DNA of 64,000 nucleotides from a virus (taxonomy: Duplodnaviria > Caudoviricetes), in IMG/VR virus record IMGVR_UViG_2974791771_000001, positions 1 to 64,000 of that record. The stretch is one strand, 5' to 3'. The notes below the pieces were generated by a model. It worked only from the letters and a program-made list of their open reading frames with translations, made no database searches and was not told where the DNA came from. The stretch's first letter is position 1; every line of letters begins with the position of its first letter. Both the position numbers and the translations under genes were made by a program. This document shows, in pieces, positions 1 through 64,000 of this stretch.

Positions 1-77
1 AGCGACCCTTTCACTCACAGCAAATCCCACGGCGCAGCAAGGCCCATTCCAGGCCCCTGAGAGGCCCGTAGACAAGG

Positions 78-114
78 GAAAACCCCCAACCAGGTGTACT
101 GGCTAGGGGCTTTC
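78..114. terminator. Hairpin, probable intrinsic terminator for the leftward genes
   Basis: GAAAACCCC..CCAG/CTGG..GGGGCTTTC inverted repeat just downstream of the ORF ending at 136. Confidence 0.55.
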
Positions 115-135
115 GGGAGAAGCGAACTGAGAGGG

Positions 136-465
136 TTATTCGCTTCCGGCTGTGGGCTCTTCGGGCTCGGTCGGCTCGGTCGGTTCCGTCGGCTCGGTCG
201 GCTCCGTGGGCTCTTCCGTCGGCTCGGGCTTCGGCTTCGGCTTGTAGTCCGGCCCGATCTGCTCGAACGGCGGGATGTCACCACTGAAAGCGCCACCACC
301 GATTCCGCCCGGACCCTGCGGGAACTCGGGAAGGCACGGTGCGAACTGGCCGTTGGCGAGCGGGACGCGGCAGGGCTTGTGCTCGTCCGCGAATGCGGCT
401 CCGGCTCCTGCCCCGGCGAGAACTCCCAAAGCGAGGACAACTCCTGCGATCTTCATGCGGAACAT
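136..465 (-). CDS. Secreted/exported protein with Glu-Pro-Thr repeat tail
   Basis: Signal-peptide-like N-terminus (MFRMKIAGVVLALGVLAGAGAGAAFA); C-terminal (EPT)n; start re-called to ATG 465. Confidence 0.75.
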   Translation of the reverse strand: MFRMKIAGVVLALGVLAGAGAGAAFADEHKPCRVPLANGQFAPCLPEFPQGPGGIGGGAFSGDIPPFEQIGPDYKPKPKPEPTEEPTEPTEPTEPTEPTEPEEPTAGSE

Positions 466-490
466 GTGTTTCTCCATTCTCGTTTTCTTG

Positions 491-757
491 TTAGAAGTTT
501 TCTCTGCGTTGCTGGCGAAGCTGAGCGATGATCTCGGCCTCACCGGGTGACATGCCCCTGGCGAGCATGGCTTCTCTGTCGGCTGATACCCCGGCTTCGG
601 CGACACCCTGTGCGAGTTTGACGATGCCGATGAATCCGGCGATGAAAATTCCTGCTAGCAGTCCCAGGATTGCTGCCCCGGATTGGGTGATGGCGGCGAG
701 CAGTCCGCAGATGGCGGTGAATGCTAGGAGGATTTTCATGTCCGGATCGTACATCAT
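491..757 (-). CDS. Small membrane protein
   Basis: Two hydrophobic segments. Confidence 0.7.
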   Translation of the reverse strand: MMYDPDMKILLAFTAICGLLAAITQSGAAILGLLAGIFIAGFIGIVKLAQGVAEAGVSADREAMLARGMSPGEAEIIAQLRQQRRENF

Positions 758-948
758 GGCAACGGGTTGGGGATACGTTCCGTCGAAGATGTTGCACAGA
801 GTGTCACGGATTTGCCTGCCTCTAGGGCTTCGAGCATGTGGTGCAGGAACATGACCAGCGGCGTTTGTCCGTGGTCGCAGTCGTCCAGTCGTTCGAGTGT
901 GTCGCGGATGTCTTGGATGTTGTCTTCGGTGGGATCGACGGTCTTCAT
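754..948 (-). CDS. Hypothetical protein
   Basis: 4-nt overlap with the neighbouring gene. Confidence 0.6.
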   Translation of the reverse strand: MKTVDPTEDNIQDIRDTLERLDDCDHGQTPLVMFLHHMLEALEAGKSVTLCATSSTERIPNPLP

Positions 949-1063
949 TGGAGCTTGTCTTTCTCGTAGCAGTCTTGGCAGATGTCCCAGAGGTTGCCGT
1001 CCGGGTCGCGGTAAAGGTCTTCAGGTGTGACGGGTTTGAAGCACCGAATGCAGATGCCTTGTA

Positions 1064-1459
1064 TCACGCCTCAGCCCATTCCTCACCCGGCTTCCGCTTC
1101 AGAACGGTGTAGCCGAAAGACCACGCCTGAGACCTTGCCGTCTCTTCGTTGGGTTGGCGGAAGATGCGACCCTTCCACGGGTAGCCGCCTTTGGCGTCGG
1201 ACCTATCGACGGTCGCCCACTCGTAGTCCTTGTTGGCGAGCCAGATGTCAACCAAGTCCTGGCTTGCGCCCACGATCTCCATCACGTCTTCCCCGTGGAA
1301 GTGCTTCTCGATAAGGACGCGTTCCTTGTCGGCCAGCATGTTGGCGTCGGTGTGGTCGTGCAGCTCGGAGAAGGACCGGCAGGCGGCGAGAGTGTCTACG
1401 CCTTCGATCTCTTCTTTGAGGGCTTTGGTGTACAGCTCGACAGCCTCAGAGCGGTTCAT
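1064..1459 (-). CDS. Hypothetical protein
   Basis: 131-aa ORF in the leftward operon. Confidence 0.7.
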   Translation of the reverse strand: MNRSEAVELYTKALKEEIEGVDTLAACRSFSELHDHTDANMLADKERVLIEKHFHGEDVMEIVGASQDLVDIWLANKDYEWATVDRSDAKGGYPWKGRIFRQPNEETARSQAWSFGYTVLKRKPGEEWAEA

Positions 1460-1614
1460 GCCTTAGTCCCCTCGTATCGATCGGCCTTCTCGCGAAGCTT
1501 CTCGGCCACAGCTTCGACCTCTTTCGCAAGCTTCTGCTCGCCAACCAGCTCAAGCGTTGTCGCGGCCACGAATAGATGATGGGCCTGTGCCCGAATGTGC
1601 TTGTTCCCGCTCAT
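1456..1614 (-). CDS. Hypothetical protein, 52 aa (MSGNKHIRAQAHH...)
   Basis: Manually translated; 4-nt overlaps on both sides. Confidence 0.65.
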   Translation of the reverse strand: MSGNKHIRAQAHHLFVAATTLELVGEQKLAKEVEAVAEKLREKADRYEGTKA

Positions 1615-2141
1615 CCGTACACCAGCTCTCCATTGAAGATGCCCGCCTGAATGATCGCGTCGAAGTCCTGAGCGTCCAGGTCTGAGTCTTCCCCATTGGT
1701 GCGGTCGAACAGAATGAACCGACTCTGGGTGTCGCCATAAGGACTGTTGGCGTAGCCGCTGTTGCTGTAGCGGGTAAGGCCGTAACTGATGCGCCGGAAA
1801 CCTTCGATGATGCGGGTCGGGGTGATGTAGTGGTGCTCGCCGGTCTCCACTTCCGCGATCTCCATCACGACGATGCGGTCATTGCCTGCGCGCACGATTG
1901 CGATCACATCGGCCCACGGGGCGCTCCCATTGATGCCTTCTTCGATGATGCTCGTCAGGAACTCCCAACGCTTATCGGGCATGAGAGGGACGAATATCAG
2001 GTCGGTGCGGCGGTGGTGCATCTTTGCCATCTTCTTCCGGCTGTCGTCGGTCGGCTCCGTGCACTTCTCTCCGGGACGCGAGTTGCAGACCGGGCAGGTG
2101 ATGTTGATGGCGAGGTCTTCGGCTGCGGCTTTGCTGCTCAT
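1611..2141 (-). CDS. Hypothetical protein with N-terminal Zn-ribbon (CPVC..C..H)
   Basis: CPVCNSRPGEKC motif. Confidence 0.7.
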   Translation of the reverse strand: MSSKAAAEDLAINITCPVCNSRPGEKCTEPTDDSRKKMAKMHHRRTDLIFVPLMPDKRWEFLTSIIEEGINGSAPWADVIAIVRAGNDRIVVMEIAEVETGEHHYITPTRIIEGFRRISYGLTRYSNSGYANSPYGDTQSRFILFDRTNGEDSDLDAQDFDAIIQAGIFNGELVYG

Positions 2142-2185
2142 GGTGAGAGTTCTCCGTTCTCTGTTGGTTGATATTCAGTTGTGGG

Positions 2186-2593
2186 CTAGACCACAGTCAC
2201 AATACTCGACAGGTCCAAGTCCGTCGGAATCAGGGGCTCGGTTTTGAACGCGTGGATCGCCCGCGCCAATGCCAGAGAAATGGCGTCCACCTCATCGACG
2301 GGATTCGGACCCGAAGGCATCGCCTCTCCCGTGGCAACCGTGTCGCCATTCCTGATGTCATATATGCCGACCAGGATCCCAAAGAAGTCTGCGCTGTCCA
2401 ACTCGTCGCTGTCGTATCGATGATCGGGAAGGATCTCCCCATCCCTGTGGGTGACGAGAACTTCGTAGTTCTTGTTCAGATTGGCTTGCAGGGCCATGCA
2501 GCCACCGCCCGTGTTGTGTATTCCGAAATGCCACGGCGTCTGATCGTTGAGGTGGGCGACGTTTCGGGCCTGGCGTCCGTAGGTGTATTCCAT
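2186..2593 (-). CDS. Hypothetical protein
   Basis: Preceded by the conserved 24-bp start-associated repeat. Confidence 0.7.
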   Translation of the reverse strand: MEYTYGRQARNVAHLNDQTPWHFGIHNTGGGCMALQANLNKNYEVLVTHRDGEILPDHRYDSDELDSADFFGILVGIYDIRNGDTVATGEAMPSGPNPVDEVDAISLALARAIHAFKTEPLIPTDLDLSSIVTVV

Positions 2594-2617
2594 TGGATTC
2601 TCCGTTCCTTGGTGATT
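2594..2617 (-). promoter_or_regulatory. Start-associated 24-bp repeat, copy 1 (minus strand AATCACCAAGGAACGGAGAATCCA)
   Basis: Identical to 2785-2808; abuts the ATG. Confidence 0.7.
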
Positions 2618-2623
2618 GGAAGT

Positions 2624-2782
2624 TCAGTCGGCCAGAAGGCCCATGTCGCGGAATGTCTCAGTGAGGGTATGTGCGGCGTGAGCCTTCACATCCTTCCGAA
2701 TCTCTGCACCCCCCTCGATTCCGTAGTTGGCGCTCCACGATTCCGTATCGATGTCGAGTGTGACTTCCACGCGAACCTTCAT
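2624..2782 (-). CDS. Hypothetical protein, 52 aa (MKVRVEVTLD...)
   Basis: Start re-called after the repeat/SD. Confidence 0.7.
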   Translation of the reverse strand: MKVRVEVTLDIDTESWSANYGIEGGAEIRKDVKAHAAHTLTETFRDMGLLAD

Positions 2783-2784
2783 GC

Positions 2785-2808
2785 TGGATTCTCCGTTCCT
2801 TGGTGATT
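2785..2808 (-). promoter_or_regulatory. Start-associated 24-bp repeat, copy 2
   Basis: Identical to 2594-2617. Confidence 0.7.
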
Positions 2809-2816
2809 CTTGAATA

Positions 2817-3920
2817 TCAGGCATTGAGGGACTGGCGAACCGAATCCCACGATTCGTCGCCGAGCCTCGCATACCGTTCCGTGATTGTCACCGAGCTATG
2901 CCCGAGCAGTCGGGAAACAACTTCGATCTTCACCCCGTCTTGCAGAAGCCACGACGCATACGTGTGTCGCAAATCGTGCGGACGCATCGGGCCGACAATT
3001 CGCTCGATCCCCTCTTCCGAAACCTTCGCCGCATTTCCCGCCGCAATGATCGCGTGGGAGAAATTGGTGGGTGCCCACGGCATCCCTGACGGCCCCGCAA
3101 GAATGACTCCGTGGCGCGGAGTGAGCGACTTCGGCTCATATGGAAATGAGGTCGCCTTCCCGTACCCGAATTCGGCCAGACGGTCACGCAGAGCCTTCTC
3201 CAACTCATCCGAGATTGGGACGAAACGTCGCGCCCGGTTTTTGACCGGGGTGAACACTTTCGCTTTCCGATCCCAGGCGAGCACGATTTCAATTCGCCTG
3301 TTCTTGAAATCGACATGATCCCAGTGAAGGGCAACCGCCTCACCCCATCGAGCGCCTGTCCCGATGAGCATTTGCCAAATGAACAGATTCATTCCGGCCA
3401 GGAGGGCGGAAACCGCATTTGCCTCATCGCGGGTGAGGTATCGGTCAGGCGTGGGATCCGGCTTCGGCTTTTTGACACCCACACACGGATTCGAGGGGAT
3501 CAGCTTCGCGTACACGGCAGCTTTCATCGCAGCCGACAGATTGTGCACATGCTTGGTGATTGTGGACGGAGAAAGGCTCTCAGCCGCCAATTCGTTGATC
3601 CACTCATCAATGGCGGTGTGATCGATTTCCGCGAGGGGTGTGGAACCGAACTTGGGGAGCACTCGATTCTTGAACCGGGCCTCGTCTTCGAGCTTCGTTT
3701 TGCGGGTGACGCGACGGGTCTCGAACCATTCGTCGTACCACTCCTGAAGGGTGACCTCAGAGAGCGCCTGTTCGTCCTTCCGGGCGACGGCTTCTTTGTG
3801 TGATGCCTTCTTCATCGCGTCGAGCTTGCGTGCGTGCATCCCCACCGATTTCACCTTGCCGTTGGCGTCCCGGTAGAGGCCCTGATACTTGCCCGATGGT
3901 TTCTTCACTGTCCATGCCAT
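2817..3920 (-). CDS. int: Tyrosine integrase
   Basis: Catalytic motifs GARWGE, HDLRHTY, LGHSSVTITERY; N-terminal arm-binding region. Confidence 0.95.
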   Translation of the reverse strand: MAWTVKKPSGKYQGLYRDANGKVKSVGMHARKLDAMKKASHKEAVARKDEQALSEVTLQEWYDEWFETRRVTRKTKLEDEARFKNRVLPKFGSTPLAEIDHTAIDEWINELAAESLSPSTITKHVHNLSAAMKAAVYAKLIPSNPCVGVKKPKPDPTPDRYLTRDEANAVSALLAGMNLFIWQMLIGTGARWGEAVALHWDHVDFKNRRIEIVLAWDRKAKVFTPVKNRARRFVPISDELEKALRDRLAEFGYGKATSFPYEPKSLTPRHGVILAGPSGMPWAPTNFSHAIIAAGNAAKVSEEGIERIVGPMRPHDLRHTYASWLLQDGVKIEVVSRLLGHSSVTITERYARLGDESWDSVRQSLNA

Positions 3921-4120
3921 GCGTGGAGCGTAGCAGACGGTTAGCAGATCACCGTGCTAACCAACATCCGCGCGGTTAGCAACGGTTGGCACCACGGACG
4001 GTTGAGAACGGTCACGAACGGTCACGTTCGGTTACGCAGATTCCGCCGGCAACGGTCCTGACCTGCATGTTGTGGGTGAGTATTGACTGGTCAGGGCGGT
4101 TCTGTTATGTCGGGCTGCGA

Positions 4121-4168
4121 ACGGTTTCAAAATCCGTACCGGTGTGGGTTCGACTCCCACCGGGGGCA
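4121..4168 (+). mobile_element. attP: attP core resembling the 3' half of an actinobacterial tRNA-Leu(CAA)
   Basis: ACGGTTTCAAAATCCGT anticodon arm, GTGGG-TTCGACT-CCCAC T arm, CGGGGGCA; no 5' half; flanked by CTGACCTG/CAGGTCAG and AACGGTCACG repeats; adjacent to int. Confidence 0.75.
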
Positions 4169-4246
4169 CAGGTCAGAGGCGGTTTCGGCGAGATGGGACG
4201 GGAGGGGTGGTTAGCAAATGGTTGACAACCCCCTGTTCTGGACAGC

Positions 4247-4277
4247 AGAAAGCCCCCTGACTCGATGCCAGGGGGCT
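4247..4277 (-). terminator. Intrinsic terminator
   Basis: AGCCCCCTG/CAGGGGGCT stem followed by TTCT on the minus strand. Confidence 0.65.
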
Positions 4278-4295
4278 CGGTCACTGCACGGACTT

Positions 4296-4445
4296 TCAGC
4301 TCCGCTCAACGACCTCCCAGCGCCGTTTTTTGAAGTTCCAGACATGCAGGATCCCGTCGCCATCGGTGCGATGAGCTGACCACCCTTCGCGCGGGTCTCT
4401 GTACTGCTTTCCGTGGACGATGCGGCACGTTCGGCACATCTCCAC
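4296..4445 (-). CDS. Small hypothetical protein (VEMCRTCRIVHGKQYRDP...)
   Basis: Manual translation; CxxC motif. Confidence 0.5.
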   Translation of the reverse strand: MEMCRTCRIVHGKQYRDPREGWSAHRTDGDGILHVWNFKKRRWEVVERS

Positions 4446-4448
4446 GGC

Positions 4449-4808
4449 TCAGCCTCCCAAAGCGGAACTCACGGGGTACGAAAGACGCCCTGAGTGGCCC
4501 GCTGCGGCGTTGTATCGACGTCGGTCGGGAGTAATGCCCAACACCTGTTCCACCTCGCCACGGAGCACGTGAGCGGCCCCTGTGGTAAACGGGGTTTCAT
4601 GCCCGCCCTGGCTGGCCCAATATGCACGCCTAACGTGCGGCCCGTCATATTCGGCGACCAAGCGCCTCCCCTTGGATGAATCAATGAATTCCACTCTCGC
4701 CAACATTGCTGCGGACCTATCTGCCCCTTGAACGGGGCGGCATTCGACATCGCAAATCCACACCCCCGTGCGGATCGCGCGCTCTATATGGACAAAAGCA
4801 AGGTTCAT
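4449..4808 (-). CDS. Hypothetical protein
   Basis: ORF track entry, start re-called to ATG 4808. Confidence 0.55.
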   Translation of the reverse strand: MNLAFVHIERAIRTGVWICDVECRPVQGADRSAAMLARVEFIDSSKGRRLVAEYDGPHVRRAYWASQGGHETPFTTGAAHVLRGEVEQVLGITPDRRRYNAAAGHSGRLSYPVSSALGG

Positions 4809-4986
4809 TTCGTATATCTCCGTTCGTTGTTCGGGCGTTACACATTGTACGCCGGACAAACAACTTCGGGCCAGAATCCAGCTCAGACGCAAAATTGAAA
4901 CGATCAAATTAATACCGTGTCCGATCGATCCTTAATGTTGGGAATGTAGTCCTATTGACAATCATTTCCATTAAGGGGTTCCCGAG

Positions 4987-5325
4987 TTGTTTGACGTTGA
5001 ATCTCTCGGACCAGCCGGGAAAGAGTTGTGGACAGGTGTCCACTCCATTCGCAAAGTGATGCCCGCATATGAGGCGTTGCTATTCAATGCCTGCCGTATC
5101 GCAGACCGGCTCGATGAACTCACTAACGCCATGAGCGTTTCGGCACTAACCGTCGAAAACGCCAAAGGCGATGAAATCGCAAACCCATTGATGACCGAAC
5201 ACCGGCAACAGCTTCTCGCATTGCGACAAGTGCTGCACGGATTGGGCGTCCAAAAGCTCGAAACCGAAACGGCAAAACGTAAGCCTCTCGCCCAACAAAT
5301 CGCGGAGGCAAAAAAGAGGGGTTGA
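4987..5325 (+). CDS. terS: Terminase small subunit
   Basis: Position; NPLMTEHRQQLLALRQVL motif typical of actinophage TerS. Confidence 0.85.
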   Translation: MFDVESLGPAGKELWTGVHSIRKVMPAYEALLFNACRIADRLDELTNAMSVSALTVENAKGDEIANPLMTEHRQQLLALRQVLHGLGVQKLETETAKRKPLAQQIAEAKKRG

Positions 5326-5331
5326 TACGCT

Positions 5332-6777
5332 TTGACTCGAATTGGAGCGCAACTTCCCCCTAAAGCCAATTACCACGTTCCCCTCTTCCACACATCCCTA
5401 GGCGAAGACGCAATCATTCTTGCGCGGCTCGCCGGATTGGACTTGGACGAGTGGCAGCAAGAAGTACTCGAATGTAGCCTCCGCTACAAAGAGAACGGGA
5501 AATTCGCCGCATCAGACATGACCCTGATCGTCCCACGCCAGAACGGTAAGGGATCGATCATCGAGGCGCGAGAACTCGCCGGACTATTCCTGCTCAAGGA
5601 AAAAGTCATCATGCATTCGGCCCACGAACACAAAACAGCCAAAGAGGGTCACCGCCGGCTAAAGCATCTCATCGAATCCACACCCGAACTCATGGAAGAG
5701 ACGAAAATCTTCCGAAACTCCGGTGCGGAAACGTCCGTCGAATTAAACGACGGCTGCCGCGTGCTATTCGTTGCACGTTCTGGCGGATCAGGCCGTGGAT
5801 ACACCGTTGACACCCTGATATTGGACGAGGCATACAACCTGCCTGAGGACGCATTGGAAGCAATGACGCCCACGCAGGCCGCTGTGCCCAATCCTCAAAT
5901 CTGGTTCATCTCGTCCACAGGAATGGACGACTCGGATGTTCTGCGCCGTAAGAGTGAGGCCGGAAAGGCCAAGCTTGACGGTATCGGATACTTCGAGTGG
6001 AAGGCCGATGACGATTGCGATCCGAATGACCGGGACCAGTGGTATCAGGCCAACCCGGCTTTGGGGATCCGCCTAGACGAAGACTATGTGGCGGGCGAAT
6101 CACGCACACTCTCGACAGTTGGTTTCGCACGCGAACGCCTTGGCCTGTGGGCCAGCATGGACATCGACGCCCTTATCCCCGCCGCGCTGTGGGACAGCCT
6201 TGAGTACAAGGACTGGCAGATCGATGACCCAGCACCCGGCTCGTCCGGACCTTTACGGGACAAGGTTTCGTTCGCTGTAGACGTTGATCCAGAAGGCTCT
6301 ACCGCTGCCATCTATGCAGCCGGTCAGGACCGGGACGGACTGTTCTCGATAGAGCGTGTCGCATTCGAGGATGGCATCCAGTGGGTGCCCGAATACCTGA
6401 AGCTGCTCGTCGAGAAGAACAAGCCACAGTCCATCGCTTTGGACGTTGGTGGCCCGTGCGGGGCTCTTGTGCCTGAGCTACAGAAGCTCGGCATCGAGTA
6501 CAACGCAATGACCGTAAATGACATCAAGTCCGCTTGTGGACAGTTCCTCGCCATCGCTTGCGATAACCGCCTGCGTCACCGACGCGCCAAAGACGATCCC
6601 GCTCTAAAGACTGCCGTGCAGATGGGCATCAAGCGGGAGATCGGGCATCAGGGCGCTTGGGCGTGGGCTCGCAAGGACTTGCAGGCGAACATTAGCCCGC
6701 TGGTTGCTGCCACCTACGCCCTTTATGCGTACACGGCTTTCAAAGAAGAGCCGAAGCGTGGCGGGAAGGTTTGGTAA
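5332..6777 (+). CDS. terL: Terminase large subunit
   Basis: Walker A PRQNGKG, Walker B LILDEA, nuclease FAVDV. Confidence 0.95.
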   Translation: MTRIGAQLPPKANYHVPLFHTSLGEDAIILARLAGLDLDEWQQEVLECSLRYKENGKFAASDMTLIVPRQNGKGSIIEARELAGLFLLKEKVIMHSAHEHKTAKEGHRRLKHLIESTPELMEETKIFRNSGAETSVELNDGCRVLFVARSGGSGRGYTVDTLILDEAYNLPEDALEAMTPTQAAVPNPQIWFISSTGMDDSDVLRRKSEAGKAKLDGIGYFEWKADDDCDPNDRDQWYQANPALGIRLDEDYVAGESRTLSTVGFARERLGLWASMDIDALIPAALWDSLEYKDWQIDDPAPGSSGPLRDKVSFAVDVDPEGSTAAIYAAGQDRDGLFSIERVAFEDGIQWVPEYLKLLVEKNKPQSIALDVGGPCGALVPELQKLGIEYNAMTVNDIKSACGQFLAIACDNRLRHRRAKDDPALKTAVQMGIKREIGHQGAWAWARKDLQANISPLVAATYALYAYTAFKEEPKRGGKVW

Positions 6778-8271
6778 ATGAGCCAGAGAATCTATTGCCA
6801 GGACTGGCGACAGCCTGAGCAGCTACAGCTCTTGGGTGAGTACGCGGACGCCCTATACGGCAAAGACGAGATCGCTAAGAAGGCAGCCGACTTGTGGAGG
6901 GACCACGAGTTTGAGCGTGCTCGGCTAGAGAAGATCGACCAGTGGTACAAGGGCGAGCAGGAACCCGCGAATGTGCGTGGCGCGACCGCAGAGCTGCAAG
7001 AGTTGCTGGCCTTGTCTCGCACCCCGTGGTTGGGGCTTGTGGTTACCACTATCGCTCAGGCCATGTATGTGGATGGCTATCGGTCGCCGGTAACTGGTGA
7101 CGATGTGCCGGGTCCGTGGCGTATCTGGAACGACAACGGGATGCACAAGCATCAGATCGCTATCCACCGGGCGGCGCTCGGCTACGGGTATGCGTACGCG
7201 CTCGCAGAGAACGGCGTCTCCCCTTTGACGAATGAGCCGACTGCGCGGATCAAGGGCATGAGCCCCAAGCGCATGTTCGCCGTTTATGACGATCCCGCCG
7301 TGGATGACTGGCCGGTGTACGCGCTGCGTGTTGACCGGGCCGATAACGAACGCAAGCTGTTCACGCTCTACGACTCCAAGTTCCAGCACTCGTTGACGCT
7401 GCACGAGGGTAAGTGGACGTTGCACTCGACTGTGCCTCATGGTGCGGCTGTGGTGCCGGTTGTGCGGTACACGAACGCTTTGGACCTTGACGGCAATGCG
7501 CCGGGTGAGGTTGAGCCTTTCATTGTGGTTGCTGCTCGCGTCGACAAGTCGAGTTTCGACCGGCTGCTGACTCAGCACTACAACTCGTGGAAGAAGTTCT
7601 ACATCTCGGGCATGACCGACATCACCTCTGAAGAAGAGGCTCGGTTGGCGAAGATGAGGATCCGCCAGGATGACGTGATTCTTGCCGAGTCTGTTGACAC
7701 GAAGTTCGGGACGATCGATGAAACCGACCTGAATGGCTTTATCAACGTCATCAACGCCGATGTCGAGCACCTTGCCGCTGTGTCGCAGCTTCCGTCGCAC
7801 CTGTTGACTGGAAAGCTCGTCAACCTGTCTTCGGATGCCCTGTCTGCTGCCCGCGCTCCCCTCACCCAGAAGGTGTATGAGCGTCAGGTGTCGTTCGGTG
7901 CATCCCATGCCCAGTTGCTTCGTTTGGCTTCCGCTATGTCGGGTGACGCCACTGGCGCTTCTGATGTTCTTGCCCGCGTGTCGTGGCAGGACATGGAAAT
8001 CCGTTCGCTGGCTCAGGCTGCTGACGCGCTCGGAAAGATGGCCGTCCAGTTGGGCATCCCGCGTATCGCTTTGTGGCGGATGCTGCCGGGTGTCACTCAG
8101 GACGACATTGACGAGTGGAAGGAACATCTGCTCGATGACGATCCGACTGCTGTCTATCTGCGAGAGCTGAACGCCACCGGAACCCAAAAGGACACCGGGG
8201 ACGATCAGACCGACTCGGAAGAGAAGGGCACTGTGGATCCTGAGAAGAATTCGGGGCCAAGTGGCGACTGA
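6778..8271 (+). CDS. Portal protein
   Basis: Size and position after terL; SPP1-like actinophage portal motifs. Confidence 0.9.
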   Translation: MSQRIYCQDWRQPEQLQLLGEYADALYGKDEIAKKAADLWRDHEFERARLEKIDQWYKGEQEPANVRGATAELQELLALSRTPWLGLVVTTIAQAMYVDGYRSPVTGDDVPGPWRIWNDNGMHKHQIAIHRAALGYGYAYALAENGVSPLTNEPTARIKGMSPKRMFAVYDDPAVDDWPVYALRVDRADNERKLFTLYDSKFQHSLTLHEGKWTLHSTVPHGAAVVPVVRYTNALDLDGNAPGEVEPFIVVAARVDKSSFDRLLTQHYNSWKKFYISGMTDITSEEEARLAKMRIRQDDVILAESVDTKFGTIDETDLNGFINVINADVEHLAAVSQLPSHLLTGKLVNLSSDALSAARAPLTQKVYERQVSFGASHAQLLRLASAMSGDATGASDVLARVSWQDMEIRSLAQAADALGKMAVQLGIPRIALWRMLPGVTQDDIDEWKEHLLDDDPTAVYLRELNATGTQKDTGDDQTDSEEKGTVDPEKNSGPSGD

Positions 8272-9289
8272 CGAAAAACGTCAGGCCGAAGACTATGACT
8301 CGATATGGGAACTGATTGCCGCCTACCTTCTTTTGAAGCATAGGCGTAGGCAAGAAGAGATTGCCGATGAGACTCGTGCGCGCGTGATCCGCTCGTATCG
8401 GAGTCTCAATTTCGGCGACCTAGACGGAACGCAGTTCGCGTGGATTGATGGGCTGTTGCCTGGTGTTCGGCGCGGCTACGAGGATTCCCAGAAGGCTACC
8501 GTCTCGTTCCTTGAGGACTATCGGGCGCTGCGTGTACAGCAACTTGGCCTGGACGAGCAGCCGAGACCGAAGATCATTACCGCCAGGCAGGCCGCTACGA
8601 CCGGGCTTGCCGTCAACCGGGTGCGTTCTATTGCACCTGAGTTCAATGAGGGGCAGACCGCTGCGCGCCTTTTGGCGACTGGCCCTGCTCGTGTGAAGAA
8701 ATCTATGCCCGCGCCGGCCGATCAGGCTATGGCGAAGGGTTTGAAGGGTGCTATGGGCTCAGCAGTCCAGGCAGCCATGCAGGGTGGCCGTGAGGTTGCC
8801 CAACAGGAATTCCGTGAAGATCGACTTGTCACGGGCTTCCAGAGAATCACGGACTCTGACCCGTGCTATTTCTGCGCTCTGTTGGCGGCGAATGGGCCTG
8901 TGTCCACTCGTGTCGTCTATCGGAGTGCGAACTCTTTCAGCGGGACGAACAGCAAGTTCGCTCCTAATGCTGCGTTTGTTGCAACCGGCGAACCGGATGG
9001 TATCGCCAAGGTGCATGACCACTGTTGCTGTGTGCTCGCCCCTGTCTATGAGGGTGAGTTCCAGATGACTGAAGCTGCCCGTGTGGGCGGCGATTTGTGG
9101 TCGCAGGTGTATAGGCCGGGTTCTGGGCAGAGTCCGACTGAAGCACTGAAGAACTATCGGCGACTCTATGAGTCGTTGCGTAGGGATTCTGGCCCTCTTG
9201 GGGATCCGGAACCCGACATTCGGTCCGCGCTTGCCTTGATTGGCGATGATGCGGCTCTACGGCCTTGGGCAAAAGTCCTGGCTGCGTGA
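8261..9289 (+). CDS. MuF-like minor capsid / capsid maturation protein
   Basis: DPCYFCALLA...HDHCCC motif; lies after the portal. Confidence 0.75.
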   Translation: MATDEKRQAEDYDSIWELIAAYLLLKHRRRQEEIADETRARVIRSYRSLNFGDLDGTQFAWIDGLLPGVRRGYEDSQKATVSFLEDYRALRVQQLGLDEQPRPKIITARQAATTGLAVNRVRSIAPEFNEGQTAARLLATGPARVKKSMPAPADQAMAKGLKGAMGSAVQAAMQGGREVAQQEFREDRLVTGFQRITDSDPCYFCALLAANGPVSTRVVYRSANSFSGTNSKFAPNAAFVATGEPDGIAKVHDHCCCVLAPVYEGEFQMTEAARVGGDLWSQVYRPGSGQSPTEALKNYRRLYESLRRDSGPLGDPEPDIRSALALIGDDAALRPWAKVLAA

Positions 9290-9346
9290 CCCGTATTTGG
9301 GTCGTTATTCAACCCTTTGCGGGTTGCGAGATTATTGGAGATTCCA

Positions 9347-9976
9347 TTGACTGTTCCCGATTTTGATCCGTCTGCCGTTGTTACGCCTGAAGCGCCTGCG
9401 ATTGTTCCGGCAACACCTGCTGCTCCGGAAGCCCCAGTTACTCCTGAGGCCCCGGCTGCCCCGAAGGCTCCGGAAGCCCCTAAGGCCGAACCGGCACCGT
9501 TCAAGCCGATTACCTCTCAGGAGGAATTCAATAAGGCGATCGGTGTGCGTATCGGGCAGGTGCAGAACCAGTACGCCGACTACGACGACCTGAAGGCCAA
9601 GGCCGAGAAGCTTGCCCAAATTGAGCAGGCTGAGCTTTCTGCCATTGAGCAGCGAGACGCCACCATTAAGGAATTGAATGACAAGCTGGCTGCCGCTGAG
9701 GCCGAGAAGCAGAAGCGCGAGTTTGAGAATTTGCGTGCACAGGTCGCTGAGGCAAAGGGAATCCCCAAGGCTCTCGCGAGCCGTTTGACCGGCACCACCC
9801 AGGCTGAGCTTGAAGCTGACGCTGATGGCCTGTTGGAGCTGTTGCCCAAGGCACCGATCCCGGTTGCCACCCCTAAGCCCACCCCTGCTGGTGGTGGGAA
9901 GCCCGCAGTTGATCCCGATGACGGCCAGGAGATTGATGTCTCGGTGGTTGATCGGTTTATCACTCGGGGTTACTGA
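9347..9976 (+). CDS. Capsid scaffolding protein
   Basis: Pro/Ala-rich N-terminus, FKPITSQEEF, YADYDDLKAKA, coiled coil. Confidence 0.85.
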   Translation: MTVPDFDPSAVVTPEAPAIVPATPAAPEAPVTPEAPAAPKAPEAPKAEPAPFKPITSQEEFNKAIGVRIGQVQNQYADYDDLKAKAEKLAQIEQAELSAIEQRDATIKELNDKLAAAEAEKQKREFENLRAQVAEAKGIPKALASRLTGTTQAELEADADGLLELLPKAPIPVATPKPTPAGGGKPAVDPDDGQEIDVSVVDRFITRGY

Positions 9977-10005
9977 CCCTTTCCTTTTAGAAGATTGGAA
10001 ACCAA

Positions 10006-10953
10006 ATGACTTTTAACGCAGTCAAGGTTGAGAAGCTTGCCAACTACAGTCTGAACTTGCTTCAGCGGAGCATTGTTCTGCCGTCCACCATTACCGTCAA
10101 GAGCGGTGAAGAGTTCCGTGGCGCGCTGGGCGATGCGATTACCATCAAGATCGGTGCCCGCACCAAGGCGAAGCGGACCCTGATCCGGCCTGCGACCGAG
10201 AATGATCGCAACATCGAGTTCAGCGACATGAGCGAGCAGAAGACTCACGTCTACCTGAAGCACCGCATCTACAACGCTCAGGCGCTTGAGGATGAGAAGG
10301 CAAAGCTCGACGTTGAAGATGTCTTCACCCAGATTGTTGCCCCGCAGGTTCGTTCCGTTGCGATCGACTTCGAGAACCTGATCGCTGAAGAGATCGCGGG
10401 CGCTCCGTACAAGTTTGTTGTCCCGGTCGACCCGGACAAGACCTATCACGCTTTCGTTGAGGCGAACCGTCTGCTCGGCCAGGCGTTCATTCCTGACGAT
10501 GGCCGCACCCTGTTGGTTGGTGCGAACTTCGAGGCTGCTCTTCGGTTGAGCCCGCAGTTCATTGCCGCCAGCTCGGCTGGTGACGCGATTGCTTCGAGCC
10601 TGTTGGCCCGCGCTTCGCTCGGCACCATCAACGGCTACAACGTTGTGAAGTCGTACGCCCTCCCGGCGAATGAGGCTTACATCATCCACCGCAGTGCTTT
10701 CTCTGCTGCGTGGCTGGCTCCGGTTGTCCCCGATGGTGCGAGCTGGGGTAAGTCGATCGGTGCTGAGGGTGGCCTTTCGCTGACCTGGTTGAAGGATTAC
10801 GACTTCTCGAAGGGCCGCGACCGTTCGCTGGTTCACGTTTACGCGGGTACCAACACCACGATCGATGAGCCGGACGTGAACGCCGACAACGAGGTTGTCG
10901 CTGAGGGTGGATTCCTTCGTGGCGCGAAGCTGGTTCTTCCGGACCCTAGCTGA
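10006..10953 (+). CDS. Major capsid protein
   Basis: Position after the scaffold; size and HK97-like character. Confidence 0.9.
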   Translation: MTFNAVKVEKLANYSLNLLQRSIVLPSTITVKSGEEFRGALGDAITIKIGARTKAKRTLIRPATENDRNIEFSDMSEQKTHVYLKHRIYNAQALEDEKAKLDVEDVFTQIVAPQVRSVAIDFENLIAEEIAGAPYKFVVPVDPDKTYHAFVEANRLLGQAFIPDDGRTLLVGANFEAALRLSPQFIAASSAGDAIASSLLARASLGTINGYNVVKSYALPANEAYIIHRSAFSAAWLAPVVPDGASWGKSIGAEGGLSLTWLKDYDFSKGRDRSLVHVYAGTNTTIDEPDVNADNEVVAEGGFLRGAKLVLPDPS

Positions 10954-10975
10954 TCCCAGATAGGGGCGATCTGAA

Positions 10976-11446
10976 ATGGAAGCTTTAGCAACTGTTGACA
11001 GGCTCGCCACTCGATTGGGTATCGAACTCCCCACTGGTTCAACTGATCGTGCACGGGCTGAGGAATGCCTTTGGTCTGCCTCAACCCGTGCACGTGTTGT
11101 TGCTGAACGAGATTGGGCGGCTCCGACTGATCCGCTTGACCCGGATGGGCCTGTTCCTGAGTATGTGATTGACGTTGTCCTTGCTGCCGCGATGCGCTTG
11201 TACAGGAATCCTGACCGCTTCATGGTCAACCAGGCTGGCTCTTTCCAGGCGACTCTTCCGCAGTCCGATTTCGCTGCTGGTGACATTTTCCTTCGCGCCG
11301 AGGTGGCGTTGCTTGAGAAGGCTCGTCCTCGTGCACGGTCGTTGTGGACGATTCAGCAGACGCGTGAGGATGCGCTGGGGCCGGCGTCGAGTGTGTGGGG
11401 TTATCCGCCTGTTGGCGAACCGATGCCCGTGTTTGGGGATGACTGA
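10976..11446 (+). CDS. Head-to-tail adaptor
   Basis: Synteny; RLYRNP motif. Confidence 0.8.
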   Translation: MEALATVDRLATRLGIELPTGSTDRARAEECLWSASTRARVVAERDWAAPTDPLDPDGPVPEYVIDVVLAAAMRLYRNPDRFMVNQAGSFQATLPQSDFAAGDIFLRAEVALLEKARPRARSLWTIQQTREDALGPASSVWGYPPVGEPMPVFGDD

Positions 11447-11781
11447 TGAATCTTCTGTTCAATGGCGCTGATGCGAGCACGATTACTGTGCTTCGCCGGG
11501 GTATGCGCGACGAGTTTGGCGATCCGATTGGTGACGAGTTCTCGGACTCGCACACGATCCGGAATGTGTTGATCGATTATGAGACTACGACTAGCGATCG
11601 TGACCGGCGCGAGGAATATACGGTGCGCGGCACGCTAAGAATGCCTATCGGGTCTGATGTCCTTCCCACTGATCGTGTCGAGTTGCCTGATGGTGAGCGG
11701 GTTGTTGTTGAGGGCAAGCCGTTTATTGCGCGTCTTGGTTTCGCGTCGGGTATGGCGGTGAGGTTCAAGGGGGTCCGCTGA
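11446..11781 (+). CDS. Head-to-tail stopper
   Basis: Synteny; DEFGDP, LPTDRV motifs. Confidence 0.75.
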   Translation: MNLLFNGADASTITVLRRGMRDEFGDPIGDEFSDSHTIRNVLIDYETTTSDRDRREEYTVRGTLRMPIGSDVLPTDRVELPDGERVVVEGKPFIARLGFASGMAVRFKGVR

Positions 11782-12206
11782 TGGCTGGCTCTGTTCGTGT
11801 GACTGGTGCTGCGACTCGGGCGACTGGGCAGCGGATGCACAACATTCGTGTTCCGGAGCCGAATAGGGCGGTTGCGGCGGTTTTGGTGTCGAGTCGTATG
11901 CGGCAGGAGATGTCGCTGTTGGCGATGAAGGCTCGTGCACTGTATGCGGGCTCTGTGCCGAAGCGTACGGGCCGTTTGGCTTCGTCTGCTGTGTCGGGTA
12001 CCGCGATGCTGAATATCGCTCGACAGGACCGCTGGATGGGTTTTGTGCGGGTCACTGCGCCGTATTCGGTGTGGAACGAAATGGGCGCTGGCCCGCGCCG
12101 GCCTGGCGGCAAACTTCCGCGAGCTACGGGGAAACGCCCGATGTTCGGCTCGTTTGGTGGCTCTTTCACCTTCAACAAGGTGACCTCTCAACTGAAAGCG
12201 ATTTAG
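11781..12206 (+). CDS. Neck/tail completion protein (HK97 gp10-like)
   Basis: Basic protein; PKRTGRLASS motif. Confidence 0.7.
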   Translation: MAGSVRVTGAATRATGQRMHNIRVPEPNRAVAAVLVSSRMRQEMSLLAMKARALYAGSVPKRTGRLASSAVSGTAMLNIARQDRWMGFVRVTAPYSVWNEMGAGPRRPGGKLPRATGKRPMFGSFGGSFTFNKVTSQLKAI

Positions 12207-12209
12207 CTC

Positions 12210-12704
12210 GTGCCGTTCACTTTCCCTGACTGGTATCAGGGCGGCTACGACGATGCCGAGAAGGCCGTCCAAGCCATGCTGGTGCCGTTCCTCAAACTGA
12301 TTGATCCGAAACCGTATTGGTGTGCTTATCTGCCGGACGAGTATGGCGATCAGCTACCTATTGTGTCGTCGTATCGCGTTGGCGGTGCGGCGAGTGTTAC
12401 CCAGAAGTTTCTTGATGAAGCCCATATCGAGGTGTGGGCTATCACTGAACGTCGTTCTGATTCGTGGGAGTTGCTTGAGTTTTGCAGGCAGATGCTCATG
12501 TCCTTTCAGCGCGGCGGCATTGTGGAGGATCCCGTTTCGGGCCACAAGTTCAATATCAACTCGGTGACCGAGGTTATTGGTCCTGAGTTGACTCAAATGA
12601 ATGTTCCTGACGAGCGAGCTGTTTCGGCCACGTTCGTTGTCACTACGCGCACCGAGGCAGGGTTGCCCGATTATGCGCGTATTCGCAAGCAATTGCTTGC
12701 TTGA
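12210..12704 (+). CDS. Tail terminator
   Basis: Synteny before the major tail protein. Confidence 0.75.
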   Translation: MPFTFPDWYQGGYDDAEKAVQAMLVPFLKLIDPKPYWCAYLPDEYGDQLPIVSSYRVGGAASVTQKFLDEAHIEVWAITERRSDSWELLEFCRQMLMSFQRGGIVEDPVSGHKFNINSVTEVIGPELTQMNVPDERAVSATFVVTTRTEAGLPDYARIRKQLLA

Positions 12705-12720
12705 ATGAAAGGGCCGAATT

Positions 12721-13380
12721 ATGGCTGATGGCATTTTCTCGTTCAAGGAAAAGAACGACGACCTTGTTGTGATGGCGCGCGATGCCGCCGTTATCGCAAC
12801 CCCTTATGGTGTGGGCGCTGTCCCCACCAAGTTGACTGGTGTTGGTGGCAGCCTGATTACGTTGCCGACCAACTGGCTGTCCTTCGGTGAGTTGGATCAG
12901 CAGGCCGGTATCACGATCACCCCCGATCAGTCGACTGCGGATGTCCGTGGCTACGGCTCGATGGGTCCGCGTCGTGTTGTGAAGACTGAAGAGTCGGTGA
13001 CCCTTGGGTTCTCGCCTCAGGAGTCGCGCAATCTCGCCGTGTCGGCCTTCTGGGGCCTGGATATGGAAGACCTGGTTGCTGACGCCAATGGCGAATGGCA
13101 GGCGAAGAAGAGCTACGCGTCGAGCCTTCAGTACTGGTCGCTGATTCTGCTCTCGGCTGACGAGAACAAGTACGGCGATGTCTACAACTACTGGATCTTC
13201 CCGAAGGTCTCGGTTACGCAGACTGACGCGATCTCGCTGGCGACCGATTCGGCGATGGTTTACCCGCTGACCTTCACCGCGTTTGAGGATGCCGAGTACG
13301 GCGGATTCATGGCGATGGGTGCGGGTGGTCCGGGCCAGGCGGCTGTCAATGTCGCGGCTGGGTTCGCTGAGGGTTCTTGA
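12721..13380 (+). CDS. Major tail (tube) protein
   Basis: Synteny; LGELDQQAGITI, FPKVSVT motifs. Confidence 0.85.
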   Translation: MADGIFSFKEKNDDLVVMARDAAVIATPYGVGAVPTKLTGVGGSLITLPTNWLSFGELDQQAGITITPDQSTADVRGYGSMGPRRVVKTEESVTLGFSPQESRNLAVSAFWGLDMEDLVADANGEWQAKKSYASSLQYWSLILLSADENKYGDVYNYWIFPKVSVTQTDAISLATDSAMVYPLTFTAFEDAEYGGFMAMGAGGPGQAAVNVAAGFAEGS

Positions 13381-13387
13381 TGACCAC

Positions 13388-13418
13388 GGTGCCGGGGGAC
13401 TTCTTGTTCCCCGGCACC
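13388..13418 (+). terminator. GC-rich hairpin after the major tail gene
   Basis: GGTGCCGGGG/CCCCGGCACC 10-bp stem; no U tract. Confidence 0.45.
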
Positions 13419-13449
13419 TCCGTCTACCCGGCTTAATGGAGGTTGATTG

Positions 13450-14688
13450 ATGGCACGCTATAACCCCAATGCTTGGGTGAACGGTCGGCAGGGTGGCACA
13501 CCAATCACTGCCGAGAAGTTGAATCGGCTGGAAGAGGCTGTTGCAGATGCCTCGTTCAATCCAAAGCCGATCGTCATCTCTACACGATCCAAGACTGGCA
13601 ACCTACGCCAGGCCACATCCTCTGCGGCGTCACTGTCTGCGGGCACCACTACCGCGCATAGCACCCGCCTTCGGCACTTCGCGACCGCGAACGCCCACTC
13701 AATCCAGATTGTCTACGGCAACATTGCAATGGGCGAGCCTGGGCCAAACCCGATCACAGTCAAGTCCGCATTCGAATATGCGGCTGGCGCTGTCGTTCCT
13801 GCGTTCTTCAACGGCGCTCGCACGGCCACCGATCAACCGGGCGGAATCCTCGTCACGGACGCGATCCCCGCCGAGGTTGCACCAGGGACATTCTTCCGCA
13901 CGCGGCAGATGGTCTCGGTGTCGACGGTAGGCGAGAAGTGGCCGATTGGTGCACTCATAAACACTTCGGTTGGTGATGGCGGCGCGGCCACGGATACCGT
14001 TGATGGCGGGAACATGCCTGACAACAACGGCGCAGGCGTCTTCTGTCCGACTGCGGTCATTGGTGTCCCCTATGAGCCCACTGCGGCGCTTTACATCCTG
14101 GGTGATTCGATCATGCAGGGTGTGGGCGACACGGGCGGCGAGCCAGCCACGGACGCGGGTTGGGTGTGCCGCGCCCTGAATAGCCAGTACGGCTACATCA
14201 ACGCATCGCGGGCGGGCGAGACTGCCGAACAGTTTGCCCCTGGCAATGCGCGGCGTCTTGGACGATTGCAGCTTGCCCAGTACTGCACCCACGCACTAGT
14301 GGGTCACGGAGTGAACGACATCAAGGCGGATGTCACTCTCGCGCAGCTTCAGGCTCGTTTGCTGTCGATGTGGAACACACTAGATCGCATGGGCTTGAAG
14401 GTTTATCAGTCCACGATCACGCCTGTCACGACTGGAACCTTCTCCACGCCGGAGGGTCAGGTTAAGCAGTCTGCTGCGCGCGAGGCGGTGCGCCTTGGCA
14501 TTAATGACTGGATTCGCTCTACCCCTGGCCCACTTTCGGGCTATGTGGAGGCTGCGGATTCGGTGGAGACCGCTCGCGGTTCCGGCACTTGGAAGAACGA
14601 TTTGACAGCGGACGGTACACATCCGAACGCTGCGGGTGCAGCCGCTATGGCAGCGGGCTGGAACCCATCTGTAACACTCGCGCTCTGA
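13450..14688 (+). CDS. SGNH/GDSL hydrolase (esterase) with virion-type N-terminus
   Basis: Blocks GDSIMQG, GET, GHGVND and DGTHPN. Confidence 0.85.
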   Translation: MARYNPNAWVNGRQGGTPITAEKLNRLEEAVADASFNPKPIVISTRSKTGNLRQATSSAASLSAGTTTAHSTRLRHFATANAHSIQIVYGNIAMGEPGPNPITVKSAFEYAAGAVVPAFFNGARTATDQPGGILVTDAIPAEVAPGTFFRTRQMVSVSTVGEKWPIGALINTSVGDGGAATDTVDGGNMPDNNGAGVFCPTAVIGVPYEPTAALYILGDSIMQGVGDTGGEPATDAGWVCRALNSQYGYINASRAGETAEQFAPGNARRLGRLQLAQYCTHALVGHGVNDIKADVTLAQLQARLLSMWNTLDRMGLKVYQSTITPVTTGTFSTPEGQVKQSAAREAVRLGINDWIRSTPGPLSGYVEAADSVETARGSGTWKNDLTADGTHPNAAGAAAMAAGWNPSVTLAL

Positions 14689-14784
14689 TTGGCGCGAATC
14701 AAAAGCAAGCAACCATCTAGGAGTAGCACTCTCACGACGTTACTCCTGGGTGGTTGCTTTCTATCTATAGGAGCATTCCCTCTC

Positions 14785-15084
14785 ATGGCTACCGCAAAGA
14801 AGCCGACCGGGATCTTTTACGACCTCAAGTCTGAGGTCTCGATTCCCGACGACATCCAAGTCACCCCGACCATCGCGCTCACGTTCCCAACGAAGAAGCA
14901 GATGGATGAATATCGGGACGCGACAACCCCTGACGACGCGCACGCTGCACTGTTTGGTGCTGAGACGTTCGCGAAGCTCAAAGAACTGTTCGATGGAGAG
15001 CCGCCCCAGTTGTGGCTTGGTTTCGTCAAGCACGTGAACGAGCACTGGTTCGGCAAGGGGGCCGATGAAGTAGAGGGAAAATAG
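14785..15084 (+). CDS. Tail assembly chaperone (gpG-like)
   Basis: Ends in the G GGA AAA slippery site. Confidence 0.85.
   Translation: MATAKKPTGIFYDLKSEVSIPDDIQVTPTIALTFPTKKQMDEYRDATTPDDAHAALFGAETFAKLKELFDGEPPQLWLGFVKHVNEHWFGKGADEVEGK
15075..15081 (+). promoter_or_regulatory. -1 programmed ribosomal frameshift site GGGAAAA
   Basis: The -1 frame (GGG AAA ATA GCG GGC CTT CTT ACC ATG) runs open into ORF 15099..15572. Confidence 0.9.
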
Positions 15085-15098
15085 CGGGCCTTCTTACC

Positions 15099-15572
15099 AT
15101 GATCGACAAGCATTGGGGCGAGCTTGAGTGGGACTTTCAAACCATTCTCAACTTGCGCGCAATGGACTGGATCGAGGGTAAGAAGGATTGGCGTGAGTTT
15201 TACCGCCTGAAGTCGCGGCTCGGTATGGGGACCGAGTATTTCTCCGCAGTTGTCAATGATCCCGAAATTGCTCAGGTGATGGCCGATCAGCTAGAGGCTG
15301 ACCCGGAACGCCGTAAGGGGCCGACGAATCCGCCGGCCGCTGGCTGGTTCCCGTGGAAAGACGATATGGCTGACATCAAGGATCACCTGATTGCTCTCCG
15401 TGCTGTGACTGCGGGGGCTAAGTCGCACGAGGTGCAGTTTACGAAGCGCCCCGTGTTTGAGGTTGAACGTATTCGACGGCAGAAGGCCGTCAAGCGGCTC
15501 CGTAAAGCAACGTCGATGTTGCTGCCGCATCAGAACATCAACGTATTCGATTTTGAGAAGAAGGATAAGTAA
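15099..15572 (+). CDS. Tail assembly chaperone frameshift extension (gpT-like)
   Basis: In the -1 frame of the slippery site. Confidence 0.85.
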   Translation: MIDKHWGELEWDFQTILNLRAMDWIEGKKDWREFYRLKSRLGMGTEYFSAVVNDPEIAQVMADQLEADPERRKGPTNPPAAGWFPWKDDMADIKDHLIALRAVTAGAKSHEVQFTKRPVFEVERIRRQKAVKRLRKATSMLLPHQNINVFDFEKKDK

Positions 15573-15577
15573 TCCAA

Positions 15578-15946
15578 ATGGCTACCAAGAACACCGCTCC
15601 CCTGTCGCTCGTTGAGAAGCTTCGTGAGGATTCGCCGGAACTGTTCGGTGGTGTGCAGTTCACGCCTGAGATTTTCATCCCGTACCCGACTAAGAAGGTT
15701 TGCCAGCAGATTGTTGACGCCAAGTCGGATGAAGAGATTGCTGAGCTGATGCTTGGCGATCAGATTGACGCGATTGACGAAGTGTTGGCTGAGCTGCCGA
15801 TTGGGGCGGCTGTGAATGCGTTGGCCGCGCTGATTGTGGCTTTGAAGGCAGGGATCCCGGATGTCGAAGGTTCGTTCAAGAACGCGGGCATCTCGGATGA
15901 GGACTTGGAGGCGATGTTCGCCGACAAGCTTTCTACCAAGGAATGA
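15578..15946 (+). CDS. Second gpG-like chaperone paralog
   Basis: QFTPEIFIPYPTKKVCQQIVDA versus QVTPTIALTFPTKKQMDEYRDA in 14785..15084. Confidence 0.7.
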   Translation: MATKNTAPLSLVEKLREDSPELFGGVQFTPEIFIPYPTKKVCQQIVDAKSDEEIAELMLGDQIDAIDEVLAELPIGAAVNALAALIVALKAGIPDVEGSFKNAGISDEDLEAMFADKLSTKE

Positions 15947-15969
15947 TGTGAAGGATGGGGTGATCCCGA

Positions 15970-18900
15970 ATGGCTGCTAACGCTCGGAAGGTTATTGGCG
16001 ATGCGCTTCTGCGGATCTCCCCGTCCACCCTTCAGTTCAAGGAAAAAGCTGAAGCTGCGCTTGAGAAGATTCAGATCACGAAAGAGGTCACTCTTCTCGT
16101 TGATACGAAGGTTTTCAAGGCGCGTGTCAAAGAGGCTTTGCGTGAGGTCGATAAGGAACTCACGGTTGATCTGGGTGTGCGTACTTCTGCCGCGACTTCG
16201 CGGATCCGGGAGTGGCGTGAGCGCCAAGAGGCTGCTGACATCCAGATTGATGTCGACGCCGATACAGCTAAGGGTAAGGCTGAGATCACTCAGCTCCGCG
16301 AGTCTGAAGAGCACAACGACATTGAGATTGGTGTCGATGCTGATACTCGCAAGGCCCGCAATGAGATCGATGATCTGAAGTACCAGTTCCGTGTCGTCCA
16401 GGGCTTCTCTGGCATGACGCTGTTCAATCTGGCGAATATCTCGATGGCCGCTACTGGCATCGCTGGCATCGTCGGGTTGTTGGGTGGCGTGGTTGCTGGT
16501 GCTGCTGCTGCCGCTACGGCTTTGGGCGCTATGGGTGGCGCTGTCGCTATCGGTAGCTCGGGCATCTTCAATGTGTTCTCTGAGTTGCAGGCCGATAAGA
16601 AGGCTGCGGCGACTCAGGATCCGTCGAAGGATGCGAAGAAGGTCACGGATGCCCTTCGTGAGCAGCGTGAGGCGTATCAGCGTGTTGCTGATGCTCAGCA
16701 GAATTTGCGGAACGCGTCTGAGGATTTGGCGTCCGATCAGGACAGGTTGCGTGAGGCGACTCGGGATGCGACTCGTGAGATTCGCGATCAGCGTTTGGAG
16801 TTGGAAGAGACGGGCCAGTCTCAGGAGCGTGCGGCGATCTCGGTTGCTCGTGCTCGTGAGCGCCTGTCTCAGGTCCGTTACGACTATTCGGTGGGCAAGG
16901 CGTCCCGGCTGGATGTGCAGGATGCTGCTCTATCGGTTCGGGAGTCGGAGACTCGGCTCGCGGCGGCGCAGAATCGTAACGATGATGTGCGCGAGCAGGC
17001 CAATCAGGTTTATGCGAATGGCGTGCAGAAGAACCCGCGTGTGGTTGAGGCTCGCCGGGATGTGCAGCGTAGTCGGCAGAATGTGGGGCGTGCTCAGCGT
17101 GAGTTGAGTGACGCGAACACTGATGCGAAGGCTGTGCAGGCGAATGCTGGTGCGGCGGCGGATAAGACTTCTCGTTTCGATGAGGCGATGAAGAAGCTTT
17201 CCCCGAATGCTCAGCAGTTTGTGCGGGATGTGCGGTCGCTGGGTGGTGCGTGGCGTGAGCTTCGCATGTCGGTGCAGGACACGTTGTTTGATGGCTTGGG
17301 GTCGAGCGTTAAGACGTTGGCCGACAATCAGTTGCCTGGCCTTCGGGCCGGAATGCTGTTGACGGCGGGTGTCGCTAACAATCAGCTCAAGAAGTCGATG
17401 GATGTTCTGGATTCGACTTTCAGCGAGTTCCAGGCTGATGGTACGGCGGGACGTTTCTGGTCTTCGATCGAGTCTCAGTTCCGCAACTTCGCGCCTGCGG
17501 TTGATGGTGTTACTCGGGCTCTGACGACTTTGAGCATCGAGTCCGGCGAGGGCGTTGGTACGTTCTTCGGCGATCTGGGTGTGTTCCTGCGTGATGGTGC
17601 GCAGATGTGGGGCGAGTTCGGCGGCCAGGCGATGGAGTCGCTTGGCAATCTGCTGCACCTGTTCAATCGTTTCTCTGAGACGATGATGCCTACGTTCCAG
17701 GCTGCGTTGCCTGCTATCGAGCAGGTTTTCGGTGCCCTGAACAAGGTGTTGGGCGATAACTCGGGCCGTCTGGCTGAGTTCATGTCGTCTATCGGTAATG
17801 CGCTGTCGCAGCTCATCATTGCTGCCGCGCCGCTGATCGTGATGATTGTCGAGCCGTTGACGATGATCCTGAATGGGATCGCAGGTCTGCCGACTCCGCT
17901 TGTCGCTGTGGGTATTGCGACTCTACTAATCACTCGCTCACTGTTGCAGGTTGTGATCGGTTTCGGCAACCTGATCGGACGCGTTGTGGCTGCCGGTCAG
18001 AGCTTCCGTAACTTGCAGACTGCGAGTCAGCGTTTCAGTCAGGGTATGCGCAATGACGTGACCCGTGCTGGTGATGGCGCGAACACTGCGATGTTCAAGT
18101 TCGGTCGGCAGTACCAGCGGATTATGACTGGGGTCCAGGAGACTTCGGTTCGTTCGTGGGGCGCTTTCCAGCGCCACGCCCAGAACGCAGCTTTGGGGGC
18201 ATCCAGGGCGGTCGGTAACGTCCGAACTGGTGTTGCTCAGCTCATCACTACGACTGATCGTGCTACGCAGGCTCAGACGCGTTTGGGCCGCGCTATGGAG
18301 GCTGCGGGACGTATGTCTCCGTGGGCTCGCATTCTGTCGATCCTGACGGTTATCGCGACGATCGCTGGCACTGTCATGATGCTGTTCGGAATGGGTGATG
18401 CTTCGGCTCAGTCCATGACGGGCACCACGACTGATGGTGTGGAGCAGATGTCTTCGGGCATCGGCAGTGCGACCGACAAAATGATGATCTTCATGTCAGT
18501 GGTCACGCTGCTGCCGATGTTGATGATGAGTGCTACGACTCGGGCTGCGATGGCTACGGCTGCCACGAACTTGTGGGCTGCGTCGGGTCGCGCTTTGGCT
18601 GCGTCGATGGCGTTCCTGGGGGCCTTGCCTGGCCGGATTGTTGCTGCGACTGTGGCGATGAAGGGTGCTGCTGCTGCGTCGAGGGCGTGGGCTGTTGTCC
18701 AGGCTGCGCTCAATGTTGTGATGTCGATGAACCCAATCGGGTTGGTGGTCATCGCGATTGCCGCTTTGGTGGCCGGCGTCATCTGGGCGTGGAACAAGTT
18801 TGAGGGCTTCCGCAATGCGGTGAAGTTCTTGTGGGAACTGTTCCTGGATACGAATCCTATTGCGCTGCTGGTCAAGGGCATCAAGTGGGTGGTCGAGAAC

Positions 18901-21900
18901 TTCGACAAGCTGCTCGGTGTGTTCTCGGGGCTCGGCAAAGCCTGGGACAAGGTGTGGGGCTGGATCAAAAAGGGCGCAGAGAACATGGGTTCTCTGTTCA
19001 AGCGTATCGCTGAGGGCATCTCAAAGGCGTTCTCGGGCATCGCGAATGTACTGAAGACTCCGATCCACCTGGTCGGCAAGCTGCTGTCCGCGATGGGCAA
19101 TCTGAAGATTCTGGGCAAGAACTTGCCTGGGTCTGATGGGTTGCGTTCTGTTGGTGACCGCCTTCAGAAGTTGCGTGTCGGTGGTGAGGTTCCTGCGGGT
19201 GTTGACGCTCAGGGCTGGTTGTTTGGTCCGGGTGGCTCTCGCGAGGATCAGGTGTTGGGTATCGACCCGGCTACGGGCCGTCCTACTGCGTTCGTGTCGC
19301 CGGAAGAGTTTGTGGTCAATGCTCATTCGGCTGCGAAGTATGCGCCGTTGGTGGAGGCTATCAACCGGGATGATCCGCGTTTGTCGGCGTTGGCTCGGCT
19401 GGATACTGGTGGCCGTCCTGACGGTAAGGCTATGTCGCGCGACCAGTTCGATACGGCTTGGCACAACTACTTTGGTCGTTACGCGAACATCTCGCGCGAG
19501 GATGCCGCAACCGGGCTGAACAAAGAAGAGTTGAGGCCGCTAGCTCCGAGTGAGATCGCGGTGTCCGGTAACGAGGGTTACGTTCGTGAGAACTACCTGG
19601 GCAACAATCCGGACATCAACCGGCTGTACCGCACTGGGCAGATGCCGCCTTCGTTCGCTGAGCGTGATCACACGTTGGCGTGGAAGGATTATCTGTCTCG
19701 TGTTGCGCCGCGTGATCTGCGTCCGCATGACCGGCGCGTGTATGACGGCGGCTACGCCCCGTACACCGATGAGCAGCGTGACGCCTGGTTCAACAAGTAT
19801 CCGGGCATCAAGGGGATGCGTGACCGTGGGCAGATGCCTCCGAGTCCCGCTGATGTTGCTCGGCAGGTTGGCCGCGAGGACAAGTTCAATCAGGAGTGGG
19901 ATCGGTACCTGAATACTCGGATGCTGAATGGCGGCGAGCAGCGTAACCGTGACGTGTTCTGGGCGAACAACCCTGAGTTGTTGAAGCGGTACAAGTCTGG
20001 TGGTTTGCCTCCGGATCGCGATCAGGACTGGCGTCTTGATCCGACATGGAAGCCTCCTGCTGAAGAGGGCGGCGAAATCAACCTCGACACGTCGGGTGGC
20101 GATTTCGAGATGCCTGAGAGCGGTAGCCCAAGTGGTGGCGGCGATTTCAGTGGCGGCAACTACGGCGGCTCTGGTGAGTGGAACCTGAACGATCCTGCGG
20201 GGTCGAATCCGGCGAACGAGAAGTCTGAGCTTCAGAAGGCTGCGGATGCGGCGGTTGCCGCCGGCCAGGCCAAGGGTATCGATGTTGCGGTTGCGATTTC
20301 GGACCCGAAGACTGGCGAGAGCTACACGGTCAATGCTGAGAAGTCGATGCCTTCAGCGTCGGAGATCAAGCTGGCTGTGGCGTTGGCTGCGGCGAAGAAG
20401 GTTGATGCCGGTGAGCTGAGTATGGATGAGGTTCGGGGTGACCTGAATCCGATGATCTCCAACTCGGACAACGAGGCCACGAACCGTCTGATCGACAAGG
20501 TTGGCGGTGTCGAAGCGGTGAATGCCGCGATGGCGGAGATGGGTGTTTCGTCTTCGGATGTTCGACTCGGGCGCAAGCTTGGGGTTGAGGTCGCGGGCGA
20601 GGATCCGAACCGGATGACGGTCACGGGCGCTAACGCGTTGCTGGGCATCATCTATCAGTCCGCTAATGGCTCGGGCAAGGTGTCGCAGAAGTCGGCGAAG
20701 TCGATCGTGGATGCGATGCGGGCTCAGACGGTTGACACCAAGTTTGGTGCGGTGTTGCCGAACGATCAGATCGCGCATAAGACGGGTGAGCTTGGCGGCT
20801 CGTCGCACGATATGGGTTACATCTTCGATGGCGATAAGTGGCTGGCTGTCAGCATCATGACGAACAAGTCTGGTGCGTCTAGCCAGGCTGACAACAATGC
20901 GATCATTCAGCAGTTCGCGAAGGACGTGTACAACAACCGTCAGGGCCAGATTGGGCAGCCTCAGGGCCAGCCGTCGGGCATGGGTGGTTCTGGCTCGGAC
21001 CTGAACATTGCTGGCGCTACCGAGTTCGCTCGGTCGATGGATGGCGTGCCGTATCAGATGGGTGGGTTCTCTCGGGATTCCATCGACTGCTCGGGCATGG
21101 TGTCTGCGGTTGTCAACGTCGCGAAGAACCTTGATCCGTTCGATTCTCGGATGAGCACGGTCACTGAGGGTGACTGGTTGAAGCAGAAGGGTGCGCTGGA
21201 AGGTCAGGGCTCGTCGGGCGATCTTCGGATCGGCTGGTGGGACCAGGGCGGTGGGGCTAATGGTCACACTGCGGGCACTTTCCCGGATGGCACGAACTTC
21301 GAATCGACTGGTCCGAAGGTGCGTATTGGTGGGCCTGTCGGCTACAACGACAAGCAGTTCACCGATCACATGTACTTCCCTGGTGGCGGCGCTACGGGCT
21401 TGAACACGACTGGCACTCCTGGTGCTACTCCGGACGGCAATTACAACGCTCCGGGTGGTGGTGAGGATCCGTGGAATACGGGCGGTCCTGATGATTCGGA
21501 AACCTACACGCCGGAAGAGTGGGCGTTGGTTCCGTGGCAGGACAAGTTGTTCCCGAAGACGGGCCAGAAGAAGGCTCCGGATGGCGAGAGCGACAAGCTG
21601 TCCATTCCGGGCTATGCGGGTCGTGCTGGTGAGATTCTGGCGCAGGGTGCGTTGGACTTCTTTGGTTTGGGAAGCTCGGTTCTGTCTGACGACAACGAGT
21701 GGAATCGTGCGTTCAATGACACCTACGAGTGGTGGGGCGATCAGGAACGTAAGAAGAATCTGAAGAAGAACAAGAAGGATGCGCCTCCTGCGGGCACTGG
21801 GGCTCGGAATGATCCGACGACTCAGCAGTTGCTTCCGGGTTCGAATCCGGGCACTACGCCTCCGGGTCAGCAGACTCCTGCTCCCGCGCCGGCCGATCCG

Positions 21901-22656
21901 TCTAAGACGGGTACGGCTAAGGACCGGGTGATGCACGCGCTGAAGGACTTCGGCTGGAATGTCGGTCCTGAGTGGACATCCACGGAGAAGATCAAGTTCA
22001 AGGAATCCGGGCCGGATTGGGACACTGGGCGTACTGCCAAGAATCCGAATTCGTCTGCGTACGGCAACTTCCAGTTCTTGGATCAGACGTGGGGCACGGT
22101 CGGGATGTCGAAGACGGATGATCCGTTCCTTCAGGGTGTCGCGTTTGGTAAGTACATTCGCGGCACTGAGAAGTACGGCACTCCGTCGAAGGCGTTGGCG
22201 CATCACGAGGCTCAGGGCTGGTATGCCGATGGTGGTTGGGTTGCGGGTCCTGGTGGTCCGCGCGATGACCGCATTCGGGCGATGTTGTCGAACAAAGAGT
22301 TCGTGGTGAATGCCAAGTCGGCTGCCGCTGCGGGTGGTTTGTTGGACGTCATCAATGCTGATCCTGTTGCTGCCGGGAATCTGTCTTCGATGGTTGCGGC
22401 TGGTGCTCGCACTGGGACTGAGTTCTTGTCCAGTATCGAGATGTCTCGTTTGCAGGGTATGGAATCACTGGGTGGCTCTGTTCATCAGGCACCTTTGAAT
22501 ACAAGGGCTCCGGCATCTGCTGGGGCATCCCATGTCGATAACCGTTCGACGTATGGGCATATTTACGCGCTGTCGGCGCGTGAGTTCGAGAAGGTCATCG
22601 AGAAGAACGCTGCGAATAAGGCGTTCTCGCATATCGGTTTGAAGACCGTGCGCTGA
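15970..22656 (+). CDS. tmp: Tape measure protein with serine-peptidase (SxxK), NlpC/P60-like and transglycosylase-like domains
   Basis: 2228 aa; helical N-terminal half; SEIK/SDN/KTG, DCSG..GHT and [15 protein letters not shown] motifs. Confidence 0.95.
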
Positions 22657-22696
22657 TCGTTTCCTTCAATTTGTCGATTGTTTGGGGAGTAGAAGT

Positions 22697-23611
22697 ATGC
22701 CTGAATCCGATCTGTCTATCGAATGGCGCGGGCCTGATGGTTCCGTTTGGAACGTGTCTGGTCGAGACGCAGAACGGCAGGGTGTGCTTCTGCTCCCCAA
22801 GCCGACGAAGCTTTATGACGCCCCAACTGTGACGTATTGGTCGCAGTCTGCGTGGAAGCATGTGTATCAGGGTTTCCGGCTTGAACGCCGCGAGCCTGTG
22901 ATTGGTTTCCAGATTTGGGGTGGCCTTGGCGGGGATGCCCGCGACTGGCGGGACATCGATTCCGAGTTCTCGTTGTCGTGGGAGTTTGAACGCGAAGGCG
23001 AGTTGGTGTTCATCACTGATGATGGTGAACGTTCTCTTGGGTTGCGCAAGCTGTCTGATCCCGTCTGCTATGAGGGCGAGATTGAGAATGGCCGCGACCC
23101 GCACTTGTTGGCCGATGCCACTGTGGTTATCAATGCGGCTGGCGAGAACCCGTTGTGGAAGGGCGAGTTGGTCACGACTGACCCGTTTGTGTGCCCGACT
23201 ACTTCTGGGTCTACGACTTTCACTGTTGCTAATGACGGCAACACGGATTTGTGGTTGCGCTGGACGGCCTCTGCTACGCCCGCTGGCGCTCGTTTCACGT
23301 TCCCGGACTACTCGTTCGGGAACGACGAGTATGGGCGCGCACAGGCCGATTCAGGGCGAACCTGGACCACTCCTGTCCTGCTGGCTGGCGAACACATTGA
23401 TGTGAACGCCGATCCGGACGAAGAGTTGTTCCTGTCCTCGAAGGGCACCAATCCGTGGAATCGCTGCGAGGGCAACGGTCTCATGTATCCGATCCCGCCT
23501 CACACGCCTCCCACTGAGCTGACTGTCTCGTGGACGGGTGTGGCTGCTGGCGACTCAATTGGCTTGCAGTACCAGCGTATGTACACCAGGCCGTGGGGGG
23601 TTTCTCGATGA
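22697..23611 (+). CDS. Minor tail protein (distal tail, Dit-like)
   Basis: Synteny after tmp. Confidence 0.8.
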   Translation: MPESDLSIEWRGPDGSVWNVSGRDAERQGVLLLPKPTKLYDAPTVTYWSQSAWKHVYQGFRLERREPVIGFQIWGGLGGDARDWRDIDSEFSLSWEFEREGELVFITDDGERSLGLRKLSDPVCYEGEIENGRDPHLLADATVVINAAGENPLWKGELVTTDPFVCPTTSGSTTFTVANDGNTDLWLRWTASATPAGARFTFPDYSFGNDEYGRAQADSGRTWTTPVLLAGEHIDVNADPDEELFLSSKGTNPWNRCEGNGLMYPIPPHTPPTELTVSWTGVAAGDSIGLQYQRMYTRPWGVSR

Positions 23612-25353
23612 CTACGCCTCTGGTTGATCTGTTTGAGGTGCGTGACGCGTGTGACGCTACCCGGCAGGCGCACAAGGCTATGGCGAAGCGTGCACCGTGG
23701 ATTCGCCTGTGGGCCAACCCGCCTTCGGGCGAAGAGGACCGTGGGCTGGTCCTGCGCGGTGTCGTACACGACTCGATCGCGGGCCAGTTTCCATTCACGA
23801 TCAAGGATCCAGCGCAGGGCACGTTGCGTCTGCGCTTGGATCACTTTCTGGCGAAGTGGTTGATCTCGATTCCGGACGATCCGGAAGCCAAGAAGAACGT
23901 GGTGATCTCGGTCGATCACATGGGGCGCGGCAAGGACTGCAAGCTGCGTTGGTCGGGCATCCTGCATCACTGGCAGGTCACCAAGGACGGCCAGGGTGTC
24001 TACTACCTGGAAGCTGTGTTTGTTGATGACCGGCAGATGATTTCGTTCCTGCTCGGTCCCCCGAACCCGGCGTTGCCGATCCCGATCTTCCAATTCCCGC
24101 GTGTGCTACCACTTTTCGGACCTGCGCGCTGGATCGTGAGCTTTCTCATCCTCATAAACATCATGCGAGTAGAGGCTTCGTGGTGGACGCTCCCGGATGA
24201 CCCGTTCACGTCGAATGGCTGGATGTCGAAGATCGATTCGTCTAGGTGGCAGGCGCACATCAAGTGCGGAAGCCTGCTGAATGATGATTCGTTGTGGGCG
24301 TTGCTCGCCACCCGTATGCAGGCCATCGATACGGTCATTAGTGATGTGCTGGATGACGCGAAACTCGTTCTCACCTATCGGCGTTACTTCACGGTTGATG
24401 GCGAGACGGTCGAGGACACTGGCCTTGATCTGCCGAGCATCCGTAACGGCGCTGTGGTTTTCGAGGTTGTTGACAAGTCGGGTTACCACAATCCTGAGGG
24501 TACGTGGTTCAACGGCGGCGGCATCGTGGGCGGCTTGGGCCGGTCGGCGGTCGAGTTCCTGGATGGCTTCATTGAGTCGATCCTGACCCCGATCACTGAC
24601 GATCAGACGATTTGGCCGGACGCCTACTACGAAGAGGGCTTCTTTCAGCAGCTACCGAACCATCCGTGGATAGTGTTGCGGGATTCGAAGTGGTCTCAGA
24701 TAGAGACCTCAAACTTGGCTTGGAATCCCGCTGGCCCTGTCTCGGTCGTGGTTGGTGGTGCGAACCCGTACGCGGACCAGTTGGCAGAGTTGACCATTCA
24801 GATGGTCGGCAACATCCTGGGTTATTTCGCTTTGGCGGGGTTCTCGTCTGCGGGTGATATTGCGGCGTCGGTGATTATGCCGTTCTTGCAGGGCACGATC
24901 CTTGCGTGGCAGCGGTTCACGAACCATTCGCGTGCACACAATCTCGGTTGGGTTCACCTGTGGGAGATTTACCAGCAGGGCGGCGACTCGAATGCGTGGT
25001 CGCTTGCCGCGTTGGGTGCTCTGCGTGAGGGTTTCGAGGCTACAGAGTCTCAGACTACGCATGAGTTCACGATGGGCATTGGCCCAATCTATCCGGGCAT
25101 TCACTTCATGCCTGGTGATCGTTTGGGTTCGACTGCGGAGAAGATCATCCCGAACAAGGTGTTTGTGGATGCGGTGCAGGAGATCACGCTTACGTGGGAC
25201 TTCTCGTCGGGTGGTTCTGATGGGCCGATGTATCAATACACGGTTCGGGTTGGCACGAATACGGCTGCCATGTCTATTGCTGAGCGTCAGGCTCGGTTGA
25301 TTTCGAAGGCTTTGGAGACGCTTCAGGAGTTGGGCGTCCGAATGATTAGTTGA
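23608..25353 (+). CDS. Minor tail protein (baseplate hub-like)
   Basis: Synteny; ATGA overlap. Confidence 0.8.
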   Translation: MTTPLVDLFEVRDACDATRQAHKAMAKRAPWIRLWANPPSGEEDRGLVLRGVVHDSIAGQFPFTIKDPAQGTLRLRLDHFLAKWLISIPDDPEAKKNVVISVDHMGRGKDCKLRWSGILHHWQVTKDGQGVYYLEAVFVDDRQMISFLLGPPNPALPIPIFQFPRVLPLFGPARWIVSFLILINIMRVEASWWTLPDDPFTSNGWMSKIDSSRWQAHIKCGSLLNDDSLWALLATRMQAIDTVISDVLDDAKLVLTYRRYFTVDGETVEDTGLDLPSIRNGAVVFEVVDKSGYHNPEGTWFNGGGIVGGLGRSAVEFLDGFIESILTPITDDQTIWPDAYYEEGFFQQLPNHPWIVLRDSKWSQIETSNLAWNPAGPVSVVVGGANPYADQLAELTIQMVGNILGYFALAGFSSAGDIAASVIMPFLQGTILAWQRFTNHSRAHNLGWVHLWEIYQQGGDSNAWSLAALGALREGFEATESQTTHEFTMGIGPIYPGIHFMPGDRLGSTAEKIIPNKVFVDAVQEITLTWDFSSGGSDGPMYQYTVRVGTNTAAMSIAERQARLISKALETLQELGVRMIS

Positions 25354-25832
25354 TTGAGGGTATTTCAGTGGATGACCAGGCTCGCCAGTTCGTTGAGGAC
25401 GTTACCGATTGGGACGATCCTCGCCAGCATTTGGCTCCGTTCCTGTCGGCTTGGCCGGCGTTCGGGAAGATGCAGGCGATGCCAACTCCGTTGGCGTTGG
25501 TGCCTTTCCAGTCGGATTTGCTGTATCGCATGGGTGTCCGGTTTCATCCGGAACTTGCTGAGGTGGTGAAGGTTCAGGATTCGGAGGGTGTCACCCAGTG
25601 GGTGTCGCCGGAAGAGGCCGAGCAGATGCGTGAGGCTGGCAAGTTGTCGTCAGACGAGGCGCTGGACTTGCTGGCGAAAATCAGCCCTGAGCGTGCTGAG
25701 GCGATCAAGCAAATGTCGGATGAAGAACGGGCTGCCCAGTTTGAAGAGTCGGCACCTGATCTCGCGGAGGCTTTGAAGGAATTGACGAAGCTCCGTCAGG
25801 CGTTGGAGGTGGCTAATGCCGGTAGTGCCTAA
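25350..25832 (+). CDS. Minor tail protein
   Basis: Synteny; LYRMGVRFHPE motif. Confidence 0.7.
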   Translation: MIEGISVDDQARQFVEDVTDWDDPRQHLAPFLSAWPAFGKMQAMPTPLALVPFQSDLLYRMGVRFHPELAEVVKVQDSEGVTQWVSPEEAEQMREAGKLSSDEALDLLAKISPERAEAIKQMSDEERAAQFEESAPDLAEALKELTKLRQALEVANAGSA

Positions 25833-27402
25833 TGGTTATAGCGGTTTGACGCTGAACAACAAGTCGTTTGCGGTGGGCGCTGGTGGCGCTCAGCGGGTCT
25901 CGTTTGAGGGTCGTACGCAGGGCGCTGTTGAGACCCTTCTGAAGGCTGACAACAAGACGGTTGTTGATGAGAACTTCGAGGATTTCAATTCGGGGTTTGC
26001 GAGCACGCTTCTCCGGATGTTGACGGGATCCGGTTCGGGGCCTTTGTCTTCGGGCCTGGCGTTCATCCGCGATCTGTTCAAGATTCGTTGGGATCAGGCT
26101 GATGAGACTGCGGAGTCTGTGGTGTCGGTTGGCACGCAGGTTCACTATGTGCAGGAGATCATCTCGCTTCAGTCGGGCATGGGTGTGTGGGAGACGGGGC
26201 CGGATCGTACTGGCACTGTGTCGTTCCCGTTCGGCTTGCTGAACCTTCATGCGCACACGCAAGACTTGTATTTCGACAGCGACCCGAGCCAGTTTGGTGT
26301 CCAGCGCCAGGATGTGTTGGGCACTATCGGCATGACTGTGCCGACGGTCAATGCAACTTCTACGTATGCGCCGTGGGCGAACGTGATCTTCAAGTCCGCT
26401 GCGGAGCGGAAGGTTGTGACGTTCCTGGCGAACAGGACTGGCACGGTTTCGACGTTCCATATCGACATCTACAAGTTGGAGGCCGACGGCTCGTCCACGC
26501 TGGTGCACTCGTCTGCGAATCTGGCGGGCAACCTGACGACCACCCTTTCGTGGCAGCAGTATTTGATGCCGACAGGGATTCAGGCCGACCTTGGCGATTC
26601 CTACGATGTGCAGTTCCGAATGACTGGTTCGGGCACGGTCGTGATGGCGGGTGTGAATTTCCCGAATCCGATTCCGTTGCCGGGGTTCCGTCCGTATGCG
26701 TCGGGTTCTGGGCGTAATCCGTCTACGACTCCTGCGCCGGCCACGATCCCGACATCGACTCGCGACACCATGTATGTGGGTCCGACTCCGTTCGTCTCGT
26801 TGGGTATTGATGTGGGGCAGACGGTGATTCCGCGCTTCACGTTCGATGACTTCAACCGCACTTCGCTTGGCTCGCGCTGGACAACGTATGGGTCGATTGG
26901 CATTTCGAGCAACCGGGTGCAGCACACGGGTGGCGCGTTGGCGAACAACTCTGCTGCCGCAATGTCTGCTACCCCAATGTCTTCGGATGCGATTGAGGTG
27001 GCCGCTGACCTGTTTGTGGATACTCACGCGGTTGGTGTCGGCTTGTGCATGGCTCAGGGCATGACTGGCGGTGCCTGGTTGACGATCGAGAACAATGACA
27101 GCGAGTTCAGTGGCCTGCGAATCATGACGGGCCACTACGACTCCCGGACTGCCCGCGCAACCTTGCCGGGTCAGATCGAGTCGGGCCGGTACACGTTGCG
27201 GTACACGCCTTCAGACAACACCTATCGGGCGTACTTCGGAAGCATGGACGACAATCCGACGCCGATCCTTCAGTGGGTGGATTCCGGAAACGTTGTGCAG
27301 CACGGCATTGGCCGTCGCTGGGTTGGTGTTGTGGCGCGTCGTGCGTTCACGTTCGCCTCTGGCCGTTTGGACAACTTCACCGCTGCTGACGTGGCGGCTT
27401 AA
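25816..27402 (+). CDS. Minor tail protein with beta-rich C-terminal domain
   Basis: Synteny; DDFNR motif. Confidence 0.75.
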   Translation: MPVVPNGYSGLTLNNKSFAVGAGGAQRVSFEGRTQGAVETLLKADNKTVVDENFEDFNSGFASTLLRMLTGSGSGPLSSGLAFIRDLFKIRWDQADETAESVVSVGTQVHYVQEIISLQSGMGVWETGPDRTGTVSFPFGLLNLHAHTQDLYFDSDPSQFGVQRQDVLGTIGMTVPTVNATSTYAPWANVIFKSAAERKVVTFLANRTGTVSTFHIDIYKLEADGSSTLVHSSANLAGNLTTTLSWQQYLMPTGIQADLGDSYDVQFRMTGSGTVVMAGVNFPNPIPLPGFRPYASGSGRNPSTTPAPATIPTSTRDTMYVGPTPFVSLGIDVGQTVIPRFTFDDFNRTSLGSRWTTYGSIGISSNRVQHTGGALANNSAAAMSATPMSSDAIEVAADLFVDTHAVGVGLCMAQGMTGGAWLTIENNDSEFSGLRIMTGHYDSRTARATLPGQIESGRYTLRYTPSDNTYRAYFGSMDDNPTPILQWVDSGNVVQHGIGRRWVGVVARRAFTFASGRLDNFTAADVAA

Positions 27403-27421
27403 CACGTTTGGAGGTGCTGCG

Positions 27422-27727
27422 ATGGCAGACCTTGGTTACCGGCCCTTGAAGGGTCGTTTGATTTTGACTGATGGTGCCGACTGGGTGTGCACGCTCTCTA
27501 CGGGGGATGTGTGGCCTGAGGGCACTACGGTTTGGGCGAAGGTCGGCAATCTGCCGCAGTGGGATGCGCAGGTGGTTGAGGAGACCGGGACGGCGACTTT
27601 TGTTGTGCAGGCTGCGACCACGGACACTGTTGCGGACAACACTCCGTACATCATCTATCTGCGGCACCCTGGCAGTCCGACTACCGAGTTTGCCTGGTTC
27701 CAGGACAAGGTTTCGAGGACGAAATGA
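27422..27727 (+). CDS. Small minor tail protein
   Basis: [21 protein letters not shown]; synteny. Confidence 0.7.
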
Positions 27728-29229
27728 GTGGGCTGAAGGGTGTTGTGTATGTGACTTCACCTGGTGCGCCTGCAACTAAGGCTCAGTCTCCTGCTGGCGC
27801 TTCGGTTGATGTTGCTCCGGGTGTTCCTGGGCCTGCTGGCCCTCCGGGTCCTGCGGGTCCGACTGGGCCTCCGGGGCCTGAGGGTGATCCGGGGCCGCAG
27901 GGTGATCCTGGCCCTCAGGGGCCTCCGGGTCCGGCTGGCGGGGTTCCGTTGGTGTCGGGCAATAACCGCGTTTACACGAACGATGGCAACGGTGCTACGT
28001 CCCATCTGCCGTACACTTCTGCCGCTACCGCTTCATCGATTGCGTTCCGGACTGCGGGTGGCGTGAGTAGCTTTGGCGAGCCCACGGCTGCATCGCACGC
28101 GGCAACAAAGAACTATGTGGACACGGGCCTTGCGGGCAAGGTGGATTCGTCTGACGCTCGCCTAACTGATGCCCGACCGTTGAAGATGATCGACGTTACG
28201 ACCGCGACGGCTACGGGCACCGCTGCGAAGGCGGTGACTGGAACTACTCCTGTTTCTGGCGATTTCGTTCTCCTGAGGGTTACCAATGGAAGTACGGTTG
28301 CCTCCCCCACGTTGGCGTTCAATGGTGGTACGCCGTATCCGATTCGGCCTGGCAACCAGGCGAGCCCGGTGTCTACGTCGATGGCGATCACCGCTGGCGG
28401 TTTGATGCTGTTGTACTTCGATGGTGCCGCGTACCAGTTGGTGAGCGAGACTACACCTCCGACTGAGATTCCGGATGCGGAGATCACGGCGGGCACCGCT
28501 ACGGCGAACCGATTCATCACTGGCCGGCGGGTGACCACGATCGTGAACAAGGCTCGCGAGACGATGGAAGCGACCGCGAACAAGGGTGTGGCGAATGGCT
28601 ACGCCTCGCTGGATTCTGGTGGCAAGGTTCCGGTTTCGCAGCTTCCGTCTTCGATCATGGAGTATCTGGGCGTTTGGAACGCGAGCACGAACAGCCCCGC
28701 CCTGGCTGATGGCACGGGCAATGTGGGCGACGTGTGGCGCGTGAGTGTTGCTGGTACAAGGAATCTGGGTTCCGGGAACATCGAGTTCGCGGTTGGTGAT
28801 TACTGCATCTACAACGGCTCGACGTGGGAGAAGTCTGACACCACGGATGCTGTTGCGAGCGTGGCGGGCAAGACTGGTGTGGTCACTTTGGTGAAGGGTG
28901 ATGTCGGCTTGGGGAACGTGGACAACACGTCTGACGCGAACAAGCCGGTGAGTACTGCGACTCAGACTGCGTTGAACGGCAAGGTCGATACGATCCCTGC
29001 GCCGTGGAAGATTTACTCCACGAGCGACACTGGCCTGCACGGTTTGGACTTCTCTGGCAATGACGCTACGGCGTGGACGATTGTTCAGCGCGGTGATGGC
29101 GGTGTGGTGAAGGTTGGCACACCCCTCGTGGCAAACGATGCTGCGCCGAAGTCGTATGTGGATGGGAAGATTGTGTTTGGCGCTCTGCCTGCTACGGGCC
29201 AGACTGGCGTGTTGTATGTGGTGCCCTGA
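27724..29229 (+). CDS. Tail fibre-like protein with collagen-like G-X-Y repeat
   Basis: [34 protein letters not shown]; HAATKNYVD repeats. Confidence 0.8.
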
Positions 29230-29918
29230 TGGCTTTGAAGCACTGGAACGGTACGGCTTTCGCTGATCCGTCCCAGGTTCGGGTGTGGAATGGTTCGGCT
29301 TTTGTTGCACCTCAGGGTGTCTACGAGTGGGACGGCACGCAGTTTGTGAAGCGTTGGCCGGTCGTGTCTGGTCCTGCTTTCGTGCAGGCCGTGGGCGTGG
29401 CGGGCTCGAATCAGGCTCCGTCGGTGAACATGACCACGAGTTCGGGAACGAAGCTCATCATTGGCACGACATCGAACTCGACTGGGCTTGGTGTCACGAT
29501 GGACGGGGTTGCCCTGACGCCTTACGGGCAGGTGACCAGCACTCGTATCCATCAGCTCTATGTGGTGAATGCGACTGCCGGGGCGCACACTTTCGTCTGC
29601 GATGGTGGCGGTTCGTGGGAGACCATGATTGTCGCTGAGTACCAGGGTGTTACGACGGTCGGCTCGTATACGTCGAAGGTTTCTAGCTCTGCGGTGGCGA
29701 CTCACACGCCTGATGGTTCGGGCGCGTTGGCTGTTGCGGTGGTCGCGGGCACTGTGGCATCGACCGCATCGCCCAGCTATGTGGGAACCCCAAGGTTCCG
29801 GCAGATCGGCAATGGAAGTAACAACCAGTCCATCGCACTCATTGACTCCCCAACCGCGCCTCTCGGCATCAATGCCAGCGGTTCTGCCATGTCTGTGGGC
29901 TGTGTCTGGCTGAGCTAA
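29229..29918 (+). CDS. Minor tail / fibre-associated protein
   Basis: WNG/WDG repeats at the N-terminus. Confidence 0.65.
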   Translation: MALKHWNGTAFADPSQVRVWNGSAFVAPQGVYEWDGTQFVKRWPVVSGPAFVQAVGVAGSNQAPSVNMTTSSGTKLIIGTTSNSTGLGVTMDGVALTPYGQVTSTRIHQLYVVNATAGAHTFVCDGGGSWETMIVAEYQGVTTVGSYTSKVSSSAVATHTPDGSGALAVAVVAGTVASTASPSYVGTPRFRQIGNGSNNQSIALIDSPTAPLGINASGSAMSVGCVWLS

Positions 29919-29931
29919 TTTGGAGGTAAAG

Positions 29932-30669
29932 ATGCGGAAGACTTTGAAGTTTGTTCCGTCGATCATCACGCAGGACACCTATTACTGGTGTGGTCCTGCA
30001 ACGGTGCAGAACATCTGCTCGTCTCGCAAGTTCATTGGTGAGCGCGAGCTGGCGAAAGAAATGGGCACAACTGTCAACGGCACCAACCACATTGGGTTGT
30101 TGGCGAAGGCCCTGCACAAGCATCTCGGGGTGCTGTATGCCACGGTTCTGATCGGTGGCGCTGATGCCACGAAGAAGCAACAGGACAAGCTTTGGGCCGA
30201 CCTTCAGGCATCGGTGGATGCCGGGTATGGCGTTGCAGCGAACTGGATTGCGCCCGTGGGTGGCTACCCGAAGGGTCAGCTTGGTTCCAAGTCTCCATCG
30301 TATGGCGGCGGGGATGTCTATCACTATGTGGCACTGATGGGTTACGCGGTCGTGGACGGCAAGCGGTATGTGCTCGTCGCTGATTCTGGGTTCTCCCCGT
30401 ACCAGTACTGGGTGACGTTGGAGCAGTGTGCGACGTTGATTGCTGGCAAGGGTTACGCGTATGCGGTTGTGCCGGTTGAGGTTGAGGCTGATCCGGTGAT
30501 TGCTGCTGTGCGTGAGGTGTTCGCACCGTTGGGCTTGTTGGTGAAGGATGTTCGGGCGCAGTTGACTGGCAGTCGCACCGCCGGCCAATTTGCTGGCTGG
30601 CCCCAGTTGGGTAAGAAGACTGTGGTTGATGCGTTGGCTGAGGTTCGTCGGGCGGTGTCTCGTGGTTGA
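29932..30669 (+). CDS. lysA: Lysin A, C39-like peptidase module
   Basis: YYWCGPAT, HYVALMGY, DSG; C-terminal GWPQLG motif. Confidence 0.8.
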   Translation: MRKTLKFVPSIITQDTYYWCGPATVQNICSSRKFIGERELAKEMGTTVNGTNHIGLLAKALHKHLGVLYATVLIGGADATKKQQDKLWADLQASVDAGYGVAANWIAPVGGYPKGQLGSKSPSYGGGDVYHYVALMGYAVVDGKRYVLVADSGFSPYQYWVTLEQCATLIAGKGYAYAVVPVEVEADPVIAAVREVFAPLGLLVKDVRAQLTGSRTAGQFAGWPQLGKKTVVDALAEVRRAVSRG

Positions 30670-31474
30670 GAATCCGATTACGCGGCATCAGATTTCGCCG
30701 AACAAGCATTCTGGTGGCCGTGATGTTGACTGGGTTGTGATCCACACTCAGGAGGGCAATGGGCGGGCGAAGGACATCATCCCGTTCCTGTGCAATCCGG
30801 CGTCTCAGGTGTCGTACAACGCGGTGGTGGATGACGTGGAGTCGGTGTTGGTGGTCCCGTGGGATCAGAACCCGTGGTCTGCGTCGAACGCGAACACTCG
30901 GGGCGATCACCTGCTGTCGGCTGGATCGTTCGCACGCTGGACGACTGCGAAGTGGGTTGAGACTGATGCCCGCGACGGCAAGAACGAGAACGCGCAGATG
31001 GATCGACTGGCGAAGCTGACGGCCTGGCGTTGCAAGGTGCGTGGCATCCCCCCGATCTATGTGGGCGGCAAGGGTATGCCGAAGACGCCCGGTATCTGCG
31101 GGCATGTCGATTTCGGGGCGTGGGGCGGCGGTCACACGGATCCCGGCAAGCACTTTCCCTGGGCCGAGTTCATTCGGCGGGTCCAGGAGCACTACTACGG
31201 AGAGGAACTGAACGTGGCCGCTAAGGACGAGATTATCGCCTTCATCAAGGCGTACGTGGGTCCGATTGTTTCGGACGTTAAGGACATCCGCCAGCAGTTG
31301 ACTGGTGGACGAGATGCGGGCGAGTACCCCGGCTGGGCTCAGTTGGGCCAGGACGAGAAGGGGAAGAACCTCACGGTTGTGGATTCCCTGGGTGACGTGC
31401 GCAAAAAGGTGGTCGGGCTGGTTGATGCCATCAAGAGCTTGGATGCTCGGGTGGCTCGTTTGGAGGCAAAGTGA
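30662..31474 (+). CDS. lysA: Lysin A, N-acetylmuramoyl-L-alanine amidase module
   Basis: HTQEG, GHVDF, HTDPG Zn-amidase motifs; GWAQLG motif. Confidence 0.88.
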   Translation: MVENPITRHQISPNKHSGGRDVDWVVIHTQEGNGRAKDIIPFLCNPASQVSYNAVVDDVESVLVVPWDQNPWSASNANTRGDHLLSAGSFARWTTAKWVETDARDGKNENAQMDRLAKLTAWRCKVRGIPPIYVGGKGMPKTPGICGHVDFGAWGGGHTDPGKHFPWAEFIRRVQEHYYGEELNVAAKDEIIAFIKAYVGPIVSDVKDIRQQLTGGRDAGEYPGWAQLGQDEKGKNLTVVDSLGDVRKKVVGLVDAIKSLDARVARLEAK

Positions 31475-31689
31475 GCGATGAGACGCGGCGAACTGTCCGC
31501 ACGGTTTTTCAGGCTGCTGTGGCTGTTGCTGCGGCACTCCCGCTGATTGTTGTGGCGTCGGGTATCCCGGCGACTGCGGCTGGTGTGGGCGTGGCGTTGG
31601 CGGTGGCTGGCGGTGTGACTCGGGTGATGGCGCTCCCCGTTGTGGACGAGCTGTTGCACACCTATGTGCCGTGGCTGGCTAAGGACTGA
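31471..31689 (+). CDS. Holin
   Basis: Two TM helices; RTVFQ motif; lies after the lysins. Confidence 0.8.
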   Translation: MSDETRRTVRTVFQAAVAVAAALPLIVVASGIPATAAGVGVALAVAGGVTRVMALPVVDELLHTYVPWLAKD

Positions 31690-31694
31690 CTTTC

Positions 31695-32078
31695 GTGACA
31701 ACCGTGCCTCCGGATGCGGTTGACCTTGTTGGTGGCGGCTGGCCTGCGATCATCCTTGGATTGGGATTGTTCGCGGCTGCCGCTGCTACAGGGTTTATCC
31801 GGTATTTGATGAAGAAGACGAACCAGCTTCAGGCTGACTATGTGACTCTGCGCCAAGAGTTCGAAGCCCTGAAAGAGGAGTCGCGCAAGCAGGAGGAACG
31901 TCACCGGCAGGACCGGGAGCGTGACTACCTGTTGATTACTGCTTTGCAGAATAAGTTGGTGGCGTTGCAGGTGTACATCGCAACGCTGCGTGGGATGCTC
32001 GCTGAGCGTGGCATTGTGTCTCCGGACCCGCCCACGTTCCGGGATGACGATCCAGACATCACTAAGATTTCGACCTGA
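31695..32078 (+). CDS. Membrane-anchored coiled-coil lysis accessory protein
   Basis: One TM segment plus a coiled coil. Confidence 0.65.
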   Translation: MTTVPPDAVDLVGGGWPAIILGLGLFAAAAATGFIRYLMKKTNQLQADYVTLRQEFEALKEESRKQEERHRQDRERDYLLITALQNKLVALQVYIATLRGMLAERGIVSPDPPTFRDDDPDITKIST

Positions 32079-32084
32079 TACAAG

Positions 32085-32128
32085 ACACCCCCTAGGTGGC
32101 CCTGAGTGGCTGCCTAGGGGGTGTTTTT
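32085..32128 (+). terminator. Intrinsic (likely bidirectional) terminator ending the late operon
   Basis: ACACCCCCTAGG/CCTAGGGGGTGT stem plus TTTT. Confidence 0.85.
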
Positions 32129-32154
32129 GTCGTTTCTGGGTATAGATATGGGTA

Positions 32155-32204
32155 GGCCCCCAACCCTGGGTGGAACGGAGAGTAACGCCCCAAGGTTGAG
32201 GGCC
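32155..32204 (-). terminator. 16-bp hairpin downstream of lsr2
   Basis: Two mismatches become G-U pairs only on the minus-strand RNA. Confidence 0.5.
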
Positions 32205-32226
32205 TGGCTAGTGTAGCAGAAGTGGG

Positions 32227-32577
32227 CTACCCGACTGCCGCCTCGAAGGCTTCACGGATCTCAGCAGGGACGCGACCCTTATCGGACACTTCGTACCCGT
32301 TGTCTCGTGCCCAGTTGCGGATCTCGGCCAGCTCGGCAGACTTGGCGGCTTTCGTGGGGGCGACGGCCTTTGCGCGGCGCTTGCGTCGACCGCCGACCTT
32401 CTGGGCCTTGTCGGTCCACTTGGTCATGTCCTTCTGGAACTTGGTGACGTTGCTGGGACGCAAGTCGAGCTGGTATTGCTCGCCCTCGACGGAGAACTCC
32501 ATGACGATGGGCTCTTCGTTCTCGATGGGCTGACCGTCGTAGTCGTCGATGACTCGGATGACTTCTTGGCGTGACAT
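32227..32577 (-). CDS. lsr2: Lsr2-like nucleoid-associated protein
   Basis: N-terminal DDYDG..YQLDL dimerisation domain; IRNWARDNGYEVSDKGRVP DNA-binding domain. Confidence 0.92.
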   Translation of the reverse strand: MSRQEVIRVIDDYDGQPIENEEPIVMEFSVEGEQYQLDLRPSNVTKFQKDMTKWTDKAQKVGGRRKRRAKAVAPTKAAKSAELAEIRNWARDNGYEVSDKGRVPAEIREAFEAAVG

Positions 32578-32661
32578 GTGCGTCCCTCTCTTGGTGCTTA
32601 TCGGATAAGGCCGTTGGCTTGACGATTTGGATCGTAACAGCCTTATCGATAAGTCCGCTAC

Positions 32662-33450
32662 CTATTCGGCTAGCGCGTCGTCTGATCCTGTCGAGTTTGT
32701 GTCTCTTGGGGGCCAGCAGTCGGGGATTACTAGCGGCTTTGTCACTTGACGAAAGGACACGGTTGCGGCGATCCCTAAGGCGGCAATTGCGGCGGCTCTT
32801 ACCGTGTAGTCGATGGCTAGGCTCGCTTCGGGGAGGCGATGATCCGTGTTGATCAGCAGGTTGATGATGCGGGAGCTTCCAACGAGGACGCCTCCGTACG
32901 CGGCTATGCGGTACCAGCACGCTATGCGTCGCAGGCTGCTCCCCTCTTCGGCGAGTCTGATGATGGTGTTGGCGTAGCCAATGCACAGGGTGCATACGAA
33001 GATGAGCCAGATGCAGAAGATTCCCCAGAAGAAGTTTCTGCCGAGTGCGGGGAATTCACCCGTGTAGGGGTTGTCGTCCAAGCCGCCGATGAAGAACCCG
33101 ATCCAGAGCGCCACGATGAAGCCGGTCAGGACGGTGCTCGCGGTTTGGGCCATCTGTTCGTCAAGAAGGGAAAGAGTGTCGGCTAGGTGCAGGATCAGCA
33201 TGTGCACGCCGAGCATGATGAGGCTGAGGCCGAGTAGGAGGTCTGCTCGCCAGATGTCCGTGAGGTGCCCGGACAGGTCGCCTATGAAGTTGTGGGTGGG
33301 TGAGATGAGTAGGCATCCGAGGGCTATGGATGCGAGTCCGTAGTTTGCTGCCGCGAATCCGCGATGCCGCCAGAATCGGCGGCGTTGGTAGCAGGCGAGT
33401 CCGAGGAACGCGGTCGGGAGCAAGGTCACCAGGTTTAGGGGGGTAGACAT
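32662..33450 (-). CDS. Multi-pass membrane protein (about 6-7 TM)
   Basis: Repeated hydrophobic segments; downstream of the repressor. Confidence 0.75.
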   Translation of the reverse strand: MSTPLNLVTLLPTAFLGLACYQRRRFWRHRGFAAANYGLASIALGCLLISPTHNFIGDLSGHLTDIWRADLLLGLSLIMLGVHMLILHLADTLSLLDEQMAQTASTVLTGFIVALWIGFFIGGLDDNPYTGEFPALGRNFFWGIFCIWLIFVCTLCIGYANTIIRLAEEGSSLRRIACWYRIAAYGGVLVGSSRIINLLINTDHRLPEASLAIDYTVRAAAIAALGIAATVSFRQVTKPLVIPDCWPPRDTNSTGSDDALAE

Positions 33451-33533
33451 GGTGTCGGTGAAGCTTTCTGCGCATGAAAAAGGGACGCGGGATCTATCGC
33501 TCCGCGCCCCTTCTACTTGGGGGATGTCAAGTT

Positions 33534-33878
33534 TTACAGCTGTACTGCGGGGTTGAGCTTGGGTTGTCCTCTCGTTCGTGCACGGGTGATGCGGCTAGCC
33601 TTCCGGGTCGCCACCAATGTAAAACCCGGCATCTGCTCGATGTACTCGTTGGTGGCGTCGGTATCGATGAAACCGAGGTCAAGTAGTGCCTGGACTTCGT
33701 TGAAACCGTAGTGGCGGGCCACGGCGATTACGTCATCAGCCCCGACCTTGTTGGCCTTGCGTCGGTTGACGTAGGTGCCGCGCGATACGCCGAGGACTCC
33801 TGCGATGTCCTCGTGCAAGACCTGCGCCCCTGTCTGGACTGTCGCATACGCGGCTAGGTCGATCCTGCGGTTTGTCAT
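33534..33878 (-). CDS. Immunity repressor (HTH)
   Basis: HEDIAGVLGVSRGTYVNR HTH; divergent from cro-like gene. Confidence 0.8.
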   Translation of the reverse strand: MTNRRIDLAAYATVQTGAQVLHEDIAGVLGVSRGTYVNRRKANKVGADDVIAVARHYGFNEVQALLDLGFIDTDATNEYIEQMPGFTLVATRKASRITRARTRGQPKLNPAVQL

Positions 33879-33915
33879 GTTTCTCAGTCTACGTGTCACG
33901 TACGACAGCCGTCCA

Positions 33916-33931
33916 GTCCAACTTTTTGGAC
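33916..33931. promoter_or_regulatory. Operator-like palindrome GTCCAA-N4-TTGGAC, copy 1
   Basis: GTCCAActttTTGGAC. Confidence 0.75.
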
Positions 33932-33992
33932 AAGCTGTGATCTCGGTTACCGCTGGTCAGGGGCATCGCGTGGGACCAAAGACCCTAACGTC

Positions 33993-34391
33993 GTGTCCAA
34001 GTTCTTGGACGTCACGCTTGTAATTCGATCCACGTCGGCTAGTGTCTTCAACGTGATCGAGACCGCAGCGAAAGTAGCTCGCAGCAGACAGACCCCCTCG
34101 CCCATCTACCCCCGCAGTACGCCGGCCAAACGCCAGACAGCCACAAAGAAGACTTCGGCAAGGCGCACAACTGAATGGCAGTTCCGGCTCAATATGCCGA
34201 TGCTGTGGAGGCTGATGAACGATCAGGGTTTCTCGGGAGCAACTGACCTAGCGGTTCACTGCAAGGTGTCCCGCGACACGATGTCTCGGGCCTTCCGGGG
34301 AGACGCCATCACCGCCTCTCTGGCTTGCAAGGTCGCTACGGCCTTGGGTGTCCATCCGAGTGAGGTTTCACGTTTCCAGGATGTGCCATGA
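33993..34391 (+). CDS. Cro-like HTH regulator (true start probably downstream)
   Basis: ATDLAVHCKVSRDTMSRAFRG HTH; 33993 start overlaps the operator so is unlikely. Confidence 0.7.
   Translation: MSKFLDVTLVIRSTSASVFNVIETAAKVARSRQTPSPIYPRSTPAKRQTATKKTSARRTTEWQFRLNMPMLWRLMNDQGFSGATDLAVHCKVSRDTMSRAFRGDAITASLACKVATALGVHPSEVSRFQDVP
33995..34010. promoter_or_regulatory. Operator-like palindrome, copy 2
   Basis: GTCCAAgttcTTGGAC. Confidence 0.75.
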
Positions 34392-34579
34392 CGGTCAGGT
34401 ACCTGACGACCGAGCAGGTTGCCGAAGCGACAGGGTTCACGCCGAAGACGATTCGGGAGAAGGCCGTGCAGCATGTTCGGACGAATGGCCGGAAGGGGTT
34501 GCGTGGGTTCCAGACGGGGCCTAACACTCCGTGGCGGTTTCGCCCTCGTGACGTGGAGGCGTTCATAGAAGGTAGCTAG
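34388..34579 (+). CDS. xis: Excisionase-like winged-HTH protein
   Basis: YLTTEQVAEATGFTPKTIR...WRF. Confidence 0.8.
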   Translation: MTVRYLTTEQVAEATGFTPKTIREKAVQHVRTNGRKGLRGFQTGPNTPWRFRPRDVEAFIEGS

Positions 34580-34584
34580 TTTTC

Positions 34585-34627
34585 GCCTGACTGGCAGACA
34601 CGTGGGGTTCGAGTCCCCCGACAGGCA
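34585..34627 (+). ncRNA. Mini tRNA-like element (acceptor stem plus T arm only)
   Basis: GCCTGAC/GACAGGC stem; GGGG-TTCGAGT-CCCC. Confidence 0.45.
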
Positions 34628-34689
34628 CGACGGAACGTACATAGCCTGACGACAACTTGCGTGCGTTCCCTCATTCTTTCTCTCTCTCA

Positions 34690-35245
34690 ACACCCACGGT
34701 CACCGTGCGCTCTGTTTGGCGTGCGCCCGTGATGGTGTGTGTCCTTTCAGAACTCCATAGTGCTCCTGTGCTGCCCGTTGAACGGCCAGACGAAACGAGA
34801 CCTGCCCCAGGTAAGTGGGGTGAAGTGGGTGGACGGTTGACGTGTCCCTGAAGCCCTAAGGTGCTGTGTTTGGTGTCGACTTCTGTGGCGGTACAGAAGA
34901 ACCCTTATTGGGTTTGATTTTCATTAAGTACTTCGATGTTCACCGAAGATACGACTGGTGTCGGGATCCCTGGGCGGGGACTCTCTTCACCTGCATCACC
35001 GCTTCCCCAAGCTTTTGGTGATGTGTGCCGCGACCACCATCCTAGCGCGGCGAGTCTAGGCGTGTACCGCCACCTATGCCCGAGTCCATCAGATGTGGAT
35101 TCGGGAGGGGTACGAACCAGGCCGGGATGGGCCTGGGTGCGGAAGCCGCTCGTTTCAGTGAATGTCGGTGGGGGTTCGCCGACCAACGTTGGCCCGTTGA
35201 GGCAGGTTCGATCCTGGTTCCCTTGCTGAATGTCCAGTTCTTTCA
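34690..35245 (+). ncRNA. Candidate large structured non-coding RNA
   Basis: At least 10 consecutive hairpins, long-range pairings and a 3' T-loop; no credible ORF. Confidence 0.6.
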
Positions 35246-35272
35246 ATTGTTTCCACAGATTTGAGGTGTGTC

Positions 35273-35668
35273 ATGTCCACTGGTACCGCCATGCACGAAA
35301 CCTTCGAGAAGTTTGTTGCCGAAGTGCGCCGGCTCGCCAACGAAAACCCCGAGTTCATTTACAAGCCCCGAAATGTTCCGGGCCAGAACATCACCTGCCA
35401 CTACGTGAACGAGGACCGCACAGGCGGGGATTGCCTGATCGGCCAGGCGCTCTTCAACACGGGGATGCGCACAATTGAGCAACTGGATGAGGTTGAGGGC
35501 CGGGGTGCAGCCACGGTACTTCGTCGATACTTCGACGCGCCCAGTGCGCTACAGCGTTGGGCCACAGAGGTGCAGGGCGCTCAGGACGATGGTGTGCCCT
35601 GGGGTGAGGCCGTCAGGCGCACCGACGCTCGTCACGCTGAGCTGGGTGGCGTAGGTGCCATCCAGTGA
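35273..35668 (+). CDS. Hypothetical protein (paralog of 37898..38293)
   Basis: Shared CxY..C(L/I)IG and RWAxxVQxxQDxGxxWGEA motifs. Confidence 0.75.
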   Translation: MSTGTAMHETFEKFVAEVRRLANENPEFIYKPRNVPGQNITCHYVNEDRTGGDCLIGQALFNTGMRTIEQLDEVEGRGAATVLRRYFDAPSALQRWATEVQGAQDDGVPWGEAVRRTDARHAELGGVGAIQ

Positions 35669-35753
35669 AGGGCAAGCTTGAAGTCGTTTTCGCTTACCTG
35701 TGCGGTGTCTGCATCTTCGGCATCGCTTTCTACTCACTGATCGGAGGGGCCGC

Positions 35754-36320
35754 ATGATTGGCCGCGAATTGATCCGCCAAGCACCGCCCTACGACTTGCC
35801 CCCGGCCCCGAAAGGTGCGGACGGCGAACCTGTCTACCCGTACGACATGCCCCACTACGTGGACTGTGGCACCGACCCCACCTACCTGAAGATGGCCGCT
35901 GAGCATTGCTTGGCTGGCATCGACTTCGACACCGTTGTGGGCATCGGGGTTTCGGGTGCGGTCGCGTTGCCTGTCACCTCGTTGGCGACCGGGAAGCGCA
36001 TGTTGGTGCTCCGCAAGCCTGGTGTGTCTGCTCACAGCACTTCCCATACGGGTTCGTTGGGTCGGTCGTGGGTGTTCGTGGATGACTTCATTGGCGGGGG
36101 CAGCACTTTCGAGAATGTGCGCGCTCAGGTGGAGGATCTTGCGCGGAGGCACAAGTTCACGACGTCTTTCGTCGGGGCGTTTCTGTACGGCTACTACCCG
36201 AACTACGAGCAGATCGCGCATGGCGCAAAGGATCATCGTGCCGCTACGTTCTTGTCTGCTGCGTCGTTCTTCGACAGGTACTCCCATCTCGCGCGTTACC
36301 AGGACTCCGACAATGACTGA
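35754..36320 (+). CDS. Type I phosphoribosyltransferase
   Basis: PRPP-binding loop VFVDDFIGGGSTF. Confidence 0.8.
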   Translation: MIGRELIRQAPPYDLPPAPKGADGEPVYPYDMPHYVDCGTDPTYLKMAAEHCLAGIDFDTVVGIGVSGAVALPVTSLATGKRMLVLRKPGVSAHSTSHTGSLGRSWVFVDDFIGGGSTFENVRAQVEDLARRHKFTTSFVGAFLYGYYPNYEQIAHGAKDHRAATFLSAASFFDRYSHLARYQDSDND

Positions 36321-36582
36321 CCGCAAGCCGGACCCGCCGCTGGTGGAGATCGCAGGCAGCGTGCTCGCCGCCAAGCCGGACGAGATGCCTGCTGTGCTCG
36401 CCGAACTGGAAAATCAGTTTGTGGTGATGTCGCGCAGGGATTTCAACTCGATGATGGCGACAGTTGCCATGCATCAGGCCGAGTACAAGAAAGAGAATTC
36501 GACGCTGCGTCAGCTTTTGAATCTTCCGGATTTGGATGCTGTTGACCAGGCCGAGCATTTCGCCACGGAGAGTGACCTCTGA
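36313..36582 (+). CDS. Hypothetical protein
   Basis: Start re-called to ATG 36313. Confidence 0.6.
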   Translation: MTDRKPDPPLVEIAGSVLAAKPDEMPAVLAELENQFVVMSRRDFNSMMATVAMHQAEYKKENSTLRQLLNLPDLDAVDQAEHFATESDL

Positions 36583-37013
36583 TGTACAACTACGACCACT
36601 ACTACAACATGCCTCCCGAGCTGCGTGAGGCGAAAGCCCTTGTCGATGCGTGGGATACAATCGTCGCTTCGAAGACGGACCTGACGACCGCCAAGGCGCT
36701 GGTTGACAACGCCAGCAACATCCAAGCGTGGCTTGATGCTGAGAAGCGTTGGCAGAACAACGTCCGTCTGTGGCTTCAGGCCGAGAAGCGTTGGGAGTAT
36801 TCGCAAACGAAGATGAGCAAGACTTCGTATGCGGCTGCCAAGCGAGGCTGGGATGAGATCAAGAAGTATGTCCCGAACTTCGACGGGTACAGCACTTTCG
36901 AGCAGCTACCGGAGTCCCTTCAGTTCCGGTATGCGGCGTTTGCTGCTGCGGCACTTGAGATTGAGGTTCCGCCCGAGGTGAAGTCGGGTGTTCAGAATCA
37001 GGTGGTCTTGTGA
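36582..37013 (+). CDS. Hypothetical protein
   Basis: Coupled ORF. Confidence 0.7.
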   Translation: MYNYDHYYNMPPELREAKALVDAWDTIVASKTDLTTAKALVDNASNIQAWLDAEKRWQNNVRLWLQAEKRWEYSQTKMSKTSYAAAKRGWDEIKKYVPNFDGYSTFEQLPESLQFRYAAFAAAALEIEVPPEVKSGVQNQVVL

Positions 37014-37297
37014 CCGCGCCAACCCTGAAGGCATCGGACTTCGAGTTCTCCCCGCACGCCATCGACCGAATGCTCGACATGGCAGTGGACGCGACAGAAG
37101 TCATCCGGGCGATGCAGGGCACGAAGATCAAAGACCCGCAGGGGGTTCGCTGGATCGGTGAACGGGTCACAGTGTTCGCGGTCTGGGATCCCCGATTGCA
37201 GAAGCATGTCGTCACCACCGTTGTGTGGAAATACGAAGACCTGTGGCGCAAGGACATGTCCATTGCCCCGTGCCACGGTCGGAAAGTGAAACCCTGA
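37010..37297 (+). CDS. Hypothetical protein, possible DUF4258/RelE-like fold
   Basis: FSPHAIDRM motif. Confidence 0.55.
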   Translation: MTAPTLKASDFEFSPHAIDRMLDMAVDATEVIRAMQGTKIKDPQGVRWIGERVTVFAVWDPRLQKHVVTTVVWKYEDLWRKDMSIAPCHGRKVKP

Positions 37298-37659
37298 TGC
37301 CCGAATCGAGCGAGACGCGCTCGCAGGCTGAGTATGCGGCAGACTCCTGGTCTGCACTCATCCGCGAAAACCACAGGCTGCGAGCCGAGAACCGCCGCCT
37401 CCGCGAAGAGGCCGACGATCCCGTGCACTCCGTCTACGAGGTGGCAACACACCTCGAAGGTCACGGCTTCCACGATGCACGGGACTGGACGTACCGGATC
37501 CTCGAAGAGTGGGTTCGCGGCTACAACGATTGGTGGAAGGGCGCTTTCATCACCCCGGAGGGCCGGAAGCATGTGCGGTTGACGCGCAGCGGGTTCATGT
37601 TCACACCGGCTGGTGTGCGTGCGGCTGAGCTTCAGTTCCTTGGGGAGGCGGTGTCGTGA
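37297..37659 (+). CDS. Hypothetical protein
   Basis: Coupled ORF. Confidence 0.65.
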   Translation: MPESSETRSQAEYAADSWSALIRENHRLRAENRRLREEADDPVHSVYEVATHLEGHGFHDARDWTYRILEEWVRGYNDWWKGAFITPEGRKHVRLTRSGFMFTPAGVRAAELQFLGEAVS

Positions 37660-37907
37660 CGATCGCGTTGTTGGACATTCCGGATCATATCGATGTGGGC
37701 GAGTTTGGTTTCGTCCCTGTGATTCCGGAGGGGCATCTGATTGTTGATGACCCTGTGCTTGATCCGGAGACGGGTGAGCCTGTGGTTGAGGTGGATCAAA
37801 TGGTTTTGGACCGGGATGGCTCGCCGTGGGCGTGGTCGGGTTCCGGCTGGATGGCTGCTGGCGATTGGCGTTCACAGCCGTGGGAGAAGGTCAAGCAATG
37901 GTTCTGA
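37656..37907 (+). CDS. Hypothetical protein
   Basis: Coupled ORF. Confidence 0.65.
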   Translation: MTIALLDIPDHIDVGEFGFVPVIPEGHLIVDDPVLDPETGEPVVEVDQMVLDRDGSPWAWSGSGWMAAGDWRSQPWEKVKQWF

Positions 37908-38293
37908 TCGGCAAGACGGAGTTCGAAGAGTTCACTCCGCAGGTGGAGGCGTCTCTTGTGGCTGCGGTCGTGGAGATCGCGACGGAGAAGCCGGATTTCA
38001 AGTATCGCCCGCCGTTCGAGCATGACGATGCGTGTTACTACGAGGTTGCCGGTCAGCCGTCGTGCATCATCGGGCGCGGGTTCTCGAAGATTGGCTTCAC
38101 TGGCCGCGAGCTGAAGGCGTTCGATGACTGTGGGCAGTCCAACGCGGAGTCGATTCTGCTCGCCCTGGGAGCTTCGGAGCATGTGGCCCGGTGGGCGCAG
38201 GCAGTCCAGGAGATGCAGGATTGCGGGAAGCTCTGGGGTGAGGCTCTATTCACCGCCGACCAGACGCACGGTCGCCCGGAGGTGAAGGCGTGA
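37898..38293 (+). CDS. Hypothetical protein (paralog of 35273..35668)
   Basis: See paralog. Confidence 0.7.
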   Translation: MVLIGKTEFEEFTPQVEASLVAAVVEIATEKPDFKYRPPFEHDDACYYEVAGQPSCIIGRGFSKIGFTGRELKAFDDCGQSNAESILLALGASEHVARWAQAVQEMQDCGKLWGEALFTADQTHGRPEVKA

Positions 38294-38781
38294 GTATCGC
38301 ACAAGCACAAGCTGACGTAGCCCATTTCATGCGTGGTGGCGGGCAGGAGGTTCGCTACTTCCCCACCATTCCGACGCGTGAAGGAACCGCATACGACGAG
38401 GGGCACCGCGACGAGTTCGTGTTCGCCACGATCGTCCAGGGCCTTGCAAACGGCATCAAAGACTCGGCGAACATCCACAAGTCCGAGCAGCTTCTTTCGA
38501 TGGCCCTGCTGCTCGAAGAGGTGGGTGAACTGTTCCAGGGCATCGCAAACAACGATCCGGTCGAGATTGCGGACGGCTCAACGGACGTGAAGGTCATCGT
38601 CCTGGGCATCGACAACCGTTTCGGCCTGCCCGCGCAGGAGTTGTTTGACGAGGTTCATCGTTCGAACATGTCGAAGTTCGTTGACGGCAAAGCTGTCCGG
38701 GACGCAGCCGGGAAGATTCAGAAGGGTCCGAACTACTCTCCCCCGCAACTCGAAAGGATCCTGTACCCCAATGAAGATTAG
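38290..38781 (+). CDS. MazG-like nucleotide pyrophosphohydrolase
   Basis: EEVGEL..EIADG.TD, EVHRSNMSK, KIQKGPNY. Confidence 0.85.
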   Translation: MSIAQAQADVAHFMRGGGQEVRYFPTIPTREGTAYDEGHRDEFVFATIVQGLANGIKDSANIHKSEQLLSMALLLEEVGELFQGIANNDPVEIADGSTDVKVIVLGIDNRFGLPAQELFDEVHRSNMSKFVDGKAVRDAAGKIQKGPNYSPPQLERILYPNED

Positions 38782-38965
38782 GGACCACGAGGGGCAACTA
38801 CTCGCCGAAGCAAGACGCTCCCCCGGTGGTGGGTTCATCGTTCTGTCCGTTCCGGTGTACAGCCCACGTTCGGCTGATGCGCCCGCTCGCACATGGCTGA
38901 CAGTGGCCGAGTCCAAGAAGCTCCGCAAGGCGCTGAAGAAAGCCGAGAAGAAGGTCAAACCCTAG
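38771..38965 (+). CDS. Hypothetical protein
   Basis: Coupled ORF. Confidence 0.55.
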   Translation: MKIRDHEGQLLAEARRSPGGGFIVLSVPVYSPRSADAPARTWLTVAESKKLRKALKKAEKKVKP

Positions 38966-38973
38966 GAGAGCAC

Positions 38974-39897
38974 ATCACAGACCACACAATTCAACGCGAC
39001 TACAACGACCGACCGTGGGTCATGCCGCCAGGTGCAGGCCCACTCACCGGAGAACCCAAGACGGGCAAAGCCCGCAACGGCAAACCGAAGACCTGGTGGA
39101 TTTCCAGGGACGCAACCCCGTACGCCCGCATGTCGGGCATCGCCAAGCCACTGGACAGCAAAGAGGGCCTTGTGGATTGGGCGGCAGCTCAGGCCGCTGT
39201 TGGTGTCATGCTCGACGAGGCCGCAAGGTCGAAGATCGTCACGCTCATCAACGAATACGATGCCGACCCGTGGAACAACGGGGACGACGGATCATTCAAG
39301 TCCGGCAAGTCTCGGCTGAAAGAGGCTGTCGAGCAGGCCCGTACGACCGCCGGCCAGAACGTTGCCTCTGCTGCCGGTACCGAGTTCCACACCCTGGGTG
39401 AGCTTCACAACCGTGGGAAGACGCCACGCATTGTGCAGGAACACCTTGTGCCGCTGTATGAGCACTACAAGGAACGGGTTGCCCCGCTGAAGTTCCTCAA
39501 CCAAGAGTTGTTTGTGGTGAATGATGAGCTTCAGTTGGCTGGTTCGCTGGACTATCTGATCGAGTTGCCCGATGGCCGTGTGGTTGTCGGGGACTTGAAG
39601 ACTGGCAAGTGGGATTTCAAGTATCCGATGTCGTGCACGACGCAGATCGCTGGATATGCGAATTCGGTTGTGTATGACCAGGCGACGGGCATTCGGACGC
39701 CGATTCATCCGGACTTGGATACGTCGGTGGGTTTGTTGGTGCACTTCCCGATTAAGACGAAGAATCCGAAGGTTCGTTTCTATGAGCTGGATTTGGAGTT
39801 GGGGATGCGTGCTGCCCGGATTGCTGGTGAGTTGTCGGAGTTGCAGCGAGAGTTCAAACGTAAGGGCGCTGAGCCGCGTCCGATCGAGTTTGTCTAG
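38974..39897 (+). CDS. PD-(D/E)xK exonuclease (RecE/Cas4-like)
   Basis: GTEFH, AGSLDYL..VVGDLKTG, QIAGYA; start uncertain (ATC candidate). Confidence 0.85.
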   Translation: MTDHTIQRDYNDRPWVMPPGAGPLTGEPKTGKARNGKPKTWWISRDATPYARMSGIAKPLDSKEGLVDWAAAQAAVGVMLDEAARSKIVTLINEYDADPWNNGDDGSFKSGKSRLKEAVEQARTTAGQNVASAAGTEFHTLGELHNRGKTPRIVQEHLVPLYEHYKERVAPLKFLNQELFVVNDELQLAGSLDYLIELPDGRVVVGDLKTGKWDFKYPMSCTTQIAGYANSVVYDQATGIRTPIHPDLDTSVGLLVHFPIKTKNPKVRFYELDLELGMRAARIAGELSELQREFKRKGAEPRPIEFV

Positions 39898-39909
39898 GAG
39901 GCAGACCTT

Positions 39910-40428
39910 TTGAGTTACAAGTATTACGTGGACGATGACGGCGAGTTCTATGCAACGGACCTTGAGGGCGATCTCAACGAGTACGATCGTGACAGCTCTG
40001 GCGATCTCGACTGGCAGGGTGTTGCCGATGTTCCGGTGGGCGAGCTGACCGAGCTGCTGCCTGCCGATCAGGTGGACACCGGATTCCAGCTTCCCGAGAC
40101 GACGGTGTACACGAACGATTCGGGCAGTCTCGTCATCGGGAAGGTCGAAGGCGACCCCGTGGGGTTGCGGTCCATTCTCGCCAACACGCCGGTTTCTGAT
40201 CTGGATGAGAAGGTTCGCAAGCTCACCAACGAGCTGGCCGTGTACATCCATCTGCGGGACTACCAGGCCAATGTCGCGAAGGTGGACGACGAGCTGATTC
40301 GGAAGATGGGTGACGCGTACCTGTCTGCTGCGAGCGCAGTTCCGGGAACTGTGGCGGGCATGAACGGACCGATCGCTGAGAAGTTCCTGGCGGGCATCCG
40401 AGCAGCATTGGAGGTTGCCCGTGGGTGA
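39910..40428 (+). CDS. Hypothetical protein
   Basis: ORF track. Confidence 0.7.
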   Translation: MSYKYYVDDDGEFYATDLEGDLNEYDRDSSGDLDWQGVADVPVGELTELLPADQVDTGFQLPETTVYTNDSGSLVIGKVEGDPVGLRSILANTPVSDLDEKVRKLTNELAVYIHLRDYQANVAKVDDELIRKMGDAYLSAASAVPGTVAGMNGPIAEKFLAGIRAALEVARG

Positions 40429-41092
40429 CATCATCTCCAAGCTCTCCCAGATTCAGGCCGAACTCAACGCCCCGAAGAACCAGCGCAACAACTTCGGCAA
40501 CTACAACTACCGTTCCGCCGAGGACATCACCGAGGCTGTCAAGCCGCACCTCGCCAAGCATGGTGTGGCCCTGGTCCTGGGTGACGAGATCGTGGAGGTT
40601 GGTGGCCGGGTCTACGTGCAGGCCACCGCAACCCTGATCGACGCGGACGGCAACCGTATCGAGGCGTCTGGTTGGGCTCGCGAGGCTGATTCGAAGAAGG
40701 GCATGGATGACGCTCAGGTCACCGGCTCGACCTCTTCGTATGCTCGCAAGTACGCCATGAACGGCTTGTTTGCGATCGATGATTCGAAGGATGCCGACAC
40801 CAACGAGCACGCCCGTCAGGCTGGCCGGGGTGAGGTTCCGAAGAAGAGTCAGGGCAAGCCTGCTGTGAAGAAGGCTGCTCCCGCGAAGAAGGCCGCACCC
40901 TCGAACGACGCGCCCGCCGGCCTGGACGCCAAAAAGGCGGAAGCCCTTGGCCTGCTGAAAGAGAAGAAGATTCCCGGCGGTGAGTTCAAGCTCTACCTGA
41001 TGACCTTGGGTGAATGGGACGGCGTTCCGGACATCGACTCCGAAGAGGCCCTGGACAACCTGATCGCTTGGGCCAACGCCTACGGTGAGTGA
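40421..41092 (+). CDS. erf: ERF-family ssDNA annealing protein
   Basis: FGNYNYRSAEDI, GSTSSYARKYAMNGLFAI. Confidence 0.9.
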   Translation: MGDIISKLSQIQAELNAPKNQRNNFGNYNYRSAEDITEAVKPHLAKHGVALVLGDEIVEVGGRVYVQATATLIDADGNRIEASGWAREADSKKGMDDAQVTGSTSSYARKYAMNGLFAIDDSKDADTNEHARQAGRGEVPKKSQGKPAVKKAAPAKKAAPSNDAPAGLDAKKAEALGLLKEKKIPGGEFKLYLMTLGEWDGVPDIDSEEALDNLIAWANAYGE

Positions 41093-41465
41093 CGCCGGGG
41101 TTGACCGGGCAAAGGTTGCACGTCGCCTGTGGGTTCTCTCGGAGATGTGCCAGCAGCTCCCCGACAACTCGGAGCACCCGTTCACCCGGTTCCGGGTAGC
41201 GAAGACGGCACTGTCCCGAGCGAAGGCACAGGCACTCTTGAAGGCTCCGATCCGGGATCCCCAAGACGAGACCCGGAAGATGACCGGCGATGACCGCGAA
41301 GCATGGACACTCGCTCAGCCCGAGGTGATTGCAGCCGAAGATGAGCTGGTTGTTGCAGAGGCAGCCTGGAACTACTACCAGGAACAGACGTGGGCTCGCA
41401 AAGACGAAGCCGAGTACCTACGCACCCTGTCTGCTGATGCTCGCGCAGATATGGCTCTCCTGTGA
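41085..41465 (+). CDS. Hypothetical coiled-coil protein
   Basis: Coupled ORF. Confidence 0.65.
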   Translation: MSDAGVDRAKVARRLWVLSEMCQQLPDNSEHPFTRFRVAKTALSRAKAQALLKAPIRDPQDETRKMTGDDREAWTLAQPEVIAAEDELVVAEAAWNYYQEQTWARKDEAEYLRTLSADARADMALL

Positions 41466-41743
41466 GTGCCTGGTGGTTGCGGGCGAAGTGCCGCGACATG
41501 GACCCGGAACTGTTCGCGGTCAGCAACCTGACGCCCGGACGAGAGAATGTTGAAGCGACCGCGCTGTGTGCCGGTTGCACGGTGATACCTGAATGCGCAG
41601 GAGATGCCCTTGCGGGTGTGAATGTGTCTCAGGTGTTGCGTGGCCCGTTGAAGACCACCCTGGCTGAGGCTGACGATGTTGTGCCTCAGTCGGGTGTGGT
41701 GCGGGCAGGCATGGTGATACCCGAGATTGAGGTGTTTCCCTGA
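41462..41743 (+). CDS. whiB: WhiB-family transcription factor
   Basis: CRDMDPELF..LCAGC.VIPEC..GVVRAG. Confidence 0.75.
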   Translation: MSAWWLRAKCRDMDPELFAVSNLTPGRENVEATALCAGCTVIPECAGDALAGVNVSQVLRGPLKTTLAEADDVVPQSGVVRAGMVIPEIEVFP

Positions 41744-42297
41744 TGGACTGGGATGATGACCCGGCAGACGAGTTTGACGAGCAAAGGTATGAGCCCTGGC
41801 GTGCAGTTGCGGGGAATGAGGCCGTCAATGAATTCGCTGGCGGGCCAAACTGCGGGGCAAGCCAGCGATCGTGGGCTGGCGGCGGCAAGTGCGCGACCGA
41901 GGATCCCCGGTTCTGGGACATGGACTTTTACAAGGATGTCAACGAAGACTTTCGGCCGAAGTTGGGCACTGCCATGATGGTGGACCCCAACTTCTCGCTT
42001 GCCGCCTCAATCCGGGGTGAGGCTGCACCGCTCGTGCGGGACACTCATGGGACCAACATGGAGAACATGGCCGAGAGACTTTGCCGAGGATGCCCGGTGC
42101 TGAGCCGGTGCGCGGCGAACGCCCTTGAGCCTATGTACTTCACGTCCCCAAAGGGGAACGCGGTCTTCCAGTCCGGGGTGATTCGTGCCGGGGTGCCGAT
42201 GGCTACAGAGCGAGATCGTTCCACATCGCCCCTGAGTCGGCGAACAATCGAGCGCCTAACCAAGGCTTCCGACACGGGCGTGTCCGGAGGGTGGTGA
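41743..42297 (+). CDS. Divergent WhiB-like protein with insertion
   Basis: CATEDPRFW...LCRGCPVLSRC...GVIRAG. Confidence 0.65.
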   Translation: MDWDDDPADEFDEQRYEPWRAVAGNEAVNEFAGGPNCGASQRSWAGGGKCATEDPRFWDMDFYKDVNEDFRPKLGTAMMVDPNFSLAASIRGEAAPLVRDTHGTNMENMAERLCRGCPVLSRCAANALEPMYFTSPKGNAVFQSGVIRAGVPMATERDRSTSPLSRRTIERLTKASDTGVSGGW

Positions 42298-42584
42298 CCG
42301 GCGCGTCGCACTTGCGGTCGAACATCCATTCGGACTAAATAGAGAACCTACCCGCCAAGGCAGCGAGAGCGTATCTGTACTGCCCGCCCACGAGATCGAA
42401 GCCGTGGGTGACCCCCGTCAGATGGGGAGGGTTCCTCATGCCCTCTGGATGGTCCCGATGTAAACGACCTGATGTTCCTGAGGGTCCGGTTGAGCACGTT
42501 CGTGACGGTCAAGGCAGACCCGGCGTCACATTCTTGTGGACAGTGCTCGTTTCTCTTTATGCATGGCGTCCTGCTCTATAGGCC

Positions 42585-42785
42585 GTGCCGTACCTAGATG
42601 AGGTGAAAGCTATGGGTTGGGTCCAGACTGAAGTCAAGTTCGTTGAGCCGAATGGTGTAGACAGACTGACAGTCGATGTCGTAAGCCACTATGTTCGGTT
42701 CCAGGTGAACGGCGGTCCGACGGTCATCATTCCAAGGAATGATCTGGACACTCTCATCGCTTTGCTCAACAACGCGAAGGGTTGA
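42585..42785 (+). CDS. Hypothetical protein
   Basis: ORF track. Confidence 0.55.
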   Translation: MPYLDEVKAMGWVQTEVKFVEPNGVDRLTVDVVSHYVRFQVNGGPTVIIPRNDLDTLIALLNNAKG

Positions 42786-42979
42786 AATTGGGCTGGAAAA
42801 CGAGAACTGAGAACCTACCGACTATTGTGGAAGCCTCGTATGACGACGGCGATGTACTCAGAGCTGAAGCCAGTGATGATGATATCGGCTTCTCGATCGA
42901 AGATTCCGCGACCGTCTTCGTTCCGAAGACTGAGCTGCGTGCACTGATCGAATTTCTCGAATCGCAAGCAAAAGGGTGA
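42782..42979 (+). CDS. Hypothetical protein (weakly similar to the previous ORF)
   Basis: Both end IP...L..LI..L. Confidence 0.55.
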   Translation: MKLGWKTRTENLPTIVEASYDDGDVLRAEASDDDIGFSIEDSATVFVPKTELRALIEFLESQAKG

Positions 42980-43066
42980 ACCTCGTCGGAATCGTGCTCG
43001 CAGGAGGGTGGATGGCAGCCATCTTCTTATGCATCAACCCCCACTACTGCCCCGGATGGATGCTGA

Positions 43067-43318
43067 ATGCAGCATATCGACTATCCGGTTCTTGAGTCCG
43101 TCGATTCCCTGAACAAGGAACTCGTTGGCACTGTCATTCGGTCGAGCACTCATGTGTTTGTGAAGGCTACGAAGCGTCAGTGGATTCAGCCTGGTTCGAC
43201 TGTGTTGAGGGATACTGCGGAACTGTTCATTTTGGATGATCGCGGCATGTTCGATGTGTTGTGGCGTCCTGAGAAGTCCAAGCGGGTCGATGACGACGAT
43301 TATCTGACTCTGCTGTAG
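43067..43318 (+). CDS. Hypothetical protein
   Basis: ORF track. Confidence 0.6.
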   Translation: MQHIDYPVLESVDSLNKELVGTVIRSSTHVFVKATKRQWIQPGSTVLRDTAELFILDDRGMFDVLWRPEKSKRVDDDDYLTLL

Positions 43319-43336
43319 CGAAGAGAGACTGATGCA

Positions 43337-43579
43337 ATGAGTCCACGGGATCCTCTCTGGGAGGTTCGGGACGAAATCGAGTATGTGCGCAGTCAGAACG
43401 GCTGGCTCAAATCTGTCTCCGTTCCTGTCGGCCTGGCGGAGATCCTGATTGCGGAACACGACCAGCTTTCGAATCTTCTGAATTACGACACTTCGTGTGT
43501 TCGTTGCGCGGAATGGCTTGACGATCAGGTTGAGATGGACGAGCACGAATACGCAATGTTCGAATGGGGTTGGCAATGA
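43337..43579 (+). CDS. Hypothetical protein
   Basis: ORF track. Confidence 0.6.
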   Translation: MSPRDPLWEVRDEIEYVRSQNGWLKSVSVPVGLAEILIAEHDQLSNLLNYDTSCVRCAEWLDDQVEMDEHEYAMFEWGWQ

Positions 43580-44085
43580 GTAACGGGTTTACGAATTCCC
43601 ACAACCCGAGCAAGGGTGGCGGGCAGCGAGAAACACGGTGGCTGACTCCACGGGAGATCGTTGAACCCCTTGGAGAGTTCGACCTGGATCCTGCGGGCGC
43701 TCCTGGACATCAGCTAGCAGCTTTCACGTTCATGCCTGAGAACGGCTTGGATGGTTTGGAAGAGGATTGGTTGCGGTTCCGTGTGTGGCTGAATCCGCCG
43801 TATGGGAAAGAGCTTGTCCCGTTCATGCGGAAGATGGCCGAGCACAACTATGGCACCGCGTTGGTGTTTGCCAGGACTGAGACTGAGTGGTTCAGGAATT
43901 ACGTGTGGGGTGCTGCTACGGCTTTGTTGTTTCTGTCGAATCGGTTGCATTTCCTTGAGCCGGATGGGACTCGTGCGAAACATAATGCCGGCGCTCCGTC
44001 CGTGCTGGTTGCGTATGGGGCTGAGGATGCGCAGATGCTTGCTGAGTCGGGTTTGGATGGTTTCTATGTGAGGATTCGGGAATGA
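43576..44085 (+). CDS. Phage DNA N6-adenine methyltransferase
   Basis: WLTP..FDLDPA, VWLNPPYG. Confidence 0.85.
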   Translation: MSNGFTNSHNPSKGGGQRETRWLTPREIVEPLGEFDLDPAGAPGHQLAAFTFMPENGLDGLEEDWLRFRVWLNPPYGKELVPFMRKMAEHNYGTALVFARTETEWFRNYVWGAATALLFLSNRLHFLEPDGTRAKHNAGAPSVLVAYGAEDAQMLAESGLDGFYVRIRE

Positions 44086-44315
44086 CGAAACGAACTTTCA
44101 GAAGGCTGGCATACATGGTCGAAACGCTGGTGGGCATCGTGGCCTCATCGTGGTTTGCGGCAGTCCTCATCGAATATCCGTCTGCCGAGGAACCGCCCGC
44201 CCTGGTTCTGGTGACTTGGCTTGTTGCCGGGGTTGCTGCGGGGCTCGTCATTATCCACGGGGTGCTCTCTGGCCTCTCTGCCGCGAGTCGCCTGTACGAC
44301 AGCCTTCCGGAGTGA
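44082..44315 (+). CDS. Membrane protein
   Basis: Two TM segments. Confidence 0.6.
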   Translation: MTKRTFRRLAYMVETLVGIVASSWFAAVLIEYPSAEEPPALVLVTWLVAGVAAGLVIIHGVLSGLSAASRLYDSLPE

Positions 44316-44317
44316 CG

Positions 44318-44590
44318 ATGACGTGCACGACTATTCCTACGTCGTGGCTCACCCTGCACAACGTGCATGAGCCGAATGAGCATTGCGAGACGGCGTGTGT
44401 GATTCACAACCCTTCCGAGCATCACATGCGGTTGTGGCGTCTGCATTGGCGTCAGGATCGTGGAATCTTCGAGCGGATTTGTCCGCAACATGGTGTTGGT
44501 CATCCTGATCCGGATCAGTTTCCGTATTGGATGGCGGTTGGTCAGGGTTCTCAGGCATTGCATGGTTGTTGTGGCTGCTGCGCGGGGTAA
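44318..44590 (+). CDS. Cys/His-rich putative metal-binding protein
   Basis: H..C...CVIH, ERICPQHGVGHPDPD, HGCCGCC. Confidence 0.65.
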   Translation: MTCTTIPTSWLTLHNVHEPNEHCETACVIHNPSEHHMRLWRLHWRQDRGIFERICPQHGVGHPDPDQFPYWMAVGQGSQALHGCCGCCAG

Positions 44591-44918
44591 CGAGAAGGAA
44601 TGCCGCCGCATCGTCTACGAGCGCTCAGAAGGCGTCTGTGAGATTTGCTGCATGGCCCCGGCTCAGTCAGTCCACCATCGCCGGAAACGCAGCCACGGAG
44701 GACCCTGGACGGCAGCAAACTGCATCCACATCTGCGGGGACGGTACGCGGGGCTGTCACGGCTGGATAGAAGCCCATCCGAAAGAAGCTCACGACCGAGG
44801 CTATTGGGTGTGGTCGTGGGAAGACGAACGGGCGATGCCCATTTTCTTGTGGGGCGACTGGGTGTTGCTGCAAGAGGATGGTTCGAAGATCAAGACGACT
44901 GAACGGGAGTTTGAGTGA
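44571..44918 (+). CDS. HNH endonuclease
   Basis: CEIC..VHHRRKRSHGG..NCIHIC..CHGWIE. Confidence 0.85.
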   Translation: MAAARGNEKECRRIVYERSEGVCEICCMAPAQSVHHRRKRSHGGPWTAANCIHICGDGTRGCHGWIEAHPKEAHDRGYWVWSWEDERAMPIFLWGDWVLLQEDGSKIKTTEREFE

Positions 44919-45124
44919 AGAAACTGGTGACGCTGGCCGTCGCGGGCATTGCCGGGGTGGCAATACTCACCGGCTGCGGTGGAGGGAACTTCGGCCACGC
45001 CAGTCCTGAGGATTACGACGTGTACGAAGTCGAGCCGCGCGACAACCGCGAACTGACCTGCCTGGTGTTCAACCCGGACACCGACACCGAGTCATTCTCC
45101 TGCGACTGGGCGAATGCGAAATGA
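44915..45124 (+). CDS. Small lipoprotein
   Basis: Lipobox ILTGC. Confidence 0.75.
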   Translation: MKKLVTLAVAGIAGVAILTGCGGGNFGHASPEDYDVYEVEPRDNRELTCLVFNPDTDTESFSCDWANAK

Positions 45125-45134
45125 GGGAGACTGA

Positions 45135-46433
45135 TTGGTTGACGTACTCAAACAAGCACTAGAAACAACCGTCCGATCCACCGACGAACGAATCCTGATC
45201 GCAGGACTCACCAACCTAGGTATGCGGGACACCATGCCCCAATACCTCGACAAGCTCGACGGTGAGGATTTCCACTTCAAGGACCACGGGTCCATCTGGC
45301 AGGCCGCACAGAAACTCGCCGCCGACTCGCGCACCATCTCTCCCGAGAATCTGAAGATGAAGCTGCGTACACAGACGCAGAAGAACATCGTTGATGATCT
45401 CGCTGGGCAGTCTGTCCGGGAGATTGAGATTCAGCGTGGTATCGAGATTGTGCGGGCAGCGTCGAAGCGTCGCAATCTGATTCGGACTTTGCGGGAGGTC
45501 GCAGAGTTCATCACCGAGACGGAAGAGTTCGCGCCGGCCTTGGACTTTGCGCATTCGAAGTTGCGGAACCTGGATGCCGCCGAGGTTGAGGACAGCAGCT
45601 CCGATCTCGTGGATTCGCTCGACAACTTCTGGAACGAGGTCGACGCGGAACCCGAAGAGCGTGAGGATGTGTGGCCCACCCAGTATGCCAGCCTGAATAA
45701 GAAGCTGAACGGCGGTATCCGTCGTGGCCGAATGTATCTGGTGGGTGGCCGACCCGGCGAAGGTAAGTCGCTGCTGCTGACGAACATCGCTGGCGAGTTC
45801 GCAAAGCCCGCACTGAATCTGAAGCAACTGGTCTTCTCGGCCGAGATGTCTCGGCGCGAGGTGATGAACAGGCTGATGGCGGCGGGCGCGTACGCGGACT
45901 ACGGGGCACTGGAACGTGGCGAGGTATCCGAAGAGGATCGTGCAGCGTTGCAGAAGTACTCCGACGAGATTCGGAATGCTTCGCTGGCCGTGGTGGACAA
46001 GCCTTCGATCTCGGTGCGTGATATTCGGGCGCAGGCCACGGCAATGAAACGCCAGGGCGGGCTTGATGTGATCTATGTGGACTATCTACAGATCATCAAC
46101 CCGGATGATCGGAGTCTCCGCAAGGATATTCAGATCGGTGACATGTCGGAGTCGCTAAAGAAGTTGGCTCGCGAGTTGGATGTTGCGATCTTCGTGGCTG
46201 TGCAGCTCAATCGTTCTCAGTACGACAAGGGCGATAAGCGGATGCCAACTCTGACGGACATTCGGGATTCGGACAAACCGGCGCAGGACGCCGATGTGGT
46301 GTTCCTGATCCATCACCCCAAGGGGCATCACACAGTTGGTGGTGATGTCCAGCTCTGTATGCCTAAGAACCGTACGGGCGGGGTGGCAATTGAAACGCGT
46401 GCTTGGCGAGCTGACCAAGCGCGCATCGCTTAA
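45135..46433 (+). CDS. dnaB: DnaB-like replicative helicase
   Basis: GRPGEGKS, VIYVDYLQII, QLNR, QDADVV, KNRTG. Confidence 0.93.
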   Translation: MVDVLKQALETTVRSTDERILIAGLTNLGMRDTMPQYLDKLDGEDFHFKDHGSIWQAAQKLAADSRTISPENLKMKLRTQTQKNIVDDLAGQSVREIEIQRGIEIVRAASKRRNLIRTLREVAEFITETEEFAPALDFAHSKLRNLDAAEVEDSSSDLVDSLDNFWNEVDAEPEEREDVWPTQYASLNKKLNGGIRRGRMYLVGGRPGEGKSLLLTNIAGEFAKPALNLKQLVFSAEMSRREVMNRLMAAGAYADYGALERGEVSEEDRAALQKYSDEIRNASLAVVDKPSISVRDIRAQATAMKRQGGLDVIYVDYLQIINPDDRSLRKDIQIGDMSESLKKLARELDVAIFVAVQLNRSQYDKGDKRMPTLTDIRDSDKPAQDADVVFLIHHPKGHHTVGGDVQLCMPKNRTGGVAIETRAWRADQARIA

Positions 46434-46453
46434 CAGAAAGAGACACAACACAT

Positions 46454-46804
46454 ATGGCAATGCCTACCATCACCGGCCAGGGAATGATCTTCGCGGGCAA
46501 GGACGACGAGTTCGCGTTCGGTTACGGCCAGTCCGGGAAGGCGTGGCTGAAGGCCACCATCGGCGTTTCGGCGAAGCGCAAGAACGACTACGGCGAGTAC
46601 GAGACCGTCAAGCAGGCCAACATCGACGTGTCGGCGTTCGGTTCCCTCGCGGAGCAGATTCAGGAGTCAATCAGGCACAAGGACATCGTGAACTTCACGG
46701 CCCGCCTCGACGGCACCGACACCTTCGAGAAGAAGGACGGCACCACCAACGTCAAGCTGACGGCCACCCTCGATTCCATCGGCAAGGTTGACCCGCGCGA
46801 CTGA
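46454..46804 (+). CDS. ssb: Single-stranded DNA-binding protein
   Basis: OB-fold pattern GQSGKAWLKATIG..DVSAFGSLAE. Confidence 0.8.
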   Translation: MAMPTITGQGMIFAGKDDEFAFGYGQSGKAWLKATIGVSAKRKNDYGEYETVKQANIDVSAFGSLAEQIQESIRHKDIVNFTARLDGTDTFEKKDGTTNVKLTATLDSIGKVDPRD

Positions 46805-46815
46805 TGAATTCTGTT

Positions 46816-46842
46816 GGGGAGGGGCCTGATCGGTCCCTCCCC
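46816..46842 (+). terminator. GC-rich hairpin after ssb
   Basis: GGGGAGGGGCC/GGTCCCTCCCC. Confidence 0.4.
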
Positions 46843-46859
46843 TTCACGTGGAGGGATGT

Positions 46860-47111
46860 ATGGCTACAGCAACTATTGATGATGTTCAGGTGGACGTGAG
46901 TTTGCCTGAGGTGGACTTCGCCCCTCCGTGTGAGGTGCAGGAGTCGGCGCATGGGATTGAACCGTGGGAAGACTGCGAAGAGGTCGCCACCCACGAGATC
47001 GTGTTCACAACGAGCAGAGACACGGTGCTTCGCAAGTTCGCCTGCGGTAACTGCCTGCTCGAAATCTGGTCGCTGGGGCGGATGCTTTCGGCCACCAAGT
47101 TGGGAGGCTGA
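46860..47111 (+). CDS. Small Zn-binding hypothetical protein
   Basis: C..C, H, CGNC. Confidence 0.6.
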   Translation: MATATIDDVQVDVSLPEVDFAPPCEVQESAHGIEPWEDCEEVATHEIVFTTSRDTVLRKFACGNCLLEIWSLGRMLSATKLGG

Positions 47112-47639
47112 ATGTCAGACCTGTTGAAAGAGGCGGATCACATCGTGTCCGGTGACCGTGCAGGCGATTACGGGGAGAACAGTCTCCCGGCGATTGCCCG
47201 GTTGTGGTCGGAGCATGTGGGTTCGGAGATCACGGCGCGGGATGTGGCGTGGATGATGGTTCTGCTGAAGTCGGTTCGTGACCGGCATAAAGAGAAGCGG
47301 GACAACCTGGTTGATGCGATCGGGTATATCCAGTTGGCTGAGGTGAACACGACTCCTGAGCCGGTGAAGGTTCAGGGTGAGATGATTATCCCTGCCGCTG
47401 AGGCCCTGTCGCCGAACGGGCAGAATCTTCTCAAGGCGATCAACGAGGCGGAACCGGCCTCGCGCGATGGGTTCAAGGTTGGCGACCGCGTGAAGGTCGT
47501 TGCGGGGTTCAAGTCCAAGATTGGGCGCACGGGCGAAGTCCTGGACATCGACGGCGCTTTCATCGAAGTATCGGATGCAAACGACTCCGATGGGAGCTTC
47601 CCGTACACTGCCCGCGAGCTGGCGCACGTAACCGAGTGA
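47112..47639 (+). CDS. DUF6378-like protein with C-terminal SH3/KOW-like domain
   Basis: DRAGDYG, LKSVR..DNLVDAIGY; GFKVGDRVKV. Confidence 0.65.
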   Translation: MSDLLKEADHIVSGDRAGDYGENSLPAIARLWSEHVGSEITARDVAWMMVLLKSVRDRHKEKRDNLVDAIGYIQLAEVNTTPEPVKVQGEMIIPAAEALSPNGQNLLKAINEAEPASRDGFKVGDRVKVVAGFKSKIGRTGEVLDIDGAFIEVSDANDSDGSFPYTARELAHVTE

Positions 47640-48499
47640 AGGTCGGCTCAATCTGCTCAGGAATCGGAGGGCTCGACCTCGCAGTAGAAACCTTCTTCGG
47701 GGCCGAACTCGCCTGGTACGCAGAGAATGCCGAAGCGCCAGCCAGAGTCATGGCCGAGCATTGGCCGGGGATCCCGAACCTGGGAGACATCACCACCAAA
47801 CGCTGGTGGGATGTGCCGCATGTCGACATCCTGTGCGGCGGCTACCCGTGCCAGCCGTTCTCCCAAGCCGGAAAGAAGAAGGGCGTCAATGACGAACGAC
47901 ACCTGTGGCCGCACATCCGGCAAGCAATTCGCTGGATTCGACCGACGTTCACGATCCTGGAAAACGTATCCGGGCACCGGAAAACAGGATTCGACACGGT
48001 TCTCGGGGACCTGGCCGAGGATGGGATGTACGCGAGATGGGTTAGCGTACGAGCTTCAGACATCGGCGCTCCACACGGACGAGACCGTGTATTTCTCGTC
48101 GCCGCAACCGAAGGTGCATGGGCGGCCCAAGCTGTTCCCGACACCAAGGTCAGCGGACGCTATAGCTGGCCCGGACTTCTCCCGCGCCAACAGGCCGAAC
48201 AGCGGAGGCGACGATCTGGTTACGGTGATAGCTCGACTGTCGATTGGGGAGTTTACGAACCCGCAATAAGACATTGGGAGTCGTGGCATGGTCCCGCCCC
48301 AATGCCAGGCGAACCCGGCAAGGGCAACCGTCCGCGCCTCATCCCGCAGTTCGAAGAGTGGATGATGGGCTTCCCTCCCGGCTGGGTGACCGGCATGAAC
48401 ATTGGGCGTCCTGATGCGTTGCGCGCGTTCGGGAATGCTGTGTGCCCTCCGCAGGCTGTGCACGCCTTGCATCTGCTGTTCAGTGAGGGGTGGCCGTGA
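47636..48499 (+). CDS. DNA cytosine-5 methyltransferase
   Basis: SICSGIGG, GGYPCQPFS, ENV, RDRVF, GNAV. Confidence 0.92.
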   Translation: MKVGSICSGIGGLDLAVETFFGAELAWYAENAEAPARVMAEHWPGIPNLGDITTKRWWDVPHVDILCGGYPCQPFSQAGKKKGVNDERHLWPHIRQAIRWIRPTFTILENVSGHRKTGFDTVLGDLAEDGMYARWVSVRASDIGAPHGRDRVFLVAATEGAWAAQAVPDTKVSGRYSWPGLLPRQQAEQRRRRSGYGDSSTVDWGVYEPAIRHWESWHGPAPMPGEPGKGNRPRLIPQFEEWMMGFPPGWVTGMNIGRPDALRAFGNAVCPPQAVHALHLLFSEGWP

Positions 48500-48996
48500 G
48501 CGAAGTGTTCGTGGCCGGTGAACCGGCACCGCAGGGCAGCAAGCAAGCCTACGTGCGGGGTGGTCGAGCAGTCCTTGTCGAAGCGTCAAAGAAGCTGATG
48601 CCGTGGCGGAAACATGTTGCGACGGTGTTCGGCGAGTTCTGGGATCGAGGCCCGATTGAGGGTGGCGTGCGAGCAGACATTGAGTTTGTGATGCCGCGCC
48701 CGAAGTCGTTGCCGAAGACGAAGCCCACTCCCCCTGCCATCAAGAGACCGGATGTTGACAAGCTGGTCCGCGCGATCTTCGACGCCATCACTGGCCGTGC
48801 GTTTCTTGATGATTCGCAGGTGGTGGATATGCGGGTGTTGAAGCGTGTTGCGGAGCTGGATGAACCGTCTGGTGTCTTCATAGAAGTGAAGGAAACTGGT
48901 GCAGTACCGCGACGGGCACGACCCGTATCAAGCTCCGGACGGGATGCCTCTGCGCTTGTCGCATTGGAATCTGGTTCAGCTCTGGGAGTCTCGTAG
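48496..48996 (+). CDS. rusA: RusA-like Holliday junction resolvase
   Basis: PAPQGSK, PDVDKLVRAIFDAI, DDSQVV. Confidence 0.9.
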   Translation: MSEVFVAGEPAPQGSKQAYVRGGRAVLVEASKKLMPWRKHVATVFGEFWDRGPIEGGVRADIEFVMPRPKSLPKTKPTPPAIKRPDVDKLVRAIFDAITGRAFLDDSQVVDMRVLKRVAELDEPSGVFIEVKETGAVPRRARPVSSSGRDASALVALESGSALGVS

Positions 48997-49594
48997 GAAA
49001 CACCGCGAGAAGATCACCGACTGGATGACGCACAAGCCAGCGGTTGACGAGATCGAACTACCCGAAGATGTCACCGAGAAACTGACCAGGCTCGCCGCAC
49101 AGAACTCCCGCCGGCCTGACGCCGTGGAGCTGATCCGGCAAGTCCCGTATGTCATTGCGTGGCTGAGGGAATCGATGGTGACGGGTTCGCATCCGGGCGG
49201 CGAAGAGGACATCAAGTCCACGTCGGGGCCTTCTTCTCGACCGCCGTTCCGGGTGGCGTTCATGTCTGCTGCTGACCGTGAGGCTGCTGCTCTCGTGCAC
49301 TGGTGTTACGAGTGCGGGGTTGAGGTCCGCAATCCCTTGTACATGGTTGCCGGGTCGATTCGTGGTGTGTCGCCACGTGATCCAGCTTCCCCGGTGATGG
49401 TGATGGCCGAAGAGTTGGCCGACGCTATCGCGAGGTGGGGTGCCCCTGAGGGTATCTACACCGATCCTGAGTTCGGCTTGTGGGCGATTAGGTCTGCCCA
49501 CTATGGCATTTGGCCTGAGCTGGGCTCTCTGTTCACGAAGGAACCGGACGTTCCGGATCCTGATGTTGAGGTTGAACCGGAAGGCTTGTTCTGA
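48899..49594 (+). CDS. Hypothetical protein
   Basis: 231-aa ORF overlapping the rusA tail. Confidence 0.65.
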   Translation: MQYRDGHDPYQAPDGMPLRLSHWNLVQLWESRRKHREKITDWMTHKPAVDEIELPEDVTEKLTRLAAQNSRRPDAVELIRQVPYVIAWLRESMVTGSHPGGEEDIKSTSGPSSRPPFRVAFMSAADREAAALVHWCYECGVEVRNPLYMVAGSIRGVSPRDPASPVMVMAEELADAIARWGAPEGIYTDPEFGLWAIRSAHYGIWPELGSLFTKEPDVPDPDVEVEPEGLF

Positions 49595-50031
49595 TGAAGA
49601 AAACTGTTGCGGCGGTGTTGATTGCTGCGGTGGCCGGGTTGGGCTTGACGGCCTGCCACAGTGACGATGATTACGAGGATGTGAGCGCGGTCTGCGTCGA
49701 TCCCGCCACGAACGTCCGTCTCGATGATGACGAGTGTGACGACGATGATGGCCCTTCGGTGTGGTGGTACTACGGTGCCGGTGCTGCTGTTCCGGCTGTC
49801 GGGTATGCGGTGGCGAAGAACTCGGGGTCGTTCAAAAAACCTGCTCGTGCTCACATCCGGAAGGTGCCGCGCGTGGGTCAGGCGAAGCCTTCGGTGGTGA
49901 AGCCGCGTACGGCGTCGGCTCCGAAGCCCACGCAGAACAACAAGTCGTGGTTCGGTTCCAAGTCTTCGGGTTCGGGTTCGAAGTCGTCTTCTTCGGGTTC
50001 TCGGTCGGGAGGGTTCTCGCGTGGCCGCTGA
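49594..50031 (+). CDS. Lipoprotein with Ser/Gly-rich basic tail
   Basis: Lipobox LTAC; SSGSGSKSSSSGSRSGGFSRG. Confidence 0.75.
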   Translation: MKKTVAAVLIAAVAGLGLTACHSDDDYEDVSAVCVDPATNVRLDDDECDDDDGPSVWWYYGAGAAVPAVGYAVAKNSGSFKKPARAHIRKVPRVGQAKPSVVKPRTASAPKPTQNNKSWFGSKSSGSGSKSSSSGSRSGGFSRGR

Positions 50032-50941
50032 GCTAGTTGCCATGCGGGGCCTCCCCGCGTCAGGGAAGACCACCCGTGCACGGCAGATCGCGAAAGAGAC
50101 CGGCGCTGTTGTTGTGGGCCGGGACTTCGAACGCTTCCAGATGTTCGGCGAGTGGTGGACGGGCAAGCCTGAGCATGAGGATGCTGTCACGGTCGCCCTG
50201 AATGCCAAGGTGCGAGCCTTGCTGAAGGCGAATCAATCTGTGGTGGTTGACAACACGCACATTCAGGTCAGGTACCTGAAGGATTGGGCGAAGGTCGCTT
50301 CGGAGTGCGGGGCCACGTTCCGGATCGAAGATGTGAAGACTCCGCAGGATGTGTGCGAGGAACGCGACTTCTGGCGGGAGGGCGCGGGTGAACGGTTCGT
50401 CGGCCCTGAGGTGATTGCCCGGATGGCGAAGCAGATCAACTGGGGAATACCGAAGCCGGTAGCGCCCATCGTCGTTGAGCCCGTTGACCACAAGGTTGCC
50501 GAAGAGCTGATGCTTCCCGGCGCGATCATCGTGGACATCGACGGCACGCTCGCGCACATGACTGGCCGTAGCCCGTACGACTACAGCCGCGTCGGCGAAG
50601 ATCGGGTTGACCCCACCATCGCCAGAATGGTCCGGGAGTACGAACAACTCGGCTACGACATCATCGCGTGCTCGGGCCGGGACGACGAGTGCCGCACCAT
50701 GACTGTCGCATGGCTGCTCGCCAACGACATCCCGTTCCACAAGCTGCTCATGCGGCCCACCGACGCCAAGGATGCCAACGGCAACAAACTGCCCGACTGG
50801 ATCGTCAAGTACAACCTGTTCAACGAGAATGTGCGCGGCAAGTACGACGTGGAATTCGTTCTCGATGACCGCAACCAGGTTGTGGACATGTGGCGCAAGC
50901 TCGGCCTGAAGTGCTTGCAGGTTGCTCCCGGCGACTTCTGA
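50021..50941 (+). CDS. pnk: Polynucleotide 5'-kinase/3'-phosphatase (T4 PseT-like)
   Basis: P-loop GLPASGKTT; HAD DIDGT, SGR, DDR. Confidence 0.92.
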   Translation: MAAELVAMRGLPASGKTTRARQIAKETGAVVVGRDFERFQMFGEWWTGKPEHEDAVTVALNAKVRALLKANQSVVVDNTHIQVRYLKDWAKVASECGATFRIEDVKTPQDVCEERDFWREGAGERFVGPEVIARMAKQINWGIPKPVAPIVVEPVDHKVAEELMLPGAIIVDIDGTLAHMTGRSPYDYSRVGEDRVDPTIARMVREYEQLGYDIIACSGRDDECRTMTVAWLLANDIPFHKLLMRPTDAKDANGNKLPDWIVKYNLFNENVRGKYDVEFVLDDRNQVVDMWRKLGLKCLQVAPGDF

Positions 50942-51111
50942 TGTACGTCCCACCTGATCGTCCAGCACTCGAATGCCAAGCGTGCGGAACGGTATTGCAA
51001 GCCCTCACAGATGAGCAGGCCGCTGATGTCGCGCTCAATCCGTACAACTACATCGCCTTCTGTGCTCCGTGTAAGCGCAAGGGCTATCACATAGAACCAG
51101 GATTTCAATGA
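50941..51111 (+). CDS. Small Zn-finger protein
   Basis: CQAC...CAPC. Confidence 0.6.
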   Translation: MYVPPDRPALECQACGTVLQALTDEQAADVALNPYNYIAFCAPCKRKGYHIEPGFQ

Positions 51112-52427
51112 CCAACAGTCTCTCTGTTGTCGGCAGCAGCAACTACGCCGCACAGATCGTCCGCGTCCCCGCCACCTACCCGCTCGAAGGTCTCGACAAC
51201 CTCGTGGGCATCAAGGTTTTCAACAGCCAAATCCTCACGCAGAAGAACGAAGTCGAAGCGGGAGACCTCCGCATCTACTTCCCCGCAGAGGTTCGACTCT
51301 CCGACAAGTACCTGTCGGTCAACAACCTGTTCCGGGATCCGTTGCTCAACCGGGACAGCAAGGCCGCACCCGGCTACTTCGAAACCAACGGTCGAGTCAA
51401 GGCGATCAAGCTGCGCGGGCACCGTTCCGACGGCCTGCTGATGCCGCTCGATTCCCTGCTCGCATTCGGCGTTCGCAGTGAGGATTTGGTTGAGGGTGCC
51501 GTGTTCGACACGGTGAACGGGATTGAGATTTCCCGCAAGTATGAGGTGAAGACCTCGACGCCGGCCGACCCTTCCGCGAAGAAGGTGAAGAAGGCGTTCA
51601 AGCGGGTCACCACGAAGGTGTTCCCTGAGCACATCGACACCGATAACTTCTTCCGCAACCAGCATTTGCTTGACCCGTCGCGCGAGGTCATCATCACCCA
51701 GAAGCTTCACGGCACGAGCATTCGTGTGGGTCGAGTCCCGGTGCTGCGGGAGATCGGTCTGGTGGAGCGCATCTTCAACAAGGTGGGTGGCCTGTTCGGC
51801 ATCTCCACGCCGACTCACGCCTACGAGGTGGTGTGCGGTTCGCGGAAGGTCATCAAGGATGTGACGAACCCTCGTAGCCAGCACTACTACGGCACGGACA
51901 TCTGGTCGCAGTACGGCATTCAGATCGGTGACCTGATCCCTGAGGGCTTCATTGTGTACGGCGAGCTGGTCGGTTGGACGCCGGACGGCAAGCCGATCCA
52001 GAAGAACTACACCTACGATCTGCCGGTTGGTAAGCGCGAGCTGTACGTGTACCGGGTGGCTCGTGTGGATGTGAATGGCACGATGACTGATCTGTCGTGG
52101 GATGCGGTGCGCGAGTTCTGCGTTGAGCGCGGCCTGAAGCATGTGCCTGAGCTGTACCGGATCATCGAAGAGGATGAACTGTTCGGCGACAAGCTCGAAG
52201 ACCACGTGACGGCCCTGATGGACATTGCGTTCACCGACTACGCGGAAGACAACGTGCATCGGGATCCGCTGGTGCCGCTGTCCGATCCGAACACGGTCGA
52301 TGAGGGTGTCTGCATCCGCCAGGAACGTTCCGTTCCGACGATCCTCAAGGCGAAGTCGCCTGCGTTCCTTGAGCACGAAACCAAGCAGCTCGACACGGGC
52401 GAGGCCGACCTCGAAAGCGCAGCCTGA
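51108..52427 (+). CDS. rnl: RNA ligase, Rnl2/DRB0094-like
   Basis: Motif I TQKLHGTS, III YGELVG, IV EGVCIR, V LKAKS; N-terminal OB/tRNA-binding-like domain. Confidence 0.9.
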   Translation: MTNSLSVVGSSNYAAQIVRVPATYPLEGLDNLVGIKVFNSQILTQKNEVEAGDLRIYFPAEVRLSDKYLSVNNLFRDPLLNRDSKAAPGYFETNGRVKAIKLRGHRSDGLLMPLDSLLAFGVRSEDLVEGAVFDTVNGIEISRKYEVKTSTPADPSAKKVKKAFKRVTTKVFPEHIDTDNFFRNQHLLDPSREVIITQKLHGTSIRVGRVPVLREIGLVERIFNKVGGLFGISTPTHAYEVVCGSRKVIKDVTNPRSQHYYGTDIWSQYGIQIGDLIPEGFIVYGELVGWTPDGKPIQKNYTYDLPVGKRELYVYRVARVDVNGTMTDLSWDAVREFCVERGLKHVPELYRIIEEDELFGDKLEDHVTALMDIAFTDYAEDNVHRDPLVPLSDPNTVDEGVCIRQERSVPTILKAKSPAFLEHETKQLDTGEADLESAA

Positions 52428-52619
52428 ATGCAGAACGGACAATCCCAGTGTTACGTCGCTTTCCCTAGCGAGCACTTCGATGTGGAGTCCTTGCGCTTCG
52501 CGTATGACCAGCTCATTGGCATGGGCGTCCCCAGAACCCGGAAGCTCACCATCGAATCTGTACCCAAGGTGGGCGATGAGATGTGTGACGGAATCGCATT
52601 TGTGGAGGTAGTTCCATGA
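52428..52619 (+). CDS. Hypothetical protein
   Basis: Coupled ORF. Confidence 0.55.
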   Translation: MQNGQSQCYVAFPSEHFDVESLRFAYDQLIGMGVPRTRKLTIESVPKVGDEMCDGIAFVEVVP

Positions 52620-53467
52620 CAGTTCATCTCTATGCAGCCGACCTCACCGACAGGTCGAAACCACTCATCAACGTGCAACGCTTCCAGTTCCCTGGCGGCG
52701 AACAGCACCTCCACATGCCCGCGCTCATCGACGGCCACAACTACGAATGGGTGGCCGTAGTCCGGGGTGCCGACGCCAACGAGCTGGTGGCCGCTGGCCT
52801 GCTCTCGGACATCGCCTACCAGCGCGGCGAACCCTCATCTCTCCTGTTGCCGTATCTTCCGGCTGCACGAGCTGATCGGGGCCAGCCGTTCGCGCTCGAC
52901 ACCTACGCGAATGTCATTGGTGCGCTGAACTTCGATGTGGTCACCACGCTCGACGTGCACAGTCAGGTCGGCATTGACATCGAGTTCGGGGACTCGTATC
53001 ACGTGCACCTGTCGGCCACTCCCCTCGTTCTTGCGGCGGTGGAGCATCAGGACAAGTTTGATGCGGTGATCGCGCCGGACGCTGGCGCTCTTGACCGTGC
53101 GCGGTCTGTGGCCCTGGCCCTGCGGGTGCCCGTGTACAGCGGCGTGAAGGAACGGGACTTCGCGACCGGGAAGCTCACCAGCTTCTACTACTCGGGTCCG
53201 ACCAACGGCAATTTCCTTGTGGTCGATGACATCTGTGATGGCGGCGGCACGTTCGCCGGTTTCGCTGCGGTGTCGGGGATCCCTCGCGAGAACCTGTCGT
53301 TGTGGATCACGCATGGCATCTTCTCGAAGGGGTCTGCGTCGAATCTGTTCCGCAATTACAAGGCTGTGTATACGACGGATTCGCATCCGGGTTCGGCGAA
53401 TCTTCATGCGACTGTTCGTGTGCCGGTTGTGCCGCACATGTGGAAGCACGTAGCAGGAGGTCTGTGA
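52616..53467 (+). CDS. Ribose-phosphate pyrophosphokinase-like protein (candidate Adps of NARP1)
   Basis: FPGGEQH, LPYLPAARADR, DVHS, APDAGA, VVDDICDGGGTF. Confidence 0.85.
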   Translation: MTVHLYAADLTDRSKPLINVQRFQFPGGEQHLHMPALIDGHNYEWVAVVRGADANELVAAGLLSDIAYQRGEPSSLLLPYLPAARADRGQPFALDTYANVIGALNFDVVTTLDVHSQVGIDIEFGDSYHVHLSATPLVLAAVEHQDKFDAVIAPDAGALDRARSVALALRVPVYSGVKERDFATGKLTSFYYSGPTNGNFLVVDDICDGGGTFAGFAAVSGIPRENLSLWITHGIFSKGSASNLFRNYKAVYTTDSHPGSANLHATVRVPVVPHMWKHVAGGL

Positions 53468-53685
53468 TGGGTCGGATGCAAGTCAAGGATGCGGAGTCCA
53501 CCAAGCGCGTTCTTTCTATGGCCGACGATCAGTCGAAGTTGATCCTAACGGAAACGCTGGGATCTGGCGTTGCGGTCATAGAGGTTGCCGGTAGTTCCTA
53601 CAGTGCGTACGCCAGCATTGTGCTCGACAAAGAGTCCGCAGTCATTCTCGGTGAACGCCTCATCGAATTCGGAAGCCAACCCTGA
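53467..53685 (+). CDS. Hypothetical protein between the PRS-like and Nampt-like genes
   Basis: TGATG coupling. Confidence 0.6.
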   Translation: MGRMQVKDAESTKRVLSMADDQSKLILTETLGSGVAVIEVAGSSYSAYASIVLDKESAVILGERLIEFGSQP

Positions 53686-53693
53686 AAGGGACC

Positions 53694-55169
53694 ATGACCA
53701 AGTTTGCGCCCGTAGCGGCACTCTTCCAAACCGACGCCTACAAGCTCGGCCACATCCAGCAATACCAGCTCGCCGGAAACGTCACCCGCGTCTACAGCAA
53801 CTACACCAACCGCAAGAGCCGCATCCCCGGCGTCGACAACGTGGTGCACTTCGGCCTTCAGGCGTTCATCCAGAAGAACCTCATGGAAGCGTTTGAGCCG
53901 TTCTTTGAGTCCGATGAGGATGTTGTTGCCGAACTGTACGAAGAGCGCGTAGCGAGCATCCTGGGGCCGAACACGATCGGTTCCGATCACATCCGCGCCC
54001 TGCACCGACTCGGCTACCTGCCGCTGCGGTTCTGCGCGGTCCCGGAAGGCACCCTCGTGCCCATCCGGATCCCCACATTCACGGTGGAAAACACTCTGCC
54101 TGAGTTCTTCTGGCTGACCAACTACATCGAGACCGCGTTGTCGGCTGGCGTGTGGCAGGCGAGCACGTCCGCAACCATCGCCCGCGAGTACCGACAGATC
54201 CTCGACGTTGCGGCATGGGAGACGGGCAGCAGTTTCGATGCTGTCGACTTCCAGGTCCACGACTTCAGCTACCGGGGGATGAGTTCGAATGAGTCTGCCC
54301 AGGTTTCGGGTGCGGCGCACCTTCTTTCGTTCTCCGGGACAGACTCTCTCGTCGCTCTCGATTGGATTGACCGCTACTACGGAGGTTCGGATTACGTTGC
54401 GGCGTCGGTCCCCGCGACAGAGCACAGTGTCATGTGCACCGGCATTGCCAAGCTCGGTGAACAGGATATGTTCGCCAAGCTTCTCGACCTGTATCCGACC
54501 GGCATTGTGTCCATCGTCTCGGACACCTTCGACCTGTGGCGGGTACTGACTGAGTACCTTCCCGCGCTGAAGGACAAGGTTCTCGCCCGCGACGGCAAGC
54601 TGGTGATCCGTCCGGACTCGGGCGACCCGCAGAAGATCATCTGTGGCGACCCGGACGCCCCTGAGGGCAGCAACGAGTACCTGGGCGTGATCGGTCTGCT
54701 GGATCGCGTGTTCGGCTCCACCCCGAACAAGCTGGGCTACTACGAGCTGGACTCGCACGTCGGCATCATTTACGGCGATTCGATCACAACGGAGCGCGCT
54801 CAGGCCATCGTTGACGATCTCGCTTCGCAGAACTACGCCAGCACCAACGTGGTGTTCGGCGTGGGCAGCTTCACTTACCAGTACAACACCCGCGACACCT
54901 TCGGCTCGGCGCTGAAGGCTACGTGGGCTGAGGTGGACGGTGAGGGCGTGAACCTGCTCAAGGACCCCATCACTGACGACGGCACGAAGAAGTCGGCTAC
55001 GGGCCGTCTGGCGGTCGATTTGGATGGTGATGGTGAGTGGACGCTGATTGAGAAGGCCAGCCAGGACGAAGAGGCACTGAGCCTGCTTCAGCCTGTGTGG
55101 GAGAACGGCGAGTTCGTCACGCGTCAGACCTTCCAGGACGTGAGGGAAACGCTCGCACTCTGGGGGTGA
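53694..55169 (+). CDS. Nicotinamide phosphoribosyltransferase-like protein (candidate Namat of NARP1)
   Basis: TDAYKLGH, HDFSYRG, ATEHSV, SIVSDTFD, RPDSGDP, YGDSIT, KKSATG. Confidence 0.92.
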   Translation: MTKFAPVAALFQTDAYKLGHIQQYQLAGNVTRVYSNYTNRKSRIPGVDNVVHFGLQAFIQKNLMEAFEPFFESDEDVVAELYEERVASILGPNTIGSDHIRALHRLGYLPLRFCAVPEGTLVPIRIPTFTVENTLPEFFWLTNYIETALSAGVWQASTSATIAREYRQILDVAAWETGSSFDAVDFQVHDFSYRGMSSNESAQVSGAAHLLSFSGTDSLVALDWIDRYYGGSDYVAASVPATEHSVMCTGIAKLGEQDMFAKLLDLYPTGIVSIVSDTFDLWRVLTEYLPALKDKVLARDGKLVIRPDSGDPQKIICGDPDAPEGSNEYLGVIGLLDRVFGSTPNKLGYYELDSHVGIIYGDSITTERAQAIVDDLASQNYASTNVVFGVGSFTYQYNTRDTFGSALKATWAEVDGEGVNLLKDPITDDGTKKSATGRLAVDLDGDGEWTLIEKASQDEEALSLLQPVWENGEFVTRQTFQDVRETLALWG

Positions 55170-55174
55170 CCTGA

Positions 55175-55561
55175 TTGGCGATCGACTACACCAAACCTGA
55201 GCGCACGAAAATCTCGTACAAGAAGATTCGTGTGCCGAACAGGTCGATGGCCCCACGCTTCGAGGCAATCAAGCCGTGCCCGAAGTGTGGGGCCTGGCGG
55301 GTCCACTGGATGCGTGAACCCAACCCGGATGTGCCCAACCTCGTCAACTTCTACGGCGAGTTTGTGTGCAGGGCCGACGATCCCGACGCTGAACGCATCA
55401 TCAAAGAGAACCGTCTTGAACGAGAGATAGTCGGGTGGGGAATGGTGCGCACAGTCCGCACAGTCTATGACGAGTCAGTCCGACCCGATCGTGACGACGA
55501 ACGCGGCTTCGAGGTGATCCGCCAATGCGTTGACTGCAAACACGAATGGGGAGAAATCTGA
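55175..55561 (+). CDS. Hypothetical Zn-ribbon protein
   Basis: CPKC..H, CVDC..W. Confidence 0.6.
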   Translation: MAIDYTKPERTKISYKKIRVPNRSMAPRFEAIKPCPKCGAWRVHWMREPNPDVPNLVNFYGEFVCRADDPDAERIIKENRLEREIVGWGMVRTVRTVYDESVRPDRDDERGFEVIRQCVDCKHEWGEI

Positions 55562-56391
55562 ACACAACCAGACAGATCGCATACGACAACCTGATGATGC
55601 TCGGCGTAGCCGGATCGCAGCTCTACGGCACCAACCTGGACAACGGCGACAACGACCAGATGGGCGTCTGCCTAGAGCCACCCGCCTACGTGACCGGCCT
55701 GTTCACCTTCGAGCAGTACCAGTACCATTCCGCCGGCAAGGATACTCGTTCCGGCGCAGACGATCTCGACCTCACTATCTACAGTCTGCGCAAGTGGGCG
55801 CGACTCGCAGCAGCAGGCAATCCCACGGTACTCCTGCTGGGTTTCACGCCGAAGCGACTCCTGCTGCACGACAGCGTGGATGGCCGAATCCTTCGAAACC
55901 ACATGGACAAGTTCATGTCCCGCCAAGCCGCAGGCAAGTTCTATGGCTACCTGGAATCGCAGCGCAAACAGATGCTCGGTCTCACCGGACGCAAGCACAG
56001 CAATCGTCCAGAACTCATCGAGCAGTACGGCTTCGACACCAAGTTCGCCTACCACGCAGTGCGACTCGGAATGCAAGGCGTCGAGTATCTGACCACCGGG
56101 CACATGACGCTGCCGATGCGCGACGAGGAACGCAACTACCTCATCGACATCCGGCAAGGCCGCGAGTCCTTCGAAGATGTGGTGACCGTCATCAACCTGT
56201 ACCAAGGGTTGCTGCTCAAACTGATGCGCTCCACTGATCTGCCGCCGCGTGCGGACTACGACTGGATCAACTCGTGGCTCACCGACACCTACATTACTCA
56301 CTGGGAACGCGAGGGGGTGGGTACTGACCTCTTGGCTAGACGAAGCTTCGGCAAGTCGATTCATAGGGCGTCACATCCGAACCCTGCGTAG
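55546..56391 (+). CDS. Pol-beta superfamily nucleotidyltransferase (RlaP/YcgL-like)
   Basis: GSQLYG..DNDQMG; GNPTVL; KFAYHAVRL. Confidence 0.85.
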   Translation: MGRNLNTTRQIAYDNLMMLGVAGSQLYGTNLDNGDNDQMGVCLEPPAYVTGLFTFEQYQYHSAGKDTRSGADDLDLTIYSLRKWARLAAAGNPTVLLLGFTPKRLLLHDSVDGRILRNHMDKFMSRQAAGKFYGYLESQRKQMLGLTGRKHSNRPELIEQYGFDTKFAYHAVRLGMQGVEYLTTGHMTLPMRDEERNYLIDIRQGRESFEDVVTVINLYQGLLLKLMRSTDLPPRADYDWINSWLTDTYITHWEREGVGTDLLARRSFGKSIHRASHPNPA

Positions 56392-56572
56392 ATGGCGGCA
56401 AGCACGGATCGTCGTGGCCCGCCACACCAAGTACGGCTACGAGTACGACAAGCAATCACTCCGTGCGGCGAAACTCCGCATGGCTCAACGCCGACTGATC
56501 GAGAAGGAAAACAACGGTGGACGACCATTCAAGTACGCCCCCAAGCCCGGAGACATGGATCCCCTCTTCTGA
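56249..56572 (+). CDS. MerR-like HTH protein (start uncertain, near 56320)
   Basis: ASRFIGRHIRTLRRWR..YEYDKQSL. Confidence 0.6.
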   Translation: MRTTTGSTRGSPTPTLLTGNARGWVLTSWLDEASASRFIGRHIRTLRRWRQARIVVARHTKYGYEYDKQSLRAAKLRMAQRRLIEKENNGGRPFKYAPKPGDMDPLF

Positions 56573-56717
56573 CTACGACCGTGCAGTGCACATTGTGGCC
56601 GAATCGGTCGCGGGTCGAGAGCCCACGGCCGACGATCTGAACCGGGCTGAGAAGCTGATCGCAGTGTTCTACAGTCTGGTGGAATCGCGGCTAATACCGT
56701 GTCCCCCCGGGGAGTAA
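56517..56717 (+). CDS. Hypothetical protein
   Basis: ORF track; start uncertain. Confidence 0.45.
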   Translation: MDDHSSTPPSPETWIPSSDYDRAVHIVAESVAGREPTADDLNRAEKLIAVFYSLVESRLIPCPPGE

Positions 56718-56780
56718 TGTTGTAAGTGAATCGGGGTTGAGAGAGCGCCCAAGACATTGAACGGCGTTCTTCACCCTGGA

Positions 56781-56847
56781 CTGATCGTCAGATGGGACAT
56801 CTGCAGAGGTTTTGTAGGGTGCGCGGGTTCGAGTCCCGCCGATCAGA
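56781..56847 (+). ncRNA. tRNA-like element without a canonical anticodon arm
   Basis: CTGATCG/CGATCAG 7-bp acceptor; GCGGG-TTCGAGT-CCCGC T arm; CAGATG/CATCTG hairpin. Confidence 0.6.
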
Positions 56848-56855
56848 CGGGCGCA

Positions 56856-56959
56856 GATGCGTAGATTGTGGTTACTTCACTAATTGGATATGCAGGTTCA
56901 AGTCCTGCCGTCGGGGTGTAAAGTTACCCGACGTTTGTTCCACGATCGACCAAGTTCAC
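56856..56959 (+). ncRNA. Y-RNA-like unit A1 (T-arm containing)
   Basis: GATGCGTAG..GTTACTTC 5' motif; GCAGG-TTCAAGT-CCTGC; CGTCGGG/CCCGACG; 3' CAAGTTCAC. Confidence 0.7.
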
Positions 56960-56979
56960 TCGCGCCAACAACCACCCCA

Positions 56980-57042
56980 GATGCGAAGGCTGCACAGTTA
57001 CTTCAATTGGATGAAACGCACACTGTGTGCCATCCAGTTCCC
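56980..57042 (+). ncRNA. Y-RNA-like unit B1 (short)
   Basis: GATGCGAAG..GTTACTTCAA..GATGAAAC..CAGTTCCC. Confidence 0.65.
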
Positions 57043-57064
57043 TGGGGTTACATCTTCACGTTCA

Positions 57065-57247
57065 GATGCGTAGAGACGTTGGTTACTTCCATTTTAAGGA
57101 CGAGGTTGCGGGTTCGAATCCCGCCTGCGCTATGTTTACCCGAAGGTAGGGCCTGGCATAAAGGCCAGTGGTGGGGTTCGAATCCCCGGCTGTGACGGTA
57201 GCTCAATTGGCAGAGCGCGTAAAAACACCAACACTCGGCAAGTTCCC
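57065..57247 (+). ncRNA. Y-RNA-like unit A2 (YrlA-like permuted tRNA mimic with two T arms)
   Basis: GATGCGTAG..GTTACTTC; T arms at 57108-57124 and 57173-57187; D arm GCTC-AATTGGCA-GAGC after the T arm; 3' CAAGTTCCC. Confidence 0.75.
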
Positions 57248-57270
57248 TGAACGATCAAACATTCCGCCGT

Positions 57271-57339
57271 GATGCGAAGCAAGAACGTTACTTCAACTGC
57301 TGATAGATGAAACCCACACGTTCATGCGCCACAGTTCAC
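57271..57339 (+). ncRNA. Y-RNA-like unit B2 (short)
   Basis: GATGCGAAG..GTTACTTCAA..GATGAAAC..CAGTTCAC; GAACGT/ACGTTC stem. Confidence 0.65.
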
Positions 57340-57371
57340 ACGGCACAATTCAACACACAGGAGCAGAAGGA

Positions 57372-58970
57372 ATGTCGCGCTACAACACCGCCACCAAGGC
57401 CCGACCCGCACAAAAGTCGAGCGCCATCAAGGCAGGTACGAAGCCCAAAACCAACCCACAGGGTGGAACCGGATTCAAGCGCGGCGACGCCAAGTCCGAA
57501 CTGTTCCTTTCCGCTGCAACCTCATTCATGCAGCCCAAATTCTACGAAACCGAGAACGATCTCCGCACGCGACAGCGCAAGCTCATCGCCAAGGTGGCCG
57601 TCTCCGACCCGGAGTGGACCTTCGAGTTCCTGACATGGCTCCGCACCGAAGGCAACCTGCGCACCGGGTCGCTCACCCTGGCCGCTGACGCCGTTTATGA
57701 GCGCCTGAAGGCGGGTAGGTACGAGCACGGCTGGAACCGTGCGATCATCTCCACGGTCCTGCGCCGGCCGGACGAGCCTGGCGAAATGCTTGCCTACTGG
57801 ACCAGCAACTACGGTCGCAACGTGCCGATCTCGGTCAAGCGTGGCATCGCGGATGTCATCGAGGGACAGTACAACGAGCGCAACTTTCTGAAGTACGACA
57901 GTGCCTCTCGCGCCTTCCGGTTCGGTGATGTGATCGAGCTGACCCATCCGAAGATGACGGGCAGCCGGGGTGATCTCGCCTCGTATGCGATCACTGTGGG
58001 TAAGGGCCGTGACGCCGAGATTCCTGATTCTCTGCCGATGATTCGAGAGAATCGCTCACTCCGCGCCACGGGCCTGAGCCCGAAGGTTCGCAAGTTGATC
58101 GCGGATCGAGGTGGCGACCTCTCCCAGGTTCTTGCTGCTGCTGGTATGACGTGGGAAGACATCCCCTCACTCGTCAACGGCCCCTGGACCCCCGAACTGT
58201 GGGAAGCCGCCATCCCCAACATGGGAGTCATGGCGCTCATGCGCAACCTCCGCAACTTCGACCAGGTCGGCATCTCCAAGCAAGCCGCAAAGATGGTCCG
58301 AGACAAACTGTCCGACCGTGAAGCCGTCCTCAAGTCCCGCATCCTTCCCCTCCGCGCACTCAGCGCCTACAAGGCCGTCAGCAACTCCCGCTGGCACGGC
58401 GCACTCGAAGACGCGGTGGACATCACCCTGGACAACGTTCCCGCCCTGAAGGGCCGCACGCTGATCCTCGTGGACTGCTCGGGATCGATGTTCTTCAGCA
58501 ACGGCACCGACCTGAGCTACGCGGAGTCGGCAGCCGTGTTCGGCACCGCGCTCGCCGCCAAGGCTGACAATGCGACTCTCGTGCACTACGGGTCGAACTC
58601 GCGTGAGGTCAAGGTGCCTCGTGGAGCTTCGGTGTTGGAGATGGCCCGCTCGGTGCACAGCATGGGTGGTACGGCCACCGCAGAGGCGATCCAGGCCCAC
58701 TACAACGGCCACGATCGAGTGATCCTGCTGACCGACGAGCAGCACAATGGTGGAGGCTACGGATGGGGCTCACGCTACGTGTCGGCGAGCCCTGGCGACT
58801 ATGTGCCCAAGCACATCCCGCTCATCACCTTCAACCTCGCCGGATACAAACTCGGCGGCGTCAAAGACGAACCCAACCGGCTCACCTTCTCGTCCCTCTC
58901 GGACAGTGCATGGAAGCTGGTCGACATGTTCGGCAACGGCGCAACCGGATGGCCCTGGGAGGCTAAGTGA
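57372..58970 (+). CDS. rsr: Ro60/Rsr TROVE-domain RNA-binding protein with vWA domain
   Basis: ELFL...FYE, RTEGNLRT, MGVMALMRNLRNF, SRILPLR, MIDAS DCSGS, LTDEQ. Confidence 0.92.
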   Translation: MSRYNTATKARPAQKSSAIKAGTKPKTNPQGGTGFKRGDAKSELFLSAATSFMQPKFYETENDLRTRQRKLIAKVAVSDPEWTFEFLTWLRTEGNLRTGSLTLAADAVYERLKAGRYEHGWNRAIISTVLRRPDEPGEMLAYWTSNYGRNVPISVKRGIADVIEGQYNERNFLKYDSASRAFRFGDVIELTHPKMTGSRGDLASYAITVGKGRDAEIPDSLPMIRENRSLRATGLSPKVRKLIADRGGDLSQVLAAAGMTWEDIPSLVNGPWTPELWEAAIPNMGVMALMRNLRNFDQVGISKQAAKMVRDKLSDREAVLKSRILPLRALSAYKAVSNSRWHGALEDAVDITLDNVPALKGRTLILVDCSGSMFFSNGTDLSYAESAAVFGTALAAKADNATLVHYGSNSREVKVPRGASVLEMARSVHSMGGTATAEAIQAHYNGHDRVILLTDEQHNGGGYGWGSRYVSASPGDYVPKHIPLITFNLAGYKLGGVKDEPNRLTFSSLSDSAWKLVDMFGNGATGWPWEAK

Positions 58971-59045
58971 TCGCAGCACTCATCGCATGGAACATCATCG
59001 CAGCCATCGTCGTAATCGGCGGCGCACTCACCCTCGCAAAAGTCT

Positions 59046-59762
59046 TTGAGTGAGCTGCACGATGCCGCGCTGAACTACCTGTACGAAGGATTCAAAGTCT
59101 TCCCGCTATGGCCTGGCGGGAAAACACCACTCATCAAACACGGCCTGCTCGAAGCGACGGACGACCCGGCCATTGTGGACGAATGGTGGGGACGCTGCCC
59201 GCAGGCAAACATTGGGGTGAGGGTGCCGGAACGAGTTGTAGTCATCGACATAGACCCCCGCTCTGGGGGCACACTCGACCAGCTCGGACCAATCCCACGA
59301 ACACGCACAGCAGCAACAGGTGGCGGCGGATGGCATCTCCTATTCAGGCATGTTGGACGAGCACGAGGAAAGCTAGATGATGCCCGTGGTATCGACATCA
59401 AAACTAACAGCGGCTATATCGTTGGTGCGCCAAGCGTTCACGAGTCTGGCCGACGCTATCGCTGGACTGATCGAGGCCCTATCGCGGACCTTCCGGCATC
59501 CTTGCTCCGTCGGGTATCCCCTGCTCCCCCGCAGGTGGTGTGGGACGACCCTGGTGTGGGATCCACCAAGGGATTGGTTGCCACTGTCGCGGATGCGGTT
59601 GAGGGCGAACGGAACCACAAATTCTTCTGGGCTGCGTGTCGGGCCTATCAAGAGGGGGCTGATGCTGAGTTGATGGGCGCGTTGGTAAATGCTGCTCGTT
59701 CGATTGGGTTGACTGAGCGTGAGATTGGGTTGTCTCTGCGTTCCGCTCAGGCCCGCGTATGA
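59046..59762 (+). CDS. Bifunctional DNA primase/polymerase (Prim-Pol)
   Basis: VFPLWPGGKTP, ANIG, VVIDIDPR, GGGWHLLF, GYIVGAPS. Confidence 0.9.
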   Translation: MSELHDAALNYLYEGFKVFPLWPGGKTPLIKHGLLEATDDPAIVDEWWGRCPQANIGVRVPERVVVIDIDPRSGGTLDQLGPIPRTRTAATGGGGWHLLFRHVGRARGKLDDARGIDIKTNSGYIVGAPSVHESGRRYRWTDRGPIADLPASLLRRVSPAPPQVVWDDPGVGSTKGLVATVADAVEGERNHKFFWAACRAYQEGADAELMGALVNAARSIGLTEREIGLSLRSAQARV

Positions 59763-59920
59763 GCCTCGCGATCCATCGCGGTTTCCTCGTCACCTACAGT
59801 GACGGCTCTCAGGCTTTCGCTCTAAATGCCGAGCGAGTGCATGATCGTCTCCACGCCGGGTGGGAGCTTACCGAGATGGTTTTCGATATAGCAGACCCTC
59901 CACTGCCGTTGCTCATGTAA
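59759..59920 (+). CDS. Hypothetical protein, 53 aa
   Basis: Manual translation; ATGA overlap. Confidence 0.5.
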   Translation: MSLAIHRGFLVTYSDGSQAFALNAERVHDRLHAGWELTEMVFDIADPPLPLLM

Positions 59921-59981
59921 GACTGAGTAGAAGTTTCGGCTCCGTTTAATAGACACTCCAACGTCACTCAAACGGGCGCAA

Positions 59982-60118
59982 CGGCTGATAGTCCAATGGA
60001 GCGGTCCTCACATATCGAACTAGCGGGCGTGCACGCCGACGGCTAGCGAATTTCTGTGAAGGGTCCAGGACGCCCCAAATGGTGGAGGAAATGCGGGTTC
60101 GAATCCCGCGAGGCCGAC
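59982..60118 (+). ncRNA. tRNA-like RNA with about 70-nt structured insertion in the D loop
   Basis: CGGCT/GGCCG acceptor-like; GTCC/GGAC D stem; GCGGG-TTCGAAT-CCCGC; anticodon unclear. Confidence 0.5.
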
Positions 60119-60191
60119 CGTGCCCGACTGTGCACGTAAACAGTCCGCAGACGACAATCGGCAGGAACACTGCGGTATCAAAAGTTCCCAC

Positions 60192-60265
60192 CCCATGTAG
60201 CGTTGGTGTAGAGAGCACACTGGTGTGCAAAGCCAGAGGCGTGGGTGCAATTCCTGCACGTGTAC
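60192..60265 (+). tRNA. tRNA-Cys(GCA), degenerate acceptor and D arm
   Basis: CTGGT-GTGCAAA-GCCAG; T loop TGCAATT. Confidence 0.55.
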
Positions 60266-60267
60266 TT

Positions 60268-60340
60268 GCCTTAGAAACCGAATTGGCTAGGTGCCTGACT
60301 TCCAATCAGGATTTTGCGGGTTCGAGTCCCGTCTAAGGCT
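60268..60340 (+). tRNA. tRNA-Gly(TCC)
   Basis: GCCTTAG/CTAAGGC; CCTGA-CTTCCAA-TCAGG; canonical T arm. Confidence 0.9.
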
Positions 60341-60438
60341 CAATGGGACGCCAGAGATAAACACTGGTGCGGTCGAAGCTGACCCGATTCAGAAACCCGC
60401 CGATTCCCGATCACAGGCCGACTGTATAACCGGATCCT

Positions 60439-60509
60439 AGGGTGGTAGCTCAGTGGTAGAGCGGTGGTCTCCAAAACCACGTGCCGGGGTTCGATTCCCC
60501 GTCACCTTG
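60439..60509 (+). tRNA. tRNA-Trp(CCA)
   Basis: GTGGT-CTCCAAA-ACCAC; canonical D and T arms. Confidence 0.92.
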
Positions 60510-60551
60510 CGGTGTTCAGTATCCTTGCAGTTCAACCGGATTGAACGTTCA

Positions 60552-60625
60552 CTCTCCGTAGCTCAGATGGTCAGAGCAGGGCACTCTTAATGCTCGGGTC
60601 GCAGGTTCGAATCCTGCCGGGGAGA
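60552..60625 (+). tRNA. tRNA-Lys(CTT)
   Basis: CTCTCCG/CGGGGAG; GGGCA-CTCTTAA-TGCTC. Confidence 0.93.
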
Positions 60626-60700
60626 CGGCCCTCCTGTTGGGGTTATACGTCAGATCGCTACTGACACAACAGGCCATCAGGTCGGCCTACCTGATGGAAA

Positions 60701-60769
60701 GTCGCATAGTTTAACTGGTGAGAACAGCTTCCCTGTGGGGCGAGTGTCGGTTCGAATCCGGCTGCGACG
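60701..60769 (+). tRNA. tRNA with aberrant anticodon arm (His GTG or Gln CTG ambiguous)
   Basis: GTCGCA/TGCGAC; good D and T arms; anticodon plus variable region about 2 nt short. Confidence 0.55.
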
Positions 60770-61011
60770 CGATGGGGTGGTATTCCCAGTTTGCACAACC
60801 AGTCGACGGTCCGTGCTTGAAAAATGACCAGGGCGGCATTGCAGTGCCAAGTAACCATGACGGACTAAGCCCGATGAAGGCCGTCTAACCCCTCGCTGGT
60901 CAAGCCCTGCAAGGTACGGGCCGGGGACAATTTGGAGCCGTGGTCAAGCGGGACGCGGACTGTCACGAGAAGTGACCCTCACGGCAATGGGGAGGCCATC
61001 TCATTGTCCTT
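60770..61011 (+). ncRNA. Multi-stem structured RNA between tRNAs
   Basis: TGACCAG/CTGGTCA and GGGGACAAT/ATTGTCCTT closing stems enclosing several hairpins. Confidence 0.55.
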
Positions 61012-61012
61012 C

Positions 61013-61095
61013 CCCCACTTGGCGAAATGGGAAACGCGCGGCACTCAAAATGCCGTACCCGAAAGGGTTTGTGAGTTCGACTCTCACAGTGGGGA
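61013..61095 (+). tRNA. tRNA-Leu(CAA)
   Basis: CCCCACT/AGTGGGG; CGGCA-CTCAAAA-TGCCG; long variable arm. Confidence 0.92.
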
Positions 61096-61096
61096 C

Positions 61097-61261
61097 ATGA
61101 CACGCATGATGCGCAAGAACTTCAAACTCATAGGCCGCTGCCACCCCTGGTGCGGAACTATGGACTACCTCGTTGGTCGCGCGAAAGAGAAACGGGACTG
61201 GCAGAAAGAAGCCAATGGCGCTCAATCCACCGCAACTCGCGGACCCAAACGCAATCGATGA
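61097..61261 (+). CDS. Small basic hypothetical protein
   Basis: MTRMMRKNFK..CHPWC..RAKEKRDW. Confidence 0.55.
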   Translation: MTRMMRKNFKLIGRCHPWCGTMDYLVGRAKEKRDWQKEANGAQSTATRGPKRNR

Positions 61262-61469
61262 CCTCCCGCACTTAGAAGCACTGCGCCGCCTGTCGGCAAT
61301 CTCCGCATACACATTCGCCAACGCCACACAGGCCGACTCGGATGTGAACTCAATGGCAACGAAGGGCTGTTGGGCACCACCAATCGAGCACGGTACCTAC
61401 AAGCCGGGTCACACACCTTCGGGTGCGTATGCCCGCCTGATCGGTCTGCTCACCAAGGGAAAGAAGTGA
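61215..61469 (+). CDS. Hypothetical protein
   Basis: Start re-called. Confidence 0.55.
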   Translation: MALNPPQLADPNAIDDLPHLEALRRLSAISAYTFANATQADSDVNSMATKGCWAPPIEHGTYKPGHTPSGAYARLIGLLTKGKK

Positions 61470-61472
61470 CAC

Positions 61473-61661
61473 ATGGCATTTGGTCGTAAGAAGAAGCGCG
61501 CTGAGGACACCTACCGCCCGAACACTTACAGCGGCAGTAGCTACAACGCCCCGTACGGCGGCTACAGCAACAGCGGCTACGACGGTGGTTCGTACACGTC
61601 GTCGTGTGACAACTCTTCGTCCTCGTCGTCCTCGTGCGACAGTGGCGGCGGCGGGTTCTGA
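61473..61661 (+). CDS. Ser/Gly/Tyr-rich small protein
   Basis: YSGSSYNAPYGGYSNSGYDGGS...SSSSSSCDSGGGG. Confidence 0.65.
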   Translation: MAFGRKKKRAEDTYRPNTYSGSSYNAPYGGYSNSGYDGGSYTSSCDNSSSSSSSCDSGGGGF

Positions 61662-61840
61662 TGGGAACCGCGCTAGTGATCGCGGGCATCTTCGGGGGCG
61701 CGCTCTTGATTGGAGCTGCGGTTGCCCTCGTCGCGAAAGCTGTGCTCGACTCGCCCCTGTCGCAGGGAAGCTCAACCTACAAGGGCGGGTTTGACCTCAG
61801 TCACCCCACGGGGGTTGCACTACTGGTGGCGGCAACCTGA
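61661..61840 (+). CDS. Small membrane protein
   Basis: Hydrophobic N-terminus. Confidence 0.55.
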   Translation: MGTALVIAGIFGGALLIGAAVALVAKAVLDSPLSQGSSTYKGGFDLSHPTGVALLVAAT

Positions 61841-61944
61841 TGGGGATCCTTGAAATCATCGGCGCGGCAGCGGTAGTTACAGCTATCGGCTACGTCGCGT
61901 ACGTGGTTGGGCTGGCTGTCGCATTCCATCGCGGCTGGCTGTAG
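61840..61944 (+). CDS. Small membrane peptide, 34 aa
   Basis: TGATG coupling; single TM. Confidence 0.5.
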   Translation: MGILEIIGAAAVVTAIGYVAYVVGLAVAFHRGWL

Positions 61945-61951
61945 GCCACAT

Positions 61952-62022
61952 TCCCTGATCGTCTAACGGCAGGACGCCACGCTCTGGACGTGGAGATCGA
62001 GGTTCGAATCCTTGTCGGGGAG
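61952..62022 (+). tRNA. tRNA-Gln(CTG)
   Basis: TCCCTGA/TCGGGGA; CCACG-CTCTGGA-CGTGG. Confidence 0.92.
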
Positions 62023-62078
62023 CTTGCCCTTGGGATGGGGTGCGGTCGACCGTAACCGCTACACAAATACGGTCACTA

Positions 62079-62161
62079 CTGGGTGCCGCCTACCCTGGTT
62101 TGGCAGCGGCCTGTAAAGCCGTCGCGGAAACGCATTGGGAGTTCAAATCTCTCCACCCAGA
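62079..62161 (+). tRNA. tRNA-Tyr(GTA)
   Basis: CTGGGTG/CACCCAG; GCGGC-CTGTAAA-GCCGT; long variable arm. Confidence 0.88.
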
Positions 62162-62174
62162 CTCAACAGACTAA

Positions 62175-62212
62175 ACGCCAGCAGACATTCACGTGCCTGC
62201 TGGCGTCTTTTG
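62175..62212 (+). terminator. Intrinsic terminator after the tRNA cluster
   Basis: ACGCCAGCAG/CTGCTGGCGT plus CTTTTGTT. Confidence 0.75.
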
Positions 62213-62336
62213 TTGTCTAAGAAAGGTAATCGCTTGGCACTCACTGATGGTCGCTGTGACCGATCAGACCTTCTTCCCGAAGCCTGTTGGTGCCGGGATC
62301 ACCGCAACCTTGAACATGTGGAGGTTCACGAACTCG

Positions 62337-62558
62337 ATGGCTAGCTACTACCAGATCGCGGAGAACGACAAGGATTTCGAGGATGCGGAATGGACTCGCA
62401 TTCGAATGCTCAATGAGGTTCTCAAGACTGTTGAGGGACTTGAACCTGACGGTATTGAGTTCAAATTCCAGACCGGATACTTCGTGAATGGCCGCTTCAA
62501 GGTGGCGGACGATCCGAATTCCGCGTACGTGCTCGTGGAGGCCATCCCCGTTGACTGA
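62337..62558 (+). CDS. Hypothetical protein
   Basis: Start re-called. Confidence 0.55.
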   Translation: MASYYQIAENDKDFEDAEWTRIRMLNEVLKTVEGLEPDGIEFKFQTGYFVNGRFKVADDPNSAYVLVEAIPVD

Positions 62559-63255
62559 CATCCAGTTCCGATCCGACATGGGCGTCCAACTCGTCGGACA
62601 CATGGGCGACGACAGTGCAGTAGCCGCCGCTGCACGCGTCTCAACCGTTGGCGCACAGTCACTCACGGACACCAGTGATTCCGCCGGCCTCATCAATTTC
62701 CTTATGAAGAACCGGCACGGCAGCCCCTTCGAGCATGTGCAGATGACGTTCCTGATCGAGTGTCCGATCTTCGTGGCACGCGAGTTCATGCGGCATCGGA
62801 TCGCCTCGTACAACGAGGAATCGGGCAGGTACAAGCAGCTCGCCCCGGTGTTCTACTACCCCAACGGGAACCGTCCGCTCGTCCAGGTCGGCAAGGCTGG
62901 GGCCTACACCTTTGAGCAGGGGTCCGATCAGCAGGTGGTGCTCACCAGGGGAACCCTCTACAACGCAGCAACACAGGCGTACCGGGACTACCAGTACCTC
63001 CTGGATCAGGGTATCGCCCGCGAGGTTGCCCGGATGCTTCTGCCGCTCAACATCTACACCAGCTTCTACGTCACCATGAACACGCGCGGACTGATGAACT
63101 TTCTGTCCCTCCGCACCAAACGCGAAGGCTCACACTTCCCCTCGTTCCCGCAACAGGAAATCGAGATGGTTGCTGAGCAGATGGAAGAGTACTTCGCTGG
63201 GATTCTTCCGTTGACGTACAAGGCTTTCAACACGAACGGGAGGGTCGCTCCGTGA
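62551..63255 (+). CDS. thyX: Flavin-dependent thymidylate synthase
   Basis: HGSPFEH, RHRIASYNEESGRY, REVARMLLP. Confidence 0.95.
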   Translation: MTDIQFRSDMGVQLVGHMGDDSAVAAAARVSTVGAQSLTDTSDSAGLINFLMKNRHGSPFEHVQMTFLIECPIFVAREFMRHRIASYNEESGRYKQLAPVFYYPNGNRPLVQVGKAGAYTFEQGSDQQVVLTRGTLYNAATQAYRDYQYLLDQGIAREVARMLLPLNIYTSFYVTMNTRGLMNFLSLRTKREGSHFPSFPQQEIEMVAEQMEEYFAGILPLTYKAFNTNGRVAP

Positions 63256-63389
63256 CATCGATTCAGGCTTTGCATGAGCAGCAGGTCGAAGAGGCCCGCA
63301 GGGAAGCGTACGACGAAGGTTACGACACCGGCTACGCGTTGGGGTACGACGCAGGCTTTGAGGATGGAAGCGAGGCCCCGCTTGCCTGA
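63252..63389 (+). CDS. Small protein with GYxxG repeats
   Basis: YDEGYDTGYALGYDAGFEDG. Confidence 0.55.
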   Translation: MTSIQALHEQQVEEARREAYDEGYDTGYALGYDAGFEDGSEAPLA

Positions 63390-63696
63390 CACTGATCGGC
63401 TGCAAAACTGGCTGGGGCAATACTTCTCAGTCGGCAACCGGGTCTGCCGGGGTGCACGAGACGGCAACACGTCCAGCTTCAAGGTTGGCATCGTCGAGGG
63501 TGTCAACGCCGAGAAGCGCAATGTCCGCGTGCATTGGGTTGCTACACCGGCAGGCTGGCGCGACGAGCACACCTACCGGATCATCAACTCGCACAGCACC
63601 TGCAATGTGGACACCCTGTTCCGCCTTGCGGACACGCATCTGAGTGAGGTTGTGGACTACGCGCTCACCGACGTGGCAATGGGGGTCCGTCCTTGA
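63382..63696 (+). CDS. Hypothetical SH3-like protein
   Basis: FSVGNRV..FKVGIVEG; start re-called. Confidence 0.55.
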   Translation: MPDTDRLQNWLGQYFSVGNRVCRGARDGNTSSFKVGIVEGVNAEKRNVRVHWVATPAGWRDEHTYRIINSHSTCNVDTLFRLADTHLSEVVDYALTDVAMGVRP

Positions 63697-64000
63697 CGTT
63701 CCTAACGGCACACAGCGAACAGTTGGTGTCTAGCGCTTGCCGTGACGGCTTCGCCGAAGGCTACGACATGGGTCGCATTGAGGGCTACGGCGAGGGTTGG
63801 CGTAAAGGATTCGACGCCGGCCACGAGGCGCAGGGCGAGGGCACCTACACCGAAAACCAGATTCAGCAGGCCGTGTACGACGTGCTCGACAGCAACCAGT
63901 TTTCCCTATGGCTGCCCAAGCCCTCCAAATCCTCTACCCCGCACGGGAATATCCACCCCGAAGACATCGGCCACATCGGGCGCTGGGTCATCGAGAAACT
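63693..64000 (+). CDS. Protein with GxxxG repeats, truncated by the window end
   Basis: GFAEGYDMGRIEGYGEGWRKGFDAG. Confidence 0.55.
   Translation, partial: MTFLTAHSEQLVSSACRDGFAEGYDMGRIEGYGEGWRKGFDAGHEAQGEGTYTENQIQQAVYDVLDSNQFSLWLPKPSKSSTPHGNIHPEDIGHIGRWVIEK

What the first reader, a model, noticed from the sequence alone, without database searches (positions are those of the whole stretch)
57065..57247. Unit A2 is a circularly permuted, doubled tRNA mimic with Lys-like and Met-like anticodon loops
Seen order: TCC-ATTTTAA-GGA (TTT anticodon-like), T arm (57108-57124), a TTACC-CGAA-GGTAG hairpin, GGCCT-GGCATAA-AGGCC (CAT anticodon-like), a second T arm (57173-57187), then a perfect D arm TA-GCTC-AATTGGCA-GAGC placed AFTER the T arm. 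T-then-D order is the YrlA signature. YrlA normally lacks a free anticodon loop, yet this unit displays two. Inference: possible bait for anticodon nucleases that cut tRNA-Lys(UUU) or tRNA-Met/fMet (PrrC, MazF-mt9 or VapC types).
Basis: partly seen in the sequence, partly recalled or inferred. Interest (0 to 1): 0.75.

Follow-up and report, generated by a model that had tools for sequence, protein, structure and literature searches.

The report
Phage Y RNA with extra T-arm
This is a known kind of tRNA-imitating "Y RNA" that partners a phage Ro60 protein; this one phage has an extra, partly tRNA-like piece (a second T arm) inserted into it, and nothing so far shows that the piece acts as a decoy for tRNA-cutting enzymes.

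Summary
The described elements are all present at the stated coordinates. Unit A2 (full extent 57060-57252, + strand) is a YrlA-type Y RNA. It has a Ro60-binding-type stem carrying a circularly permuted tRNA-like core (V hairpin, T arm, acceptor-stem analogue "AS", D arm). It lies 120 nt upstream of a phage rsr (Ro60/TROVE) gene in a Gordonia phage close to Trax/Neville.

A covariance model built here from 24 relatives scores A2 at 81 bits. The family structure is backed by compensatory changes and by a 64/65 Levitt-pair (15:48) covariation.

The "Lys-like" loop is the family's ordinary V hairpin. It is anticodon-arm-shaped in about a third of units. Its central triplet is free (19 different triplets) and reads GCU, not UUU, in Trax.

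The "Met-like" hairpin and second T arm lie in a 74-nt replacement of the normally 12-30-nt AS hairpin. A2 is the only such case among 95 distinct T-plus-D Y units, and the insertion is absent from Trax/Neville. No donor sequence was found, there is no second D arm, the linker is non-canonical, and the hairpin has an ambiguous pairing register.

Best reading: a lineage-specific, tRNA-part-like expansion of a variable region. The anticodon-nuclease-bait idea is unsupported but not excluded. Other agents of this scan have reported phage Ro60/Y RNA arrays on other genomes.

The parts
57060..57065 (+). 5' strand of the terminal stem of unit A2; pairs with 57247-57252
   Evidence: Perfect 6-bp complement seen in the sequence and in every fold. 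The equivalent helix covaries in the family, with 8 of 10 pairs changed on both sides.
57065..57073 (+). Conserved 5' motif GAUGCG(U/A)AG. It is the counterpart of the GNCGAA-type motif proposed to contact Rsr/Ro60.
   Evidence: Invariant in 24/24 aligned relatives and repeated at the start of all four units of the array. The role in Ro60 binding is inferred from Chen et al. 2014 (PMC4201824).
57073..57089 (+). Inner stem 5' strand (pairs with 57228-57236) followed by the invariant GUUACUUC box (57082-57089)
   Evidence: Alignment A2 and pair counts: helix 2 has 6 pairs changed on both sides. R1 alignment.
57086..57102 (+). Stem 57086-57090 / 57098-57102 (4 of 5 pairs; clean core 57088-57090 / 57098-57100); loop 57091-57097.
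   Evidence: Family feature 'V' of YrlA (PMC4201824). The inner pairs covary. The 5-7-5-5 geometry holds in 29/83 units, with U at loop position 2 in 25/29 and 19 different central triplets. Positions 57093-57094 are the only differences from Trax in 57040-57125.
57103..57107 (+). 5-nt linker (variable-loop analogue). Its last base, U57107, is the '48' partner of D-loop A57206.
   Evidence: 15:48 covariation across 65 distinct units: A:U 26, G:C 38, G:U 1.
57108..57124 (+). T arm 1, the family's conserved T stem-loop
   Evidence: Rfam T-arm hit. R1 alignment. 100% paired with 3 covarying pairs in the family. Identical in Trax.
57125..57198 (+). Expanded acceptor-stem analogue (AS): 74 nt here against 12-30 nt in relatives. 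Only about 3 base pairs remain at its base (57125-57127 with 57196-57198).
   Evidence: The T-to-D spacer is 76 nt here. It is 14-32 nt in the 94 other distinct Y units, and 83-88 nt in three rows that are tandem real tRNAs. It is 48 nt longer than in Trax. No copy elsewhere in the phage and no match in 50,697 phage records.
57136..57149 (+). Hairpin a (5-bp stem, 4-nt loop) inside the insertion
   Evidence: Seen in the sequence. Ensemble probability is only about 0.17; a longer alternative hairpin is preferred. It shares the 8-mer UUACCCGA with the AS of unit A1 (shuffle p about 0.02).
57150..57166 (+). The competing register is 57152-57167 with a 6-nt loop.
   Evidence: Energies -9.0 against -7.9 kcal/mol in isolation. 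In context the probabilities are 0.15 against 0.83. It aligns loosely with the GCAA-capped tip of the Trax AS.
57172..57188 (+). T arm 2, preceded by a 5-nt linker 57167-57171 that lacks the family's conserved G-U-Y
   Evidence: R1 recognises only 57173-57187 within the insertion (11 bits). The 13-nt core is identical to T arm 1. Linker consensus.
57199..57216 (+). UA dinucleotide (U8-A9 analogue) and D arm (4-bp stem, 8-nt loop with GG)
   Evidence: Invariant in 24/24 relatives. Matched by Rfam YrlA and by R1.
57217..57252 (+). 3' strand of the Y RNA: joiner, inner-stem complement (57228-57236), conserved AGUUCC box (57241-57246), terminal-stem complement (57247-57252)
   Evidence: R1 alignment, covariation, repeat families D8/D9.
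57372..58970 (+). rsr: Ro60-like protein (TROVE + vWA), the presumed protein partner
   Evidence: Pfam TROVE E 3.4e-16 and VWA_2. 90.5% identical to the 'Ro-like RNA binding protein' of Trax and Neville.

Best explanation
Unit A2 is a YrlA-class Y RNA of a Gordonia phage.

Its paired 5' and 3' ends carry the conserved GAUGCG(U/A)AG / AGUUC boxes and form the handle for the phage's own Ro60 (Rsr) protein. The apical part folds into a circularly permuted tRNA-like core: V hairpin, 5-nt linker, T arm 1, acceptor-stem analogue (AS), UA, D arm. This core presents a tRNA elbow to tRNA-recognising host factors.

In this one phage lineage the AS is the most length-variable part of YrlA RNAs. Here it has been replaced by a 74-nt branched insertion built from tRNA-like parts: a small hairpin, a 5-bp/7-nt hairpin, a 5-nt linker and a second T arm.

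I read this as a recent rearrangement among T-arm-bearing sequences. It is tolerated because it protrudes from the end of the acceptor-like arm. T arm 1, not T arm 2, remains the partner of the single D arm. The two 'anticodon-like' loops are by-products of tRNA ancestry and geometry, not mimics of tRNA-Lys or tRNA-Met.

Shown: family membership, structure, uniqueness of the insertion, gene context.
Inferred: Rsr binding, co-transcription with rsr, tolerance and neutrality of the insertion.
For: Identity as a Y RNA.
- Rfam YrlA hit, E 1e-4.
- Model R1 gives 81 bits, full length.
- It lies on the same strand as rsr and 120 nt upstream of it.
- Full-length R1 hits lie upstream of rsr in VanLee, BRock, GiJojo, Quantum, Frankenweenie and Alice.
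- The 5' signature recurs on 20 viral and 58 metagenome contigs.

Structure.
- 85.9% of cells are paired against 64.9% in shuffles.
- All 7 AS pairs and 3 T-arm pairs change on both sides.
- The 15:48 tertiary pair covaries in 64/65 units.

Insertion is lineage-specific.
- The T-to-D spacer is 76 nt here and 14-32 nt in the 94 other distinct Y units.
- It is absent from Trax/Neville.
- No other contig has T-T-D within one unit of this family.

T arm 1 is the working arm.
- Its flanks are 100% identical to Trax over 57040-57125 except for two loop bases. Neighbouring genes are 87-93% identical.
- Its linker ends in U, pairing with A15 of the D loop. The T2 linker ends in G.

AS and apical regions are the fast-evolving parts of the whole array.

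Literature.
- YrlA AS length varies, and YrlA may derive from dimeric tRNAs (10.1101/312249).
- A phage Ro60 binds two upstream Y-like RNAs and host PNPase (PMC12135203).
Against: - No expression or processing data: no RNA run holds the locus.
- The only read support is one contig that may be the source assembly.
- The minimum-free-energy fold pairs T arm 1 with T arm 2 in a 16-bp duplex. That fold is 11.8 kcal/mol better than the fold with separate T hairpins. It would abolish the tRNA-like core, so the insertion may not be harmless.
- The 7-bp AS stem that covaries in relatives is degenerate here, and also in Trax (4 of 7 pairs).
- With a single genome carrying the insertion there is no covariation evidence for or against any fold of it.
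- Neutrality is an argument from absence.
- The Rfam score is below the curated threshold.
Confidence: 0.6

Rival explanations
1. Anticodon-nuclease bait. The exposed UUU and CAU loops mimic tRNA-Lys(UUU) and tRNA-Met/fMet anticodon loops. They would soak up or be cut by host anticodon nucleases (PrrC, MazF-mt9, VapC types) and so protect host or phage tRNAs.
For: - The neighbourhood is rich in tRNA-damage functions: Pnkp (kinase + HAD phosphatase, E 3.5e-51), RNA ligase (E 1.9e-16), an RlaP nucleotidyltransferase, and 6-8 tRNA genes.
- The V loop has an anticodon-loop framework: U at position 2 and purine-A at positions 6-7.
- Its central triplet is the only thing that differs from Trax in an 86-nt block. 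That fits a rapidly retargeted triplet.
Against: - The triplet shows no preference for known nuclease targets. There are 19 different triplets in 29 units, and Trax has GCU.
- The V stem has 3 clean pairs.
- Hairpin b has G-G at the Y32-U33 positions and a preferred alternative register that pairs the C of CAU.
- Hairpin b exists in one genome only.
- Anticodon nucleases such as PrrC depend on tRNA modifications and body contacts (background knowledge), which cannot be assumed here.
- No cleavage or competition data exist.
Confidence: 0.07
2. Structure-breaking duplication or switch. T arm 2 pairs with T arm 1 into a roughly 22-bp rod, destroying the tRNA elbow. A2 would then be a decaying paralogue, or a two-state RNA whose tRNA-like face is masked until something, such as a helicase, a modification enzyme or RNase III, resolves the rod.
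For: - The free MFE is -76.5 kcal/mol with the T1:T2 duplex. It is -64.7 kcal/mol with T1, T2 and D forced as hairpins.
- The same duplex appears in the centroid structure.
- The UUCGAA loop core is palindromic, so the pairing is continuous.
Against: - Thermodynamic folding routinely mis-predicts tRNA-like domains that are stabilised by tertiary contacts and modification.
- T arm 1 would fold co-transcriptionally, 64 nt before T arm 2 is made.
- All other parts of A2 remain under strong purifying selection relative to Trax. That argues against a dead gene.
- A2 is the only unit of this array with both T and D arms.
Confidence: 0.15
3. Nested degenerate tRNA acting as a processing signal. The insertion is a decayed tRNA-like element. 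Its T arm 2 and weak acceptor pairing recruit RNase P, RNase Z or the CCA-adding enzyme. A2 would then be split into two halves that stay together on Rsr, as happens to M. smegmatis YrlA at its 7-bp AS.
For: - From 57128 to 57195 the order and spacing follow a tRNA plan: 7 nt, UU, small hairpin, 1 nt, 5-bp/7-nt hairpin, 5 nt, T arm, 7 nt.
- ARAGORN at 70% threshold calls a 78-nt 'tRNA-?' at 57119-57196.
- M. smegmatis YrlA is cut by RNase P and receives CCA (PMC4201824).
- A compact tRNA-like element already heads this array at 56781-56846.
Against: - There is no call at default ARAGORN or Rfam tRNA thresholds.
- The best acceptor pairing is 4 Watson-Crick pairs plus 1 G-U of 7, and it overlaps the 3' strand of T arm 1.
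- The D-like hairpin has a 4-nt loop.
- No sequence similarity was found to any tRNA or unit of the phage outside the T loop.
Confidence: 0.12
4. The region encodes small proteins, as annotated in the Trax and Neville records (gp90-93, 'hypothetical protein'), and the RNA-like features are incidental.
For: Mechanical ORFs overlap the region (56792-57073, 56884-57195). The relatives' GenBank records annotate four small CDS there.
Against: - ORF boundaries are not conserved between the window and Trax.
- Differences between the two phages include a 14-nt indel in unit A1, which is not a multiple of 3, and compensatory stem changes.
- R1 scores are 81 and 41 bits.
- The RNA structure covaries across 24 diverse contigs.
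Confidence: 0.01

Closest known systems
YrlA (Y RNA-like A; Rfam RF02553) of Salmonella Typhimurium, Mycobacterium smegmatis and mycobacteriophages (Chen et al. 2014, PMC4201824; structure PDB 6CU1, 10.1101/312249)
   Same: - It is encoded next to, and on the same strand as, an Ro60/Rsr gene.
- It has the T arm, AS and D arm order.
- It has the UA joiner, the D-loop GG, the T-loop UUCGAAU and a pyrimidine ending the variable linker with 15:48 covariation.
- It has a conserved purine-rich CG(A/U)A motif near the 5' end.
- Several Y RNAs lie upstream of rsr, as with YrlA and YrlB in M. smegmatis.
   Different: - The Rfam score is only 31.5 bits against a threshold of 69.
- The Ro-binding handle is longer and carries its own boxes, GAUGCG(U/A)AG and GUUACUUC.
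- The V region is a discrete anticodon-arm-like hairpin. [quoted passage not shown] It is a 74-nt branched insertion containing a second T arm.
A2 orthologue in Gordonia phages Trax and Neville (unannotated RNA under gp91-93; L001:4363-4527)
   Same: Same position in a five-element array (tRNA-like leader, A1, B1, A2, B2) before rsr. It is identical in sequence over the handle, V stem, T arm 1, D arm and 3' strand. R1 gives 81.6 bits.
   Different: - Its AS is a 26-nt irregular hairpin capped by GCAA. It has no hairpin a and no second T arm.
- Its V loop reads AUGCUAA instead of AUUUUAA.
Yrl1/Yrl2 of Thermus phage phiLo with phage Ro60 (PMC12135203)
   Same: Phage-encoded Ro60 with Y-like RNAs just upstream. 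In that system, binding of the RNAs to Ro60 and assembly with host PNPase were shown experimentally. It is the best functional precedent.
   Different: The phage and host are unrelated. Those RNAs were identified by a CGAA motif and a stem, and no doubled T arm was described. No sequence comparison was made here.
Tandem (dimeric) tRNA transcripts
   Same: R1 positions for V hairpin, linker and T arm align onto the anticodon arm, variable loop and T arm of real phage tRNAs. The D-arm positions align onto the next tRNA. This fits the proposed origin of YrlA from dimeric tRNAs. The A2 insertion looks like a third, degenerate tRNA body between the two.
   Different: A2 has no acceptor ends and no functional anticodon context. 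It is closed by a Ro-type handle. tRNA finders do not call it at default settings.

Membership tests
YrlA-type Y RNA (Chen et al. 2014; Rfam RF02553) | Encoded within 4 kb of an Ro60/Rsr (TROVE) gene, on the same strand | tested here: met
   The unit ends at 57252 and rsr starts at 57372, both on the + strand. TROVE E 3.4e-16.
YrlA-type Y RNA (Chen et al. 2014; Rfam RF02553) | Near-invariant T stem-loop followed by a D stem-loop (permuted order), with tRNA-like tertiary nucleotides: T-loop UUCGAAU, D-loop GG, UA joiner, Y48 with 15:48 covariation | tested here: met
   The 15:48 pair is A:U in A2 and covaries in 64/65 family units.
YrlA-type Y RNA (Chen et al. 2014; Rfam RF02553) | A single stem-loop (AS, acceptor-stem analogue) between the T and D arms | tested here: not met
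   It is replaced by 74 nt holding two hairpins and a second T arm. Only about 3 pairs remain at the base. Relatives have 12-30 nt with a covarying 7-bp stem.
YrlA-type Y RNA (Chen et al. 2014; Rfam RF02553) | GNCGAAN0-1G motif near the 5' end (proposed Rsr contact) | tested here: inconclusive
   A2 has GAUGCGUAG (CGUA, not CGAA). The B units have GCGAAG. The box is invariant in this clade but is not a literal match.
YrlA-type Y RNA (Chen et al. 2014; Rfam RF02553) | Score at or above the Rfam gathering threshold (69 bits) | tested here: not met
   31.5 bits, E 1e-4. All actinophage examples checked are also below threshold, at 30-47 bits. The clade-specific model R1 gives 81 bits.
YrlA-type Y RNA (Chen et al. 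2014; Rfam RF02553) | Bound by Rsr/Ro60 in vivo; modified by TruB and DusA | not testable with these tools
   No RNA-seq or RIP data; no RNA holder is listed.
Transfer RNA (for the insertion 57119-57198) | Cloverleaf with a 7-bp acceptor stem, a D arm, an anticodon arm with U33, and a T arm, detectable by ARAGORN or Rfam RF00005 | tested here: not met
   No call at default settings. At 70% threshold there is only a 'tRNA-?' with a 4-base anticodon and a poor acceptor stem. G replaces U33.
Anticodon-nuclease decoy / tRNA-Lys or tRNA-Met mimic | Conserved anticodon identity (UUU or CAU) in an anticodon stem-loop, kept among relatives | tested here: not met
   Trax has GCU. There are 19 triplets among 29 units. 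The CAU hairpin is present in one genome only.
Anticodon-nuclease decoy / tRNA-Lys or tRNA-Met mimic | Cleavage by, or inhibition of, an anticodon nuclease | not testable with these tools
   This needs biochemistry or phage-host genetics.

The most novel reading that the evidence does not exclude
A2 is a bivalent tRNA mimic. Besides the canonical T1/D elbow bound to the Ro60 handle, the insertion displays a second, free T arm and an anticodon-arm-shaped hairpin. One Ro60-Y RNP could then engage two tRNA-recognising proteins at once. Examples would be a T-arm or elbow reader such as TruB, TrmA, RNase P or the CCA-adding enzyme, or a tRNA-targeting defence nuclease. More broadly, the freely changing triplet in the V loop of this Y RNA family, which is the only change from Trax in an 86-nt invariant block, could be a retargetable specificity element.
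Probability: 0.1. Interest if true: 0.7.

Novelty: new variant of a known kind. Interest (0 to 1): 0.3.

Why it matters
If the reading is right, this is one more phage YrlA-type Y RNA, a class described in 2014 and found repeatedly in this scan. It has an unusual but probably incidental expansion.

Three things are useful.
1. It shows that the acceptor-stem analogue of YrlA can absorb a whole tRNA-sized, T-arm-bearing insertion. This is a natural experiment on what the Ro60-Y RNA particle tolerates.
2. The family data gathered here (about 95 distinct T-plus-D units, near-perfect 15:48 covariation, and an anticodon-arm-shaped V hairpin in a third of units) give concrete support to the idea that YrlA RNAs descend from tandem tRNAs.
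3. It flags annotation errors. Y RNA arrays are annotated as small 'hypothetical proteins' in Trax and Neville. Y RNA 5' halves are annotated as tRNA genes in VanLee, GiJojo and Frankenweenie.

Only if the second T arm or the variable triplets proved functional in phage-host conflict would this become a notable finding.

Tried and rejected
- **Donor of the insertion.** There is no second copy in the 76.8-kb phage genome. blastn of 57125-57198 against 50,697 phage records at E<=1 gave no match. Local alignment to every tRNA and Y unit of the phage found nothing significant outside the T loop.
- **Other doubled units.** A specific T-T-D pattern found nothing in IMG/VR. A generic T-T-D pattern gave 108 viral loci and at least 120 bacterial loci. 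On inspection these are ordinary tRNAs immediately followed by a separate T-AS-D module, or tandem tRNAs. They are not two T arms within one Y unit, so the scan did not discriminate.
- **In-silico re-permutation.** Units were rebuilt as AS 3' half, D arm, V hairpin, T arm, AS 5' half and run through ARAGORN. It called 38/65 as tRNAs, including A2 as 'Lys(ttt)'. Controls with a shuffled V hairpin (25/65) or unrelated sequence in its place (31/65) were called almost as often. I do not use this as evidence that V is an anticodon arm.
- **Expression.** No RNA holder is listed for the locus.
- **Read support.** Laying three runs found only one 76,851-nt contig, identical to the window and possibly its source. 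Two other runs from the same study held nothing.
- **Promoter and terminator scan** of 56200-59200: nothing above shuffles.
- **V loop pairing.** I looked by eye for pairing of the V loop with the post-D joiner. The window allows 5 pairs, but Trax does not keep them, so I rejected it.
- **Acceptor stem for a nested tRNA.** I looked by eye; only weak G-U-rich pairing with a 2-nt offset was found.
Full report
**Observation.**
- A small hairpin with a 7-nt loop: core 57088-57100, loop 57091-57097.
- A canonical T arm at 57108-57124.
- A 5-bp/4-nt hairpin at 57136-57149.
- A 5-bp/7-nt hairpin at 57150-57166.
- A second T arm: core 57173-57187.
- UA plus a canonical D arm at 57199-57216.

ARAGORN and Rfam at curated thresholds find nothing here. 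They find only true tRNAs at 60.2-62.2 kb. At a relaxed threshold Rfam's YrlA model matches 57084-57247 end to end (31.5 bits, gathering score 69, E 1e-4). It places 68 nt where the model has a 9-nt variable hairpin between the T and D arms. So the 'T then D' observation is real.

**Context.** The window is a 76.8-kb Gordonia phage. It is about 80% identical over this region to phages Trax and Neville (Nevillevirus). A2 lies in a gene-free stretch of about 600 nt. Upstream is an RlaP-family nucleotidyltransferase (55546-56391). Downstream is an Ro60-like gene with TROVE and vWA domains (57372-58970). Further upstream are Pnkp, an RNA ligase, a PRS-like gene and a Nampt-like gene. Downstream are a primase-polymerase and the tRNA cluster. 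The stretch holds a compact tRNA-like leader (56781-56846) and four units that share 5' and 3' boxes. In the Trax and Neville records this stretch is annotated as four small hypothetical proteins.

**The family.** The 5' signature of the unit (GAUGCG[A/U]AG, a short stem strand, GUUACUUC, then a T loop) recurs on 20 IMG/VR contigs and 58 metagenome contigs. Twenty-four distinct relatives align well. The hand-drawn structure has a terminal stem, an inner stem, a V hairpin, a T arm, a 7-bp AS hairpin and a D arm. It is strongly supported.
- 85.9% of cells are paired, against 64.9% in shuffles and 39-44% when partners are slid.
- Covariation score is 0.568 against 0.176.
- All 7 AS pairs and 3 T-arm pairs change on both sides.
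- The D arm is invariant.

A covariance model built from this alignment (R1) scores A2 at 81 bits (E 3e-20), full length, again with 68 nt inserted in the AS. It finds full-length units just upstream of rsr in VanLee, BRock, GiJojo, Quantum, Frankenweenie and mycobacteriophage Alice. It gives 136 hits over all loci. The tRNA 'Levitt' tertiary pair also covaries almost perfectly. This is the pair between D-loop position 15 and the last linker base before the T arm. Across 65 distinct units it is A:U in 26, G:C in 38 and G:U in 1. This matches what Chen et al. 2014 reported for YrlA (PMC4201824). A2 is therefore a member of the YrlA-type Y RNAs. That class was already reported in 254 bacteria and 22 phages.

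**The 'Lys-like' loop.** This hairpin is the 'V' stem-loop of YrlA. Among 83 distinct units, 29 have exactly the tRNA geometry, and A2 and Trax are among them. The geometry is a 5-bp stem, a 7-nt loop and a 5-nt linker before the T arm. In those 29:
- loop position 2 is U in 25;
- position 6 is a purine in 26;
- position 7 is A in 25;
- the central triplet takes 19 different values.

R1's V-linker-T segment also aligns onto the anticodon arm, variable loop and T arm of genuine phage tRNAs. Annotators have called the 5' halves of three such Y RNAs as tRNA genes. So the loop really is anticodon-loop-shaped, but this is a property of the subfamily and not of A2.

Its triplet is UUU here and GCU in Trax. 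These two bases (57093-57094) are the only differences from Trax in 57040-57125. There is no conserved Lys identity. In A2 the stem has only 3 clean pairs.

**The insertion.** One search gives 98 distinct rows with both a T and a D arm. In 94 of them the T-to-D spacer is 14-32 nt. Three rows at 83-88 nt are tandem real tRNAs, not Y units. A2 is at 76 nt. Trax and Neville have a 26-nt irregular GCAA-capped hairpin instead.

The 74 nt (57125-57198) read as follows: about 11 nt, hairpin a, hairpin b, a 5-nt linker, T arm 2, 10 nt. Hairpin b plus linker plus T arm 2 repeats the family's 5-7-5-5 module, which is also the geometry of the 3' two-thirds of a tRNA. From 57128 to 57195 the whole piece follows a reduced tRNA plan.

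It is not a convincing tRNA or tRNA-core copy, for these reasons.
- There is no default ARAGORN or Rfam call. A call appears only at 70% threshold, with a poor acceptor stem that overlaps T arm 1.
- The loop starts G-G where tRNAs and the V loops have Y-U.
- The linker lacks the invariant G-U-Y and ends in G, which cannot make the family's 15:48 pair with A57206.
- R1 sees only T arm 2 in it.
- Hairpin b competes with a register that has a 6-nt loop, and the ensemble prefers that register 0.83 to 0.15.
- There is no second D arm.

No donor was found in the phage, in 50,697 phage records or among the phage's tRNAs. One hint of local sequence exchange exists. The AS of units A1 and A2 share an 8-mer in this phage, and a different 9-mer in Trax (shuffle p about 0.02 and 0.002).

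**Selection pattern.** Flanking genes are 87-93% identical to Trax. The Y RNA cores show runs of 53-70 identical bases. These runs are broken only at the AS and apical regions and at the V triplet. The cores are under purifying selection, while the AS and apical parts turn over by indels. This agrees with the published view that AS, AC and variable regions of YrlA vary in size while the elbow is conserved (10.1101/312249).

**Folding.** The unconstrained MFE (-76.5 kcal/mol; z = -2.65 against shuffles for a slightly different window) pairs T arm 1 with T arm 2 over 16 continuous base pairs. This is possible because the UUCGAA loop core is palindromic. Forcing T1, T2 and D to be hairpins costs 11.8 kcal/mol. 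Thermodynamic models ignore tRNA tertiary contacts, modification and co-transcriptional order. I therefore treat this as a real rival (a masked or damaged tRNA-like core) and not as the default.

**Mechanism (best reading, confidence 0.6).**
- The handle binds the phage Rsr. This is inferred from YrlA biology and from Thermus phage phiLo, whose Ro60 binds two upstream Y-like RNAs and assembles with host PNPase (PMC12135203).
- The T1/D elbow presents a tRNA-like face to host tRNA-binding factors (inferred).
- The insertion is a recent tRNA-part-like expansion of the most plastic arm, probably produced by recombination among T-arm-bearing sequences, and it is tolerated.

**Comparison and novelty.** The closest known things are YrlA (Rfam RF02553), the A2 orthologue of Trax and Neville, the phiLo Yrl RNAs, and dimeric tRNA transcripts. 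Dimeric tRNAs are the proposed ancestor of YrlA. Of the defining YrlA features, A2 meets the Ro60 linkage, the T-then-D order and the tertiary nucleotides. It fails 'single AS hairpin' and the Rfam threshold. I file it as a new variant of a known kind.

Other agents of this scan have reported many phage Ro60/Y RNA arrays. Those notes are leads, not evidence. The finding is real, but the exciting part of its interpretation is unsupported. Interest 0.3.

Noticed in passing
window 56781-56846: A compact tRNA-like element heads the array: a 7-bp acceptor-type stem plus a T arm, with a reduced interior. Compared with Trax, the acceptor stem carries compensatory changes on both strands while the interior is replaced. 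It may be an RNase P/Z punctuation signal for the Y RNA precursor.
   Followed up: partly
window 56848-56981 (unit A1): A second YrlA-like unit. It is a full-length R1 match (41 bits, E 2e-9) with a T arm and a 6-7-bp AS hairpin, but the D arm is deleted: 17 model positions are replaced by 1 nt. A2 is therefore the only unit in this array with both T and D arms.
   Followed up: partly
window 56978-57050 and 57268-57345 (units B1, B2): Two short units share the same 5' and 3' boxes but have no T or D arm. They resemble YrlB. B1 is almost identical to Trax, while the apical loop of B2 is replaced.
   Followed up: no
window 56909-56934 vs 57125-57198; L001 (Trax) A1 vs A2 AS: Within each phage the AS regions of A1 and A2 share a short exact word: an 8-mer in this phage and a different 9-mer in Trax (shuffle p about 0.02 and 0.002). 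Nothing is shared across the two phages. This suggests gene conversion, or a shared loop motif, inside each array.
   Followed up: partly
window 57093-57094: The central two bases of the V loop (UU here, GC in Trax) are the only differences in an 86-nt block, while neighbouring genes are 87-93% identical. Across the family the loop frame is conserved and the central triplet is hypervariable.
   Followed up: partly
L004:2204-2275 (VanLee), L005:1269-1343 (GiJojo), L007:1245-1335 (Frankenweenie): GenBank 'tRNA-Arg(tct)', 'tRNA-Arg(cct)' and 'tRNA-Pro(tgg)' lie inside full-length R1 Y RNA matches just upstream of rsr (100, 73 and 65 bits). They are probably the 5' halves of Y RNAs mis-called as tRNAs.
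   Followed up: partly
L001:3818-4509 (Trax gp90-93) and the same genes in Neville: Four annotated 'hypothetical protein' CDS overlap the Y RNA array. No RNA genes are annotated there.
   Followed up: no
window 60092-60109 and 60120-60195: An orphan T arm, nearly identical to T arm 1, sits upstream of the tRNA cluster. A structured stretch follows and ends in the Y-unit 3' box AAGUUCC. This may be a further Y-like or tRNA-like element. Trax has tRNA-His near this position.
   Followed up: no
L088-L315 (e.g. L103, L105, L126, L132, L110, L111, L113): Many phage and bacterial contigs carry a complete tRNA followed within about 20 nt by a short T-AS-D permuted module. Some carry tandem runs of such modules. 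These arrangements fit a tRNA-dimer origin of YrlA-like RNAs.
   Followed up: no
window 50021-55169: Pnkp (kinase + HAD phosphatase), an RNA ligase with an N-terminal OB domain, a PRS-like gene and a Nampt-like gene lie co-oriented upstream of the Y RNA/Ro60 locus. This looks like an RNA-repair plus NAD-salvage island.
   Followed up: partly
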